From Zootoca vivipara (lineage: Eukaryota), in contig NC_083283.1 in NCBI RefSeq assembly GCF_963506605.1, positions 59,520,001-59,584,000 on the forward strand: DNA of 64,000 nt, in the 5' to 3' direction. Positions 1-64,000 of this stretch are shown piece after piece (position 1 is the stretch's first letter; each line of letters starts with the position of its first letter). Under the pieces are notes generated by a model, which was not told where the DNA came from, searched no databases, and worked only from the letters and a program-made list of their open reading frames with translations. A program made the translations under genes and the position numbers.

Positions 1-996
1 ATGAACTCTGAGGTGTATCTTCCTTTTTATCTGCAAATGTGATCTTTTTAATGATGAAATGTCACCGTATATCATGCCATGCTGTTGTTGATTAGGAATC
101 ACTTTTCTCTGGCTGACTCGGCGGTTCAACTTCTACACACTGAGAGAGCCAAAACAGACACCATTGAGATGGTGGTAGGAAGGGCAGAGATTCGGCTATA
201 CTGAAGATTAAACTGTGGTTTATTTTTATTTTTTTAAGTTGGAGCCTGTTAGTTGTACTTAATAGCTACTGAAAAAAATGGGATCAACAGAGGCATGACT
301 TATGTTGCATGGGGTGGAGCACCAAATTTTGGCCTTGCATGGGGCTCCACTAAAATTTGAAAGACCAAAGTCCTCCCTCGATTTGTTACAGTTGTTTTAA
401 AATATCCCATAAGATAAACTATGGCAACATTATTACGGTAATACAACTTGTCCAATAGCTCAGGGCCAAACTAGACTTGATGTGGGGGAATGTATAACTG
501 GATTGCAGGACTTTTTGTTTTATTTGGAATAACCCCACAAGAGTTGAATCTTGCAGCATCCTACTAAAAACTGCCCCCACCGTGAAATCTGTAATGCCTT
601 CACATCTACATTATGAATTTTATTTATGAATGTGCAGTTCTCTTTTCTTATAGTAGTCTTCCATGTTTTATGTCTCCCAGTGCATTTGGGAGTATTGTGG
701 ATGTTCCATGGAAATGAATGGATGCTGCCGCCTCGATCCTTGAGTTGTCAGATGCTCCATCTTTGGCCAGCTTTCTCTTTACTGTACATTGAAAAACACC
801 ATTACCATGCCTTTCTATTGGTCTATCTAAGTTTGTTGGAACTCCAGATAAATGTGAGCACTGTATGTTGCAAGACAACATGTACAGCAGTGATTCCCCA
901 CCCCACTGAATGTTATCTTCATCACCCTGTCACATACAATGATTCACTGAGTTTCAAATCACATGGTTTTCTGTTAAGAGCTACTAGTAGGCATAA

Positions 997-1350
997 AAAG
1001 GTAAAGGTAAAGGGACCCCTGACCATTAGGTCCAGTCGTGACCGACTCTGGGGTTGCGCGCTCATCTCGCATTATTGGCCGAGGGAGCCGGCGTATAGCT
1101 TCCGGTCATGTGGCCAGCATGACAAAGCTGCTTCTGGCAAACCAGAGCAGCACATGGAAACACCGTTTACCTTCCCGCTGTAGCGGTTCCTATTTATCTA
1201 CTTGCATTTTGACGTGCTTTCGAACTGCTAAGTTGGCAGGAGCTGGGACCAAGCAACGGGAGCTCACCCTGTCACAGGGATTCGAACCGCCGACCTTCTG
1301 ATCAGCAAGCCCTGGGCTCAGTGATTTAACCACAGCGCCACCTGGGTCCC
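997..1350 (-). mobile_element. Sauria SINE, full length
   Basis: Reverse complement has the GGGACCCAGGTGGCGCTGTGG tRNA-like head and (ACCTTT)n tail; near-identical to the 35845 copy. Confidence 0.9.
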
Positions 1351-4300
1351 TCATAGCAACCCATAAAAAAGTGTTTCTTAAGATTCTGTTTTCTCAACTC
1401 TTAATGAAAATAAGTGGCTTAGTCTAATGCGTTGACTATGCTTTGAACGCAAGTGGAGGAATCTGCAGTTTTGCAGGAGGAGGAGGAAGAGATGGGCAGT
1501 GAAAAGAGGATGTTTTGCCTCCCACCACCCAAACCTATATTTCCAAACCCGATCCAAGTACCATAACATGATTTTTCCAGCAAGCACATCTCGTTCCCTG
1601 CACATACTATTTGCTAGATCAGGAACCATGGCTCAAAATGGGATCTGCATCCACTTTCCCATCTAGTATGAATGCTGTTTTGCACATTCTGCATTGCTTT
1701 CAGTGGAATCAGTGCTCAGGTGCAGGTCCTGATGGAGATGCACATTTGCATCCAAAAGCTAGAGTGTGAAAGCAAAACTGCTGAAAGCAACACACTGTAG
1801 ACAGAGTATGTCTGATTTGCCTGTCAATCATTTTAAACTGTCTCAGAACCCCACCACAGATGTTCTTCCTATTGTGCATTTACAGTGATTTGTTTTTATG
1901 ATGGTGTCAGGACGGTCAATACTATTTCTTCCTACAAAAGTTCAGGGGCAGCCATAGCCGCTTTGTTTCCAATTGGTGTATGACCAGTAGCTTCCTGCTG
2001 AATTTCATACCACAAATGGTTTGTGGATTTTCTTTAGTCCCACATTGGTTGCATTGTAGAGCAAGTGTGACTTGCCAGACAGCAATGCGGTAACATCAGG
2101 GGACATTGTGGAACAACTAATAAAGTGGACTGGCGTGGAGGCGATCCTTTATAAATCCACCACTGATGCACTTATTGTGTTATTGGTTGTGCCCCCTTGA
2201 CACAGAAACTATCCTTCAGAAGGGGAGAAATTGAGCTCCAAGAAGAAGTACACCACCCGAGAGACCAATTGCCTATTCCACATGATCCTTTAAACCGCGA
2301 AGGCTGTTAAGAGGTGCAAATTTTATATTGGAAACAGAAAATGTGTTCTACACAGACAATACTGCATGAAATTACTTATTTAACAAATGCAAAGACTTTA
2401 AAATTCTACAAACAACTTTCAGGTGGCAACTGTTCCAAGAAGCAGAGATCTAAGTTCCAAATAGAACTTGGGGGCTCTGATTTGGGAATAGGACTGCCAG
2501 TTGACCTTTATTTTTATTTAATTTTGTAACTTCATCCTTAGTTGCCAAGTAATGGCCTTTAGAAGAATAAGATATTGTGTAAATGTCCCAAGTGTCTCCA
2601 ACCCATCAGGGACGAATGCCGACAGGCTTCCTGCAAACCCATGTCTGAATCTCCAGAGAGCTGCTTAGGGGCTGGCCCAGATGCTTTTGAACAGAAAATG
2701 GCTGGTAGGGAAAGGGTTAGGTAAAGACTCTTTCATTTCTCACTGCTTTGCTCAAAATCATTCTTTTGAAACTGCCTTCCAATATATATTCAGGCTTCCT
2801 TATACAGTACATGTACTTTGACCCTCATTCATGAAAAGAATATTTGTGCTGTATTTGTTGCTTTCCCTGACAACTCTTGTAGTTTTAAGGGTGTGGGGTA
2901 TCATTTTTAATAACTCAAAATAAGAGGCAGGTACAGAAACAATGCCTAAACAGCCAGTGATTGCTCTATCTGGATATTTATGAGATCTTATCAGCAAGCC
3001 AAGTTTATAAGTAGCTAGCAGCTGCAATGTATGTATCTGTGTGTGTATAGATATTGACACACATACTGCCACATTTGGAGTAGCTTTACAGATTGTGGGA
3101 TGCTACCATTATGGTGAACTTTACTATTTATTTGCTAATCCAGGAAGGTAAGCAAATGGGCTGCCCATTTTATAGAAAGCTGGTGCTTACTCATTATGTA
3201 TACTGTAGTTTGGAATGATAGCTTTCAAGATGATCTACAGTTTTTCACAGGTGCAAAGTTGTACAATTTCCTTCCCTTATGCATTGCTGTCTGAAAACAA
3301 AATTTAAACATAATACATTTGTCCTGAATACATAAATAATAACCTAACAGTATTTACCAGCCGGCCTCCTGCTTTGTTTTGTCAGGAGCCCCTCATCTCA
3401 ATTCAGGATTCATGTTCACAATAGAACTGTGGGGATCTGCTTCAGCCATACTTGCATTCCAGACATTCTTTATTGTAATGATGAAGAGAGTGAATGCTTT
3501 TTTAGGGAGGGGCGAATAATGGAAGGCTTGTCCTTTCCGCAGCTCATGCTCATTTATGTTGTACATGTCACAAACTGAATGTGGCAGTTAATTGCTTTTT
3601 AGGAGGTAAGCAATTCATTTTCCAGAGCTGGGTGTGCAGAAACGAGAACTTAAAGTGAATGTGGTGGGGCAAAGAACCTCAAATATAGGAACTTTGAACC
3701 TTTAATCTCTCTTTCAAAGGTAATCACTGTGTTCTACATTAGAAGAAAAGGCGACTGAGAGTCAATATCCTCCTTTCTCTTTCTCTCTCACACAATGCTT
3801 CACTTATGATTCCTGTCTGCCCATCATAAAACATACGACCACAGTGGCATTTGTGGGATGATTAAACTATTGATTAGACAAAAGAAATCTGTCTTTCTTT
3901 CTCCTGTTGTCTGAGAGAACTGTGTGTGCCTGACTGTTATAAACTGTAAAACTTTGTTGGTGGGGTTCCTAAAAAAAAAAAAACCTTAAGATTTTTGATG
4001 TGCAATTTGCAGGCATCAAGAAAACCTCATTTTATGGCTTGGCAAATGACATTAAAAAGAACAAAACACCACAAAGCTATTTAGCTTCCATCTGAGAACT
4101 TGTTAAATCCTAACTAACATTCTTGCTGTCTTCTGAAATAGTTTAAAGCAGTGTGGCTTGGATAAAGGTTAGCTTGAAGACCTCTGGCCAGAAAAGCTCC
4201 CTCCCTGACTTTTTGCGGCCACCTGGGGAAATTATATGTGGGAACACCCGAGGCCCACCCAATCACTGTCAAAGTGGAGAGGGCAGAATGTTGGTGTCCT

Positions 4301-4465
4301 CCAGCTCCATTGCTCCATCTTCTGTCCCTGGATTCAGATGCCCATGGCGGAGTTGGTAAGCATTTTTTGTGGAAGTTGTTGCTTCTGAAGACAGCGAGGA
4401 CAAGAAGAGAGGGCACTGAGGACAGAAACTAAAAGGAAATGAGAGACTGGAGGAAGGAAAAAAGA

Positions 4466-4690
4466 GAACATAAGAGCCCTGGTGGGTCATATAATCTAGT
4501 CCAGCATCCTGTTCTCACAGTGGCCAACCAGATTTTATTTATTTGACTTTCTATACCACCCTATACCCGCAGGTCTCAGGGTGGTTCACCAGATGCCTAT
4601 GGGATGCCCGCAAGCAGGACAGAAGTGCAATGGCATTCTCGGGGCTTATGATTCTCAGCAACTGATATTCAGAGGCATAATGCTTTCCAA
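4466..4690 (-). mobile_element. CR1 LINE 3' fragment with a ~54-bp L2-like tail inserted (4534-4587)
   Basis: aacataagagcc...ctagtccagcatcctgttctcacagtggccaaccagat CR1-type end; insert flanked by ACCAGAT at 4527-4533 and 4588-4594. Confidence 0.6.
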
Positions 4691-6029
4691 AGCAAACCCT
4701 ATATACAACCACTCCCCAATGCAACATTTTGTTGCAGGTCCCATTTGTTTGTTATGCAAATCTGACAGTTTAGAGGTACAGTGTCTCCTTCCAACACTAT
4801 TTGAAGCCAAAAAATGGCTTTGTTGTTGTTTCCTTCCTGGGATAGCAAAGAAATAAATGGCACTTACATTTAATTAAAAATGTAGGGATGCCTGATGCAA
4901 AATGGTTAATGCAGTTATATTTATCGAATTACCTTCTGATGACATAACAGTACACAACTTTTAAAGCTATACACACGATTCCCCATTGCTTATAGCACAG
5001 GGCAGCTAAAGTCAAGACAAGTGTGATCAAAATTGAACTTTAGACTGTGCCTTTAACTTTGTTCTCTCTGTATGTGATCAATATTGCATATGAATAAGCT
5101 TATTGTACATTGCTTATAAACAGAAATTACTTTCCCCCCTGCCCCTTACTGAAATAATCCATGGTTTGGGCCAGTGCCTAAGTCACAAAATTTCCAATGA
5201 TATTTATAAACAAGGTTATAGTAAATATTTAATTTTATCATGACATCTTACTCATCAGTACAACCTCATTTCTCTGGATGTGAAATGCTTTGGAATTGTT
5301 TTACATCCTACTTAAAACAAATTCCACATTGCCTATGGAAACGAGAAAAACATTGTTTTTGAGAAGCAAGTAGCTTTGCAGGTGCCAGAATAATTTAGTT
5401 ATAGCTGGCTCATTTTGTCAGATTTAATAATAGAATTGGGGGGGGGGTGTTCATTGTTTCTTCTCACTATTTTGAAAGTATAGGGTTATTTTCTGCAGAG
5501 TTTTAATTCAACATCATTAAAATAAGTTATTCATGCAGAGGTATTTATCAAAACATGTTTATGTACCTTTTCTGTTGTGCTGCATGGTAACTGGAATGCA
5601 CCACAAAATCCAAAATGGTTTGGATCCAGACCAAAGGAGGCTGCAATCCACTTCCCATTTACCTGGGAAAGCCCCCTTAAACTCAGTAGGATCTACTTAT
5701 GATCTATCAGATGTCTGCACTGTTAGTCATCAATTCCACTGAAATAAACAGGACTTGTTAGCTATATGACTAATTTGTCCAATTGCTTTAAATGGGACTA
5801 ATGTGTGACTAACCTGCTTAATCCTGTGTTAAATCCCTTTACTTACTCCTGCGTGTGTACAGAACTGCAAATTTAAGATTAGAGCAAATTCATTCTAATT
5901 GCTGGATTAGTTCAAAGATGTTACAAAGATGTATATCTAATTGCCTCACGACCTCAGAAAGATACGGGCAATGATCGATCCCACCTCAAAAATTATTAAC
6001 ATTTCAGAGAATTGTGTTGAAATTATGTA

Positions 6030-6392
6030 CAGGTGAAACTCGGAAAATTTGAATATCGTCGAAAAGTGTATTTATTTCAGTAACGCAACTTAAAAGGTGA
6101 AACCAATATATGAGATAGATGCATGACATGCAAAGCAAGGTATGTCAAGCCTTTATTTGTTGTAATTGTAATTATTTGCCATTAGGCAGGTCAATTATAA
6201 ATCGAATGTAATTAATGAAATGTAATAGCGATGTTTATTTTTGTTTTTTTCTGTATTATTGTAACTATTTGTTTTATTACTGTGGAATTTCCAAAAGAAA
6301 ACATTTGTAAAAATGAAAATAAAAAATAATAAGTTGCATTACTGAAATAAATGCACTTTTCGACGATATTATAATTTTCCGAGTTTCACCTC
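6030..6392. mobile_element. Non-autonomous Tc1/mariner element (MITE)
   Basis: ~60-bp TIRs (CAGGTGAAACTCGGAAAATT...GCAACTT), TA on both flanks, AT-rich interior with no transposase. Confidence 0.85.
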
Positions 6393-7771
6393 TATAATCA
6401 GTATAAAACGATACTTTGTAAGGGGTATATATTTTTTGATCTCTTTGAATACGTATCAGTAAATAAATTTAAAAGAGAAAGAGGAGAAAGAAGGAAAACA
6501 GCAAGATAAAAAAATGGGTTATATGTTGCAGGAAGGGGGCTAAAGATCTCAAAAAGTTGGGACGCCCCTGTCATTCATGTTAAAAGTATAGTTCTATTAA
6601 ACCGTGCTGAGAAAGGGCTCAAGTGAAAAGCACAGAGTGGAGTTGAGTATCTCGGGAAGCTCTATAATTCAAGATGCCGTGATCGCCCTTAAAATGGGCA
6701 GCTCTCATCCTCTGGCTTCACATTCCTCCGCCTCTCAACCTGCTCCTTCCCTCCAGGGCCGCATCCCCGACCCATTGCTGCCTCAGCAACCCTCCCGCTG
6801 CCTTAAACTTAGCCTTGCGAGGCGGCGGCTGCCCGGAGGGCTCGTGCGCTTTTTGCCGCCTCCTCCCTTCAACTTGACACCAAATCCGAAGGGTGGAGGC
6901 GGGGGAAGCGGAGGAGGAGGAGGAAAACAAGCCGCCGCCGCTCGAGAAGCAAGCCTGAAGCACACAGTAAACTCCCTCCCCGTCAGCGCTTCCATCTGCG
7001 CCTGCGCGAACGCGTCTCGAATTCCTATTCCAGGCGAGCGAAGGGTCCCGAGAGAACTCGCGCATGACCGTTAGGAGGACATGCCTAGCTCCCGGCTACC
7101 CAACTCCCGATCCCCGCTCAGTGCCGAAGACGCTCGGCTATCTCCGTCCTTTTCCGACGCGCCCCTTCCCTCCTCCTCTTCCCCCCGCTAGCCCGCCCGC
7201 CCTCGCTCCGTCTGCCTGACCCAGGAATCTCAGCAGAGACTGAGGAGAGAGAGGGAGGGAAACGAAGGCAGGAGCCGCCGCCGCCGCCGCCGCGGGGGCT
7301 GGAAGATGGCGGTTGGGATGGGGAGGAGGAGGAGGAGGCGGCAGCAGCAGCAGGCACGGGGCTGTTGGAAAAGGCAACGAGGATCTTCGCGCAGGCGAGG
7401 CTGAGGGAAACGCCGCCGCCGCCGCGTCCCCGGAAAGCTGCTCTCGCCGCCGCCGCCGCTGCTTGTTGCCGGTTCGCCTCCTCTCGACTCGCTGCTTCCC
7501 CGCCGGCGTGAGATGGACGTCGGCGCCGCCTTGCTTCCCCAGCCGAGGGAGCCTCGTCGTCCTCGCCGGGGTTCGCGGCCGTCGCCTTGAGGTTCCGCCG
7601 CGGTCCTGAGGGGAGAGGCGGGCTCCGTCGCGCGCTGCCTGCGAGCGAGACTCGCTCTCGCTTCTCCACCCTCTGTCGCGAAGCGGCAGGGCGACCCCTG
7701 AGGGAGCTGGCTGGCTGCTGAGGGGGACGGGACACCCGGCGCTGCCTCCTCCTCCTTCGCCGTCAGGGAAG

Positions 7772-7825
7772 ATGTCGGATACGAAGGTGAAAGTGGCCGT
7801 CAGAGTCCGGCCCATGAACAGGAGA

Positions 7826-7826
<1 letters not shown>
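7772..7826 (+). CDS. KIF13A: KIF13A coding exon 1 ([19 protein letters not shown])
   Basis: ATG in aagATGT context at 7772; donor G|gtaata at 7827. Confidence 0.96.
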
Positions 7827-7892
<66 letters not shown>

Positions 7893-10800
7893 GGACGGAG
7901 ATGGCTCACACTCGCCTCTCAGCAGTCCCCGACTAACCCCGTCTTCACCCCTCAGAAGCACCTTTCCCCCTCGCTCCCTTCCGCCCCTCCAACTTGTTTG
8001 CAGAGTTGAACTTTTTTCTCTTCCTTGGATTGGCGGCGGGGCGAGGAAAAGGGAAGGGTGTCCCCTCTGGCTTTAGCAAAACATTTGCCTAGCCCTTCCT
8101 GGCGAAAGACTCGGGAGCGGGGAGCTTGGGGTGTGAGTCCCGCGGTGGGAAGGAAGAAGCCCCGATCCCTTATTCGCTCCCTTGGTTTTCTTGGTTGGAG
8201 CGTAGCCTCCCTTTTCTTGCAGCGAGGGGCGTGGAGTTGAGGGCAAACCCCGCCGGCTCCTTGTACAGTACTGTAAATCTGTTTGGAGTTGGTCTGCTCG
8301 CTTGCTGGGTGGGTGGGGAAAGCTGGCTGGCTTTGGGGCGATTTCGCCAATCTATCAGGGGTGCCAACATGAATAAAACTATGGAGGGGAGGCAGATGAG
8401 CCCCGCTCCGCATAATTGATCACATGACACAGCACACACCGTTTGAATGGCAATGCCCATAAACTTGTGTCCAAAATAAGGTTACCAGATTTTTTTCAGA
8501 CGGACTTTGGCCCCTAGGACTTGGCTTCTATGCAGCCTATCATAGAGTTGCAAGGGGCCACAAGGGTCATCTAGTTCAACTCCCTGCAATGAAGAAATCT
8601 TTTGCCCAGTGTGGGTTCAAACCCATGACCCTGAGATTAAGAGTCTCATGATCTACTGACTGAGCTGTCCCAGGTGGCTAAAAGTTGTGGCTCTTCTCTC
8701 TTCCCCACTTCCAGTGGAGGATCTGACACTATCATCTAGTCTTGGAGATGGTGCCCTGAAATGGCTTACATGGTCTTGTTTTTTTGGGGGGGGGGACATT
8801 TGTGAACATGGAACTGGGGATAGCACACAATTGTATCATTTCACACGAGTAACATGTGGAGAACATACAAGCCAGACAATGAGACTGGGCACTGGTGGAG
8901 AGCCTCTGTCAATCTGTAGCTCTCCAACTTTCTGCTCTAGGATTGTCCTTTCCCCCCTTTTTTCCCTACCCTACTTTTTTTTTGGTGAGCAACGCCCATG
9001 CCATTTCCTACACTCTTAGCAGCAAAAGGGAGTTGTTTTCTGGACACAAGAAGAAAGAAACAGGAAAAACCCTGCTGGCTTGGGATGAGCTGTATATATC
9101 ATTTTGTAAGGGAACATTCTGAAATCCTCGGTTGCATTATGTTTCAGAGCTGGAGCTGAATACAAAGTGCATTGTGGAGATGGAAGGGAATCAAACTGTG
9201 CTGCATCCTCCACCTTCAAACAACAAGCAGGGAGAAAACAGGTAAACATCCAAATCTATATTCTCAATTCAAATAAGTGATTTGTGTGCTTTGTTAAGGA
9301 AGCACCACCTGTTTCTGTAACTTGTCTCTACTCATGGGGAAAAGTTCTGGGACGTCTGGTTCACAACCATATAAAAAAGGAAGAATTACAATTAACCTTC
9401 AACAAGCTGAGTGCTGAGTTGCATGAAAAATAGTTATGGATTCTGACTTAATGTAGAATAATAATGATAAGCTAGTAAAATAAGCTACTAAGAATGTTGG
9501 AAATCAAAACACTGTAGGTTTAAGTACAGTTAAGTACAGTTACCTTGTAAACCACACTCCCCCCAATGTAGTATTCTTTGTTGATTCAGGAACGATAGAC
9601 TACTACCGGTATGGATTCTTTGGTAGCAGTGAAAATTGTTACTGATTTCAGTGCATATACAGCTGAGTAGATGTATTTCCTGGATTCTTTATTAAGTTTG
9701 CTTATTTTAATGAATGAAGAGTGAAGAACTAAATCATATCTGGCTTTTATTTCTAAAGGCCTGAAAAAAATTGTTGGAAAATATCCAAAATACCAATGTG
9801 CCAGACTGTAAAAATAGATCAGATTTTTTCTTCATAAGGGACCAGGAGGGAGGTTGTTCAGAAGAGACATAGAAGGAAAAGTTAGTGTTGTCTGTGTTTT
9901 TTGGGTAGGTGGGTATGATCTGTTGATTGTCATAAGCACTTCACTCTGAATGTCTTCTTTGAGTGTTGTAATTACTTTTTAATATGAAAACATTGTTTGA
10001 CATTGTATAGGTAGGTGGCAGTGTACTATTCTACTGAAACAGTTTGTTGAGAAGCAGCATTCATTACTGAGAATGGAGGAAGGTTGGCAGAATATGTGAT
10101 AGTGTTGAAGAGCTGTCTAATTGTAGGGCTTTTGCTTGCAAACTGATGCACAGATTCCAGTATTTGGCATGCAGTATTTATTTTAAAGTTTGCCATCAGG
10201 AAATAAAGGTGTATGAAACTATATACTTGGTTAATTTCATTTTTAAACAATAAAAATAGGCTTACTTAGTGCTATTTTTCTAGAAAAAGAGGTGCTGGAA
10301 CTCACCATGAACACCTCCCTTGTTCTCTTATAAGGCAGTGGCGCCCACCTGAGAGGTGCCGGAATTGAGTTCCAGAGAGTTCCAGATAACAAAAACCCCT
10401 GGGCTTACTCCTTTTTGCCATTAAAACAGCACAACGTGCCACGACTGATTCAGCCAGTGCAGCTTGTGACATGTTAGAATTTCAAGTGGACAGCAGTCTC
10501 CAGTCTTAAGATAAAGTAGACATGTCATCTTTATGTCTTCTCCAGCACAGAACCAAGGCTTGGTGGCAATAAAATTGGAGTAGAACTGGGGATCATTTGC
10601 ATATGCAGCACATACAAGATATTTTACTGAACTGACCCGTGTTGCTGTATGCCTATGTGTTTGTTAGATTCATTGATCACTTCATCCCAAAGGTTACAGT
10701 CAAGTAACAATCTGAAAGTATATTAAATCCCTTAAAAACAACTGTTTTGTATTTTTATGTTAGATTATATATAGTTGGTTGTTGTGTGGCATATACATAA

Positions 10801-13800
10801 AATTCATAAATAATCAATTTTCTACCTACAAGTAGCCCTCAGAGTGGCTTACAGTCTATGCTAAAAATACAATGTATATCAATAAACAGTACAAACTACA
10901 GTATTTTAAATCCCTATGCTGGCTGCAGTCAGCTTTCTGATGCTGTGTAGATGTCTCTTTATCTTGAAAACTTTTCCTCTACACCCTGTATTTCTCTGTT
11001 CTCTGCTTGTGACCCTTTGTTATCTAAAGGTATTCTGGCTGCATCCCAAAAACATGATGCCCATTCTGACTTCCTTTCTTATGTCTGAAGCTACCTTCCA
11101 GATGTCCTCCACAAGTCCCTTTCTTCCATCAAATCCTTCATGAAAATCCACCTTTTCCATGAAGCCTTTGGAAGAACTCTTTAGAATTTAGATATAGTAT
11201 AGAATCTGTGAACCTCTTTCTGGACTTCCATCAGGATACTGCAACTGTTGCATCCCATTTCACCCACCTTTGGGATTAAGATTCTAACTTTTCTTCTTCA
11301 ATTTTCCACCTACACATTGAAAAAGATTGTTCTAATATGGATAAATTATTTTGTGAAGGAGGAAGATAGTTTTATATATTGTGTAGTGGTTATATTTTGG
11401 TTTTCGTCAAAGAACAAGAAGGCTGTTAACAACAATGCAAATAGATGGATGGCATTTATAATAGCTGATGAGGTTTGTTCTTTTCTTTCAAGCCTTAGAG
11501 GACGTTAGGAGGGAAAGGTTCCAACTCCAGGGAGTTGGTGTTTGTTGCAAAAGTCTTGACTGAAACTTATCTAAATGGAGTGTCAAGTGAAATGAGACAA
11601 TTACCAGCTGTCTGTTTTATCCAAAGGAATTATCAGCAGGAAAGAAACAGCTATGCAGGCGCTCTTAATATTACCTTACCTGCATGAGGTAGCAGATAGG
11701 ATAACAGCTGACAACAGTCTTTGTCTATAGGAAACTGTAAAAAAGAAATCTGATTTTGATCTTTTAAAAATTGCCTTTCCTGATGGAAGATATTGTTCAG
11801 CTTATGAAGTGCTAGCTTTGATGTGAGTAGGAGGTATATAGATATAGACAAAAACATTTATGAACTGCTTTAGCAGTGTTTCACTAATCTCATTCTAGCT
11901 ACCGTGTTTCTCCTAAAATAAGACACGTCTTATATTTATTTTTCTTTAAAAAAAATACATCGTGGCTTATTTTCGGGGGATGTCTTATTGTTACGTATGG
12001 TACGGGGCTTTCTTGCACCGCCCGCTGAGCCTGCTGCTGGGTCCCAGGGCTTCATGCGGCACGGCTGTGGCTGCTGCCGGCTCCTGCCGGGTCCTGCAGC
12101 ATTGCGCGCCGCCCGCTGCTGGGTCCTGTGGCTTCGCGCGCCGCCCGTTGAGCCCGCTGCCTGGTCCTGGGGCTTCGTGCGGCGCGGCTGAGGCTTCTGC
12201 TGCTGGCTCCTGTGGCGCCGCGCGCCGCCCGCTGCCGGGTCCCTGGGCTTCACGCGGTGCGGTGCGGCGCGGCGTGGCTGGGGCTGCTGCCGGCTCCTGC
12301 CGGGTGCTGCGGCTTCGTGCGCCGCCCGCTGAGCCCGCTGCCGGGTCCCTGGGCTTCACGCGGCGCGGCTGGGACTGCTGCCGGCTCCTGCCGAGTCCTG
12401 CGGCTTCGCGCGCCGCGCCGCACTGCGTGAAGCCCAGGGACCCGGCAGCGGGCGGCGCGCGAAGCCGCAGGAGCCGGCAGGAGCCGGCAGCAGCCCCAGC
12501 CGCGCCGCGCCGCACCACGTGAAGCCCAGGGACCCGGCAGCGGGCGGCACGCGAAGCCGCAGGACCCGGCAGGAGCCAGCAGCCTCAGCCGTGCCGCACG
12601 AAGCCCCAGGACCCGCTGCTGGGTCCCTGGGCTTCACGCAGTGCAGCGCGGCGCGGCTGGGGCTGCTGCCGGGTCCTGCGGCTTTGCGCGCCGCCCGCTG
12701 CCGGGTCCTGGGGCCCGTTCAGCCAGAGCTCCGCGCGTCACTGTGCTGGGGCTCCTGCTGTGCTGGGGCTCGGCGCAGCGCGAGCTGCTGCGTTTGCCGG
12801 CTCGCTCTGGGTCGTCCCGCTGGCTCCCCCAACACGTCTTATTTTGGGGGGATGTCTTACATTTTTTGGCCTTCAAAAGATCGTGCCATGGCTTATTTTA
12901 GAGGCACGTCTTATTTTAGGAGAAACACGGTAGTGACCTAGATATTATTCCAGTAGACTATCCTCCTAAAACTGTGCATTATTAAAACATCAGAGTTCAG
13001 GTTACAGGTTTGTGGTAGTGTTTCTGATACATATGAAATCAAAGTGGGATGAACTCTCACTTGTTCTTGTTAAGTATCATGCATACCTTTTAAATGTGTC
13101 TGTAGATATCAATGATTAAACTTCCAGCTGCTCTTTTTCTGTTCAGAGAAACTAGACACATTCCTTCTACAGATTTGGAAATATGAGAATAGATTTCTGA
13201 CAAAGACTTCATGTTGTTTTTGAATGAGATATTTTTCTGTTCAGTTGCACAGCTCTTGAGTTGTACAAAACCCTTTAAAAATAATTTATGTGTTTACACA
13301 AGCCAAATATCAGAGCAAAGGAAAATGACACAATAAATAATTAAGTGGATTAAATGAATTAAGTCATTATCATTTAAACAATTAAAACAGTCAAGTTAAA
13401 ACCATTTCTTATTACTTCTGTGTAATAGAAAATCTTTATGACTATGCATGCAAAAGTTGACCCAATGAAATATTACATTAATTTTGCAAACTTTAGAAAC
13501 AAATAGAAAGCTAACAAGTATCTTGTTTTCATTAACTACGGTAGTTACAAAGTTAACAACCAGGCAGCATGTTGTAGTTAGTGAGAGATTAGCAAACCTT
13601 TTAATATAATTAACACATGTGGCTACAGAAGGGATGATTATACCTATACCTGATTATTATCCTTGCAGTTCAGACAGATCATTAGAGGTGTGGAACAGTT
13701 TTAAATTTAGCATTCTGCTTGTTACGTAGTAAAAAAGAAAGAAAGTGTAATTCTGATACTTTGAAGTTTTAATGTTACGGTAGCTATATGCACCTCCATA

Positions 13801-16800
13801 AGATTTTGATTTATAAAGCACTTCATAGTTTTTAGTGCAAGGGTGGGGAACCTTCTTTCCATTGTGATCTGGATTCTGTTAGGGACAATCTGTTGGGGAC
13901 CACATCCCTACCTATTTACTGGGCCACTGGAGAAAGCATACATGACTCTTGCCAGAGGTTTGAACCAGTTGCTTGTAGAGGGCTCTCACTTCTACATCCA
14001 TTTTGACCTCGTTTTCCTATCTTGCCCTCTTCTCTCCCTCCAGGCTCTCCCCACCTGTGTAAAATTAGTCCAAGGGCTGCAGGTCCCCCACCCTTGTGTT
14101 AATATATCTCTACAGTATAGTGGACTACCCCCCTTTCTTAGTTATGGGACCCAGGTGGCGCTGTGGGTTAAACCACAGAGTCTAGGGCTTGCTGATCAGA
14201 AGGTCGGTGGTTTGAATCCCTGCAATGGGGTGAGCTCCCGTTGCTCGGTCCCAGCTCCTGCCCACCTAGCAGTTCAAAAGCACATCAAAGTGCAAGTAGA
14301 TAAATAGGGACCACTCCGGCGGGAAGGTAAACGGCGTTTCTGTGCGCTGCTCTGGTTCGCCAGAAGCAGCTTTGTCATGCTGGCCACATGACCCGGAAGC
14401 TGTCTGTGGACAAACGCCAGCTCCCTCAGCCTATAGAGCGAGATGAGCGCCGCCACCCCAGAGTCGGACACGACTGGACCTGATGGTCAGGGGCCCCTTT
14501 ACCTTTACCTTTAGTGGACTACCCCCCTTTCTTAGTTGTGGAATGCTGTGTAATCTTTAGTACTGAAAGCTTAGGCAAATATTCGCAGTGAAGCTGTAAA
14601 ATAATATTTACTGGACTGTTTTGGTTTTGATGTCAGTAGTGTGATGTGGCTTTCAACTCTCACATGGTGGGAGTATTTTTTCAGGTGACCTTCTGGGAAG
14701 ATCACAGGTCATAGAAAAGATCACAGGTTCTAGAAAAGACTTCCCATCCTCCATGTTTGTGAAAAGTGGACTACAGTGGTACCTCCGGTTACGAACTTAA
14801 TTCCAGAGGTCCGTTCTTAAGCCAAAACTGTTCATAACCTGAGGCACGCTTTTGCCAACTTCCGCACGCAACTTCCGCTCGCATCCCGGGGCAAAGTTCG
14901 CAACCGGGAGCATCTACTTCCGGGTTAGCGGAGCTGGTAACCCAAAGCGTTCACAAGGAGGATGGTACGCAACACAAGGTTCCACTGTAATCAGAAATTT
15001 GTGTGTACAGAATTCAAAAGTATTATCAAATGGTTGCTTAATAAGTGAGCAAATTATAGTTCTACCAGGGCAATTTGCAACAGATTGTTGCAGTGCAGAG
15101 TTTTCCTATTCATGATGGCAGCTTGTATTTCATGTTCTTTTCCTACACCATTCCATTCTCCTTTCTCCTGGTTTTCTGTTGTCTGCCTTGCTGTACTCAA
15201 ACCTTTGCCACTTTCCCTTTTTGTGTTCCTCTATCCATACTTTACTCAAAACTGTACCATTTTAAAAAAAATCCTTTCAGTGTCTTTCCATTTCTGCTTT
15301 ACCCTGCCATTGTTTGAAACAGGTGCTTTCTCTCTTCTTGCTGTACTCAGACTTCTCCCTCCTCCATTCCTCAGTTGCTTCATGTGAGAGAGTTAAAGGA
15401 TTTGGAGCCTTCAGATATTCCATAGGTCCTTCACACAGTGTATTTCACTTTTGGTAACATGCATTGTCTTAAGCATGGAAGTTCCAGATTGAATGTAGTA
15501 ATTTAAAATACATATTTCGTTCACAAGCATGCACCCATATGTGTACAACACAGGATATAGAGCCCTCCAACCTTCCAAAGTAGTTTACTTACTTAAACCC
15601 AGTGGTGAATGGTGCCGCTTGGCTGCCCGGGGTGGCACCCCCTGGGAGTGGGGCATCGCTCCACAGCGCGCATGCGTCCTGACATCACGACGCATGACAC
15701 TGCTGCTCCCGTGGCAACCTTACAATCCGACGAGCAAGCGGCAACTCGTAAGGCTGCTGCATGGGAACAGTGTGCGTAAGGCTGCCCTGTCTGTGCTGTT
15801 TTTCACACGTGGCAGCCTTATGAGTTGCCGCTCGTAAGGTTGCCGCGGGATCAGCAGCGTCAGCCCATATCTGCACATGCACAGTCCATCCAGCTTGCCG
15901 CTGCTGCTCTGCTTGGCCGGCGCGTTCTGCTTCTTCGTGCTCGGGCGGAAGCGAGGGGTGGGCCAGGGAGGGGCATCAGCGGCCACCGCTAACATCCCTC
16001 TCTGGCCCGCCCCTCGCTTCTGCCCGAGCAGGAAGAAGCAGAGCGCGCTATGGAGCAACATAGGGGCGTCTCCGCGATGGTGGTCACGCCGCGGCAGCCG
16101 TCATCGGTGGAGGGTGGGGAAGGGCCGGGGGCGCTGCCCCCACCAGAGTGCTGCCTGGGGCGCCCCACCCCCATCACCCCTCCCTTTCTATGCGCCTGCT
16201 TAAACCTCTGCCATTGTTTAAAACTGCCAGTTTCCTTTCATTTCCCTCCATTCCTGCTTTACTCAAACTTTTGTTTTAAATCATCTCCTCCCCACCCCAT
16301 GTCTTTCCACTCTTGTTCCCATGCTATGGCCACTGTTCTTGTGCAACTTTCCTTCACTTCTTTTCCCCTATCTCGCTCTGACTTCATGCAAATCCAGGAT
16401 TGTAATGCAGCACTACAAATCCTGCAATGGTGGCTGCACTGTGACATACTTAATTTTTATTATAGAGAGAGATGGAGGAATGCATGTACCTTCACCAAAC
16501 ATAGGTTAAATATATTAACCCTGCCTCATTTCCATTTCCTGCATCTTCTAGTGCTCAAAAGCCTCTCTGCATTTGGAAAATCGTCATGCCTTACAAAACA
16601 CATTTTTAGTTTGTGAATCGTTCAGGATTATTGTTTGCATTAATTGTTATTTTGTTACTCACTTTTGATGAAAAGATTAAGCAAACCAAATATAAATATT
16701 TATACCATCTACATGCTGCTGTATACACCCATAAAATAACATTGAGAAAATGCCTTCTTTCATTGCAGGGTGAAAATAGGGACTATGAAAAATTCAATTG

Positions 16801-19800
16801 CACATTTTTATTCTATTCATGCAGTTTGCCATTAGTCTTCTTGGGTACTCTAAAAATTGACGAAAATGATTGCAACTATTAGATGAATTGTTCTCACTGC
16901 ACAAAACCCCCAAACTAGTACATAATACCAGTTTCAGAATTATTAATCAGAACTGAAAGCTTTCAAAAGAAAAAACTCAAAGCAAGACTATGGGTGTAGA
17001 CCACCCTGCAGACTCCTTCCCCATTCATATCCAAAATCTGCTCAGAGCAGATTGAGACTCTGCGGAAGGCTGCAAGAGGAAGGAGAGAAAGAAAGGTGAT
17101 GTCCATTGTACAAGTGCACAGGCAGTGTTGGATGTAACACTAATCATTCAAGCTGCAATCCTGACCCTACTTACCTGGGATTAAGCCCCATTTAATTCAG
17201 TAGGATTTACTTATGAATAGATGTGGTTTGCATTGCACTGTTATGTTTTATGAACATAAAAAAAGTTCACAGTGGAATTTTTTCTTTTTTAAATATGCTT
17301 TTTATTAGTTTTCTTACTTAACAAAAACACACAAAAAATTAACAAAAATGATAAAATAATAACAAAAACAAACAAACAAAAAAATACATACATCCATAAA
17401 TCCATATGTTCTTACAAAAGAACTTATGCCACCATGTTCTTAATTCCCAATTCCTTATCTTCCCCAATAGACTTCCGTCTTCCTCAAAGCGGGTCTGTCT
17501 TATCTGTTTAATAAACTGCTTCTTTAATCATTTCACCATTTCTTCTGTTATCTGAATAGAATACTTATAACCCATTTTGTGGTTTGCGAAAATTAATCAA
17601 AGCATGTCCAGGTTTTAACTTGAAGGCACTTTTTAAAAAAATATTCTTTTTTTGAACTTTGGGTTTGGCTATCTCCTAATTGTCTCTGTCATTTTTGCCA
17701 GTTTGAGATATTCAAAAAAATTATCCTGCCATTCCTCTTTTTTTGGTACTAATTCTCCTTTCCAATTTCTGGTACTGGTAATTAATATTCTTGCTGCTGT
17801 TGTAGCCAGGGGCGTACCCAGGATCAAAACTGGGGGGGGGGCAAGCCATGGTCGTTCAGGGGTGGGGCCAAGGCACGGGAGGGGAGGGGTCACAAAGTGG
17901 GAATGTGGGCGGGGCTACAGGGCCAGCGGGCCCGACGACTCTGCGGCGGTGGCTGCAGCCACTAAATGAAACCCCTAAACTCTCTCACACGAAACCCCCC
18001 TGCTCTGAAGCAGGGACGTCTCTAGGCCCGGGTCCGGTGGCGCGGGGCGCCAGGCCATCAGGGGCGCCGCTGCGCCCGCTGAGAGGCACAGCGGAGGCCG
18101 CCCCAGCCGCACCTCTCAACTGTTCAGTGGCTTCAGGCTGCTTTCTGGAGGCGCGCAGGCCTGGGGCCGCCTCCGCCATGTGCAGGGGCATCGCAACAGG
18201 GGGCGGGCAGCACCCCCTGGCCCAGGGCCGGCCCTACGGCCAGGCTGGGTTGCGCAGGGCTCCAGCCCTCCAGGCGGCAGCCGTGCAGTGAGCTGTGCCG
18301 GGAAACGGGGCGGGGTGGGGGCACGAGAGGGATCCGTCACACCACGGGGTCAGGGCGCCAGGTATGCTTAAGACGGCCCTGCTCTGAAAACACCACTCCC
18401 ATCCATTTATGGCTAGCCACCCCCCTGAAAAACCCCTTTGGGCCCCGTTTTCCTTCCTCCAGGTCTCCCTGAAGCCTTGCCAGTTCCCATCCTATATATC
18501 TGGGATGGGGAAGGAGCTCAGAGGTCTGCTAGTCCTGGGGGGCCATCCCCCCGTGGCCTGGGAGGATACTGGGGACCCCCCAGCTAAGACCCTCAAAGAA
18601 GAAGAAGAAGCTACCACCACCGCCTCCCCATCGCAAGGGAGCAAAAGATGGGAAAGGTGGGGTGGCGCAGCGCAGGCGAGTGAGCCCCCCCCAGCTACGA
18701 CCCTACGGCGGCGACAGCGGCTCCCCCGCCCTCAACGCCCCTCTCTCGGCAGGGGCAGCAAGGGAGAGCTGCTGGGGGGGGTTGCATTGCAAAGAAGGAA
18801 ACAGCAGCCAATGCCCAGAGAGGGCAATGCATGCAGGGGGAGTGGAGAGCTGTGCCGCCCCCCCAAGGCAGCTCCTTTCCTATTGCCGGGGGTGGGGGGG
18901 CGGCGAGGAAGGGTCACTGCCGCTGGGCTACTCCTGCCGCCGGCAATCCGGCGCAAACGCCCCCACGCAGCTTCCTTGCAGCAGCCACGACCACCGCCTT
19001 CGGGCGCCGCCCCCCACTCCTCCTTTGCGGGCTTCTGCCCGCCGAGGCTGAACTGGCTCCTGTCGGTGCACTTCCTCTCCCGGCCCAGGAGGAGTCTCAG
19101 TAGCAACTCCTAACTCAGGGGTGGGTAGGGGGTGCGGAGGGGGGAAGGGGGGAAGGGGGCGATTCCCAGCCCGCGGCGCCGACGATCGCAGTGCAGCCTA
19201 CCGGAAGCCAGAGCGCAGCAACGGCTGCAACCAATGCAGGGAGCCGCGTCTCCTTCGCTTGCCAGCCCAGCAGAACTCTTTGTTAGGATAGGTTGCCGCC
19301 CGGCAGGGCTTTCCATTGGGAGGCGCGAAGGCTTTAGTGGGTGGGAATTGGTGCAAATGTAGGCAGGACGGGCTGAGAGGAGGAGCCGCCGTCCAGGAGC
19401 CACGGCACCAGCAGCGTTTCCTCCCCCCTCCCCCCCGTGTCAACAAGCAGGGCGCCTGCACAGGGTATTTGCTTCCCTATTCGGGCCCACGGTTTGGTCT
19501 TCTAGCGGGGGCAGCTGCACCCCCCTGCCCCATGCTGGGTACACCCATGGTTGTAGCATATAAGAATACAGTTGAACCACCACCTCTTCTTACGGTCGTT
19601 CCAAGTCACAACTGTGGCAAACCCGGAAGTAACTGGTGGATTTGCCGCCATTTGCGCATGCGCTGGAGCGGTGATCACCATTCGCACATGCGGAGAAGCG
19701 GGCAATCGCCGTTTGCACATGTGCAGAAGCAGGCAATCACCGCCTGTGCACAACGGCGCCTCTCTCAGCAACCCGTTTCAACCTCCGGACAGACCTCCAG

Positions 19801-22800
19801 AACGGATTATGGTCGCAAATAGAGGTTCCACTGTACTGTGACAGCTCGACATACGAATGACTCGACATTCAAATTTTTCGAGTTACGAAGGGAAAAAATG
19901 GGGGCGGGCTTACAAATTTATTCGACTTACGATCGGGCCCTCACCGCCTCGGTGCCCCACGCTCGCCACCGCTGTGTGCCAGCCTTGCGCGGGATCGGGC
20001 CCTCGCCGGCTCCGCTACCGATCTTCGCTGGATCGGGCCCATTGCCACCGCAGCCACCGGCCTCCCGCCGGCCTCCCCACCTGCCAATCTGGCCATTTTT
20101 TAAGGCCCCGGAACGAATCAATCCATTCTTAATGCATTCCTATGGGAAACATCGTTTTGACTTACGAATGTTTCTACTTACGAATGTGCATTCGGAACGG
20201 ATTAAATTCGTAAGTAGAGGTTCCACTGTATTCTCTTTTTTCATTTGGAATATCTGAATCTAAAATGTCTAAGAGGAAGGCTTCTGGTTTCTTTATGAAA
20301 GTTTGCTTAAACATTTTTTCAATTCCTCATATATATGGCAATATCTCAAAAATTCTTAATTATTTTGCAACCACAGTGGGATTTTTTCTTTTGGTGGTTT
20401 CTGTGACTTTTTATTGCACTTCAGGGTTATTGTGAAAGTTGAGATTCTTAGTATATGTGTCAAGGCAACACACCAGTTACTCTGGAGCAAGAAAAAATGA
20501 TATTTGCTAAACAAAAACAGAAGAGTTGCTGTAGAATTGAACTTTTGTCTTAACCGAACATGGAATGTAGTACTATCCATTTTTTAGTTGGAAGTCCAAA
20601 TCCATTTTATTTCAGTTGGGTTTACTTCTCTAGTAAGTGTGCAGCTGTACTCTTTTATTTATCCTTTCTGTTATTGTGTAGTTTGGCTTGTTTCTGTATT
20701 TTCCAGAAGGAGATTATTTTTATGCTTGCTGTAGAAATGCATAGGGAGCCTTTTTTGGCTTTCTTCGTATGTAAGGTCTGGCTCTTGAGCCAATTTTGTT
20801 TTAACTCTGCCATCTTTCATAGCCCGAATTATGTGCTTCTTTTTGTATAGATGGATGAAACTAAGGATGTTTTGTAAATAAGAATGGCTTGGCATTAGTG
20901 CAAATCAATGTGCTTATTCCACATTCAGTGGACAATAGTATATAAATTATCCATTGCAATCTGCATTGTGCTGTTGATGGATTGTACACTGGGTGTGCAA
21001 CTGAACAGAGTGATCTGTATTGTGAAATATATTGCCATTGGTACAACTTTAATCTTGGCACTTGTTCTTGCTGAATATTCGGGCATAACTAGGAACTTGC
21101 CTGATTGTGTGTGACAAACAGAAATAGTAACCAGGCAAAAGCCAAAAGAAAAATAGTTTGCCATTTGATAGAGTGTGTGGAATCATCAAAAGAGACTCCT
21201 TAACAGACTGTAGGAATCGGATAGGTGTGTAGATGGACAGGTGGTCTTTTAGATAAGCTGGCCCTGTATAGTTTTGGTATTATGCACATATTTCAGCATA
21301 TTGACCATGTCAGCAAATCTTCACAGGGATCTCAAGACACATACAGAACAGAACTCAGGACATAGACTACAGTTGAAGTAATATGTATAAAATGTATATA
21401 TTGAGGCTGCAGGCTTTAACATACCATCAAATAATTTACAAAACTCAGGCAACAGAGCAGAAAGTATGAGAGGGAGGGACACAGAATTTAGAACAGCAAG
21501 CACATAGAAGATGAAGCATCAGAGGGCAACATGAAAGAAGCACTGAGGAGACAGGGACCAGAGGGTAATACATTTCACGCATGAAACTTTCTACTATCTG
21601 TTGAGATATCTACCATTGGTTTTTAGCAAATTCAGTGCTGTGCACATTCGTTCGGACTATTATTTGTTCCAACACTGGGAGAGCCCCACCTGCTTACATG
21701 GTTCAGACACATTATTATTCTTTCTACACCTCCACTGCTGAGCTGCTTGCCCCAAATTCCCAAAATAGGAATCTGAAAGTGAGAGAGAGCTTGAAAAGCC
21801 CAAGCAGGCATCAAAGATATATTTATTTCAAAGATTGTGAAAGCAGTTCCACATGCATACACAACTTGCAGGTTTACGGCTTCACAGTACACACACATGC
21901 ACAGCTATGCATGTGTGAAACGAGCAGTGTTTAATAATAACAATGGGAAGAGAGGCTTTAGGCACTGAGGCAGAATAATCTGTCTACTGGTTGACCTTGA
22001 TTGACCCATCCTTGATTTATACAAAGTTACACAGGAAGCTGCCAGTATACCAGGAAAATTTGCCCTTAGATTAGCTTCACATTGTTCCTGCTAGAAAGCA
22101 TTTTCAGTTTTGTAGTAGTCATATCTTTTTTGGTGGAAAGCTTTTATAAATATAGAAAATGGTTTCTCAGAGTTTCAAGCTATTAACTACTGAGTATGCT
22201 ATTTGAATTTATGAAGCAGCCATATACTGAATTAGATTAGACCATGCTGCCTGAGATTTTTTTTTATAGGAACTGGGATTTTGTACATGAAAAGCATATG
22301 CTTTATGACCAAGTCAGTGGCACCAACTTGAATAAAATATTTAGGGAGGCTGCAGGAAGGTTGCAGGAAGGACGGAGAGAGGGAGGGCACCCTGGGAGAC
22401 AGGTGGGCGATTTGGTGCCTTATCTGCGCTTTCACGTGGTGGAGGAGGAGGCTGAGGTGGCTCAACACAGTCAATTTTAGGTGCCCCCAGCCTGCCAAAA
22501 CATTTGCGGGGGCTTAGAGTTGAACCACTTAGAGTTGGCGCCTGTGGTGGTTGTATCCAGATATTGTTCCTATATGGATATCTAATCCCACTGGAGCAGG
22601 GGCGTAGCCAGGATCAAAACTAGGGGGGGGGGCAAGCCATGGTCGTTCAGGGGCGGGGCCAAGGCACGGAAGGGGAGGGGCCACAAAGTGGGCGGCGCTA
22701 AAGGGCCAGCGGGCCTGATGACATCGTGGCGGTGGCAGCAGCGGCCACCTTGTGCTTCTGGGGCTGGTAGCGTTGGCGGCTACCCTGCTTGGCTGGAGAG

Positions 22801-25800
22801 GACGGGAGGGTCGGGCAGGCGAGAGGGGGTGGCAGGGCGGGCGAGGGCGAGGCAAGACACGGCCGCAGCCACGACGGCTCCGAGGCGTTGCTGCATATCA
22901 GCATAATATTTCAACCATGGTTCAAGCCCCACCTTAGGAAAAAAATCCTGCATTGCAGGGGGTTGGACTAGATGACCCTTGTGGTCCCTTCCGACTACAA
23001 TTCTATGATTCTATTGATATATTACCATAGCATATGCATCATTCTGCTTTCTTGAATTGTCCTACTCCTAGGCATAGCATCCAACTCCTAGAGGCCTAGG
23101 TGCCCCCCCCCCAATTATTGGTAAATACCGTATTTGAAAGAGTCATCCCCCCATGTTGATGGGCTTTCTATGTGGGGCTTATCTGCCCCCCCCGTATTTT
23201 ATTAAGGATGGAAGAGGGAGGGAAGGAAGGAAGAAATAGAGAGAGAGATAACTCATATTTGTGGGTGTCTCTGGATGACGCTGTGATGCTAGAACTCTGC
23301 AGCAAGAGGACAGGAGGGTCGGGCAGGCGAGAGGGAGTGGAAGGGCGGGCGAGGGCGGGGCAAGGCATGGCCGCAGCCACGACGGCTCCGAGGTGTTGCT
23401 GCATATCAGCATAATATTTCAACCATGGTTCAAGCCCCACCTTAGGAAAAAATCCTGCATTGCAGCGGGTTGGACTAGATGACCCTTGTGGTCCCTTCCG
23501 ACTACAATTCTACGATTCTATTGATATAGTATTACCATACCATATGCATCGTTCTGCTTTCTTGAATTGTCCTACTCCTAGGCATAACAGCCAACACCTA
23601 GAGGCCTAGGTGCCTCTCCCCCCCCCAATTACTGGTAAATACCGTATTTGAAAGAGTCATCCCCCCATGTTGATGGGCTTTCTACCGTGTTTCCCACATT
23701 TTAAGACACCGTCTTATATTTATTTTACCCAAGAAAATAAGCCTATGGCTTATTTTCGGGGGGGTGTCTTTTTAATTTTTTTTTAACTGTAATTACGGCA
23801 GCCAGCGTTGCTGCTGCTGGGTTCCGGAGGCAGCCTGCAGGGTCGGTGCCCAGCTGCGCCGGTGCTGGACACTGGAGAGAGCAGGAGACTGAGCAGCCAC
23901 TGCGGCATCGCGCTGCCAGAGACTCGCAGCCACTGAGGAGCTTGCGGCGCCGGGGCTTGCGGGCGGCTCTCGCCTTTCCGCCCTTTCTCCTGCTCCCGGG
24001 GGAGACGTGGCTTCTATTCCCCATTGCCAAGGAAACAGCCCGGGGGAGAGACGCCAGAGCTGAGGCGCCCCCCGCCCGCGGATCCCACGTGCCGCCGAAA
24101 ACGGCAATGCTTAGGGCCCCCCACTCCTCGCCCGAAGTGGAGTAAGGCCCCCCGAGCGGTCCAGGGCTTGCTTCCGAATGCGCAGGGACAGGACTGCGCT
24201 GTTAAACTCTTTGCAAACTCCTTGCCCAAAAGAAAGCTGTCCTGCAGAGTGCCGGATCGAGGAGCCGGTCTGCAGAGTCAGCGCCCAGCAGCGCGGCGCT
24301 GGATTGAGGAGGCGGTGCTTCGTGCGGAGCTGCTGGGCGCCGACCCGGCAGGCCGCTTCCTCGATCTGGCGGCCTCCCGGGTTGGCGCCCAGCAGCGCCG
24401 CGCGGAGCACCGCCGGTCTGTAGAGTCAGCGCCCAGCAGCACGGCGCTGGATTGAGGAGGCGGTGCTTCGTGCGGAGCTGCTGGGCGCCGACCCGGCAGG
24501 CCGCTTCCTCGATCCGGTGCTCCGCACGGCGCTGCTGGGCGCCCACCCGGGAGGCCGCCGGATCGAGGAAGCGGCCTGCCGGGTCGGCGCCCAGCAGCTC
24601 CGCACGAAGCACCGCCTCCTCAATCCAGCGCCGCGCTGCTGGGCGCTGACTCTGCAGACCGGCTCCTCGATCCGGCACTCTGCAGGACAGCTTTCTTTTG
24701 GGCAAGGAGTTTGCAAAGAGTTTAACAGCGCAGTCCTGTCCCTGCGCATTCGGAAGCAAGCCCTGGACCGCTCGGGGGGCCTTACTCCACTTCGGGCGAG
24801 GAGTGGGGGGCCCTAAGCATTGCCGTTTTCGGCGGCACGTGGGATCCGCGGGCGGGGGGCGCCTCAGCTCTGGCGTCTCTCCCCCGGGCTGTTTCCTTGG
24901 CAATGGGGAATAGAAGCCACGTCTCCCCCGGGAGCAGGAGAAAGGGCGGCAAGGCGAGAGCCGCCTGCAAGCCCCGGCGCCGCAAGCTCCTCAGTGGCTG
25001 CGAGTCTCTGGCAGCGCAATGCCACAGTGGCTGCTCAGTCTCCTCTCTCCCATGCCCAGCGCTGCTGGGAGCCGACCCTGCAGGCATGGCTTATTTTCGG
25101 GGTATGTCTTATATTTTACAAAGGCTTTAAAATCCTGCCATGGCTTATATTATGACTCCGTCTTAAAAAGGGGGAAACACGGTATGTGGGGCTTATCTGC
25201 CCCCCCATATTTTATTAAGGATGGAAGAGGGAGGGAAGGAAGGAAGAAATAGAGAGAGGGATAACTCATATTTGTGGGTGCCTCTGGGTGATGCTGTGAT
25301 GCTGGAACTCTGCATGTACAGGAGCCTTGTAAGCAGCTTTCTCTCTGCTTGATTTACAGCAGGCACGTCCAACAGGTAGATTGTGATCTACCAGTAGATC
25401 ACTGGATGTCTGTGGTAGGTCACTGGCACCCCTAAAAAAAGCTCACCCAAAATTTTCCTCCTCCCTCAAAAAAGTTGAACTATGACCTGAAGCCCTAAAC
25501 AAAAATGGGCCTCCCTCCCTCCTAAAAGAAGCTCAACAAGTTTGACCTAAACCCCCCAAAACAGGGCTTCCCTTCCTTTAAAAAAAACTCAACAGCTTTG
25601 ACCTGAACCCCCCAAAAGGGGGTAGATCACCCCCCGTTTTAAAGTCTGAGTAGATCAGAGTCTCTTGGGAGGTGGCCACCCCTGATTTACAGTATACAGA
25701 TGCAGGAGGAGGGGCAGACTGGAACACCAATGCTTTTTATAAACATCACTGTGTCTGTCAAAGCTACAGCCCCCCCTTTCTTATTCACTTCTTTTTAGCC

Positions 25801-28800
25801 TTGCAGAGCCACCTTAGTCAAATTGAATCCTCTGAGTCTGCACCCTCATTAAATCACCAATAGAACTCTTAATGCTCCTGAATGCTCATTAACAACTCCC
25901 ACTTAAGAACAATAGGGTGAAATGGTCAGCTATCGAATCTTGCCTGGGGATATATGCTCCATTGTCTTAACTGCTTAACTACTGGTAGCCACTTTGCTTT
26001 ATTTATTTGATGTGTTTTTGTTACTGCTGTGCCCCCCCCCCAGCAAGCGGAGACTTAGCTGCTCTTGCTAAAGCAAAGCCCTTTCCACTTCAGTTTTTGG
26101 AGGGGAAAAGTGCTGGTTATGGTCTGTAAAATACATTAATTTTTTTGCTTCTAGGGGGGGCAGCTGCCCCCTCTTGCCCCCCTGCCTACGCCCATGCACT
26201 GGAGAATATATTCCTCATTCAGATCCTGTTTTTCAGATGTTCAGTAATATATAAGAATAGACAAATAGTAGACAAAACCTATGTTGGCACTCCACCACCA
26301 GTAATAAATTAATTTAGCTTATTAATGTGAATGTAATTGAAATAGTTGTCTAAACAGCAGTTTTGCTCATCTCAAGCAGTTCTCTCACATGCTTCTGCTT
26401 TGTCAGTGCAGAATTCTAGTGACTGTGTCTATCCGGAATAACACATGAAGTGTTGTTTCCATTATCGCTCAGGAAATTGAGATTGTTGTGTGGAAACATG
26501 AGGCATGGGATGTTTATTTCTTCTGTTATAACACTGTTTCTGGAAATATCATTAAAGGCTGGTCCATGCATGTGTATATCTCACTAGATATTTCACCTGA
26601 TTTGGCTTAATTTAAGTGTCTATGCTGAGGTGATACAAAACTTCTGCCTGTAGTGTGTGTTCTGTGATGGCAGTACATACAAGTCACTTTTTTAAAAATG
26701 AAACTAAATAGATTTTATTTCAATTAAACATGCTAGCATCTTAGGACAGCCAAGGTAAATAGAACAATCCCAGCAGATAACTAGCCCAGTAATCCAATCA
26801 GCTGAACACAATGCAGTGTGTTAATGACAGTAGAAAGGTACCATGACATGTCACAACACATACTTTTGAAACAGTCTCAGCCAGCTACCATGCACAGCCT
26901 TATGTACAAAGAGAGAAAACCAGTTCTGCCTAAGATCTCAATGGATGCATGCAGACCAAATTGACTGCTGTTTGATCAAAACTGACCAAAGCATGACGCA
27001 CTGTAGTAAATGTGCTTGCAATATGTTGCAATCTCAACTAGAAACCACAAATGAATATTGCTTATATGTTGCACACACAAGTCATAAACTGATTGTGTAG
27101 TTGTCCACCCTTATGCAGCTCTCTAATTATGTCCAGTTACTTATGTGAAGAACTAGTGGCCTCAGATGGTATTGAAGATTGACATCTGCATCAAAATATT
27201 TTTATTTTATTTTAATGGCTTATTGCAAGGAGCTGAAGATGCTGCACATTGTTCCCCCCCATCTCAATTAATCCCTACAACAACCTTGTGAGGTAGCGGT
27301 AGGTTAGGCTGAGAGATGGTAACTGGCCTAAAGTCACCCAGTGAACTTCATGGCTGAGTGGGGATTTGAATCCTGGTCTCCCAACACTCTTAATAATGTA
27401 TCCAGCACTTACATTTTTATGTCCCATAACTGAGCTATGGAAATTATATTTAATATAATTTTAAATTTAATTAAAAATTAGTATATTTGTATCTGCCAAT
27501 CAAACAACATGGAATTTACCTTCCATCTAATAGAAAAACACTATTTTGTTCAGGAACTACCAGCACTTGCTGTGGGAAGTTCTGGATACTTACATCATAT
27601 GGAAGTGTAGAACTAGAATGGGAGCTTTTGACCCACCAGGCAAACCTGGTCCACCAGGCCTTCTCACTTGGCCTGCAAAGCCGTTTTGGGGGAGCCATGT
27701 CCCTGCTCCCCACCCTACACCTGATGTCATACATTTAGTCAGGTGTGGGGCAGGTAAGGGTGGGGTTTCAAAAGAGCAAACAGGAACTTAAAGTGGCCTC
27801 CAGTTTGCTTCTTTGCTAGAACAAGGTGTACTTCCTTCCAGAGGAGTGCAAATTGCTCAAAGAGGGAAAAGCAGCTTCCATCTGATGGAAACCATTTCCC
27901 CGTCCCAACAGTGCTCTTTGAAGGTCCATGTGCAAGCCACTTCAAGCAGCAGCATGGGAGGGGTATGAAAGGGAGAATTCTTTCTTTCCTTCAGTTCTCT
28001 TTCCTGCTGGGGGAGGTAAGAGAAGAAAGCCTTCATTTTAAAATGCTGACCTTTTTTTCAGAGTTCCCTTAGCAAAATGGAGTGCTGAACAAGGCATGCT
28101 CCCAACTGCTCATCAACTGATGGGCAGTAGAATCATACCTTGCTCAATGAAAGAGAAGCAGAAACCACCTCTTCCTTCCAGCACTGTTCTTTGCAGTGCC
28201 CTACATGGGAATGAAGGGGGGAATTCCTGAATTAATACTGTACAGTAATTATATTCTCTCCTGTAAGTTGTACAGGTGTGTTTCTTCTTAAAATCTTTTT
28301 GGTATGCATTATTTTTGGAAGAAAAAAAGTATTGCTTTCCTAAGTCAATAAATATTGAACTCACTGATCTTTCCAACCAGAATAATTTATGGCGTATACA
28401 GAGTGTTCTAATAGTTTCAGGCACTAACCATATATTCCCTTTCTTTTTAATGCTTTCCAATTCTGTGGATGATATATTGACAATCCTTTTCTGCCATTGC
28501 TGTATTTCCATTCCTCAGAAAATCACCTAAGGTAAGTGACTGATCTTTTAAAATACTGTTCCCTATCAAAATAAAGATAATTTGCTCACAATATGTAGCA
28601 TGTTTTTCCACATTCAGTTCAATAGCTTTGCTTTCTAATGGGATTTAGAACCTGCATTATTTCTATCTAAGTTTGTTCTACAACCTGGTGCAGAGAAAAA
28701 GTTTGGAAGTTTCCAGCTCTGGTCTGTCTTTGTAATATGAAATTGATACATTCAAGTATGAATTTTTGACAGTCACATAAGACTGAGGTGCATGTTAAGC

Positions 28801-31800
28801 AGACCTGCTTTGCCAGGCATACATACAGAATTATATGCATTTTACTGAGGGCCGTTTCATATTTCATTGACACAGCGGTAACATACACGTGGTGTAGATT
28901 TGGGACCCAAGGTTGCATGTGTAGGAAGTAGTGTCTCAAATGTATGAAACTATCACCTTAGTGTGATGTTGAATTGCACCCCAGATTGCCATCTTCCACT
29001 AGGAAGTGTTAGGCTCACATAATCTTAGTAACTGCCATATCTTTCCGTGTATAAGACGCCCACCATGTATAAGACATCCCTTATTTTTTAACTCAAAATT
29101 AAGAAAACACCCCTCAGCACTACCTGTGTATAAAACGAGCTCCAATTTCCAACCTAATTTTTTTTTGGGGGGGAGCTAGTCTTATACATGGAAAAATACG
29201 GTATGTCCATGTCCTCCTCTATGTAAGAATGGTAGCCGAGGGTCAAACACAATATATAGCAGGCATGTCAAAAATGCGGCTCTCCAGATGTTTTGGCCTA
29301 CAACTCCCATGATCCCTAGCTAGCAGGACCAGTGGTTGGGGAAGATGGGAATTGTAGTCCAAAACATCTGGAGGGCCACAAGTTTGACATGCCTGATATA
29401 TAGGATATCCATGATCAGATCTCCCAACACTAATTTTGTTTTTTAAATAGCTTTAAAGTGAATTTCCCATTTTTATTGGCACATGAGTTTAGGAGGAAGG
29501 AATTTTTAATCCTTCCCTTTGCACAGTTTTCAAAACCTAAAATAGTCCTGCTAGAAGAGAAATATATAGATACAGTACCTGTATATTTCCTCTAGTAGGG
29601 CTAATAGTAGCTTGGGGGAATTTAGTTTAGAAAATACTGCAGCGGAATAAACACTATTTTATTAGAGCCTAGAGCCAGTACTCTGATAAAAATTGGAGCC
29701 AATCAAAGCTGCATTTAATAAAATGTTTGTGTGTTTCAAAAAATAGTAGTCAGGAGAGCTAATGCCCAATTTCCTGCATTATGTCTGTTTGGCTCTGATA
29801 CATTTTCAGCCTGAAAATAAGGGAAATGGGTTAGATCTTTAGACAATAAACACCTGAACCTCACAACTGACATGAATTTTGAGTAATTTTATCCACTTAA
29901 TGTATTTAAAGAGTGTGCATAGAGAGAATGATATGGAAAGAAGCACTTTAAAAATGTTTATTAAATATGTACAAAATAGTAATAATGTAATGAGCACAGC
30001 TGTCAGAATTCTGATGATAAGAGATATATAATTGCATGCTTTAGTTTGTTGCAGCCTTCTCCAATCTAGTGCCCTCCAGATACTTTGGACTACAACTCCC
30101 TACAACTCACATGGTCAATGATCAGAGGTTATGGGAGTGGTCTACAATGGCTCAGTTCGTATGTCATGGTATGCCACAATTAACTGTGGATTACTTTTAC
30201 TACTGCTGCTGATGGTCACTGGTTAGTTAGTACCTCATATAAGAAGAAACTAGCTGCAAATAATCAGAAAGATCTGGGATTTTTAAAAAGACATTTGAAT
30301 ATAAATGGTTTCTTTTGCAAATTGCAAATGTTGCATTTGCTATTCAAAATGCTGTAAGTTTTCATAGTTTTGGGAAGTTTTTAATTTACTTTTTTGTATT
30401 CATATGCAGGTGTTTGCCTTTGATTACTGCTTCTGGTCTATGGATGAATCAAACACTGCAAAATATGCAGGTATGATTTGTAATTACTACAAGGCTTGGC
30501 TGATGATTTATAAAATTCTACTTCCCTCCCCATGTTTAACAGAACCCACATTTTCCTGCTTTCTCTGTTTACACAGTTATTAATTTTATTTTGAGTTCCA
30601 AGTCCATTGTGATTTGGTTATGTACTTGACAGAAAATCCATGGTTCCCCTGGATTTTGTTAGTGTTTTAGAACCTGTAGATAAACCCACTGTGGGTTGAT
30701 TAGTGCATGTCTGAGTATTCTTTCACTGTGACACACCCTGTCCTTGTAGTCATCTTAATTTTCTAATTATATTTATTCTATTTGGTTTATCCACACTGAA
30801 CTCATGACTTTAGACAATAAAGAAACAGTAGGATGAAGCAACACTGAAACCACCCAGATTGTGTTCATTTCTACATTTCCTTCTCAAAAGGAGTGAGAAG
30901 AGAAAACTATTGTAGCCGAAATATTCATTTGAAATACATCAAAGATTCTGTTAAAAGCAGATTACTTGAAAAATTAATTGGATGGCAGAAATACTGCATC
31001 TGAAATGCTTACTTCAAAGTGCTGCCAATACCTGCTTTTTAGAAGCTGAAGCTTTCTCCTTTATTTCTTTAGACCCATATTTCAAATCTTTCTCTTGTTG
31101 CTAGTTATTGTTAGATGTCGAGGGAAATCAGTTCTTGTTTTGTTATATAATAAAATGGTTTGGCCTTGTAGTTTTTATGTTTCATGAATGCACAAATTAG
31201 TGCTGTTCATTCACAATATTTAAAAAGAGTTTTAAGGAGACACATTGTCAGCATTATTTAATTTAAAAACATAATCCACTTTCTGTATGCATGTGAGAAA
31301 GAAAATACTGGTTTAGACAGAAGGACAGTTATCAAAACAGCACAATTTTATATATATCATAAGGCTCAGAAGTGGATCAATATTTTAGAAGCAGCTGTTC
31401 TGGTAGTGCTACAACAGAATTAGTTGGTATAGGACAACCCAATGCTGTCAAACTCTCTCAAGACAATACTGATAAAAATAGAGGGTTCAATCCAGACTTT
31501 GATGGTAATCAGAATCTTATTTGTAGGGGAGTAAGTGTCATGGAATTTGGCAGCACTGAGTAAAGATGGCCAGGATTGCACTGTAAATCATGCTTTACAT
31601 CCATTGAAATCAGTGCGACTTTTCTAATCATGACTCATACTGTATCTGGATCCAATCAAGTGATTGCAACCTATGTGATTGGTACCAGTACACATATATC
31701 CAATACTCAACCAAACGATGAATTTTATGCCAATGTGGATACAATGGCTTCTATCCAATGCAGCACTAAGTAAGTGGTTTGCCAGTGCAAGGATTTGTGG

Positions 31801-34800
31801 TTGTACAGCAGGACTTCCCCTCCCTCTCCTCCCCCAATATACCCCTTAAATATCATCTGGGGCTTCAACCCCTGGAGTAGACTTGGGGAGGGTGTGGGGT
31901 GTGCATGGGGTAGGAGAAAGGGAAAGTCTCATTGTGCAAGTGGGAATTCTTGCACCGATGAAACACTTAGTGATGCATTGGATACAAGCCAAAAAGTACA
32001 TATCAAGTTGATACTTTTGATATGGTTAGAAAATTATTGTGTTAAAAACTAGATATGGATTTAGATGTCATATTTAAGCAATCTAAGCAAAGTTTTTCAC
32101 AACTGCTTTATTATTATTATTCACTTTTTAAATTGCTTGTAGTGAAAAAACTTAGTTTATTTAATTTTGAGGCTTTGGTTTCTCAATTGTGTATTAAATT
32201 TTGTAGGTCAACAAGTAGTGTTCAAGTGCCTTGGTGAAGGGATTCTTGAGAAGGCCTTTCAGGGGTATAATGCTTGCATTTTTGCCTATGGACAAACAGG
32301 TGAGAGGTTTTTACAAGTGGGGACTTTTTATTGGGCCAGGAGTGCCACTTAACTAATGCCTTTATTCAGCCCGAGCATCTCCTTGAGTGCAGTATTGGAC
32401 TTCTCCTTTGCCACATATTTTTTCTCTCTTGCCTCACATCCCAGTCACTTCTCTTAATATACCTCTTAGCTCAAAACCTAATAGCACTCATGACTGTCTT
32501 CCTATGTTCATCTACCTGAACTTAATAGAGCATACCCCTGAATAAATATACTCAGGATCTGGTTGTAGATCTTTCTGACTTTGAGACAAATGATCAGTAA
32601 ATAGACAAGGCTTCATATCCTTAATCTGAAAAAAACAAGCCCAGTTTCATTAAGGATAATCTTGAACTGTGGGATCAGTACTGTCTATACAGACAGGTTC
32701 CTAATAACAACATTGAAATCTGAGACTATACAGATGCCTTCTCAAACCATTACAGTCATACCTCATGGTACGTCCGCTTCATGTTGCATCTTTTCAGGTT
32801 ACAAACGTGCTGAACCCGGACTTCCAGGTTTGGCGCGTCCGTAACCTGCGCACATGTGCAGAAGCGCCACATTGTGTCACGCGTGTGCGCAGATGCGGCG
32901 CTTCATGTTGCGGCCTTTTCATGTTGTGAACGGGCCACCGGAATGGATTCCGTTCGCAACATAAGGTACCACTGTATGCTTTGGTTGTGTACGCATAATC
33001 TAATGAACTTAGTTCAGAAGAGGAGAGCACCAGTTTTTGTGCTATGACAGTTGCATGCTCATTTTTGTACATTTGCAAATAGTTCAGAAGAACTGAGAGC
33101 TCCACTTGAAATATTCCTCTAAACACTATTAAATATAGCAAGACATGCATTTGATGAAAATTCACAAAGTTAAGTCATGTGCAGGCGACAAGGTGCCAGC
33201 TTTTTCTTTTACTTGTTTTTCATATGCTTTCCATAAAAGAATCATCTATATATTTTCACAACATATTTGTTAAACTAAATAACTTGACATTCATAAGGTG
33301 GACAGATGAGGATGAGAAAGCAATCTGTACTGTCATCATCATATACACTAATGCCATTGTGAGTTGTCTTGTGTTTGTAGAGCTAGAGTCAAAATTGCAC
33401 CACCTGTGTACAAAAGAAGAGGCATCAGCATGCTCAGAGTAACCCTGAGGTTTGCAGATATGAAAAAATGGCTTAGGATAGTCCTGCAGTGTGGTTCATA
33501 TTATATGCTGCAGTTCAGCCTCTAAGTCGTTTGTGGTATTGTCTAGAGCAGTAGTTACTGATCTTTTCAGACCTGGGACCCACCTTTAATCGAAACATGC
33601 ATTTGGGGACCCATTTCTTAATATTTTGCCATATATTTAAATAGTGGTTGTGATGTTTTTGCAACCCACCTTAGATCAGGCTGTTCTGACCCATCAGTTG
33701 AAGGCTAATAATATGACACCCCTATGGAAGGTTGGTTGTTGGGCTGAAGCAGAGAATCATTATCCTCATTGCAGATTTGGCTGAGAGAGTAGTATACAAT
33801 AATCCTGTAGCATAGTTCACTGTAACATCCCTGTTGTAGGTTGAAGGGTTGTGCTGAGAGAGCAGCTTCCAGCAGCCCTTATAGTGTAGGCCACTGCTAA
33901 TGTTGTAGGCCAGAGGTGGGACTTCTTAACTTGCCCCTCACAGACTTCTTCCCAGGTCAAATCCAGCACATAGGCCAAACCAAATACTTAATCGCATGGA
34001 GAACCCTTAATTGCATGCTCCATTGACTTACATCCAAACTGGCTTCACTTTTTGTAGGAAAATATCTGAAATTGCAAGGAGAGCTTTTATAATACATGTT
34101 TATTTTCTATATTCTGTTTTAGGCTCCGGAAAATCCTTCTCAATGATGGGCAATGCAGAACAACTGGGTCTGATCCCACGGCTCTGCTGTGCATTATTTC
34201 AAAGAATCACTTCAGAAGAAAACGATTCACACACTTTTAAAGTTGAAGTGTCCTATATGGAGATCTATAATGAGAAGGTCAGAGATTTACTGGACCCTAA
34301 AGGGTAAGGAACTTGTTTTCAGTGTTGATCAACACAACAGGTTAGGAATGAGAGTATATTTTGTGCACTGAGACCAAAACTATACATGATTGCTTTAAAT
34401 GTGACTGTCCCTCAGAGGTGTGGGAAGGTTGTGATTTAAAGGACCAGAGTTTGTACTGAAGCCTTTTCTGACAACAACATTCCCACTTGCAGCCCTTTTC
34501 CTCCAGGAGTTCTCTCCCCACCACCAACCAGGCTCACTTCTGCTATCGGAGCTCAGTAGAGATAAAAATGTTTGAAGGGGTCAACTTTGGAATTAAAAGT
34601 AGTGGGTGGGGGGAGGAAAGAGGAGATTCAGCTCCCTTTATCTGCATGCTTCAAATAGCACATCACCACCCATCAGGCAGACCCCGTCAGTCCCATAAGG
34701 TTATCATCTGTTGCTTCCATGTGTAGTGTGAACTTGACTGCTCTTACTAGAGAGAGCTATATTTACCAAAGTGAAATGCCAACCATCCATGATTGGTGGT

Positions 34801-37800
34801 CAATAAGGAACCTGGTTTTCAGAATTTGCTTCATGGAATGTGAACAAAATGAGCTATGGGAGTGACCTTTACTGCTGCATGGCTATTATGGTAGCCGGAT
34901 ATCTGTACAACAGCAGAAATGAATAAGAGAGCATGGGGTTTTTTTTTGGGGGGGGGGTTCTGTCATTGTCTTATGTATTAAAATTTGGGACTTATGAGCT
35001 AGATAAAATGTGAGTAAGAAGAGATATAATAGAGGTATATAAAATTATGCATGATGTGGATAATGTGCATAGAGAAAAGTTTTTCTCCCTTTCTCATGAT
35101 ACTAAAGGTTGGCATCCAATGAAGCTGAATATTGGAAGATTCAAAGCAAACAAAATAAAGTATTTCTTCAACAAATACACTTAAACTATGGAATTCGCTT
35201 CCACAAGAAGTGTGGGAATAGTGCAAGACTCAGCGAATCCATATTTTCTGTTAGGGGAGATTTAAGAATATGATTGTAATTTAATAATAGGTAGGTTTAG
35301 AAGTGATTATTGATATTATTTTGAGGTTCATAATATTATTAAGTAGTTGTAGTTATGAAAACTAGTAAAATTGATATATTAAATTGTAATTTAAATTTCA
35401 AAATCAATTATAAATATAAAATCATTTAAAACAGCAATAGCATGTTCATAAAATAAACTCAAACCCAAAACAGATACCAATTGGGATAAAGATTTAGAAG
35501 GCTTATTGAAAGAAGAATGTCTTTAGTAGACACCAAAAAGGAAATAGGGAAAAAATTCTAAAAGTCTTTTTATAATGTTATTAAAAATTATTTGATTGAA
35601 TAATTATCTTGGTAATTACTCTTGACATTTCAAGTTGATGAGCTTTATTAGAAGTCGGATAGTAAAATTTAGACTAAGACCATTTTTTCTTTCAAAGGAG
35701 TCGACAATCCCTCAAAGTTCGTGAGCACAAAGTTTTAGGCCCATATGTAGATGGTTTGTCTCAACTAGCTGTTACTAACTTTGAGGTAGGTAAAAACCAA
35801 ATATCTAATGATATTAATAGTATTCCTAGGGTATGGTGGGGCGGTAAGGTAAAGGTAAAGGGACCCCTGACCATTAGGTCCAGTCGTGACCGACTCTGGG
35901 GTTGCGCGCTCATCTCGCATTATTGGCCGAGAGAGCCGGCGTATAGCTTCCAGGTCATGTGGCCAGCATGACAAAGCCGCTTCTGGCAAACCAGAGCAGC
36001 ATATGGAAACGCCGCTTACCTTCCCGCTGTAGTGGTTCCTATTTATCTACTTGCATTTTGACGTGCTTTTGAACTGCTAGGTTGGCAGGAGCTGGGACCA
36101 AGCAACGGGAGCTCACCCCGTCACAGGGATTTGAACTGCCGACCTTCTGATCAGCAAGCCCTAGGCTCAGTGGTTTAACCTCAGTGCCACCTGGGTCCCA
36201 TGGTGGGGCGGGGACAGAGCTTATATAGCAGCCATGGCACACTGCTTTTATTACAGGCTGTGAGCACTGTGAGCTGAGAAAAGAAACACATGCATATACA
36301 ATTTATATGATGAAAACAATTTGTCTTACCCAAAATTGAATAAATACATAAGTAAATATTAAAGATTGGCTGAAGAGAAAGCACAGGTGGCATAGAAATA
36401 CATTTTAAAGGAGAGACCTTGTGTACCTTTATGGCTATGAGTATTCTAAAGTAAAAAAAAGAAAGAACTTTCTAAAGAAATTCAATATGGAAATGTTATT
36501 AGCAGTTTTTAAGCCATTTACTGATTTCAATTATTCTGTTAACAATTACATTATATTAATCAGCTGAAGATAAATTAAGGCACCTTCTATTTTCTAAACT
36601 GTTTGTGGGTGGGGTAAGCCTGTGATTAGGATGATGTAATTGTCTCTGGGCTTTATATGGAGAAGGTAGTGATTCTAGGTGAATCAGCTCTTTGAGCCAA
36701 TAGAAATGTTGTGAATGGGAAGAATAAATTCTTTGTTTCATCCATTGTTTTCATTATGCTTCAGGATATTGAATCATTGATGTCAGAGGGAAACAAGTCC
36801 CGAACAGTTGCAGCAACCAACATGAATGAGGAAAGCAGCCGCTCCCATGCTGTATTTAATATTATAGTAACTCAGACCCTTTATGACCTGCAGTCTGGCG
36901 TAAGCAAATTGAGTTTATGGGCCTTTGGAAATTTTATTGTGTGACTAATGTGATTCTAAGTATGTGAACTTGTAAATTCCTCCCCGTTGATTTCAGGGAC
37001 GCCCCAGTCCCAGACACGTGTTTTAAAATAGGGCTGTCAGTGCAGAAGAATGTTAATGGAAATGTACTGAAAATGGTTTAAAATCTATGATACACATATC
37101 AGTAGTATTCCTTAATCTGAAATGAGAAGCTAACACGATGGCGGATGATCTAAGATGCTATACCAAGCAGATTCCAGCAAAGAGCACATGAAATTTCAAA
37201 TATCATTTGTAGACACACATTACTATACTGTATTTGTTATTCTTCTACAGATTATAGAGGTTTGTAAAAAATCCAGTACAGCACTTCCTGTGTTGCTTTG
37301 GTTTGACATGTCTTCATGGTAATGAAGACATGGGAATGGGCAGGTACAAACTAGCCACCAGAAACCTTATGGAAGTAGTTCATCAAGACATGACAGTCAA
37401 TATATATCAGATTGCCCTACCTTATGTATGGGGGCGGAGAGAGAAATGTAATATCGTCAATAAATGTATTGGAATAGAACACGACCAGAGATCTGTTGCT
37501 TGGTAACCAGATTTAGGATTGGTTCCACCAAGTCAGAAAATTTAACCTTCTCTACTGGGACTGATATCAACTGCTGCTTGAGGGATCCTTAGAAGAAGAG
37601 TATGTAATACAGAACTCTCCAAATAAATTTCATCAGAATGGACATAGTGATCATTTGTGTGGAAGTGTCCTCATGAAACTTTTCATACACATGGAAAACT
37701 AAAATATTTTGGAGATGTCTAGGCTAAGAAACATATGCATAAGTAGAAGAACAGAGATGCTACCGTATATATAGATCCCGAACCTCCAAAAAGGTTTCTA

Positions 37801-40800
37801 CCGGCTTTATCATGCCTGCACATGAATCTGCATGAATACACAATGAGTAACTTTCACAAATGTTCTAGTTACAGGTAGGTAGCCATGTTGGTCGTCGAAA
37901 CAAAATTTAAAAATTCCTTTCAGTAGCACCTTAGAGACCAACTAGGTTTGTCATTGGTATGAGCTTTCATGTGCATGCACACTACTTCACAATGCACAAA
38001 TGTGTTAGACCCCTTTTTCTTGGAAAATGTGGAATGGAAAGGGTAATGAAATAGCATGCATCTTTATTATAACTGTCTGGTGTTTTTCAGCTTTTCCCTT
38101 CCAGGAAATTGTGATGCCAATATGGCATATATAATAAAATGTAAATTGGGCACATTTATTAGTATTTACAAAGATTTGCTAGTGTTAATTCTAAAGATGT
38201 CTGTACTAAACAGTAATGTGAAAGTAACTTAAAAATATCACAGCAACTGCCTCTTGCTGTTGTTCAAGTTTATTTGCCTGTATTTTATTGTTTCTTGCAC
38301 TGTGTGAAATCATAGTAGGCTATTAAAAATATTGATTTGTTTTTGTATGTTTGTGTTTTTGCTTAGAACTCTGGAGAGAAAGTGAGCAAAGTCAGCCTGG
38401 TAGATTTGGCTGGTAGTGAAAGAGTATCTAAAACAGGAGCAGCAGGAGAACGTCTGAAGGAAGGCAGCAATATAAACAAGTAAGGGCATGAGTGAATTTA
38501 ACTTATCCAAATAAACATTCACTTTAGCTGTACTCATCAGAAGGCCATTTAAATCAAGCTTCTCATCAGACTACATTCAAATAGCATTCAAAATTCTGAA
38601 TGTTACATTAGGTTTACTTTTCTGCAAATTTTTTCCATTTATGATCTAGGCATGTGACTAATGTGAAATCTTTAACCTGAAGTGACAGCAGCACTTTATA
38701 GAATGAAAAGTTGCTTGCACATTGTAATTTCTTCACACACATTTCCCCAAGCAGTTGTGGATATTGCATCAAATAGCAACTAAGTACGAGTAGGGTTTTA
38801 ATGGTTGCAGAGTTCTCAGTAAACTTGTTGTTACTTCAGTGTATTGGTCTTAACTAGATAAGGAGTGTCTCCACCCACATCGTTCAGCCTGGACACTGAG
38901 GTTCAACTCTAAAGGGCTTCTGGCAGTTCCCTCTTTGCAAGAAGTGAAATTACAGTGAACCAGGCAGAAGGCCTTTTCAGTTGTTGTACCCGCCCTGTGA
39001 AATGCCCTCACAGCCGATGTCAAAGAGTTAAAAGAACTATATAAATTTCCATAGACTTCTGAAGGCAGCCCTGTTTCAGGAAGCTTTTAATGTTTAATTT
39101 ATTTTTATTTTCATTTTTTCCGCGGGAAGCCGCTCAGAGTGACTGGGGAAATCTAGTCAGATGGGCAGGGTATAATATATATTATATCATCATCGTCGTT
39201 GTCATCATCATCATGCAACAAGTAGTTACAATGACTCCCAAATACGAATTCTGAAAGCTGCTTCATTTGTTTGCAGTAAATTTGCTTTTGCTATCCATCT
39301 GTTTTCTTAATAAACAAATGCCAGTGCTGTCAACTTTCCCTTTTTTTGCGGGAAATTCCCTTATTCAGCGCCCTTACTTTCATATCCGGGAGTTGACAGC
39401 CCCATAGGATTCCTTATCTTCAAACCCGGGGGTTGACAGCTATGCAAATGGCAGATAATTGACTCTTATTTACATAGCTTCATAGTAGGAGGTGCTCTTT
39501 CCTTCTGAAAATTGAATATGCTTTTTCCTATTCTTGCACTGTTTGCTTGCTTGTGTTTTTGACTGTAGTGCTACAAAGCACCCTTTAATAATATTGGTGC
39601 TTATTTTGACTTGTATGCAACACCTTTTAGTGTCTAGCTCCATAGGCTTTACAGAGCAGTTTTATTCTTCTACAGATTTCTATTACTCTTGAAATCCTTT
39701 TTAAATCTTCACAAGTTCTAGAATTTATTACATCCCACAGAAGCTACCTTTTTTTTGTTGCAAGATTAAATTTCATTGAAGCTTTTGACAAATTGTATGT
39801 TACATGTTCTACCTGATAACAATTTGCTGCTCTTCTAGGTCACTCTCAACACTAGGTTTGGTTATCTCATCACTTGCAGACCAAGCAGCAGGAAAGGGGA
39901 AAAACAAATTTGTGCCTTACAGAGACTCTGTACTCACCTGGCTTCTCAAGGTAAGACATGGCACTGTATCATTCTAAGTGGAACTGTCATGGACTGATAT
40001 GCTGTCTTGCACACCAGTGTGCAAACTTTTTTGACTAATTAAGAAATATTCTAGATGCAACCTCTTCCTGGTATGATACATGCTTTTTATTGCTATATTA
40101 ACCTTTTGACACAACTGTTTACTTGCCATTCTGATTTTTGCATACTTTGCATACTTTGATACTTTCTAATGCTGAGAGCTAAATATCCAATGTGTTGTAG
40201 GTCAGATGCAGTTGAAAGCAATGCACCTTGATTTTAAAAGTGTACATTATATTCAACTAAATCATTATGTGACACAGTGTTGTAGGTCAGATGCAGTTGA
40301 AAGCAATGCACCTTGATTTTAAAAGTGTACATTATATTCAACTAAATCATTATGTGAATGGAATGACTTTTGCCCATGCAACAGAACTTCCCTTTCCTCT
40401 CAATCCCCCATGTGCTCTCTGTTCCACCACTAGATCTGCTCTGGAGAGTTGGGGAAGGGGGAGGGGAAGTTCCCTTGTGCAAGTGAAAGTTGTTCTGCTT
40501 GTGCAATGACTTCAGTGAGTGCAAACCTTTGTATGCTAAATGTAGTGAAATTGTGCATTTAGAGAAGGGGTATATTTTCAAATTGCTTTACATATTTATG
40601 AATTCCTTAATATACTCTTTAGGACAACTTGGGAGGAAACAGCCAAACAGCTATGATAGCTACAATTAGTCCAGCAGCTGATAATTATGAAGAAACACTC
40701 TCCACACTGAGATATGCAGACAGAGCTAAAAGGATAGTTAATCATGCTATAGTAAATGAAGATCCAAATGCCAGGGTAATCCGAGAACTACGTGAAGAAG

Positions 40801-43800
40801 TAGAGAAACTAAAAGAACAACTTACTCAGGCAGAGGTAAATTTGTGGTAATATTACTGGTGAGATTCAGTGAGTTTTCTTTTTTATTAGTTCCATACACT
40901 TCTTATAAAAGGGGGGAGGTTAATGTTTTTGAATTGGTTATAAAATTTGTATCACAACAGGATTTATTTGAAGATGACCTGATGATCTGAATTTCTTGTG
41001 GGAAGGGGGAAATACAAATGGTGACACAATTATACATAATGAAAGAGTATTATGGGGTGCTAAGTATTTGCACCCATGTGTGTGATTCTGTTCACAACCC
41101 AATTTGTTTGACTAGCAGAACGGGATTAAAATTTGTCATGGATAAATTGGAATTTATAAAATGTTTGTAATTGTCATATTTTGGCTATGAAGGCTATGAA
41201 GGCACCAGAGTTAAAGGAAAAATTGGAGGAATCTGAGAAACTAATAAAAGAACTGACTGTCACTTGGGAGGAGAAGTTAAGGAAAACAGAAGAAATTGCA
41301 CAGGTATTCTTTTCAGTATTCTTTCTGCTAAATGCTGAATTAGTGTAAATTTGCATTACTTAGCCTGAGACCTGCCTGAGACCTGTGAATATAGGGTCGT
41401 ATATAAATTCAGTAAATAATAAAGAGATAATAGTCTATGGAATAGAGATGGACAATTTTATATTTCCAGAAGTGATCTGGCTGTCAACATACTGTTGCCT
41501 GAAAATCTATGGCTCTTGCTGTTCAGTTGGATTTTATAGTCCACTGTTGTTTACAATAGTGTGAATAAAACTAGGCAACAAACCAACAAATATGTATTGT
41601 CACATGCAACAAGACAATATGCAAATTAAAAACTTGGAAAACTAGAGAAAAATCCAAAAAATATAAAGTTTAAGAAAATCCCGAGGAAGTAGGTTAATTT
41701 TAGTATAATTAGCACCGTTTATATTGATGTCACACAATGCTAGCATACTTGCTGTGGTTGCATAGGCTTTACTTAGGTATTGTTCATTCTGTAGATGGAT
41801 GCAAAAATAACAGCTAGATTAAAACCTACAGTCACAGTAGGCAGCTACCCAAACACTCCCTGTTACAGCAAATAATTGTCACAGCTCACATGTCACTGTA
41901 TTGCTATGAGCATGCTCACTTGAAGCAAAGCTAAGGAGTTCTCAAGTTGAGGGCCAGGTATTGATATGGCTTAGTTTGGCCTAATTGAATGGTGTTTCAG
42001 TGTATTTTTGTATTCCTTCATGTTTCATCAGCAAATTTTGCAAGAGAATATGAAGTAAGGCAAGTAATTGTGCCCTGTGTGAGGTAGTACTTCCTTTTAT
42101 CCTGGGTTCTATTATTTAATAATGATAATAATAATAATAAATTTTTATTTATACCCCGCCCTCCCCAGTCAAAACCAGGCTCAGGGCGGCTAACACCAAT
42201 AAAAGTACAATAAAACATAAAAAGCAATTAATTAAAATACAGATTAAAATACAATATTAAAATTTAAAATGCAGCCTCATTTTAAGTATTCCATAAATCC
42301 AAACCATGAGGGAGGAAAAACACAGGGGTCAGACTGAATCCAACCCAAAGGCCAGGCAGAACAGCTGTGTCTTGCAGGCCCTGCGGAAAGATGACAAATC
42401 CCGCAGGGCCCTGGTCTCCCTTGAAAGAGCGTTCCACCAAGTTGGGGCCAATACTGAAAAGGCCCTGGCCCTAGTAGAGGCCAATCTAACCACCTTATGG
42501 CTCGGGATCTCCAGAATATTGTTGTTTGTGGACCTTAAGGTCCTCCATGGGGCATACCAGGAGAGGCGGTCCCGTAGGTACACGGGAGAGGGAGAGAACT
42601 TTTCCGCAGTGACCTTCTCCACCCCATTAGCGTACGGTATATGTGAAGTTAGGATTTTTCACCTCAGGAATTCCACCTCACATTGGAATTCATTTGCCAT
42701 TTTAATGCCCATTTGCTCAGTTGGAAGAGATCCTTTTGGAGCTCCTTGCAATCCCCTTTCGTTTTTACCACTGGTGTCATCAGAAAACTTGGCCACCTCA
42801 TTGCTCACTCCAGATCCTTTTGGATTAAGTTAAAAAGCACTGATTTCCATAAAGGTCTGTGAAGGAACCCACTGCTTGCTTAGCACCACTGCAACAACTG
42901 TCCATTAATTCCTGCTCTGTGGACCATTCTCTTATCTCATGACTGTTAAGTTTCCTCCAGCCAGAATCTAGTTGTATGTTCATTGATACTTCTGTTGTGA
43001 AGGAAAGTGAAAAAACAGCAAAGATTAGAATTAGTTTACATTCTAAATGTATATTTTAAAAATATTTTTATTGTGGCATATTGTCCAACCCACAGTTTAT
43101 AAGAATTTTATAAATTGTAATAATATGTTTCATTGTTTTAAAAGGCACTGATAGGACTGTATGCATGACTTCACTAGTCTGTTTCATTGACTGATGAACA
43201 AGAGTCATAATAGATGAAAGGCTTACTGGGTAGTGTTACTCATAGTTGTGCAACCTCTTTTGTTATCTGTTCTAGACCTATTATTTTAGCTGGGTGCAGA
43301 TTAATGGTAACTCTGTTTTTATTTCCAATGGTACCCTTTCACATGAGGAAGGCTGCTTCTGCTCACAGAAGAGTTTGTTTTATGCCTCAGAGTTGAGCAA
43401 TGTTTGAGAAAGGTGATTCTAAATCCAAATAGGTTTTCCCACTTGTACCACATTTTGGAAAAGTGGAAGCATGGAAACTGATATGGAACCTACCTATTAT
43501 AGTGCTATGTGAATTCTTGTGTAAAGATTCGTAGAGCAGTGTCAGCAGCTGTTTTTCTTCTGCCCGTGATTATGTCTCAAGTCATAATATTTAGGTTTAT
43601 TGGCACTTAGATCTGATGAATTAATTTTCCCCCCTGTGTATTTTACAGGAGAGACAAAGACAACTAGAGAGTATGGGCATTTCCCTTGAAACTTCCGGCA
43701 TCAAGGTTGGGGAAGATAAGTGCTACCTGGTGAATCTAAATGCAGACCCTGCACTCAATGAATTATTGGTTTACTATTTAAAGGTAAAAAGGCATTAAAT

Positions 43801-46800
43801 TCCATAATGTTTTGGAGCTTCCCTTGAAAAATTGTGCTAAATTTGAATTTGTGCGACTATATCTACATTAGGGGTTCAGGTGGCGCTGTGGTCTAAACCA
43901 CTGAGCCTAGGGCTTGCCGATCGGAAGGTCAGAGGTTCGAATCCCCTCGATGGGGTGAGCTCCCATTGCTCGGTCCCAGCTCCTGCCAACCTAGCAGTTC
44001 GAAAGCACACAAAAAAGTGCAAGTAGATAAATAGGTACCACTCTGGTTGGAAAGTAAACAGCATTTGCGTGTGCTGCTCTGGTTTCGCCAGAAGTGGCTT
44101 AGTCATGGTGGCCACATGACCCGGAAAAACTGCGGACAAACGTCTGCTCCCTCAGCCAGTAAAGCGAGATGAGTGCCACAACCTCAGAGTCGTTCACGAC
44201 TGGACTTAACTGTCAGGGTTCCTTTACCTTTACCTTTTCATATCTACATTGGTTCTTAAAGTGTGGGACTGACACTTCCTTACTTTTTTTTAATAAAAAA
44301 AACTCAGTCAGTACTTTATTTGCAAAAACTAAAAGACATTGCAGAAAAAATGTTGATCCTTCTATTATTTAACCTGATCATTTACTATGATTTCTCTCAG
44401 TTTAACCCTTCCTTGTAAGTGGTCAAAAAGGCTAATATGAATTCTTGTGTAAGCATGTGCTCTCACTTCTAAGGCTTTATCATAATTTTGGTCCAGGAAG
44501 GAGAAATTTAGATTCTGTGTAAACTTCTGCTGTTTGTTATGCACATAGTCCATACCGTTGTGAATTTAATTTTGAGAATCAGTTCATATATCTCAACGAA
44601 AAAATAAAATGATGAGATAGTTTGCTGTATGTATTCAGTTTATTGATAGGCATAGTAATAAATGTGTATAAAGATAGCTTTTTCATTCAGTTATCTCTGT
44701 CTCTTAACATTCAAGCCAAGTTTTGTTTCTCGTATATAGTACACAGTACTGAATCAGGTTTTTTTGTTATAGATAAATTGGATTGCTATCAGTAGATTTC
44801 AGATGGGTAATTATTGTAATAACTAAACCTAGCTCTTTTATCTTTGTTCTTAGGAACCTATTTTCTTAGACCTATATAATAATTGCAACCAAATGTTTCT
44901 AGTGTTATAAGCAGAAATGACTGTGAACAATTAAGCTGTGAAAATATTCCTAGTTTGCAAAGGCAATTGGTTAATCCCATGTACAGCATTATGTCTCAAT
45001 CTTTGTATAATAATTAAGTGTGGGCATATATTTCTGTGAGTTCAGTTTTAGAGAGTTTGTACAGGGGCCTTGTTACCTCTGCCAGGCTAGCAATAGTTTC
45101 ACTGTGTAATGAATTTGGCCATGGGATTCCAGGGTGGATTGCACATACTTTGTGATGAATAAGTATGTGCCTGTGTCAATAGAAGCAGCAGATTTATTTT
45201 CATTGTAATTGTCTTAACCAGGATCATACTAGAGTTGGTGCAGATACTTCTCAGGATATACAGCTATTTGGGATAGGGATCCAACCAGAGCATTGCGAGT
45301 TAGACATTGCACCAGATGGGGAAGTTTCTCTCTCACCAAAAGAAAATGCAAGGTAAGAGAAATGCAAAATCAGTTTCAACCTACGGAAAAGGGTGGCATT
45401 CATGTTTGTAGAGAAATTTATGGAAAAGCACCCTGATAAGTAAAGAGGAAAACCTCACATATTTAGTTTGATACCGTCATAATGATAAGAGCAATAAAAT
45501 AAGTGCTTGTGCTGTTTTTGATGCATAAGCATACCAGGAGAGATGCTTCTCATATCATATGAGAATTGAACTGCTCAGACCTTTCTTTGAAATATGGAGC
45601 AGTACATAAATTACCTTAATAATATAACAACAATAAAAGGTAAAACAAAGCTATATCCCATAATATTTTGCTCTGTAATATTTCTAGGTGTTTGACTTCG
45701 GAAATATTTGAGTAGTGCCACAAAAGAATGCTAAGAAAAAACAAATGTTAAATGTAGAGGTGAACCACAACAAAATCAGTCAGTTTAAAGGAGTGTCCAT
45801 AACTTCTTGATGCCAGTACTAGCAACATGATAAACAGATATCCTGTAATCATGATTGCATACACCAATTATTAATAATCCAAATTTGTGGAGTACTTAAG
45901 AGTAAGTTTTTTGAATACTAGTAAGGGAAAGGATTCCCACCAATATCACCATGTCCAAATAAAATCTAAATCTCTTTGAAGACATGATGCCAGCTTTAAG
46001 GGCAAATTAGGAATGTAAATGTATAGAAATAAGCACAGTGTATTCTACATAAGCTTTATTTATACTTTTTGCATGGTATACCTTAGTGTGTTATACTCAA
46101 GTGCTTTAGCCATAAGAGAACAAAATTCCAAACAGATGGTGTTCTGTGTTGTTATGATAGAATTACATTGCTAGGAGTTAGTCATTTTGACTGGCAAGAA
46201 CAAAGAAGCATGTCATTGGAAAAAATGTATAACTAAATGGGCTTTGTTTAATTTGTGCTTCATCCAAAATGCCTTAATAGGCGCAAACCTTGTTACCAAA
46301 GTTACAACTGACAGTACATTGAATCATTTCATTGCTGATTCTCATGGAGATTGAAAGAAACTTCTTTGTGATATGGAGATGAATTAAAATACTGTTTCAC
46401 TTTTCTTCACCACACTTGGAACCCAGAGATTTTTTTCAGCAATGAAAGAAATAGAAGACAGCTGTTTTAAATGCTACCTTTCTAACAAAATTAGGTGCAC
46501 AATGATTAATTTCCCTGTTTCTGCATGCCTAAATTTAAGGGCAGTGAAAATGTATACAAAGCTGCTTCTCTAATGTTTCCTCTAAGGTCTGCACCAAAAA
46601 TGTGTTCTTTCTGCTGTGGCTAATGTGAAATAAAATTATTTTAATCAGAGTAACCTAGTTTTGGAAGATTGTTTTTTAAACTCTGGGAGCAACATATGCA
46701 CAAGTCTCATTAAGGAGGTTTTAACTGGGTTTGTGCAGACTGCTTATGGTAAACAGCCTGTGACCCAATTACTTAAACGTATATGCTGCATATTGCATTG

Positions 46801-49800
46801 CTAAAACCAAGCCACTTTCTGTCCTGTATATAATAAAGAGGTGCTGCAGCAGCAATAATAATTTGTCAGTAGAGATCAGGCTCTTGTTACAGCCTTTATG
46901 ACTTTTATTTCACACATTTATGCATGTTTAGGGGTTTCTGTTAGTAGGCCTTTGTGGTGCTGAATCAAGAGAAAACACTTCTTCATTCTTCTCCACATTA
47001 AGTGAATAGGTAATTCATCCAAAAGGCTTTTAAGTAGAGAGCTTTCCCAGTCTGCATCTGTATTGGAAGAATTTTTAAAAAAATATGTTTTAATTGTTTT
47101 ATTGTTTCTGTGTTTGTCACCCTGAGCACCTTTGAGAGGAAGGATGGGATACAAATTAAATAATCTATTGACACTTTTATCCGAGAGCTAGGCACAAGCA
47201 GGCTGGAAAAAAGAGAGCACATGTCTATTGGAGTATCTGTACTAAGACTCATAAGGCAATTACTTCTTTGCGACACTGCATAATCAAGTAATGCAAAGTG
47301 TAACTGTCGGAGCTCAGTATGTAGACTTTTCACTACCTGGTCTGTTTAGCACACATCATCAGGTTGGAATGGGAAATTGTAAAGGCCTTTTTCCTATCCT
47401 TCTCATGCCTCTTCAGAGAAGCATACCTCACACTTTGAGAACTGTGGAAATGTGAGGCTATGAAGAAAGCACATGTGTTTGCATTGCTGAATGTGCATAT
47501 TTCTGCTTGCCTCTTCTCACAAAGTATTTATATGTGCCTTGGTTGAGCCCAGAAAGAAAACACCACCTTGCTTCTCCTGATGTGTTTCATGTGAGTAAGA
47601 ATATATTTTATAACATGATTCCTGGCAGCTAGATGATACACACTATTCACTGTCCCTGCTGGACCAAAGAGCAAGAGTGACCAGTGGGTAGGAGAGAATT
47701 TGTCCCCTTCTGTATCTCTTTCCTGTATAACAATTCCCGTGGACCAGAGTGAGCAATGTTTTGTGACTACTGGGAATTTTTGTTAGAGAACTCAGATTTT
47801 AAAGGATAATTTCAAGTTTTTTCAATCTTGTGCTTTGCTTTCAGATCCTGTGTAAATGGCACGTTGGTGTGTTCTGTGACACAGTTGTGGCATGGAGATA
47901 GAATCTTATGGGGAAACAACCACTTCTTTAGGTAATCTCTCTCTCTCACTCACTCACTTCTTTATTTACAGAGCCATGTCCAAATATTATTAGTGAAGAA
48001 TCTTACTTCCAAAGAATGATGCTAAATAGATGAACTTCTTCATTACAGCTCAGACTTCTATAGAATTAGCTTTTGGGTAACTAGTCTGTCTAGGTTTCCA
48101 TCTAGTCCACACAGTATCTTCTAAGATAATATTTCTCTTGTTATGATACTCTGTTGAATAGAGCTTGAATTTGTGAGCATATTTTCAAAAACTGAAATCA
48201 ATCCAGTCTTAAATACTGATCACTTGCTTTAGAGCAAGTACCAGGAGCTATGCATCCTAACATGAACAGCCTTGAATGGAAGATGGAAGCAAATTGGCTT
48301 TCATTGTGTTTGGCAAATACTACATTGTAGTGTAGAAATTTGTTGCTTTTAAGTCATTGTTATACTGTATGTTCCCTTGTACATGGGGAGAACAATGTCT
48401 CAGTAAAAAGATATATCTGTTGTGACTCATGTTAGGTGTGGGATAACCTAACTACAGTCGCCTATGTTCTGGCAACCTCTAGGCTAGATTACTGTAACAC
48501 TTTATACTTAGGGCTGCCTCTGAATAGGGTTTGGAAGCTTCAGCTGGTGGAGAATTTGGTGGCCAGGTTGCTGGCTGGGGCAAGATGGTTTGAGCATATT
48601 ACACTGATCCTGGCCCAACTGGCTCCCAGTTAGTTTCTGGGAAACCAGTTAGTGCTGGTTTTGACCTATAAAGCCTTGAGCTGCTCAGGATTGCAATACC
48701 TCAAGGACTGCCTCTCCCCACAAGAACCAACCTGGACCCTGTGATACTCATGTGAGGACCTTCTTTGTGTGCCTCCTCCACAAGAGGTCTGGAGGGTGGC
48801 AACATAAGAACAGGCCTTTTCTGCAGTGGTTCCCTGTTTGTGGAATGCGATTTCTTCTGGGAGGTTCATCTGGCATCTTCATTCTACAGTTTTAGGTGCT
48901 AGGTGAAAACGTTCCTCTTCAACCAGGCCTTGGTTGACTAACATCCTATATCCTTTTAAATATGTTTTGCAGGAGGTTATTGTTTTGTTTTGTTTCTGTT
49001 CTTGTTTTTCTTATATATTTTGTGTTTTTATCTTGTGTTTATATGCTGTGAGCTGTCATGAGATCTATGGATGAAGGACGGTATACAAATTTAATAAATA
49101 AATAAAATATATATGTTACTGTACCTTTAAGATGAATAGAATCTTAAGAGCAAGACTTGTCAGTTTGCTTTGTCTGTTAGAGAAGGTTAAGATTAAATTC
49201 AGTGAAGGTTGTACATATATGTGTCCTTATTAATCTACAGTCAGCACTGTAGCTTCCTTTGTTTTGGAACAACCTACAGCATGCCTTTCCTCCCTGCTCA
49301 TGGTTTCTTAAGTGTAGAAAGATCTTATCCACAGAATCCAGCATTTTAAAAATGGATTTACCAAGGTATTTCATAACAACTTTCTCAACTTTTTAACAGA
49401 ATCAATCTGCCTAAGAGAAAGCGAAGAGATTGGTTGAATGACTCTGAAAAAGAGCTGCAGTTAACAGAACATGATCTAGATGCAGCCAGCGAAGCTTCTT
49501 CGGAACCAGACTATAACTATGAGTTTGCACAAATGGAAGTCATAATGAAAACACTGAATAGCAATGGTAAGAAGCTGGTGCTCAGCATCACTGAAAATGT
49601 CAGACAGGAGCACATAAATTTCAAGGTCCTGGCAATAGATAGGTTCTTTAATCTGTTCCCTTGTCCTGATGGTTGTAAATAAGGAGTGGATAATTTTGTT
49701 GTGTTCAATAACTTGTGACTTTCTGGGAACAGAGACTGTGGAGGAGTAAATCATGTATGACCAACTGATCCTAATTATATTTACTAGGAAGTAAGTGGAG

Positions 49801-52800
49801 TTTTATAGGATTTACCTCATGCTCATCTTCATTTTCTTATATAGACCCTGTAGCAGAAAATGGTACTTTGGATCTTTTGTCTCTCACCCTCTGTTTCACC
49901 TTCTGATCACTGTGGCTGTAGAACTGTGTGCTCTCCTGTGTTAAGAAATAACAAAGCTGAATTATTAACAATGTAGGTAATGAATTTTAAGATATGTTGG
50001 TGCTTTCCTTATCTAGATCCAGTACAAAATGTGGTCCAGGTCTTGGAGAAACAATACTTGGAAGAAAAGCGTAGCGCTTTGGAAGAGCAGAGGATGATGT
50101 ATGAGCGTGAGCTGGAGCAACTCCGACAGCAGCTTTCTCCGGAAAGACGGTATCAGCATTCTAGTGACAGGCTTTCAGAAGCTGCCCAGACCGCTCAGCA
50201 GAAAGTGAACCTCTGGTCAGAAGAGAGGTGAGAGCATTGATAGTAACTATGAGAGAATGAGTGATGGAAGAAAAATACTATTCTGTGTGTGAATCTGTCC
50301 AGGACAATCTTTCATCCAGATCCCAAATAACTGTAGAACATCCTTCCTGCAAACATGTGATATGAGTAAGCTAACCGTGTTTGTTGTAAAACTTAGTACC
50401 AATTAAATTATTCAAATGCAGGACCCATTGGGGCCCGGGCATTTGGTATGTACCTTCTGTAAGTAGAATGTAGTCCTGCTTACCTAGTGGTTCTGACTGA
50501 TTTGGTCTCATCTGCATTGTCTGCTCAGTTAAGGACCAATCATGTCATAGCACAGGCATTGTGCAGTCCCCATATGGTCAGAATTACTGTAGGGCTTTCA
50601 AAGGAAACTCATTATAGCTCTTGTATAACTTGTAGGTTTCATCTTGGTATACATATAATTTTTCTCAGAATGCCTCTAAAGACGGATTAGCACGGTGGGA
50701 TTTGTTTTGTTACCAAATGGCATTTCCAAGATAGCCTTCACATGTATTTAAAAAAATAGGAAGCATTCTCTCATTTAAAGCTATTATTGTCTCTTGTTAA
50801 AATATTTGAACAAAATTTTTAAAATCTGGAATAATTAATATTCTTATGTTTATAACCTTGTTCATTGTTTCTGTCAATGTCTTTTTACCAAGTTCTCAAT
50901 TTCCCAATTAATATTCTACTGCTACTGTCCATTCCCCCCCCCCTTTAGGGATGAGTTATTTCGACAGAGCTTAGCAAAATTAAGAGAGCAGATAGTTAAG
51001 GCCAACACATTAGTGAGGGAAGCAAATTTATTGGCTGAAGAAATGAGCAAGCTAACAGATTATCAAGTGACACTGCAGATTCCTGCTGCTAACCTGAGTG
51101 CCAATAGGAAGGTAAGAAAATTGATAATTGAAACTATTTTGTAAAAGCCCTTGGAAGTCATTTGAGTCCAGAAGTAGAGAATGAATGAGTGCATGAGAGA
51201 GAGAAAATGGCACATAAATTAAAGGAGTTGTACGGACTGCATAGATATAGCTTCTCTAAACATTCTACCTCACTGAGCTGATACAATACTATAATACCTG
51301 TAAACATACAGTAGAAACAGGACATTCATGCCTGTGCTATCTTGATGTGTCTCCAGTCAGTTATGGTTTCTATTTCTCAGCCACCATTATATAAATAATT
51401 TGAAAATGCAAGAGAATGGAGTACCAAAATATTAACATAGCTATGTAGCATATGTTGTTCGAGTATACATTTGAAAAATGGAATCACTTTGTTAATATGC
51501 ATATTTTATCTGCTTAAGATACTTTGTCTTGTCTTTGTTTAGAGAGGAGCAATAGTAAGTGAACCAGCTATTCAAGTAAGAAGAAAAGGGAAAAGTACTC
51601 AAGTATGGACCATAGAGAAGCTGGAAAACAAGTTAATTGACATGAGAGATCTGTATCAAGAATGGAAGGAAAGAGCCCATGAGGTATTCAACCTCAGTTT
51701 TTCAGTTTGGCCAAAATGTTACTCTTTTAATAAAGACAGAATATTTCTCTAAACATTATATAGCACAGTTGTGCATGTTTATGTAGGCATTTCTGCTGTT
51801 TATCAAACAGCAGTGCTAAATTCAGTTGTATGTTTATCCTAATATTTGTAGTTTATTTCCCTTATACATGTCTGGGAACAGACTACAATGACTACATTTG
51901 AAACTTAGTATCTCTAAAACCATTTCAGTATTATACAGAAAGATCATGTCTTGAATGGAGGTTACATTCTGAGGATGGCGTGTAGACAAAAACCACCTCC
52001 TTGGAACTTCCCACACTCAAGCACCCTTATCCTTTCTGGAGCCATGCCCCCAAGCAGACCTTGCCCCACAAGCAAGGCAGAGAGCTTCTAAGCTCCCTTG
52101 CTTACTAAGCTCTGGGAACGTCTCTCGCAGGCCATCCATGTTCCTGCCAGCTTATGCGAGAGCCTTCCAGAGCCCAATAAGCAAGGCAGAGAGCTTAGAA
52201 GCTCTTTCTGCACTAGGGAAACTCATGCAAAATGTGCTTTTAAGTGCTCTAGCTTCTGTGTATTTAATTTGAGTGACTTCAACCTGTCAGCCTTCACATG
52301 TGTAAAGTGGAAATCACACATGTCAGGGGTCCCTTTTCCTTTACCTTTTAAGTGTATTTTTAGTGTAAGTGAGGCAATATTTTTAGTATTCATCAGAAAT
52401 CTTAATGCAAATGTTTGCTAATATTTGACCTATTATAAGGAATATCAGATTTTCCATAGTTTAAACAAAATAAAAAAATTCCTTCCAGTAGCACCTTAGA
52501 GACCAACTAAGTTTGTCATTGGTATGAGCTTTCATGTATCTGAAGAAGTGTGCATGCACACAAAAGCTCATACCAATGACAAACTTAGTTGGTCTCTAAG
52601 ATGCTACTGGAAGGAATTTTTTTATTTTGTTTCGACTATGGCAGACCAACATGGCTACCTACCTGTTTCTATAGTTTGTTTCTTCAAAGCACATCAGCAT
52701 TGAGTCCTACTATTTGTTTCAACATGAAATGCTATCTGCCTGAACATGATGATCAATATAGTACTTCATGCAATGTAGTATTCATTGACTGGATCAAAAA

Positions 52801-55657
52801 CTAGTACAAACAGTTTTTGTTGTTGTTAGTATTTTTGCACACAGGGAATTTAATTTTGGTCTTCTGTAAGGAACACAAAATTGTTGAAAGTGTTGGTACT
52901 AATTTATTTAAAAGAGGAATAAGCTTTTGATGTTCATAAGAGGTAGGTTTCTGTACATAGAATCATAGAGTTGTAGAGTTGGAAGGAACCTCAAGGGTCA
53001 TATAGTCCAACCCCCTGCAATGCAGGAATCTCAGCTAAAGCATTCATGACAGATGGTCATCCAACCTCTGCTTAAAAACCTCCAATGAAGGAAAGTCCAC
53101 TACCTCCTGAGAGAGACCATTCCACCATTGAGGAGCTCTTAGAAAGCTCTTTCTGATGTTTAGTTAGAATCTCCTTATAACTTGAAGCCATTGGTTTGGG
53201 TCCTAGTCTCCAAAGCAGGAGAAAACAAGTTTGCTGCACCCGCCATGTGACAGCCCTTTAGATATTTGAAGATGGCTGCCATATCTCCTCTCAGTCTCCT
53301 CTTTTCCAGACTAAACATACCCAGTTCCCTCAACTGTTCCTCATAAGGCTTGGTTTCCAGACCTTTGATCGTCTTGGTCGTCCTCCTCTGCATACATTCC
53401 AGCTTGTCAATATCCTTCTTAAATTATGGTGCCTAGAACTGGACACAGTACCCCAGTTGTGGTCTGACAAAGGCAGAATAGAGTGGGACTATTACTTTCC
53501 TTGATCAGGTCACTATGCTTCTGTTGATGCTGCCTAGAATATCATTAGGTTTGTTTGCTGCTGTATCACACTGTTGACTCGTGTTAAGCTTGCAGACTAC
53601 TAAGACCCCTAGATCCTTTTCACGTGTACTACTGGCAAGCCAGGTGTCCCCCATCTTATATTTGTGCAGCTGGTTCTTCGTGCCTAAGTGTAGAACCTTA
53701 CATGTGTCTGTATTGAAATACATTTTGTTAGTTTGGGCCCAGTTCTCCAGTCTGCTCAGGTTATCTTGCATCCTGATTCTGTCTTCAGCAGCAATGGCTG
53801 CCACTCCCAGTTTGGTGTCATCTGCAAATTTGATGAGCATCCCTTCAATGTTGTTGTTTAGTCGTTTAGTCGTGTCCGACTCTTCGTGACCCCATGGACC
53901 AGAGCACGCCAGGCACTCCTGTCTTCCACTGCCTCCCGCAGTTTGGTCAAACTCATGTTCATAGCTTCAAGAACACTGTCCAACCATCTCGTCCTCTGTC
54001 GTCCCCTTCTCCTAGTGCCCTCCATCTTTCCCAACATCAGGGTCTTTTCCAGGGTGTCTTCTCATGAGGTGGCCAAAGTATTGTAGCCTCAGCTTCAGGA
54101 TCTGTCCTTCCAGTGAGCACTCAGGGCTGATTTCCTTCAGAATGGATAGGTTTGATCTTCTTGCAGTCCATGGGACTCTCAAGAGTCTCCTCCAGCACCA
54201 TAATTCAAAAGCATCAATTCTTCGGTGATCAGCCTTCTTTATGGTCCTTCAATACCTTCATCCAAGTAACTTAGAAATAGGTTGAACAACAACAGGCCCA
54301 GGGCAGATGCTCTATATACACTCTAGTGCTCTACATATACTCTTGTCTTCTGCTATTATCTGACCTGCCTTGTTTAGACATGTTGCACAGTGGTGAAATG
54401 GGGATTTGAATATGACTTTATTGGGTGTAGCTCATAATTATTTAGCACATCCATGTTGGATCACTATGCTACCCTGTTTCTCATATTTTAAGACATACCC
54501 ATAAAATAAGCCATAGCAGGATTTTTAAGCATTCAAGGAATATAAGCCATAACCCGAAAATAAGACATAGTGATAGGCACAGCAGCAATACCGGCCATGG
54601 CAGGAGGAGGAGGAAAAATATAAGACATCCCCTGAAAATAAGCCATAGTGTGTTTTTTTGAGGAAAAAATAAATATAAGACATGTCTTATAATATGAGAA
54701 ACACGGTAAATCATTTTTGTTTTTGAAATTTTAATTGTCTTTTTAAAAAAAAACAGATGAATAGACTCACTGGAAAAAGAGGTGATCCTTTCTATGAAGC
54801 ACAAGAAAACCACAATTTAATTGGTGTAGCGAATGTCTTTTTGGAGTGCCTTTTCTGTGATGTTAAACTTCAGTATGCAGTACCAATAATTAGCCAGCAG
54901 GGGGAGGTAAGTTTCAGTCTCTGGTGTCATCTATTCTGTTTTGCTTATGAAGGCAAAACTTTGCTATGAGCAGCACATATGTACTAAGGAAGGAAAGGCA
55001 CAATAAATCCACTATTAATGCATCAATGATGTCTTGCTGCATACACCTGCAATAAGATAGCAGTCAGAATAGGCACACAGTCTATGGACAAAATAAGATT
55101 GGTGCCACAGAAACATTAAATGGAAATGCTTTGAGTAGAGGGCAAATGACCAAGCCACTGAATTTCATGTACTGACAACCAAATTTTTGACTGCAGTTCA
55201 CTTGCTCCACCAATGTTCTAAATCTAAAAGTCAAATCAAAGGGGAAAGTTGTGAGTACACTGAAGGCAATTCAAAACAACTATCAATAACTTCCATTTTA
55301 TTTTTAAAAATGTAAATTTGGCCTCTGTCCTGTATACATGAAGGAGCGTCTCCACCCCCATCATTCAGACCGGACACTGAGATCCAGCGCCGAGGGCCTT
55401 CTGGTGGTTCCCTCATTGCGAGAAGTGAGGTTACAGGGAACCAGACAGAGGGCCTTCTCAGGACTGGCACCCGCCCTGTGGAATGCCCTTCCAACAGATG
55501 TCAAGGAAATAAGCAGCTATCCTATTTTAAAAGGACATCTGAAGGCAGCCCTGTTTAGGGAATTTTTTAATATTTAATGCTGTATTGTTTTAATATTCAA
55601 TTGGGAGCCGCCCAGAGTGGCTGGGGAGACTCAGCCAGATGGGCGGGGTACAAATAA

Positions 55658-55705
<48 letters not shown>

Positions 55706-56122
55706 GCTGAGCAAGGAAATGAGAATTTTACTGGTTAGATACTGAGCACCACATCTTACACATGAACCTCCATAGTGTCAAGTTGGATCTGAGACAGGTT
55801 TAAGAATGGTCATATGTAATGTGCAATTGTTATGTGCATGCTGTTTTTCTGTTCAGTTGAAGCTACAATTATATTTATATATGTAAGTATGTGGATTACT
55901 AATGCTATGCAGTACTACAAGGTCTTCAATATTAATATTTTTGGGGTGCAGGTTGCAGGGCGTCTGCATGTTGAAGTGATGCGTGTCACTGGTGTTGTCC
56001 CAGAACGCGTAGTGGAAGGAGATGATTCTTCTGAAAACTCAAGTGAAAGTGGAAGCATAGAAATCATGGACAACAATGGAGAAATTACTCACAGGCCAAA
56101 AAAACTCACCTGCAGGGTATGG

Positions 56123-56160
<38 letters not shown>

Positions 56161-56909
56161 GATATTTTAATAGGATATATGTATATTTTACCAATACTGT
56201 ATAATACTCTAAACATTTTGCATGTCTTATAATCTGCAATGGGAAATACCTTGTCACTCATCCAGTTCCAGTTGGTTTTCATACACCTTCAGAGATCTTA
56301 GTTTATCTTTAATTGTCTTATGTTCATACTATAGTCAGCACCTTGGATGGAAGTTTTAGACAAGTCTAAAGTTTGTTTTACAAGTAAAATCAACCAATTT
56401 TAAAAATGTAAGCCATTCATTAGGGTTAGTTAATTTGCAGCAGTTGAAGTTTTCAGTGCTTGTCCAGCAGTACATGTTTGTGGACAAGGATTACGAAATA
56501 ATCTTACGATGCTTTTGTTTGTTAAACATGTTATATATATTGAGTGTTAATTTTTAGATTGTTTTATAAGCGTAGCTGTGAGATAAATATTGGCCTTACT
56601 TAGTCAACCATTGTCTAACCGAATATTCTGAATATAGCTGAATATATTAATATAAATATGCCAGTATATTGAATTACATTTTTACTGTTGTCTAGGTAAA
56701 AATTAAAGAAGCAACAGGACTACCTTTGAATCTCTCAAACTTTGTCTTTTGTCAATACACCTTCTGGGATCAGTGTGAGTCAACTGTTGCAGCACCAGTT
56801 GTAGACCCAGATGTGCCTTCACCTCTGACCAAGGATGTCCAGTTTACAGTGACTTTTGCTCATTGTAAGGTAATTTAGTTTGGTTGGAATGCTAGAAAAA
56901 TACATTTGA

Positions 56910-56960
<51 letters not shown>

Positions 56961-59900
56961 TCCATCCTATTGTATAGTGAGATGGAGATGAAACAAGGGG
57001 TTCTAATACTTTCATTCAACAACAACAACAAAATCATTTCCACTGGTTTCAAGTGCCTCCCCCACCAATTACCTTAAGTCCATTCCACTCACCTTTTGGG
57101 AAGACCACCAGGTTCTTCACACACACTCTGGGCCACAGTTTGGGAACGCTGGCATAGGTTAAACAGAATTCTGCAAGTCATTAGTGGCATTGAATGCTGG
57201 AGTTGTGTAACCTGCTCCTGGTACTTTTATTTGTGATTTCCAGTGGAAAGAGGAAGGAAGACAGAACATACAACTTGTTTCTTAGGAAACCTAGTCAGAG
57301 AGAAGGTGTGACCAGCCCATTCACTCTTATGGATTCAGGAAATGAAACATTCATTCTTTCACAAAGTCATATTAGTTAGGAGTGAGTTAGTCTGGCAAAC
57401 TTCCTGGTCTGTGAAAATGGAGCTTTGTTATTCCTAAAATGTTTGGTGGTTATGCTTATTGCAATATATCTCAGTAGAATAGGGACTACAATATTAAATA
57501 TGTTGTAGTAATCAACACAAAATATGGAATTTTGACTAGCTGTGCAAATATAACTGAAGAGAAGTATTAATATAACATAGTGGTCTGTTCAGTATTATAC
57601 AAAATTCTGCATTTTACCTGGTTTGTGGAATTAATATCTTCATTGGGAGTTTTTTTAATCATAGAGCTGATAAAAGATCATGCTTTAAGTGTTCTGCAGT
57701 AAGTATTCCAATTTTCTAGGATTATGTGGTGAATGTAACAGAAGAATTTCTGGAGTTCATTCAAGATGGAGCACTTGCTATTGAGGTATGGGGTCACAGA
57801 TGTGCTGGAAACGGCAGTTCCATATGGGAGGTGGATACTCTTCATGCAAAAACCAGGACCTTGAGAGACAGGTAAACCTATGTTGTATTTTCCTTATAGT
57901 AGTGAAACCTCACTTCAAATATAGGGAGAAAGGAAGAAGTACAGCACATGTGCCAGAGATAAATTGAGAGCTAGAGGGTAATGGGTGTGTATGTCTGTGA
58001 GAGGTGGTAGGAGAGAAATTGAGTACATTCTCATAGTCTTCTTTGTTGCAAGAATATCTGATTTGTTAATTATTAAAAATTGTTTTAATTGTATTGTTGC
58101 TTCCTGCCCTTGGCACCTTTGGGAAGAAGGGCGGGCAAGAACGAGCCGTCTCAGGAACAGTTTCTTCTCTAGAGCAATTTTGGCCTTAAATGGAAAGCCT
58201 GGACTCTGAAGTCATCTTATCTTATTTTGTATTATATTTACTGTTTTTAATTAGGTTTTTGTAATTTTGGATTATGCGGAATGCTTTATCTGAGTGGATG
58301 TAGCAACTGAGTAATTTCGTTGTTCCCGCAAGGGGACAATGACAATAAAGATATCTTATCTTATCTTATCTTATCTTATAAAAATCTAATAAGTAGATAA
58401 AATGAATGGTTCTACAAATTTCCACTAAAGTGTAAGGAGGAGTATTCATACTACTATTATTGCTTTTTGGATTGTCTCTAGGTGGAATGAAGTGACACGT
58501 CAAATAGAAATGTGGGTTTCAATTCAAGAACTGAATGAACTAGGGGACTATACAGCTGTGGAGCTCCACCAGGCAAAGGATGTAAATACAGGAGGGATTT
58601 TCCAGCTTCGACAGGTACAATTAATTTTATCCCTCCCAGATAAGAATACTAATGTGTGTTTACATTAATTTACATGTTTCCCTACTTCTATGACCAGGGT
58701 CATTCTCGCAGAGTTCAGGTGATGGTTAAACCAGTACAGCATTCGGGAACATTGCCACTTATGGTAGAAGCCATCCTATCTGTCTCCATTGGCTGTGTGA
58801 CTGCCAGATCAACCAAATTGCAACGGGGGTTGGACAGTTACCAGGTAGGATAAGTGGCTTTAAAGTGCTAAATTATTAGATTGTGGTGCAGATTTGTTGT
58901 TTTCAATTGTGCCTTTTAAGGATACTATGTGGAATTTGTATGTACACTTGAAGTAATACATGGATGGTAGCTTCTCAAGGGCCATTAGGAATGGCAGCTA
59001 AATGGAACATCATGTCTTGAATTGGTATCCCTTGAATGCCATATACAGTATCAAATTGGTGACTTTCAGGGGGATTGTAACCTTTCAGGGGCATCTTGTT
59101 GGCCATTATCAGAAACTGAATGCTGAGTAGATGAAGTTTGCTGATGGGAATTGTAATTCAAAATGTTTGGAGGACACCAAGTTGGAGCAGGCTGATTTTA
59201 AAAGTTTACTGTAGTCATTGCAAGCCTCAGGTACAATCTCTTCCTCCTTTGTAAGCATGATGAGGAGACTGAAAGGGCTACCTGGGGATTCTGGGAATTG
59301 AATCTGAGACATTCTGCATGCAAAAGCAGATGCTCTGTCATTGAGCTACAGTCCTTCCCCTCAACAACCACTTGCTCACCTCTTGGGCTCTGTGAATAAT
59401 TGCAATTGTATACTAAGGAGTGATTGACACATGATATGCTTTGGAGAGACTGAATCCAAGTCTTCCCTCCGCCCACAATGGGCTTCTTTGCATGTAACCT
59501 TAAATCATAGTTAAAACAACAACTCTGGAAGGGCTCTCCAACCTTTTTGGGCCCATAGGCACATTTGCAAACCAGACAAATAGTTGTTGGCATCCCCCCG
59601 CCCTTTTCAAGCCTAATTTCAGGAGCCTCCTTTCTGTGACATGTGGTAGGACACAAGCCTGAATCTGCCTTGTAGTGATGGGTGAAGCTGGACTCATGAT
59701 TTGTATCCGTATAAATCAAAAGTGGTAAGCCAAGCACAAATATTGGCTTCCACTCATGATTTATTTGGAAAGAAACAAGCCATGAGCCCAAGTTTGCATG
59801 TCACTACAAGATGCACGTGTCGCTGTGGGTTAAACCACAGAGCCTAGGGCTTGCCGATCAGAAGGTTGGCGGTTCAAATCCCTGTTGCTCGGTCCCAGCT

Positions 59901-62900
59901 CCTGCCAACCTAGCAGTTCGAAAGCACATCAAGGTGCAAGTAGATAAATAGGTACCACTACAGCGGGAAGGTAAACGTTGTTTCCGTGTGCAGCTCTGGT
60001 TTGCCAGAAGCTGTTTTGTCATGCTGGCCACATGACCTGGAAGCTGTACGCCGGCTCCCTCAGCCAATAACATGAGATAAGTGCCAAAACCCCAGAGTCG
60101 GTCATGACTGGACCTAATGGTCAGGGGTCCCTTTACCTTTACAAGACATACTCTGGCTTCTTTCCTTTCCTGCATGGCATAGTCAGGTGCGAAGGAAGGA
60201 GGAAAATGTTTGTGCACATTAAAACATAGTTTTGTTTTAAGCTACAGTTTAACATTGCACATGAAGCTGGCTACTACAGTATGTGATTGCTGAATGTCCA
60301 CTGTTACATCAAAGATGTGTAGACTGAGTGCACAATGATAAACATCCAGCATAAATTACCAGCGATATACCTCATTTAGAAGAACAGGTGGACACTTCTC
60401 CCATCAGTCATGTGCTTCAAAAAGTGAACTAATTAATTTAAAACACAACAACCCAATGCTTGAAAGCATGAAGATATCATATACATAGTTAATGTCTCTA
60501 GAAAGCAAGGGAGCATCATTGCATGAATTTTGCTTCTACATGATTAGGTATTAGCCTGGAGGTCCTGACTCTCACACCATTTTACAGTAAGTGGTAAAGC
60601 AGAGCAGCACATGTCTGTTCTCTTCACCATACTAGTGGGTCGCTAAACCTTTATATAAACAAAGCAAATAAATAAAATAAGGTTTGATGCTTTCTGTTCT
60701 GTCTTGTTCTAATTTGTGACCATGATGTGTGCTCTTATTTGGAGTTTGTTAGCAAGAAAAATGCATGTTCTCTATGTTTATAAAGTTTATTTTTTTCTAC
60801 CAGAGAGGAGATGATGATGATGATGGTGATATGGATAGTTATCAGGTATTGCTGCTGCTGCTGTTGTCAAATCACATAGCATGGGGCACAGCTAATGCTA
60901 ATAATTATCAACTCCAAAGGGTCACTGAAATGATTTGCTCTTGGAACTTTCTGCATTAAAAGACACTGATTTAAAGAACAAGCATCTCAGCTTATTTTGA
61001 CAATACTCTATGCTCTTTCATGTGACATTTCTAATGATCAATATATTAATGGTTTATTTAGATTGTTGAAAATTAAGAAAGAACATGGTGGCTTGCAACT
61101 TATTTAAAACAACTGTCAATAAAACAATGCAAAACAGATGCAGGAGATACAAGATAGCAAAGAAATTTCAGAGAGGGAAAAGCCGAGGATTAAAAACCAT
61201 GTCAAGTTACTGCCAGAAAAGGAATGTCTTCACTCACTGATGAAAGTCCATCAAAAAGGGGATAAAACAGACTTCCCTGGGAAGAAAGTCCCCCAGAGCC
61301 TGGGCAAGGCAACAGAGAAAGTTGTATTGTGTGTCAAATTCAGATGTTGGTGCAATACAAGGGAGACATACAACAAAGATCTATAGACATTTCTTATATG
61401 ATAGAATTGAGACTAAAAGCTGAATTCTTCATTTTTTTAACTAAATAATGTTTGAAATCATAATAATTTTTACATATAATTTGTCATCCATAATTTTTAC
61501 AGGTTTCATTAAATCACATTTTGTTCAGTGCAATAACAAAAGCATCAAATATTTATGTAAACTGTTAAACCATTTTTAATAATAAAAAGCTAGTCCTATA
61601 AATTTTGCTTTCCTGGTGCCTACAGCTTTAATAAAGTATGAAGGCTACCCAATACTAAGGGTTTTTTTTAAAAAAAAACAAGCAGCAAGAAAAAAAACAG
61701 TTGTATAAATGTAGGTATCTATGCAAATACCCTAGTAAGTTGTACAGTTGTTCCAAAAACCTACAGCTCAAACTACAGGTGATGGCTGATTCAAATGCCT
61801 AAAGCTCCTCTCTGACCCAGTCCTGTGAAACAAGGAAACTAGAAGTCCAATTTAGGAGTATAAGGAATAAATGGGTGAGCAGTGCTAAACACCCACACCC
61901 ACACACCAGAGGCAACTCAACACACACTGCTTACCTTCTTGCAACCTTCTCCCCAAGCACTCTTATCATAGATAGGGGCACTTCTGGTATTTAGCCTGGA
62001 TGAGGAGAAAATGGCTTCAGAGGACAAACTGCAAGTAGATAAACCACAAGGAGAGGGAAGGCTTTGCAATTCCCTCCCAGGAGGACCTCCACCTCCATAA
62101 TTATGGTACTTCCATAAGTTAGGCAAAACCAGATTTAAAAGCATCATCCTGTTGTCAACAGTAGTTTGAGCCTGAATTAGCTACTAACTTGCTTTGAGCG
62201 GTTCATGGCACTTCCTGGTAATGAATTATGAAGAATGGATCAAACATTTCCTTTAATACCAGAAAGCATGATTGCATGATGGGTTTTTGTTTGCATGTGG
62301 ATGATTTAGTTACACTGGTAACAGCTTCTTATGATGGAATTAATATAGGTTTAAGGGTATATATGTTGATGTCTCTTTAATTGTTTTCACTTTCATATGC
62401 TACTAAATAGTTTGTTGGCCAATGCATTATTTTTCTGCTTGGATCTAAATCACAAATTTGCAAAAGACAAAATACACAAAGAGCTCTAACTATGGAGTGG
62501 GTGGTGCAATTTCAGCTTTTCATTCTTTATGCTCTTTGCAAGTTGGGTGAGCTTACCTTCTTGGGTTATGTACTATCTGATGTAAATGTGAATGAACACT
62601 ATTCGGTAACATCTTCCAATCAAAGCTGAAAACTGCATAAAATTAAATGTGTATGTTGTATATGTTCGAAAAAATTCTCTTTTTCCATAGGAGGAAGACT
62701 TAAATTGTGTGAGAGAGAGGTGGTCAGAGGCACTAATAAAACGCAGAGAATATCTAGATGAACAGATTAAAAAAATCAGCAATAAACAAGGTTCGTGGAT
62801 CTTGTGATTTAATTATAAGAACTTTGTATTCCTGTCTATAAAAAAGAGTGTTAGCCTAATGTATTACTGATTTATTTTAAAAAGTTGTTTGTATTTGAAA

Positions 62901-63265
62901 GGCTTTTTGTGATGTTCATCTCGTTATAAAGGGAAAAATTAGGATAATTCGCTCATTACAAAGTGAATCCACCTTTGAGAGCAGAATTTTCATTAGCTTT
63001 GTTGGATCTAATCTGCATTCATTGGAATCCAAAACCAACCTGTATTAGTAACCCGTTGTTTTCTGGATGCCCCTGGAAAAAGTACTTCCACAGTATGTGA
63101 CCAATATTCCACTCTTCATATCCCATATCACATTATAGATAAAACAGAAGATGACATGGAAAGAGAAGCACGTCTTGTAGAACAGTGGGTAGGGCTAACA
63201 GAAGAAAGAAATGCTGTGCTCGTCCCAGCACCAGACAGTGGGATCCCAGGTGCTCCTGCAAATTG
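7772..63265 (+). CDS. KIF13A: KIF13A kinesin-3 motor protein, spliced CDS of exons 1-28 (3' incomplete)
   Basis: 28 exons with GT-AG boundaries join in one open frame: [19 protein letters not shown]..., P-loop GQTGSGKS, switch I NEESSRSH, switch II DLAGSE, neck coil, FHA (DHTRVG...[15 protein letters not shown]), to ...[13 protein letters not shown]. Recognised as the KIF13A sequence rather than KIF13B. Confidence 0.97.
7828..7890 (+). repeat. (TAA)21 microsatellite starting within the exon 1 donor
   Basis: G|gtaataataa... perfect trinucleotide run. Confidence 0.97.
8539..8673 (-). mobile_element. tRNA(Lys)-derived SINE with CR1-like 3' tail
   Basis: Reverse complement ...AGCTCAGTCAGTAGATCATGAGACTCTTAATCTCAGGGTCATGGGTTTGAACCCAC followed by GGAGTTGAACTAGATGACCCTTGTGGCCCC CR1-like end. 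Confidence 0.8.
9148..9241 (+). CDS. KIF13A: KIF13A exon 2 ([31 protein letters not shown])
   Basis: tttcag| acceptor, AG|gtaaac donor, 94 nt, frame continuous. Confidence 0.95.
10267..10401. mobile_element. hAT-type MITE
   Basis: 8-bp TSD GGCTTACT at 10259-10266 and 10402-10409; TAGTGCT.../...CCCCTG ends. Confidence 0.7.
11902..12930. mobile_element. Tc2/pogo-like non-autonomous element with GC-rich minisatellite cargo
   Basis: TIR CCGTGTTTCTCCTAAAATAAGAC / GTCTTATTTTAGGAGAAACACGG, TA flanks, subterminal (G)TCTTATTTT repeats. Confidence 0.88.
14146..14511 (+). mobile_element. Sauria SINE, full length, 26-bp TSD
   Basis: GGGACCCAGGTGGCGCTG head, ACCTTTACCTTT tail; TAGTGGACTACCCCCCTTTCTTAGTT at 14118-14143 and 14512-14537. 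Confidence 0.92.
14774..14987. mobile_element. Tigger/pogo-like MITE
   Basis: TA|CAGTGGTACCTC ... AGGTTCCACTG|TA. Confidence 0.8.
15600..16198. mobile_element. hAT non-autonomous element, GC-rich
   Basis: 8-bp TSD CTTAAACC at 15592-15599 and 16199-16206; CAG.../...CTG termini; internal hairpin at ~15707-15850. Confidence 0.8.
17807..19549. mobile_element. hAT non-autonomous composite element A (1743 bp)
   Basis: Perfect 8-bp TSD GTTGTAGC (17799-17806, 19550-19557); TIR CAGGGGCGTACCCAG / CTGGGTACACCCATG. Confidence 0.9.
18011..18381. mobile_element. hAT MITE nested in element A
   Basis: TIR CAGGGACGTCT / AGACGGCCCTG; TSD CTCTGAAG / CTCTGAAA (7/8). Confidence 0.8.
19569..19833. mobile_element. 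Tigger/pogo-like MITE
   Basis: TA|CAGTTGAACC ... GAGGTTCCACTG|TA. Confidence 0.75.
19836..20228. mobile_element. Tigger/pogo-like MITE abutting the previous one
   Basis: Shares TA at 19834-19835; ends GTAGAGGTTCCACTG|TA; (TT)ACGAA subterminal repeats. Confidence 0.75.
22797..25314 (+). repeat. ~505-bp tandem duplication; second copy interrupted by the 23685-25182 element
   Basis: Copy 1 22797-23301; copy 2 23305-23684 plus 25185-25314; each contains a 5'-truncated tRNA-SINE/CR1-tail fragment. Confidence 0.9.
23685..25182. mobile_element. Tc2/pogo-like non-autonomous element with long internal palindrome
   Basis: TA|CCGTGTTTCCC...TTAAGAC / GTCTTAA...GGGAAACACGG|TA; arms ~23884-24412 and ~24515-25043; mirror ORFs in the track sum to the same centre (24024+24903 = 24178+24749 = 48927). 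Confidence 0.92.
25360..25684. mobile_element. hAT (Charlie-like) MITE nested in element B
   Basis: Perfect TSD ATTTACAG (25352-25359, 25685-25692); CAGGCACGTCCAAC / GTGGCCACCCCTG; internal degenerate ~55-bp repeats. Confidence 0.85.
27200..27385 (-). mobile_element. MIR/CORE-type SINE fragment
   Basis: ACAACAACCTTGTGAGGTAG...AAGTCACCCAG...GGATTTGAATCCTGG core motif. Confidence 0.65.
28519..28531 (+). CDS. KIF13A: KIF13A exon 3, 13-nt micro-exon (R-KSPK)
   Basis: ttcctcag|AAAATCACCTAAG|gtaagt; restores frame between exon 2 (phase 2) and exon 4 (phase 0). Confidence 0.93.
29035..29201. mobile_element. Tc2/pogo-like MITE (CCGTATTTT type)
   Basis: CCATATCTTTCCGTGTATAAGAC / GTCTTATACATGGAAAAATACGG|TA; repeated TATAAGAC. 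Confidence 0.7.
29260..29395. mobile_element. hAT MITE, palindromic
   Basis: TSD ATATATAG (29252-29259, 29396-29403); TIR CAGGCATGTCAAA / TTTGACATGCCTG. Confidence 0.88.
30410..30470 (+). CDS. KIF13A: KIF13A exon 4 ([21 protein letters not shown])
   Basis: tgcag| ... G|gtatga, 61 nt. Confidence 0.96.
32207..32299 (+). CDS. KIF13A: KIF13A exon 5 ([31 protein letters not shown])
   Basis: ttgtag| ... G|gtgaga, 93 nt; first half of P-loop. Confidence 0.97.
32753..32974. mobile_element. Tigger/pogo-like MITE
   Basis: TA|CAGTCATACCTCATG ... CATAAGGTACCACTG|TA. Confidence 0.75.
34123..34303 (+). CDS. KIF13A: KIF13A exon 6 (SGKSFSMMG...[10 protein letters not shown])
   Basis: ttttag| ... GG|gtaagg, 181 nt. 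Confidence 0.97.
35020..35212 (+). mobile_element. CR1 LINE ORF2 C-terminal fragment
   Basis: Degenerate YKIMH..EKFFS..HPMKL..GRFK..K.YFF..WNSLPQ motif. Confidence 0.6.
35698..35785 (+). CDS. KIF13A: KIF13A exon 7 ([29 protein letters not shown])
   Basis: ttcaaag| ... GAG|gtaggt, 88 nt. Confidence 0.96.
35845..36199 (-). mobile_element. Sauria SINE, full length, 60 nt downstream of exon 7
   Basis: 12-bp TSD ATGGTGGGGCGG (35833-35844, 36200-36211). Confidence 0.92.
36765..36899 (+). CDS. KIF13A: KIF13A exon 8 ([31 protein letters not shown]...LQSG)
   Basis: cttcag| ... GGC|gtaagc, 135 nt; switch I. Confidence 0.97.
37872..37989 (-). mobile_element. Penelope-like element terminal fragment
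   Basis: Homologous to 52454-52665; reverse complement TGAAGTAGTGTGCATGCACATGAAAGCTCATACC...TTGGTCTCTAAGGTGCTAC. Confidence 0.7.
38367..38479 (+). CDS. KIF13A: KIF13A exon 9 ([38 protein letters not shown])
   Basis: gcttag| ... AA|gtaagg, 113 nt; switch II. Confidence 0.97.
38845..39214 (+). mobile_element. L2 LINE 3' fragment
   Basis: Homologous to 55321-55704; CCGCTCAGAGTG...GATGGGCAGGGTATAA end. Confidence 0.75.
39839..39950 (+). CDS. KIF13A: KIF13A exon 10 ([37 protein letters not shown])
   Basis: ttctag| ... AAG|gtaaga, 112 nt. Confidence 0.97.
40192..40357 (+). repeat. Perfect 81-bp direct repeat with 4-nt spacer
   Basis: 40192-40272 is identical to 40277-40357; spacer CACA. Confidence 0.95.
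40623..40835 (+). CDS. KIF13A: KIF13A exon 11 ([40 protein letters not shown]...LTQAE)
   Basis: ctttag| ... GAG|gtaaat, 213 nt; end of motor domain and neck. Confidence 0.97.
41193..41303 (+). CDS. KIF13A: KIF13A exon 12 ([37 protein letters not shown])
   Basis: atgaag| acceptor within a 9-nt tandem duplication; CAG|gtattc donor, 111 nt. Confidence 0.92.
42116..42588 (-). mobile_element. L2 LINE 3' fragment
   Basis: Minus [20 protein letters not shown]...[14 protein letters not shown] (L2 ORF2 end), (TTA)n tail. Confidence 0.8.
42600..42950 (-). mobile_element. CR1 RT fragment
   Basis: Reverse complement encodes degenerate [15 protein letters not shown] motif. Confidence 0.6.
43649..43783 (+). 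CDS. KIF13A: KIF13A exon 13 ([45 protein letters not shown])
   Basis: ttacag| ... AAG|gtaaaa, 135 nt. Confidence 0.97.
43871..44238 (+). mobile_element. Sauria SINE (different subfamily), 88 nt downstream of exon 13
   Basis: 11-bp TSD ATATCTACATT (43859-43869, 44240-44250); ACCTTT tail. Confidence 0.9.
45222..45352 (+). CDS. KIF13A: KIF13A exon 14 ([25 protein letters not shown]...KENA-R), FHA domain
   Basis: aaccag| ... AG|gtaaga, 131 nt. Confidence 0.96.
47845..47931 (+). CDS. KIF13A: KIF13A exon 15 ([29 protein letters not shown]), FHA domain
   Basis: tttcag| ... AG|gtaatc, 87 nt. Confidence 0.96.
48436..49105 (+). mobile_element. L2 LINE 3' fragment
   Basis: ORF remnant [15 protein letters not shown]...KLQLVEN..ARLL typical of L2 ORF2; AATAAAT tail. 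Confidence 0.8.
49400..49566 (+). CDS. KIF13A: KIF13A exon 16 ([11 protein letters not shown]...[16 protein letters not shown])
   Basis: taacag| ... G|gtaaga, 167 nt. Confidence 0.96.
50017..50227 (+). CDS. KIF13A: KIF13A exon 17 ([25 protein letters not shown]...LWSEE-R)
   Basis: atctag| ... AG|gtgaga, 211 nt. Confidence 0.96.
50949..51111 (+). CDS. KIF13A: KIF13A exon 18 ([19 protein letters not shown]...[11 protein letters not shown])
   Basis: ctttag| ... AAG|gtaaga, 163 nt. Confidence 0.96.
51543..51683 (+). CDS. KIF13A: KIF13A exon 19 ([22 protein letters not shown]...EWKERAHE)
   Basis: gtttag| ... GAG|gtattc, 141 nt. Confidence 0.96.
52454..52665. mobile_element. Penelope-like element terminus in inverted-repeat form, with hammerhead-like motif
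   Basis: ~79-bp arms 52454-52532 / 52563-52641; centre GTAT-CTGAAGA-AGTGTGCATGCACAC-AAAAGCTC-ATAC. Confidence 0.75.
52958..54308 (-). mobile_element. CR1 LINE 3' part (RT to tail), interrupted by BovB
   Basis: Minus ORFs [12 protein letters not shown]...CKVLHLG and [22 protein letters not shown]; CR1-type tail. Confidence 0.92.
53850..54245 (-). mobile_element. BovB (RTE) LINE 3' fragment nested in CR1
   Basis: GTCGTGTCCGACTCTTCGTGACCCCATGGAC BovB 3' end with (CAA)n tail; TSD CCTTCAAT (53842-53849, 54246-54253). Confidence 0.9.
54472..54706. mobile_element. Tc2/pogo-like MITE, minimal member of the family at 11902 and 23685
   Basis: TA|CCCTGTTTCTC...TAAGAC / GTCTTA...GAGAAACACGG|TA; same subterminal blocks in opposite orientation; only ~45-bp interior. 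Confidence 0.85.
54757..54906 (+). CDS. KIF13A: KIF13A exon 20 ([33 protein letters not shown]...ISQQGE)
   Basis: aaacag| ... GAG|gtaagt, 150 nt. Confidence 0.95.
55321..55704 (+). mobile_element. L2 LINE 3' end with (ATT)n tail
   Basis: [11 protein letters not shown]...RTLRS...[15 protein letters not shown]...; (ATT)n at ~55657-55704. Confidence 0.85.
55952..56116 (+). CDS. KIF13A: KIF13A exon 21 ([14 protein letters not shown]...PKKLTCR)
   Basis: gtgcag| ... AGG|gtatgg, 165 nt. Confidence 0.95.
56125..56158 (+). repeat. (TG)17 microsatellite
   Basis: Starts at intron position +9 after exon 21. Confidence 0.95.
56696..56869 (+). CDS. KIF13A: KIF13A exon 22 ([24 protein letters not shown]...TFAHCK)
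   Basis: gtctag| ... AAG|gtaatt, 174 nt. Confidence 0.96.
56913..56956 (+). repeat. (TA)22 microsatellite
   Basis: Perfect dinucleotide run. Confidence 0.95.
57720..57871 (+). CDS. KIF13A: KIF13A exon 23 ([27 protein letters not shown]...TRTLRD-R)
   Basis: ttctag| ... AG|gtaaac, 152 nt. Confidence 0.96.
58135..58379 (+). mobile_element. Rex1/Babar-like LINE 3' end
   Basis: [20 protein letters not shown]-terminal motif; AATTTCGTTG...CAATGACAATAAAG followed by a (TCTTA)n tail. Confidence 0.7.
58482..58614 (+). CDS. KIF13A: KIF13A exon 24 ([21 protein letters not shown]...GIFQLRQ)
   Basis: ctctag| ... CAG|gtacaa, 133 nt; followed by an 83-nt intron. Confidence 0.96.
58698..58844 (+). CDS. 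KIF13A: KIF13A exon 25 ([24 protein letters not shown]...RGLDSYQ)
   Basis: gaccag| ... CAG|gtagga, 147 nt. Confidence 0.96.
59283..59361 (-). mobile_element. tRNA-derived SINE head fragment
   Basis: Reverse complement GGGGAAGGACTGTAGCTCAATGACAGAGCATCTGCTTTTGCATGCAGAATGTCTCAGATTCAATTCCCAG (degenerate A and B boxes). Confidence 0.6.
59812..60140 (+). mobile_element. Sauria SINE with small internal deletion
   Basis: CGCTGTGGGTTAAACCACAGAGCC...GGGGTCCCTTTACCTTT; flanking TACAAGA repeats. Confidence 0.88.
60804..60845 (+). CDS. KIF13A: KIF13A exon 26, 42-nt in-frame acidic exon ([14 protein letters not shown]), probably alternative
   Basis: ttctaccag| ... CAG|gtattg; phase 0/0; resembles the mammalian RDDEDGDDMDSYQ exon (from recall). 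Confidence 0.9.
62691..62790 (+). CDS. KIF13A: KIF13A exon 27 ([34 protein letters not shown])
   Basis: ccatag| ... G|gttcgt, 100 nt. Confidence 0.95.
63139..63265 (+). CDS. KIF13A: KIF13A exon 28 ([42 protein letters not shown])
   Basis: ttatag| ... TG|gtaggt, 127 nt. Confidence 0.95.
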
Positions 63266-63310
63266 GTAGGTTTACTGAAATGCATTATATTTCAGCTTGC
63301 TTGCAAAATA

Positions 63311-63437
63311 CCGTATATTCCGGCGTATAAGACGACTGGGAGTATAAGACGACCCCCAACTTTTCCAGTTAAAATCCCCTGACTTTTGAGAAGATTTTCC
63401 TGGGTTAAAAAGTAGTCTTATACGCAGGAATATACAG
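63311..63437. mobile_element. Tc2/pogo-like MITE
   Basis: TA|CCGTATATTCCGGCGTATAAGAC / GTCTTATACGCAGGAATATACAG|TA. Confidence 0.82.
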
Positions 63438-64000
63438 TAACTTTTGAGTGAATATTGTATGCAGTTAACAGCATAGTAAAGAGCTGAGGAAAGAATTAAG
63501 CTGCTAAAATGCTAAATGTGTGTTCACTTTTTTAAAAATTGACCTTTATATTCCACAACACAACATTAGTGCCCTTAGTTCAGCTAGAAACATATTACAA
63601 CTAGAAATAAAACCGCTGAAGTGAACTGGTTGTTTTATTGCTGGTCTGTGTATCCTGAAGATTTATCTCACCCTGAGATTTTTGGATTAAGGGCAGGATA
63701 TAAATATTTTAATAAATAGAAAATAAAAAAGGTTTCAGGCGGTGTAATGCACAGTCATGTAATAATGTAGAACCAGCGTTTATATACAAGTTCATTTACA
63801 GAATTCCATGGGATTTCCTGTTGTATTAATGCTTGTAGTACGTGTTAACACCTGTACTGGGATCCTGAAGTAAAAAAGACACACTCCACATTTCGCTCTA
63901 TTATGCATTGAGACAATTAGATTCAGGATTTGCATCTAGCTCCAAACACTTCATTTCCATAGAACTAGGGACTGTTTAGGAGATATGGTGGAGAAAATAT

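Follow-up and report, generated by a model that had tools for sequence, protein, structure and literature searches.

The locus analysed here, a window of 64,000 nucleotides of the Zootoca vivipara genome, raises the question of whether two neighbouring hAT elements with the same ends but unrelated interiors obtained these interiors by capturing host DNA, as the preliminary description had proposed, or whether other repeats have merely accumulated inside them. Element A extends from 17807 to 19549 and element B from 22597 to 26196 (forward strand, as for all features below except the nested transposons and the pogo-like end remnant, which are given without strand). Sequence comparison confirmed that each is bounded by a perfect TSD of 8 bp (8/8 in both cases, as expected of a hAT): GTTGTAGC at 17799..17806, repeated at 19550-19557, for A, and CACTGGAG at 22589..22596, repeated at 26197-26204, for B. 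A related empty site with a single copy of the 8-mer of A was present in one contig of run X2. The two elements have in common 146-153 bp of left end at 86% identity and about 50 bp of right end at 80% identity. In A, the left-end module (17807..17960) comprises the TIR and a G-rich subterminal region, and the right-end module with its TIR lies at 19501..19549. The left TIR starts with CAGGG, which fits the hAT YARNG motif, and the right TIR with CATGG, one base off.

The family had been supposed to be abundant, and a 27-nt left-end motif gave at least 1,459 left ends genome-wide against 0 occurrences of its reversed control. Furthermore, a right end with an 8-bp TSD closed 46 of 70 sampled left ends within the DNA retrieved around each, and on both grounds the ends are not a product of chance. 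Neither A nor B is autonomous, and each belongs to its own multicopy subfamily of this one hAT family. Since the two subfamilies differ and chance alone predicts about 7 pairs this close across the genome, the local hopping suggested by their proximity is not needed. In agreement with the earlier claim that neither codes for a transposase, no such frame was seen among the 66 ORFs of at least 70 aa (translations judged by eye). Pfam returned no match for two frames of A, and Rfam none at the gathering score, with sub-threshold hairpin matches only, in the palindromic insert of B.

A putatively autonomous hAT with the same TIRs, whose search had been recommended, was found at C7:80403877-80410060. 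Its open frame of 769 aa contains the domains DUF4371 and Dimer_Tnp_hAT, it has both family ends and an 8/8 TSD, and among 8 matches it is the only copy that keeps the whole N-terminal query open. The occurrence of the family ends on a hAT transposase-coding element places the family in the hAT superfamily. In the full-length element the family left end sits downstream of the transposase stop, and over its first ~54 bp the left-end module of A is 91% identical to L180, a transposase-bearing element. The nearest named relatives of the C7-type transposase are from insects. Judging from the common ends, this enzyme probably moves all subfamilies in trans.

Element A represents a subfamily of about 140 copies at 88-93% identity. 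Among the matches scored, 32 of 39 others were near full length, and 8 of the 9 A-type copies checked were flanked by a separate TSD of at least 7/8, so that the composite does occur elsewhere with other TSDs, as had been asked of it. Its interior had been described as CpG-island-like, which holds for 18390..19271: in a comparison of 30 copies, the majority sequence of this cargo had a GC content of 0.68 and a CpG o/e of 0.62, and divergence reached 11.7% at CpG sites vs 2.1% elsewhere. The description does not hold for the 371 bp at 18011..18381, a nested hAT-type MITE with a 7/8 TSD. This MITE entered the A master at a later stage; it is exactly missing from 14 of 41 further A-type places and also from L046.

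The last 230 bp of the cargo of A (19272..19500) were traced to a single-copy locus without family ends, donor L192, the promoter/5' region of a gene with a Myb/SANT domain (PF13873, E 2e-21) at G000:C1:44.20 Mb; the fragment stops about 90 bp upstream of the ATG. The donor and the majority of 56 A-type copies show 15 differences in 240 columns. The donor has 22 CpGs, vs 18 in the copy majority and 13.1 on average in single copies, and it also has about 21 bases more, which indicates that the sequence passed from host to element. A is a promoter-capture lineage with one donor proven. In having an unlinked parental host locus and a multicopy composite at distinct TSDs, A and its family agree with Pack-TIR/Pack-TYPE elements.

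For the other ~0.9 kb of A, DNA and motif searches gave no donor among the best 40 matches, mostly copies, and a search with the left-junction motif gave 3 matches, all A copies. A family end was present at 40 of 41 newly retrieved places (100 of 137 motif matches listed). The lone end-less place, L350, looks like a truncated copy and was rejected as donor, and L276 turned out to be a full element copy. RNA reads numbered 116 and 242 in about 6% of two runs, a mixture of many copies that is low on A, and no RNA record was listed for the unique stretch searched.

Element B is a member of the largest class (33 of the 70 sampled left ends), a B-type subfamily of about 1,100 copies with a usual length of 1.5-2.6 kb, to which a private insertion of 1.5 kb has been added. 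B contains a GC-rich module (22743..22890, from sequence), and alignment revealed a unit of about 510 bp in two tandem copies (22798..25314), the second split by a young element; other B-type copies have 1 to 3 units. What had been read as SINE remnants look instead like LINE 3' tails (22946..23014, second copy 23453-23521), presumably CR1-type, with matches elsewhere in the window. The AT-rich cargo (23017-23309, 25186-25359 and 25706-25946) is homologous to intron-like DNA that precedes the ATG of a pogo/Tigger transposase; it matches the end-less loci L219, L220, L221, L237 and L241, which are pogo-associated, at 71-83% identity, and a pogo-like end remnant lies at 26074-26134.

A young element of Tc1/mariner-pogo type (23685..25182, sequence comparison), flanked by TA and containing a large internal palindrome, makes up 1.5 kb of the 3.6 kb of B; its TIR resembles TcMar-N3/N5_AC. 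The element was found at 21 other places at 99-100% identity. The corresponding junction is empty at 16 B-type places, and among the copies examined the insertion is private to B. A hAT MITE with a perfect 8-bp TSD (25360..25684) is also nested in B; it was missing from all 16 B-type loci found with a MITE-free query, and it entered the B master when the subfamily already existed. No unique non-TE host donor for B was found by a search in which about 1,100 copies prevented the ranking of a donor. By its sequence, B represents a lineage that mainly carries DNA of other transposons, traced for the most part to a pogo/Tigger region, to a CR1-like tail and to two transposons nested in it, and the reading of its interior as captured ordinary host DNA is not supported. 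For this reason the capture reading was only partly right: it stands for A, through L192, and for the family, through nine donors.

These nine are single host loci without family ends, all at CpG-island-like sites; besides L192 on C1, eight were found for sister subfamilies. They are L131 (CYP2R1 exon 1, PDB E 9.5e-16) and L328, also on C1, L183 on C3, L294 on C5, L295 on C6, L125 on C7, L321 on C10 and L381 (start of AP4E1, PDB E 4e-9) on C14. Three of the nine continue straight into conserved coding exons. A donor piece was present in 13 of 70 consecutive left ends sampled on C1. Element E126 combines L125, L131, a stub of L328 and a stub of L321, hence four donors from three contigs, and shorter ancestors of this chain exist as separate multicopy subfamilies. 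Because the captured pieces include DNA upstream of the ATG or TATA as well as intron-like DNA, capture took place at the DNA level. Exonic sequence was captured in the CYP2R1-bearing subfamily and in the HMG-box type, one of the youngest, with 98-100% identity. No donor was seen for the L071 type among the matches scored, nor for the HMG-box piece among the best 40 of 59 matches (scores only). A donor was not found for the L045 interior either, which also occurs in loci lacking the family left end, and L184 has part of the L183 piece without family ends.

A CpG-island-like 500 bp was present within 1.25 kb of 9/9 donors vs 3/31 background stretches, an excess that is no clean test since most donor queries were picked for GC-rich-looking cargo. 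Outside the A/B finding, 5/21 window tiles also reached this level. The piece from L294 has few CpGs (o/e 0.04), and the island near it is possibly a repeat. The donor pieces are mostly CpG-island gene starts, a bias confounded by the choice of GC-rich queries.

We regard it as probable that A and B represent a large hAT family in which some members carry pieces copied from single host loci, mostly CpG-island starts. These pieces were likely acquired by template switching in the repair of breaks within the element, and a rare full-length copy likely supplied the transposase that spread them. Within this explanation, family size, TSDs, the open-frame partner, the nine donors, the chimeras and the later nesting of transposons are direct observations. 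The C7-type transposase would act in trans on all subfamilies through the common ends. A break, after excision or at a fork, would then be repaired by copying an unrelated open-chromatin template, and the copied piece would be joined through short microhomology, displacing part of the old cargo and leaving stubs. A composite that kept both ends could found a subfamily, whose copies would be methylated and lose CpGs. Raw overlaps of 2, 2, 4 and 5 bp were noted by eye at four junctions. The new pieces lie within old cargo and have a stub on either side, an arrangement that agrees with replacement by copying.

A purely nested origin, in which short MITEs were inflated in situ by known repeats with zero host capture, accounts for the MITE in A and for much of B (the young TA element, the nested hAT, the CR1-like tail and the pogo-derived DNA), and the B type is the most numerous class. 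For the family as a whole it is refuted by the end-less donors, one of which belongs to A and three of which enter conserved coding exons directly, and we consider it very improbable. Even less credible is the reverse direction, according to which the donors are element copies, truncated, that came to lie at host promoters by insertion or co-option. Truncated end-less copies such as L350 do occur, as do insertions near gene starts (L293), and A and B themselves lie 10-15 kb from a CpG-island promoter. However, the donor islands extend past the matched piece in 7/9 cases, one piece contains CYP2R1 coding sequence, and L192 retains the additional CpGs and bases. In addition, run X13 of a related organism did not cover the ends or interior of A or the left end of B at 88% identity, the contig gap being a weak hint.

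Host DNA might also have been taken up when an element inserted at a promoter and later left with the neighbouring DNA, by bypass of an end or between two flanking ends. Such local-hop capture is described for plant Pack-TYPEs (PMC8903248), and the left ends L090 and L034 lack a right end in the retrieved DNA and run on into ordinary or CpG-rich DNA. Against this route, which we judge unlikely, the donors are intact, ten stretches of 9.5-10 kb flanking eight of them gave no family end, and the position of the pieces between stubs fits copying.

The designation of an undescribed system was too strong, since publications exist both on a lizard hAT that captured genomic DNA (PMC3014272) and on multicopy Pack-hATs of a frog (PMC8277862). 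The hobo_AC non-autonomous families of Anolis include many subfamilies of 2-3 kb that incorporated genomic DNA with TE fragments (Novick et al., PMC3014272, in part). They resemble the present family as lizard hATs with 8-bp TSDs and subfamilies with common ends and different cargo, and B closely fits their description. In contrast, their TIR and transposase type differ from those found here (DUF4371 and hAT dimerisation domain), and the consulted portion of that paper names no donor loci, gene starts or multi-donor chains. Pack-hAT-N8_XT of Xenopus tropicalis, with 3 copies and one donor, likewise captured a host-gene 5' region from an unlinked end-less parent, with several TSDs and a GC-rich preference (Tan et al., PMC8277862, in part). 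It is one of four multicopy Pack-TIR cases that the same text reports from a screen of 100 animal reference genomes, together with the FoSTeST template-switch model; the present subfamilies, in contrast, reach about 140 copies and up to four chained donors. Plant Pack-MULEs and Pack-TYPE elements, including Pack-hAT, similarly form multi-locus chimeras from GC-rich open-chromatin parents and are mobilised in trans (PMC5861414, PMC8903248, both in part), whereas here the host is a vertebrate, the cargo is mainly promoter/5' UTR and not coding DNA, and the copies show CpG decay. In the literature searched, mainly at abstract level and outside the PMC8277862 supplements, Repbase and Dfam, no promoter capture by a squamate hAT was found. 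Nor were this scale, the multi-donor chimeras or the gene-start bias (for which our queries favoured GC-rich cargo) found in the published work consulted, some of it in part.

There is as yet no agreement on the way in which TIR transposons acquire host DNA, and multicopy cases in animals had been regarded as very rare (PMC8277862, in part). We lean, with some reserve, towards the view that a Pack system of the plant style operates at scale in this vertebrate, run by a hAT family that was active recently, was possibly acquired horizontally and still includes an open transposase of full length. Such a system would repeatedly and preferentially copy promoters in CpG islands, along with first exons, where germline chromatin is open, would stack multi-donor chimeras by serial replacement, and may have spread a few hundred promoter fragments. 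As this lizard family offers a series of young captures whose donors are intact, together with intermediate subfamilies and an open transposase of full length, the capture route and the chromatin bias become testable in a vertebrate. If the gene-start bias is true, the family would be a source of dispersed promoter copies, which could seed new transcripts or affect the silencing of the donor genes.

Elements A (17807-19549) and B (22597-26196) were found at the positions given in the preliminary description; each is flanked by its own perfect 8-bp target site duplication (TSD), and the two have ends in common. When the genome (1.44 Gb, 48 contigs) was searched, 32 of the 39 other scored matches to A were near full length, at 88-92% identity, and eight of the nine A-type copies checked had a TSD of their own, the kind of further copy that the preliminary description had named as support. 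A 23-mer from its interior occurs at 137 places. Element B consists of a member of a ~2.1-kb subfamily and a 1.5-kb TA-flanked element; it was detected without this insert at 16 places, the insert alone at 21 places (99-100% identity). For the distal interior of B, 1,118 candidate places were counted. Both elements are members of multicopy subfamilies. Their closeness had been ascribed to abundance of the family or to local hopping. The latter is not needed: chance alone should produce about seven pairs no more than 5 kb apart.

The surroundings of the two elements were also inspected. A CpG island at 7000-7830 contains a first coding exon (7772-7827, ATG at about 7772), which we take to be a kinesin-3/KIF13 start. 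A and B follow this exon at a distance of 10-15 kb and are thus probably inside the first intron of the kinesin-3-like gene. Two adjacent TA-flanked MITEs (19567-20230) lie immediately right of A, and a contig of sequencing run X2 showed a related site without A and without both MITEs; A thus sits in a pile-up inside an older repeat. The insert of B (23685-25182) is very young: it has inverted arms of 530 bp (99% identity), and no fewer than 21 further copies match it at 99-100%; shorter kin are present at 11899-12932 and 54470-54708. Elsewhere, a hAT family member at L293 (G000:C1:52.53 Mb) lies at a distance of about 600 bp from the CpG-island start of another gene, presumably API5-like. Loci L163-L174 belong to a repeat unrelated to the family, at least 660 bp long, for which there are 993 candidate places; many of its copies are identical.

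The left-end motif of the family was counted 1,459 times genome-wide (control: 0). In a sample of 70 consecutive left ends on contig C1, out of 100 listed, a right end and TSD closed the element in 46. Clustering of the 70 interiors gave 33 B-type elements, 9 of a 680-bp GC-rich type, 6 of a simple-repeat type, 6 in a group including a 3.5-kb type, 4 A-type, 3 in a group with transposase-end remnants and 9 singletons. The 3.5-kb subfamily (59 candidate places; 39 of 40 scored copies at 98-100% identity) has in its cargo a stop-containing fragment of HMG-box coding sequence, which appears to be intron-less. At L073 (G000:C1:63.76 Mb), this fragment is broken by an LTR-like insert (element positions about 1130-1360 and 2215-2255); in L047 the element is rearranged and lacks the insert.

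In order to find host donors, low-copy interiors were used as queries and every candidate was scored, except for L381 and L192, which were found otherwise. Donors devoid of family ends were obtained at L125 and L131 (27/27 candidates scored), L183 (6/6), L294 and L295 (8/8), L321 and L328 (23/23) and L381 (best 40 of 162 candidates scored, 20 fetched). L131 corresponds to the CYP2R1 promoter and the start of exon 1, and the L381 piece stops about 30 bp 5' of the AP4E1 ATG. For A, a junction motif led to three places, two being A copies and the third L192, a CpG island free of family ends that lies about 90 bp 5' of a Myb/SANT gene. It matches window 19272-19500 and provides, for part of the A cargo, the donor without hAT ends that had been predicted. 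For about 0.9 kb of A no donor was found: 29, 18 and 40/41 fetched places had a family end, and 37 of the 137 motif matches were not among the matches listed. The remaining place of the 41 lacked the end, but looked like a truncated copy and was rejected. The donor searches yielded no donors for the L071, L045 and HMG-box types, for the last among the 40 of 59 candidates that were scored. Pieces of the nine donors were present in 13 of the 70 sampled elements, which extrapolates to roughly 270 elements genome-wide if C1 is typical.

As to direction, the evidence favours transfer from host to element: the L192 donor has kept 22 CpG, compared with 18 in the majority sequence of 56 copies and a per-copy mean of 13.1, and about 21 of its bases are absent from the copies. 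In A-type copies, decay was 5.6 times faster at CpG sites. CpG-island-like sites were observed in 9/9 donors versus 3/31 background stretches. Since most donor queries were picked for their GC-rich look and 5/21 window tiles also pass the criterion, this excess is suggestive of a donor preference and is no clean test.

One lineage has built up its cargo in four steps, each represented by its own set of copies: the L321 piece; the L328 piece with an L321 stub; the L131 piece with both stubs; and the L125 piece with all three earlier ones. Several descendants also retain a short 5' stub of L321 beside the left end, so that it was the middle of the old cargo that gave way to the new. The L183 lineage, by contrast, gained its new cargo on the right, so that addition has no fixed polarity. 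Overlaps of 2-5 bp were read by eye at four junctions that could be resolved. Furthermore, family cargo pieces without one or both family ends, possibly inside other transposon families, were seen at L184 (G000:C19:20.12 Mb) and L400-L416, which suggests cargo exchange between families.

The interior of B had been suggested to include captured, ordinary-looking genomic DNA. A junction motif gave 24 places, one of which led to end-less homologues of its cargo (71-83% identity). These immediately precede the start codon of a pogo/Tigger transposase, both in copies scattered over the genome and in clusters of zinc-finger genes towards the beginning of contig C2. Judged from these homologues, together with a pogo-like subterminal motif, a pogo-like end remnant, a CR1-like tail, a tandem unit (1-3 copies in B-type elements) and a nested hAT missing in 16/16 B-type loci retrieved with a MITE-free query, B is mostly a transposon mosaic. 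A search unable to single out such a locus from about 1,100 copies found no unique host donor. At L267 (8194-9501) and L268 (G000:C2:13.66 Mb), an open frame of pogo/Tigger type (436 aa) follows a splice-acceptor-like site and exons that we take to be Myb/SANT-like and KRAB-like, a possible host-transposase fusion; pogo copies also have variable 5' interiors (L221 versus L241). In RNA run X22, at window 17807, 74 reads enter a B-type left end, all from the same flank, which suggests that an expressed transcript contains at least one B-type copy.

A putative autonomous hAT with these ends, which the preliminary description had suggested looking for, was reached through a 53-residue transposase remnant in one deletion derivative. 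The element (C7:80403877-80410060, about 6.2 kb) has both family ends, an 8/8 TSD and an open frame of 769 aa with DUF4371 and Dimer_Tnp_hAT domains; among 8 matches, only this frame is fully open in its N-terminal half. A second element with a broken transposase has both ends, 82-91% identical to those of A and B. An NCBI entry under a lacertid lizard holds a protein identical to the C7 transposase; beyond the species, the closest named proteins come from insects (67-74%). The run of a related organism (X13) did not cover the A ends, the A interior or the B left end, contig gaps being weak evidence. Together, the insect-like relatives and this lack of cover are a hint that the family is restricted to one lineage and was possibly acquired horizontally.

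According to PMC3014272, Anolis hobo elements take in genomic DNA and their derivatives carry transposon-mosaic cargo, as B does. PMC8277862 describes four multicopy Pack-TIRs in frog and alligator, together with a preference for GC and a model of template switching, and plant Pack-hATs with multi-locus cargo and open-chromatin parents are covered in PMC8903248 and PMC5861414. No report of promoter capture by a squamate hAT was found among the papers listed in the literature searches. The Pack-hAT reading is upheld in that end-less host donors were found, one of them for part of A and none for B. The A/B family is a real Pack-type hAT family with an apparent gene-start bias of capture, and it stands out by its copy number, its multi-donor chains and its surviving open transposase.
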